IMG/VR virus record: IMGVR_UViG_2648501839_000011
Origin: a virus
Taxonomy: Duplodnaviria > Heunggongvirae > Uroviricota > Caudoviricetes
Strand: one strand, 5' to 3'
Length of the DNA stretch: 6,771 nucleotides
The stretch's first letter is position 1; the number at the start of each line of letters is the position of its first letter. Positions 1-6,771 of the stretch are shown one piece after another. The notes beneath the pieces are model-generated. The model searched no databases and was not told the DNA's origin. It saw only the letters and a program-made list of their open reading frames with translations. The position numbers and the translations under genes were made by a program.

Positions 1-2237
1 TCACCACGGTGAACAATCCCCGCTGGCTCATATTTGCCGCCGGTTCCCGTAAATCCTCCGGTTGCAAAATGGAATTTCGCCGCAGCGGCCTGAATGGCTG
101 TACCGCCTGACGCGGATGCGCCGCCACCAACAGCCCCGCCAATGGCGCTGCCGATACTCCCGACAATCCCCACCATTGCCTGCTTAAGCAGAATTTCTGT
201 CATCATGGACAGCACGGAACGGGTGAAGCTGCGCCAGTTCTGCTCACTGCCGGTCAGCATCGCCGCCATATTCTGTGCAATACCATCAAAGGTCTGCGTG
301 GCAGCACTTTTAACCTGCGAAAAACTGTCCGTCGCACTTTCCGCCCACTCCCCCCAGCCGGACTTCAGCCCGGCCAGCCAGTCACCGCGCAGCATGTCTT
401 CATCCGCCCATGTCTGTTTCAGTGCCCCGGTGACCCGGGCCAGCGCCTGCGGATTATCACCGTACACGTCCCGAAGACGCTGCGCTTCAGACTCCCGCTG
501 CGCCTGCTGTGCCAGCTCATTCAGGCGTTTCTGGTGTTCAACCTTGTCGCCCAGGTCAGCCAGCTGGCGTTTGTACTCCAGCGTCTCTTTCTCATGGGCC
601 AGCAGGGATTTTTCCTGCCAGGATAACTGCCGTTTCGTGGCAGCCTCTTTCAGGACCGCATACTGACTTTCCGCCTTCCATAAATCACGGCGCTGCCGAC
701 TGATTTTCTCATTCGCACCGCTGTGTTTTTCCAGCGTCCTGAGCTCAGCTTCAAGGGCAAGCAGAGCCTCTCTTGCCTGCTCCTCTTCCCTCTCCCCGGC
801 AGAGCGCGTTTTCGGTGATGTATGCTTTTTACCTGTCAGCTCTTCAGCCAGACGGCTGACGGCTTCCTGCTGCCCAGGACCTTTGCTGACGCCTGTTGCA
901 CGCGAGCGGTTGATGTACCCCATTTCCCCCTGGCGTATACGCGCATCCCGTTCCGCAATGGATTTTCTCAGCGCCAGTTCATCGCGTTTTGTTTTCTCAA
1001 TAAATACGCGGTTCTCTTCTGCCAGTTCACCAAACAACGCACCAACGCCGGGCACATTCTTTGTCGTTTCCCAGGCTGACTGAATAAATTCAGCCAGCGC
1101 CAGATCCCCCTGCACAAGCAGCAGCTTCACTTGTTCAACGGTTCCGGCCACCACGTCAGTGATCAGACTGAGTGCCCCCAGTGTATGATCACCTATCCAT
1201 GCCCATGCGTCAGAAGTCCAGGTTTTAACATCGTCCCAGATTTTTTCCACCGGCGTGGCCGCTTTATCAAGTTGCTCCAGACGTGCATTCATGACATCCG
1301 CAAACAGGGACATCGCCTCCGTCACCGCAGCCTGTTTACCTTTCGTGCGCTCAAGCTCATCAATATGGCGTAACTGGGAAACGCTCAGGAAGTTATACTG
1401 CTGATTCAGGGAGGCCAGCGCCTTCACCGGATCTGCTGCAATCCCTTCAAAGGCTTTTTCCACCTTCCCGGCATCGTCCCCCACCGTCTGCAGCCATCTC
1501 TGAGAGGTTTCCCCCATGATCCGTAGCTGCCCGGCGGTATATTTCCCGCTTTCTGCCAGACGGGCCAGATTTTCTGCCGCCTGTCTGATACCACCACCGG
1601 CTTCATCGCTGATCACCCCGGCCATTTTCCACAATTCTGCCGTTGTGGTGGCAGCCGCCCCTCCGGTCAGGATCAGTGAACGCAATAAGGCCCGGTCAGC
1701 CTGCTCTGCCTGCCAGGCGGCGGCAGCAAGCGCGGCCAGTACGGCAACCCCGCCACCTGCCGCCACACGGGCCACCGACATAAATCGTCCCAGCTCACCG
1801 GCATTCCGGGCATTTTCAGCCAGTGCATTTGCCGTATCTGACAGCGACTCCTCTGATGATTCAGAGGCATCCCTGATCCCGAGAAGTTCCTCCTTCAGCA
1901 GGGTAAGCAGGCTGAGCGGTCCACCGAATGAATCGCTGATCTGCCCCCCCTGCTGCAGCATGATAAGGAAGGGATTCTGACCACCGGCAAGCTGAGTGAC
2001 AATATCCGTGAACTGTGCGGGCAGTGTGCGCATGGCAGCCTTATACTGTCCGACTGATATCCCGGCTTTTTGTGCAGCCAGCGCCTGTCGGCTCAGCCCC
2101 TGTTCAACAGTACTGGCGGTTTTTCTGGCATCCGCCTCCAGACTGGAAAAATGACGGTGTACCCGGGCCATCTGTTCATCAAACCGGGCCGCATCCAGAC
2201 TCAAATCAATAACCAGATCACCCGCTGGCTGGGACAT
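1..2237 (-). CDS. H: Tail tape measure protein H, N-terminal ~745 codons; the 3' end of the gene lies beyond position 1
   Basis: ATG at 2237 with GGAGG SD about 8 nt upstream. Hand translation gives MSQPAGDLVIDLSLDAARFDEQMARVHRHFSSLEADA..., matching the lambda gpH N-terminus as I recall it. No complete minus-strand ORF in this frame appears in the track, consistent with an ORF that runs off the window edge; the two short minus-strand ORFs here are in another frame. Start overlaps the end of T by 20 nt. Confidence 0.9.
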   Translation of the reverse strand, partial: MSQPAGDLVIDLSLDAARFDEQMARVHRHFSSLEADARKTASTVEQGLSRQALAAQKAGISVGQYKAAMRTLPAQFTDIVTQLAGGQNPFLIMLQQGGQISDSFGGPLSLLTLLKEELLGIRDASESSEESLSDTANALAENARNAGELGRFMSVARVAAGGGVAVLAALAAAAWQAEQADRALLRSLILTGGAAATTTAELWKMAGVISDEAGGGIRQAAENLARLAESGKYTAGQLRIMGETSQRWLQTVGDDAGKVEKAFEGIAADPVKALASLNQQYNFLSVSQLRHIDELERTKGKQAAVTEAMSLFADVMNARLEQLDKAATPVEKIWDDVKTWTSDAWAWIGDHTLGALSLITDVVAGTVEQVKLLLVQGDLALAEFIQSAWETTKNVPGVGALFGELAEENRVFIEKTKRDELALRKSIAERDARIRQGEMGYINRSRATGVSKGPGQQEAVSRLAEELTGKKHTSPKTRSAGEREEEQAREALLALEAELRTLEKHSGANEKISRQRRDLWKAESQYAVLKEAATKRQLSWQEKSLLAHEKETLEYKRQLADLGDKVEHQKRLNELAQQAQRESEAQRLRDVYGDNPQALARVTGALKQTWADEDMLRGDWLAGLKSGWGEWAESATDSFSQVKSAATQTFDGIAQNMAAMLTGSEQNWRSFTRSVLSMMTEILLKQAMVGIVGSIGSAIGGAVGGGASASGGTAIQAAAAKFHFATGGFTGTGGKYEPAGIVHRG

Positions 2238-3080
2238 ATCTCACACCTCCGGAAATCCCCGCTGAAGCCATCATTAATGCAACATCATCCTCGCTGACAT
2301 CCACCACATCCGCAGAAGGTGAAATATCGCGCCCTCCGTCCCCTCCGAACCGGACGCCTCCGGCAACTCCTGTCGCTTTCTGCATCAGCATTTCTTCCTC
2401 GTCCGGCATCTCCGTCTGCTCTTCCTCACACGCTGGAGCAAGCAGACTGAAATCCGCCGGATGCATATCCGGATCGCCAAAAAACAGGCTGAGTACGGCG
2501 TACATCAGCCCGGAAAAATGAGCGTCCAGTTGGGTATCCTGAAAATAATGCGTGCAGTAAAAACGTCGCCAGTCGGCATATTCGGTGGATGTCATCCCGG
2601 CAAGCATGGCGCGCCAGTCGGGTCTCCCCATCTCTCGCGCCAGTTTCAGGACAAAGTTCAGCTCGCCTTCGAATGCTTTTTTGATGTTACCGGCTCAGTC
2701 GCTTCTGCTTTCCCGGTTTGTTCAGGATCGGCATCGTGCCGGTTATCCAGCATACCTGAAAGATAAAGCACCCGGTTCGTTGCCTGATTCAGTGCATCAG
2801 CAGGCCATCCCAGCATCACTTCACGGCGGATCTGCTGCATCTCTGTCTCCGGAGAGGCCAGAGTGCCTTTGAGGGAATGGGAATGCCATAGCGACATCGC
2901 CACAAGCAGGGATGCCGTTTCCAGATATCGCTGGTTAATGTGCACGACATCATGCTTCGTTGTCTCCTGTTGTTCTGCGTCTGAAACAAACTTTATATAA
3001 TCAAACCGCTGCAGCGCAGACAATTCGGAAAGCGTGACGGACACACCGTTATATTCAAATTGTTCTGTTTTCAGAAACAT
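2218..3080 (-). CDS. T: Tail assembly protein G-T fusion made by -1 frameshift (about 286 aa predicted: G residues 1-134, then T-frame residues AFEGELNFVLKLAREMGRPDW...VRYVPASG)
   Basis: The T frame is open from 2694 down to TGA at 2218..2220 and is -1 relative to G. It has no convincing independent start (the track's 137-aa ORF begins at an internal Met at 2631). This G/T arrangement upstream of the tape measure gene is the conserved organisation in lambda-like tail gene clusters. Confidence 0.8.
2658..3080 (-). CDS. G: Tail assembly chaperone G (140 aa, zero-frame product)
   Basis: ATG at 3080 with GGAGG SD. Product MFLKTEQFEYNGVSVTLSELSALQR... is lambda gpG-like at the N-terminus as I recall it and diverges later. 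Stop TGA at 2658..2660. Confidence 0.88.
   Translation of the reverse strand: MFLKTEQFEYNGVSVTLSELSALQRFDYIKFVSDAEQQETTKHDVVHINQRYLETASLLVAMSLWHSHSLKGTLASPETEMQQIRREVMLGWPADALNQATNRVLYLSGMLDNRHDADPEQTGKAEATEPVTSKKHSKAS
2676..2682 (-). other. Putative -1 programmed ribosomal frameshift heptamer A_AAA_AAG (G into T)
   Basis: In the G frame, codons UCA AAA AAG (S133 K134 K135) give the X_XXY_YYZ heptamer A AAA AAG. It sits in the only productive window, between the last upstream stop in the T frame (TGA 2697..2695) and the G stop (2660..2658). The T frame is -1 relative to G. Confidence 0.7.
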
Positions 3081-3093
3081 GTATTACCTCCGT

Positions 3094-3846
3094 TTACCCT
3101 GCAGCGCCCGCTTCAGTAACGGTGACTTCAGCCACTGCGGCGAACTGACCATTTCCGCTCACCACAGGGATCTGCACCTTACCTGTCGCCACGCCGTTTA
3201 CCGTAATTGTCATATCTTTCACACTAATGGTGGCTTTCGACGGATCGGCGGAAACCGCTCTGAACGTCTTGTCGGTTGCACTTTCCGGCTCAAAAGAAAC
3301 CGTCAGGGTGGTTGTTTTCCCTTTTGCCACCGTACCGGATGTCGGCGTCACCTTAATCGCAGTGACCGGCGTAATTTTGCTGCGTTCTTCCGCTACAGAA
3401 GGTTTGCCCACGTTGGTCACTTTCACCGTGCGGGTGATCACTTCTTTCGCCGTCACGGCCTTACCGATACTGCTGACCCAGCCACGGAACACATCCACCG
3501 TGCCATTTGGGAAACGGATTTTATAGGCCCGCACATCCCCGCTTTCAAACCAGCCTATAAGCCCTTTCTGACCTTCTTCTCCCGGTTTCCAGGCCAGCGT
3601 AAAACTGGTATCTCCTGCAGACTTCTGCCCCTGCCCGGTCGCGGTCCAGTCCGCGTCTTCATCATCCAGGTAGTTATCATCGTAGGGTTCTGCCGTCATC
3701 TCGCCCGGCGTCAGATCCTTCACCTTAGCCAGTCGCTGCCAGTCATCGTCTGACAACGGGTTTGCATAAGCATCACCCTTGCCGTTGTAAACCCACAGAG
3801 TGGTACCGGCACCTTTTACCGGCTCAAGGGGATTTGGTGTTGCCAT
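3094..3846 (-). CDS. V: Major tail tube protein V (250 aa) with C-terminal Ig-like (Big_2-type) domain
   Basis: ATG at 3846 with GAGGA SD overlapping the U stop. The N-terminal part (...GAGTTLWVY...ANPLSD...[12 protein letters not shown]...[25 protein letters not shown]...[41 protein letters not shown]) resembles lambda gpV as I recall it. The C-terminal ~90 aa ([28 protein letters not shown]...[13 protein letters not shown]) has the signature of the Ig-like domain known on gpV. Stop TAA at 3094..3096. Confidence 0.9.
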
Positions 3847-3853
3847 ATCGTCC

Positions 3854-4249
3854 TCACATCTCGTATGTAATGGAATAAGTCAGATCTGCAGAACTCCATA
3901 ACGCCATATCGTCATCACGACGATACTCATAGCCCTGCGTAACCATCGTGGTAATCAGTCCTGCCAGTGCCGGGATATCGCTCATCACCGGATAAATCCG
4001 GGACTCCATCCACGCATCCAGCTCTGAATCCGGCACCTGAGCAGGCAGGAAAACTTCAATATGCAGCTCCGCCTGCCAGGTATCGCTGTCCAGCTCTTCG
4101 CCCGTGTATTCAGCGCCGGTGAGATAAACGGCAACTGCCGGAAAATCCGCCTCATCAAAAACAGCGGGGCGACCATCAAAAAACGTCGCCCCGGTGTCAT
4201 GCTTCTCCAGTGCATCCAGTACGGCTGCACGGAGTTCAGTATGTTTCAT
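3854..4249 (-). CDS. U: Tail tube terminator protein U (131 aa)
   Basis: ATG at 4249 overlaps the Z stop. Product [28 protein letters not shown]...[11 protein letters not shown], lambda gpU-like as I recall it. Stop TGA at 3854..3856. Confidence 0.92.
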
Positions 4250-4824
4250 CGCTTTATTACCATTCTCAGTTGATGCTGCAGCGCATAGCCCAGCTCTTTC
4301 GGAAGACGTTCACGCCGTATCCGTTCAATATTCTGTTTAAACGCCGTGGTAAGCGGCACCGCCATCGGGATTTTCACCACATCAATGGGGTAACGGTTTT
4401 TCCCGGCCACACGCTGCATGACATGCCACCGGCCATTTTTCAGTTGCTGAATAAACGCGCCGGGAATACGACGGTTACCCACCACAAGCACGCTGCCGCC
4501 ACCTTTCAGGGATGAACGCTGCCCCTTTTTACGACGCCTGCGTCGGGACAGGACAACCCGCGCATTCCCCAGCTTGATTACGGGCAAATCCCCCCGGTTA
4601 ACCTTGATTCTGGCCTGCGGATTTTTAACCGTGGCCCTTTTCAGCCTGGCCCTTTCCTTTACCAGTTTCCGGCGTACCTTTGTCTCACGGGCAACCTGTG
4701 ACGCAGACTGCGATATCGCGGATGAAGCAACGCGGTTAATGGCCATTGCTGACGCACCGGGCACCGCCGTTTTGCTGATACGGCTGAGGTTTTCAACGGC
4801 CTGCTCAAGACCTTTTATGGCCAT
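4246..4824 (-). CDS. Z: Tail completion protein Z (192 aa)
   Basis: ATG at 4824 preceded by AAGGGGGA. Product MAIKGLEQAVENLSRISKTAVPGASAMAINRV...[11 protein letters not shown], lambda gpZ-like as I recall it. Stop TGA at 4246..4248 overlaps the U start (ATGA). Confidence 0.92.
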   Translation of the reverse strand: MAIKGLEQAVENLSRISKTAVPGASAMAINRVASSAISQSASQVARETKVRRKLVKERARLKRATVKNPQARIKVNRGDLPVIKLGNARVVLSRRRRRKKGQRSSLKGGGSVLVVGNRRIPGAFIQQLKNGRWHVMQRVAGKNRYPIDVVKIPMAVPLTTAFKQNIERIRRERLPKELGYALQHQLRMVIKR

Positions 4825-4835
4825 ACATCCCCCTT

Positions 4836-5189
4836 TCAGCGGCGACGGTTAACGGCAGGCGGCACGCCACGCCCAAGCCAGAGATGACAGCTTCCGCCAT
4901 CATCCGGCGAAATCCGGTCTATCCAGAAGTTTTCCTCACCGATGGTCAGCGTGTCGCCACGCCGCAGCTGCCGCACATCATCAGTCCGGACAAACAGGGA
5001 CGGGCTGGAGCCTTCAACGCGCACGCCCTGTCCGGCATAGCTGATATTTTCAGGGTCATCAAAAACACCACGTATCACCGCACCGGACTGCTCACCGGAT
5101 GTCATGGTGGCTGACGTTCCCATGTACCCGCGTATCGTTTCATCGGCGCGGGCAATGGCAGCATCGAACAGGTTATCGAAATCAGCCAC
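4836..5189 (-). CDS. FII: Head-tail joining protein FII (117 aa), GTG start
   Basis: Product MADFDNLFDAAIARADETIRGYMGTSAT...HLWLGRGVPPAVNRRR matches lambda gpFII as I recall it. The initiator codon at 5189..5187 is GTG, preceded by SD GGGAGG about 6 nt upstream, directly after the FI stop. Stop TGA at 4836..4838. Confidence 0.92.
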   Translation of the reverse strand: MADFDNLFDAAIARADETIRGYMGTSATMTSGEQSGAVIRGVFDDPENISYAGQGVRVEGSSPSLFVRTDDVRQLRRGDTLTIGEENFWIDRISPDDGGSCHLWLGRGVPPAVNRRR

Positions 5190-5200
5190 AGCGCCTCCCG

Positions 5201-5599
5201 TTATTGCATTCTGGCCAGGCCACGTTCTGTCATTTCGGCTGCCACACCGGCAGAGACACGAAACGCCGTTCCCGGCAGCACAAATGCCACAGGTTCATCC
5301 CGCGTGGCGTGAAGTGCATCGGTATGCAGCGTCACCAGTGCCACAACCGTGACCAGAGCAGCCGTATCCTGAATCACGGTATCCGGCTGCGCTGATACCA
5401 CCTCATTTTCATGTCCGGTCAGCACATTTTCCGGGCTGACAGACGTGTCCTGACCGGCTGCGTCATCCGTGTCATCAAGCTCCTCTTCCAGCTCTGCCAC
5501 ACGGAGCGCCAGTTCTTCTTTCGTCCCCGTCAGGCTGACATCACGGTTCAGTTGTTCACCCAGCGAGCGGAGACGGGCAATCAGTTCATCTTTCGTCAT
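5201..5599 (-). CDS. FI: DNA-packaging / head assembly protein FI (132 aa)
   Basis: From ATG at 5599 the product is MTKDELIARLRSLGEQLNRDVSLTGTKEELALRVAEL...AEMTERGLARMQ, matching lambda gpFI at both ends as I recall it, with differences in the central acidic linker. SD GGAGGAG lies 5-11 nt upstream. Stop TAA at 5201..5203. The track's longer ORF starts at an ATG inside the hairpin stem with no SD. Confidence 0.92.
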   Translation of the reverse strand: MTKDELIARLRSLGEQLNRDVSLTGTKEELALRVAELEEELDDTDDAAGQDTSVSPENVLTGHENEVVSAQPDTVIQDTAALVTVVALVTLHTDALHATRDEPVAFVLPGTAFRVSAGVAAEMTERGLARMQ

Positions 5600-5620
5600 G
5601 AACTCCTCCACAGAGAGAAA

Positions 5621-5638
5621 ATGGCCCCGAAGGGCCAT
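5621..5638 (-). promoter_or_regulatory. RNA hairpin with UUCG tetraloop in the E-FI intergenic region, just upstream of the FI ribosome-binding site
   Basis: Minus strand reads AUGGCCC-UUCG-GGGCCAU, a perfect 7-bp stem with UUCG loop, starting 2 nt after the E stop. It is followed by UUUCUCUCUGUGGAGGAGUUC and then the FI ATG at 5599. Confidence 0.5.
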
Positions 5639-5640
5639 GA

Positions 5641-6666
5641 TTACGCCAGTTGAACGGACACGAACTCATCAGGATCAGCCAGCAGCATCAGCGGTGCTGA
5701 CTGAATCATGGTGAACTCACGCGCCGGATCGCCGGTGGTCACCCAGTTTTTCGGGTAACGGGCAGAGGCGTTAATGCCTTCGCGCTGTGCGTCCGCATCC
5801 TGAATACAGCCATAGGTACGCAGACCGCGTGCCTGAGTGTTCCCCAGCACCATCGTGTTGTCCGGCAGGAAGTTCTTTTTGACGCCGTTTTCCACGTACT
5901 GTCCGGAATACACGACGATGGCCACATCGCCATACATTCCCTTATAAGACACCGCTTTGCCCAGGTCTTTTACCGCTGTCTCCAGCTCGGAATGAGAGCC
6001 GCGACGGGTATCCAGCTTATCCCTGACGGCTTTGAAGGAACGGAACAGCGCCCAGCCTTTCGGATCAAACACGATGATATTCACCACGCCGCTGGCGTTC
6101 AGCGCGTAGGCTTCGATATCGTCGGTCGGGTCATACGTGGACTTGTCACGCTTGCTCCACTCCGTGCCACCGGACTGTGTGATGTTGTTTGCCGCACTGC
6201 GGCCCATATCCACCTCAACCGGATCAAAGGCTTCACCGGTCATGGTGTATTTGCCCTTAAGCACGGCAGAAACTGCCTGCATCTCTTCGACCTGGGCAAT
6301 GGCCAGCTCTTCGTCACGCATGTTCTGCAGGATGATGCGACGGCGGCGGTAAGCCGGGTCCGCCAGATTCTGCGGATCTTCATCCGGCAGGCGACGCAGG
6401 GTCATCTGCGGATTCACCTCATGCTTCGGCTTGACATATCCCGGCGTAAATTCAGAGGTGGAGCCGCCACGGGAACGGATAACCTCACCGGAAACAATCG
6501 GCGAAACGTACAGCGCCATGTTTACCAGTCCCGGAATTTGTGAGAGATAGACTTTCTCCGTGGTGAAGGGATAGCTCTCACGGAAAAAGAGACGCAGAAA
6601 CAGCGGATCAAACTTAAATTTCTGCTCATTTGCCGCCAGCAGCTGGGCGGTTGTGTACATCGACAT
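5641..6666 (-). CDS. E: Major capsid protein E (341 aa)
   Basis: Track ORF 5641..6693; from the internal ATG at 6666 the product begins MSMYTTAQLLAANEQKFKFDPLFLRLFFRESYPF... and ends ...DPDEFVSVQLA, near-identical to lambda gpE as I recall it. The track's start at 6693 is a GTG (translated as M in the track) lying inside the D-E hairpin. Stop is TAA at 5641..5643. Confidence 0.96.
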   Translation of the reverse strand: MSMYTTAQLLAANEQKFKFDPLFLRLFFRESYPFTTEKVYLSQIPGLVNMALYVSPIVSGEVIRSRGGSTSEFTPGYVKPKHEVNPQMTLRRLPDEDPQNLADPAYRRRRIILQNMRDEELAIAQVEEMQAVSAVLKGKYTMTGEAFDPVEVDMGRSAANNITQSGGTEWSKRDKSTYDPTDDIEAYALNASGVVNIIVFDPKGWALFRSFKAVRDKLDTRRGSHSELETAVKDLGKAVSYKGMYGDVAIVVYSGQYVENGVKKNFLPDNTMVLGNTQARGLRTYGCIQDADAQREGINASARYPKNWVTTGDPAREFTMIQSAPLMLLADPDEFVSVQLA

Positions 6667-6680
6667 AAAAAAATCCCGTA

Positions 6681-6705
6681 AAAAAAGCCGCACAGGCGGC
6701 CTTTA
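6681..6705 (-). terminator. Intergenic stem-loop plus U-tract between D and E (intrinsic-terminator-like; may instead act in mRNA stability or processing)
   Basis: Minus-strand transcript reads AAAGGCCGCCUGUGCGGCUUUUUUU: a 5-bp GC stem (GCCGC/GCGGC, extendable by G-U and A-U pairs), CUGU loop, then 7 U. It lies between the D stop (6722) and the E start (6666). Confidence 0.45.
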
Positions 6706-6721
6706 GTGATGAAGGGTAAGG

Positions 6722-6771
6722 TTAAACGATGCTGATTGCCGTTCCGGCAAACGCGGTCCGTTTTTTCGTCT
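6722..6771 (-). CDS. D: Head decoration protein D, 3' end only (last 16 codons plus stop); the gene begins beyond the window end
   Basis: Minus-strand translation of 6771..6725 reads ...TKKRTAFAGTAISIV then TAA at 6724..6722, matching the C-terminus of lambda gpD as I recall it. Position immediately upstream of E fits lambda gene order. Confidence 0.8.
   Translation of the reverse strand, partial: TKKRTAFAGTAISIV

What the first reader, a model, noticed from the sequence alone, without database searches (positions are those of the whole stretch)
2658..2714. G-T programmed -1 frameshift appears to use A_AAA_AAG, not the GGGAAAG heptamer that sits 26 nt upstream in the wrong phase
The T frame is -1 relative to G and opens only after a TGA at 2697..2695, so a productive shift must occur between 2694 and 2661. 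That window contains A_AAA_AAG (2682..2676) in the correct phase (G codons AAA AAG = K134 K135), the same heptamer class as E. coli dnaX. A GGGAAAG heptamer (2714..2708), the sequence I recall as the lambda G-T slippery site, is present but phased as GGG_AAA_G and lies upstream of the T-frame stop, so it cannot yield G-T. If correct, this is a relative of lambda with a relocated or replaced recoding site in a conserved chaperone gene.
Basis: partly seen in the sequence, partly recalled or inferred. Interest (0 to 1): 0.55.

Follow-up and report, generated by a model that had tools for sequence, protein, structure and literature searches.

The report
Ordinary lambda-type G-T frameshift site
This is the standard tail-chaperone frameshift of a lambda-like Shiga-toxin prophage, with the slippery sequence A_AAA_AAG at exactly the spot where lambda has G_GGA_AAG; it is a common variant of a textbook mechanism.

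Summary
On the minus strand, gene G (3080..2658) ends with TCA_AAA_AAG. A_AAA_AAG (2682..2676) is in the right phase. The -1 (T) frame opens after TGA 2697..2695. The upstream GGGAAAG (2714..2708) is phased GGG_AAA_G and lies before that stop.

A nucleotide alignment with lambda puts lambda's GCG_GGA_AAG column for column on the window's TCA_AAA_AAG. The heptamer was therefore replaced in place, not relocated. The upstream GGGAAAG is a chance match: about 1.2 are expected per window, and it reads GGGAAAA in VT1-Sakai.

Among 189 related loci, 48 carry AAAAAAG, 135 GGGAAAG and 6 GGAAAAG, always at the same position. A_AAG is the constant part. Published E. coli reporter data give the two canonical heptamers nearly equal efficiency, so the swap should not change the G:GT ratio.

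This allele occurs in 644 of 5426 complete E. coli genomes. Databases annotate G and T separately, without a slippage join.

A hairpin 8 nt downstream is predicted and conserved, with one compensatory change, but it is unproven as a stimulator. Low interest: a known mechanism and a known heptamer class.

The parts
2658..3080 (-). Gene G, tail assembly chaperone (140 aa), zero frame
   Evidence: ORF. Pfam PF06894 Phage_TAC_2, E 6.5e-35. 43 % identical to lambda gpG.
2676..2682 (-). Slippery heptamer A_AAA_AAG (codons K134 K135 of G), the inferred -1 frameshift site
   Evidence: Phase read. Aligns with lambda G_GGA_AAG. It is the only in-phase heptamer in the overlap, and it is conserved in 48 loci of this allele.
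2695..2697 (-). TGA in the -1 frame, the upstream limit of the productive shift window
   Evidence: In some relatives (for example L032, ACAGAG) this stop is absent, with no change of heptamer.
2218..2676 (-). T segment in the -1 frame, read from the G of the heptamer to TGA 2220..2218. Together with G codons 1-135 it gives a 287-aa GT fusion.
   Evidence: Pfam PF06223 Phage_tail_T, E 1.3e-11. The fusion is colinear with lambda gpGT at 57 % identity. T-frame peptide conservation starts at the heptamer, upstream of any ATG.
2708..2714 (-). Out-of-phase GGGAAAG (GGG_AAA_G), non-functional look-alike
   Evidence: Phase. It lies upstream of the -1 stop. 1.19 copies are expected by chance. It reads GGGAAAA in VT1-Sakai and aligns with unrelated lambda sequence.
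2599..2667 (-). Predicted hairpin 8 nt downstream of the heptamer. Outer stem GGCGAGC (2667..2661) pairs with GCUUGCC (2605..2599). Inner G+C-rich stem 2642..2636 pairs with 2613..2607. A possible moderate stimulator, unproven.
   Evidence: MFE -34.4 kcal/mol, z -3.15. The same fold appears in lambda, z -2.69. The outer stem is paired in all 19 distinct sequences, with one G-C to A-U compensatory change. It has the lowest z-score of the G-T region, though other windows come close.
2629..2631 (-). Internal ATG used by RefSeq/GenBank as the start of a free-standing 'T' ORF; probably not a real start
   Evidence: Annotations. This codon is TTT (Phe) in the Kluyvera, Atlantibacter and Entomohabitans homologues. 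No Shine-Dalgarno sequence at a proper distance.
3094..3846 (-). Gene V, major tail tube protein, upstream neighbour
   Evidence: PF16461 E 1e-68 plus Big_2.
2..2237 (-). Gene H, tape measure protein, 5' part (open to the window end), downstream neighbour overlapping the end of T
   Evidence: 745 codons without a stop; the N-terminus MSQPAGDLVIDLSLDAARFDEQMARV is lambda-H-like (recognised from my own knowledge of lambda H, not aligned here). Homologous region annotated as tape measure.

Best explanation
The window carries the late (head-tail) operon of a lambda-like Shiga-toxin-converting prophage of E. coli. Most ribosomes translating G stop at TGA 2660..2658 and make the 140-aa chaperone gpG. 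When the P and A sites hold AAA(K134) and AAG(K135) of A_AAA_AAG, a few per cent slip back one nucleotide. Both lysyl-tRNAs re-pair to AAA/AAA, and reading continues in the T frame to make a 287-aa gpGT (...PVTSKK/AFEGELNF...). By analogy with lambda, the G part binds the tape-measure protein H and the T part recruits the tail-tube protein V. The heptamer sits at the very position of lambda's G_GGA_AAG and differs only in the three nucleotides that serve the P-site tRNA. The A-site tetramer A_AAG is the invariant core. The swap is expected to be neutral for the G:GT ratio. Shown here: the anatomy, phase, homology and conservation. Inferred: that slippage occurs, and its rate.
For: - Synteny E-FI-FII-Z-U-V-G-T-H, with Pfam hits for every gene.
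- The G/T region is 100 % identical to STEC chromosomes (O26, O111, O103) and 99.9 % identical to an Stx1a-converting phage.
- Column-for-column alignment of the two heptamers.
- The GT fusion is colinear with lambda gpGT, with the junction at residue 135 in both.
- It is the only in-phase X_XXY_YYZ in the overlap in all 83 loci scored, 40 AAAAAAG and 43 GGGAAAG, always 22 nt before the G stop.
- A wider set of 189 loci gives 48 AAAAAAG, 135 GGGAAAG and 6 GGAAAAG.
- T-frame amino-acid conservation begins at the heptamer (AFEGELNF / VFDGELSF / VLASELTF), and the internal ATG is missing in some lineages.
- Measured -1 frameshifting in E. coli reporters for AAAAAAG versus GGGAAAG: 0.291 vs 0.277 % without a stimulator, 4.26 vs 3.80 % with the IS911 stimulators, 39.0 vs 43.0 % with the IS3 pseudoknot (PMC4066793 Table S3).
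- Lambda G-T frameshifting and its roughly 30:1 product ratio are established (PMC5009743).
Against: No experiment exists for this allele, neither a junction peptide nor a reporter assay. Every database record checked annotates T as a separate ORF. Heptamer counts in the window are not themselves above chance. The reporter value without a stimulator (about 0.3 %) is roughly ten times below lambda's about 3 %, so context must contribute in a way not yet defined.
Confidence: 0.9

Rival explanations
1. T is made as an independent protein by internal initiation at ATG 2631, as RefSeq and GenBank annotate it, and no frameshift is needed.
For: All annotated relatives list a free-standing T CDS from this ATG or a nearby one.
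Against: The T-frame peptide is conserved for 15 codons upstream of that ATG, right up to the heptamer. The ATG is TTT in the Kluyvera, Atlantibacter and Entomohabitans homologues. No Shine-Dalgarno sequence at a usable distance precedes it (GCGCGAGAG directly abuts the ATG). In lambda the T sequence is made as the GT fusion (PMC5009743).
Confidence: 0.04
2. The frame change is made by RNA polymerase slipping on the A6 run (transcriptional slippage) rather than by the ribosome.
For: The site contains six consecutive A residues. Homopolymeric A or T runs can cause transcriptional slippage (PMC3711429).
Against: Slippage-prone runs cited in the literature are A or T runs of about 8-9 or more; here the run is 6. 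The homologous GGGAAAG and GGAAAAG alleles have only 3-4 A residues yet keep the same architecture. That argues for a tRNA re-pairing mechanism centred on A_AAG.
Confidence: 0.03
3. The upstream GGGAAAG (2714..2708) is the true or ancestral lambda site, and the T-frame stop at 2697..2695 is a sequencing error or recent mutation.
For: The heptamer has the same letters as lambda's site.
Against: It is in the wrong phase (GGG_AAA_G). It aligns with non-homologous lambda sequence (ACAGAGGACGCC region) and reads GGGAAAA in VT1-Sakai. The TGA is present in most of the independent assemblies of this allele. Where the TGA is absent (L032 type), the only in-phase heptamer is still AAAAAAG.
Confidence: 0.01

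Closest known systems
Bacteriophage lambda G / G-T programmed -1 frameshift (Levin, Hendrix and Casjens 1993; Xu, Hendrix and Duda 2004, 2013, 2014; as summarised in PMC5009743)
   Same: Homologous G and T sequences (43 % and about 70 % identity). Same gene order V-G-T-H. Same position of the slip site (junction after residue 135). Same A-site tetramer A_AAG. Same distance to the G stop. Same predicted downstream fold.
   Different: The three nucleotides that serve the P-site tRNA are AAA instead of GGG, so codon 134 is AAA (Lys) instead of GGA (Gly). G is a divergent allele, about 50 % nucleotide identity in its middle and 3' part.
E. coli dnaX A_AAA_AAG -1 frameshift
   Same: Identical heptamer, and the same reliance on the E. 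coli lysyl-tRNA (UUU anticodon, mnm5s2U34) slipping on A_AAG (PMC5009743, PMC3711429).
   Different: dnaX has an upstream Shine-Dalgarno-like stimulator and a strong stem-loop, shifts about 50 % of ribosomes, and yields a shorter product. Here no SD-like element lies 6-17 nt upstream. The hairpin is only predicted, the expected rate is a few per cent, and the product is longer.
ECs1801 tail assembly chaperone of Sakai prophage Sp9 (cluster A_AAA_AAG_25 of Sharma et al. 2014, PMC4066793)
   Same: An E. coli O157 prophage tail-chaperone gene with an in-phase A_AAA_AAG near its 3' end. It is listed there as a safely inferred -1 frameshift case.
   Different: An unrelated chaperone family (BLASTP E 1.2 against this G). 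It belongs to an HK97-like structural module, and its heptamer directly abuts the stop codon.

Membership tests
Lambda-type gpG/gpGT tail assembly chaperone with programmed -1 frameshift | Upstream ORF is a gpG homologue | tested here: met
   PF06894, E 6.5e-35, covering 1-123 of 126 profile positions. 43 % identity to lambda gpG.
Lambda-type gpG/gpGT tail assembly chaperone with programmed -1 frameshift | T domain is encoded in the -1 frame, overlaps the 3' end of G, and has no conserved start of its own | tested here: met
   PF06223, E 1.3e-11. The -1 frame is open 2694..2218. The internal ATG is not conserved.
Lambda-type gpG/gpGT tail assembly chaperone with programmed -1 frameshift | Located between the major tail protein gene and the tape measure gene | tested here: met
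   V lies at 3846..3094 and H starts at 2237.
Lambda-type gpG/gpGT tail assembly chaperone with programmed -1 frameshift | In-phase X_XXY_YYZ slippery heptamer inside the overlap, at the position homologous to lambda's | tested here: met
   A_AAA_AAG at 2682..2676 aligns with lambda G_GGA_AAG. It is the only in-phase heptamer.
Lambda-type gpG/gpGT tail assembly chaperone with programmed -1 frameshift | A GT fusion protein is actually produced at a few per cent of G and is required for tail assembly | not testable with these tools
   Needs western blot or mass spectrometry, plus genetics on an induced lysogen.
dnaX-type tripartite frameshift signal | A_AAA_AAG heptamer | tested here: met
dnaX-type tripartite frameshift signal | Shine-Dalgarno-like stimulator about 6-17 nt upstream of the heptamer | tested here: not met
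   The sequence 2699..2688 is ACTGAGCCGGTA. It contains no GGAG, GAGG or AGGA. Sharma et al. also score the lambda gpG (G_GGA_AAG_4) cluster as SD = N.
dnaX-type tripartite frameshift signal | Functional downstream stem-loop 5-9 nt from the heptamer | tested here: inconclusive
   A hairpin with an 8-nt spacer is predicted (z -3.15) and conserved, with a single compensatory event. The region also encodes a highly conserved peptide. The literature regards lambda G-T as free of stimulators.

The most novel reading that the evidence does not exclude
The conserved Y-shaped hairpin that starts 5-8 nt after the heptamer (2667..2599 here) may be a real, moderate stimulator of G-T frameshifting across the lambda G/T family. 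It has a 7-bp outer stem paired in all 19 distinct sequences and a G+C-rich inner stem. This would run against the textbook statement that lambda G-T needs no stimulatory signal. It would explain two things. First, bare G_GGA_AAG or A_AAA_AAG give only about 0.3 % in reporters but about 4 % with a moderate stimulator, which is close to lambda's natural level. Second, Kluyvera, Atlantibacter and Entomohabitans prophages get by with the non-canonical G_GAA_AAG while having a longer stem (9-10 bp) at a 5-nt spacing.
Probability: 0.3. Interest if true: 0.4.

Novelty: already known. Interest (0 to 1): 0.1.

Why it matters
The practical value is for annotation. In the Stx-phage and E. coli RefSeq records inspected here, T is annotated as a free-standing ORF from an internal ATG instead of as a G-T fusion joined at A_AAA_AAG, and this allele occurs at 1445 places in 644 of 5426 complete E. 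coli genomes. The comparison also shows that the family keeps the A-site tetramer A_AAG fixed while the P-site triplet drifts among GGG, AAA and GGA. That fits published data showing that cognate A-site re-pairing dominates bacterial -1 frameshifting. None of this changes current understanding.

Tried and rejected
1. Upstream GGGAAAG as a displaced lambda site: rejected on phase, alignment and non-conservation.
2. Equating this allele with the published cluster A_AAA_AAG_25 / ECs1801 of Sharma et al.: rejected. ECs1801 is an unrelated chaperone family in prophage Sp9.
3. Looking for records that already annotate a slippage join at this heptamer: none found in VT1-Sakai, ASU11, PhiR12_2_star, Stx2_95 or RefSeq O26.
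4. Widening the diversity for a covariation test of the hairpin with a metagenome scan on the T domain: it returned only close relatives (76 % identity or more) and added no new stem variants.
5. Reading Xu et al. 2004, 2013 and 2014 directly: not held in the library. Statements about them rest on the Atkins review and on my own knowledge.
6. Upstream SD-like stimulator: none seen.

Full report
**What the window is.** All long ORFs lie on the minus strand and form the lambda late operon. They are E major capsid (6693..5641), FI (5638..5201), FII (5189..4836), Z (4824..4246), U (4249..3854), V (3846..3094) and G (3080..2658). A T reading frame follows, then the start of H at 2237. Each gene has a strong Pfam match. 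H stays open for 745 codons to the window end. The G-T stretch is 100 % identical to chromosomal prophages of E. coli O26, O111 and O103 STEC strains. It is 99.9 % identical to Stx1a-converting phage Stx1_9793 and 94.7 % identical to VT1-Sakai.

**Checking the observation.** On the minus strand the end of G reads ...GAA CAA ACC GGG AAA GCA GAA GCG ACT GAG CCG GTA ACA TCA AAA AAG CAT TCG AAG GCG AGC TGA. Counting from ATG 3080:
- GGG AAA G at 2714..2708 begins on a codon boundary.
- TGA at 2697..2695 is in the -1 frame.
- TCA AAA AAG places A_AAA_AAG at 2682..2676 in X_XXY_YYZ phase (K134 K135).

Every coordinate is right. Counts of the two heptamers in the window are what chance gives: AAAAAAG 2 against 0.88 expected, GGGAAAG 1 against 1.19. 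The case therefore rests on phase, position and conservation, not on occurrence.

**Replaced, not relocated.** A nucleotide alignment of the junction with lambda (J02459) and VT1-Sakai puts lambda's GCG GGA AAG in the same columns as the window's TCA AAA AAG. The protein alignment likewise puts lambda A-G-K on the window's S-K-K. The predicted 287-aa GT fusion is colinear with lambda's 279-aa gpGT. They share 57 % identity with no gap near the junction, which falls after residue 135 in both. The upstream GGGAAAG aligns with unrelated lambda sequence and reads GGGAAAA in VT1-Sakai. It is a coincidence, not a relic.

**How general it is.** In 83 loci from IMG/VR, lambda, VT1-Sakai and this window, the only in-phase X_XXY_YYZ inside the G/T overlap is AAAAAAG (40 loci) or GGGAAAG (43 loci). 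It always starts 22 nt before the G stop. Adding GTDB genomes and metagenome contigs gives 48 AAAAAAG, 135 GGGAAAG and 6 GGAAAAG. The last group comes from Kluyvera, Atlantibacter and Entomohabitans prophages and is G_GAA_AAG, which is not a canonical heptamer. The constant element of the family is therefore the A-site tetramer A_AAG, while the P-site triplet varies among GGG, AAA and GGA.

The heptamer travels with the G allele. G proteins ending ...EPVTSKKHSKAS have AAAAAAG, and those ending ...SAGKCSTVS or ...SAGKSSTAS have GGGAAAG, even when the T domain is close to the window's (L099 class). Nucleotide identity to lambda jumps from about 50 % to about 90 % right at the heptamer.

An 81-nt probe of the AAAAAAG junction hits 1445 places in 644 of 5426 complete E. 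coli genomes. The lambda-type junction hits 3488 genomes.

**Evidence that T is read through the shift.** The T-frame peptide is conserved from the heptamer onward: AFEGELNFVLKLAREM, VFDGELSFALKLAREM and VLASELTFVLKLAREF. That is 15 codons upstream of the ATG (2631) that RefSeq and GenBank use as the T start. The ATG is replaced by TTT in the Kluyvera-type loci and has no usable Shine-Dalgarno sequence. Independent initiation is therefore unlikely.

Transcriptional slippage is also unlikely. The A run is only 6 long, and the homologous alleles have 3-4 A residues.

**Expected efficiency.** Sharma et al. 2014 measured all 64 heptamers in E. coli. For AAAAAAG against GGGAAAG the values are 0.291 vs 0.277 % without a stimulator, 4.26 vs 3.80 % with the IS911 stimulators, and 39.0 vs 43.0 % with the IS3 pseudoknot (PMC4066793 Table S3). 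The two are functionally interchangeable. This explains why both persist in one gene family whose function depends on a fixed G:GT ratio, about 30:1 in lambda (PMC5009743). The same paper lists a prophage tail-chaperone cluster with A_AAA_AAG (ECs1801) as a safely inferred case. I checked it, and ECs1801 is an unrelated chaperone family in Sakai prophage Sp9. AAAAAAG has also been proposed for the G-T-like shift of Paenibacillus larvae phages (PMC6003738). The heptamer class in this role is not new.

**Downstream structure.** The 86 nt after the heptamer fold to -34.4 kcal/mol, z -3.15, with 0 of 200 shuffles as stable. The lambda equivalent gives -36.5 kcal/mol, z -2.69.

The shared architecture has two parts:
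- Outer stem GGCGAGC (2667..2661, the last codons of G) pairs with GCUUGCC (2605..2599) and starts 8 nt after the heptamer.
- It encloses a G+C-rich inner stem (2642..2636 with 2613..2607).

On 19 distinct sequences the outer stem is paired in every one. It shows one G-C to A-U double change (Kluyvera lineage) and several U-G/C-G changes. Overall 90 % of cells pair, against 22-43 % when partners are slid. This stretch has the lowest z-score of the whole G-T region, but two windows inside T come close. In the G_GAA_AAG lineages the stem is extended to 9-10 bp with a 5-nt spacer.

Against a functional role:
- The region encodes the most conserved part of T (ELNFVLKLAREMGRPDWRAMLAGM).
- There is only one independent compensatory event.
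- Sharma et al. found a hairpin in just 51 % of their gpG cluster, with no excess stability.
- The Atkins review states that the phage G-T shift seems not to involve stimulators.

I rate a real stimulatory role at about 0.3.

**Verdict.** This is the lambda G-T mechanism with a known, equally efficient heptamer, in a very common prophage allele. The novelty is nil beyond an annotation gap. The only open point is whether the conserved hairpin contributes.

Noticed in passing
L100-L103, L105, L106 (Kluyvera, Entomohabitans, Atlantibacter prophages), homologous to window 2682..2676: These G-T loci have G_GAA_AAG at the slip position, which is not an X_XXY_YYZ heptamer because P-site GAA would re-pair to GGA. 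They lack the internal ATG of 'T' and have a longer predicted downstream stem (9-10 bp, 5-nt spacer). This suggests tetramer-type A_AAG slippage helped by structure.
   Followed up: partly
L085-L097 (GTDB species-representative assemblies labelled Neobacillus, Oceanobacillus, Pseudomonas, Kitasatospora, Chromatium, Shewanella, Paenibacillus, Leeuwenhoekiella, Pseudoxanthomonas, Psychrobacter and others): Contigs, where coverage is given about 1x, carry phage lambda V-G-T-H DNA that is 100 % identical to J02459 over up to 1101 nt. This is almost certainly laboratory lambda contamination of those assemblies.
   Followed up: yes
window 2218..2631 (-) and homologous CDS in RefSeq/GenBank records: T is annotated as a free-standing ORF from an internal ATG, and no record inspected joins G and T by ribosomal slippage. 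This looks like a systematic annotation gap for this common allele.
   Followed up: yes
window about 2690..2560 (-): Nucleotide identity to lambda rises abruptly from about 50 % (the 3' two-thirds of G) to about 90 % just at the heptamer. This is consistent with a mosaic recombination joint, or with strong constraint on the T N-terminus.
   Followed up: partly
L114 3864..6475 (E. coli O26 RM10386), homologous to window H (2237 downward): The tape measure gene next to an identical G-T is flagged 'frameshifted' (pseudogene) in that RefSeq genome. In the window H is open for all 745 codons available.
   Followed up: no
L115 10002..10376 (ECs_1801, Sakai prophage Sp9): An unrelated tail-chaperone gene ends AGA_AAA_AAG_TAG, with the slippery heptamer directly abutting its stop codon. 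A different family has converged on the same heptamer.
   Followed up: partly
L113 (Shigella flexneri SFBU0723 chromosome): The G homologue is cut to 29 codons by a premature stop and the downstream T region carries indels. This looks like a decaying prophage remnant.
   Followed up: no
window 5201..5638 (-): The longest FI ORF (145 aa, starting MALRGHFLSVEEF) begins 14 codons upstream of the RefSeq start (131 aa, presumably starting at MTKDEL, as inferred from its length). The Pfam match begins at residue 15, which favours the shorter form.
   Followed up: no
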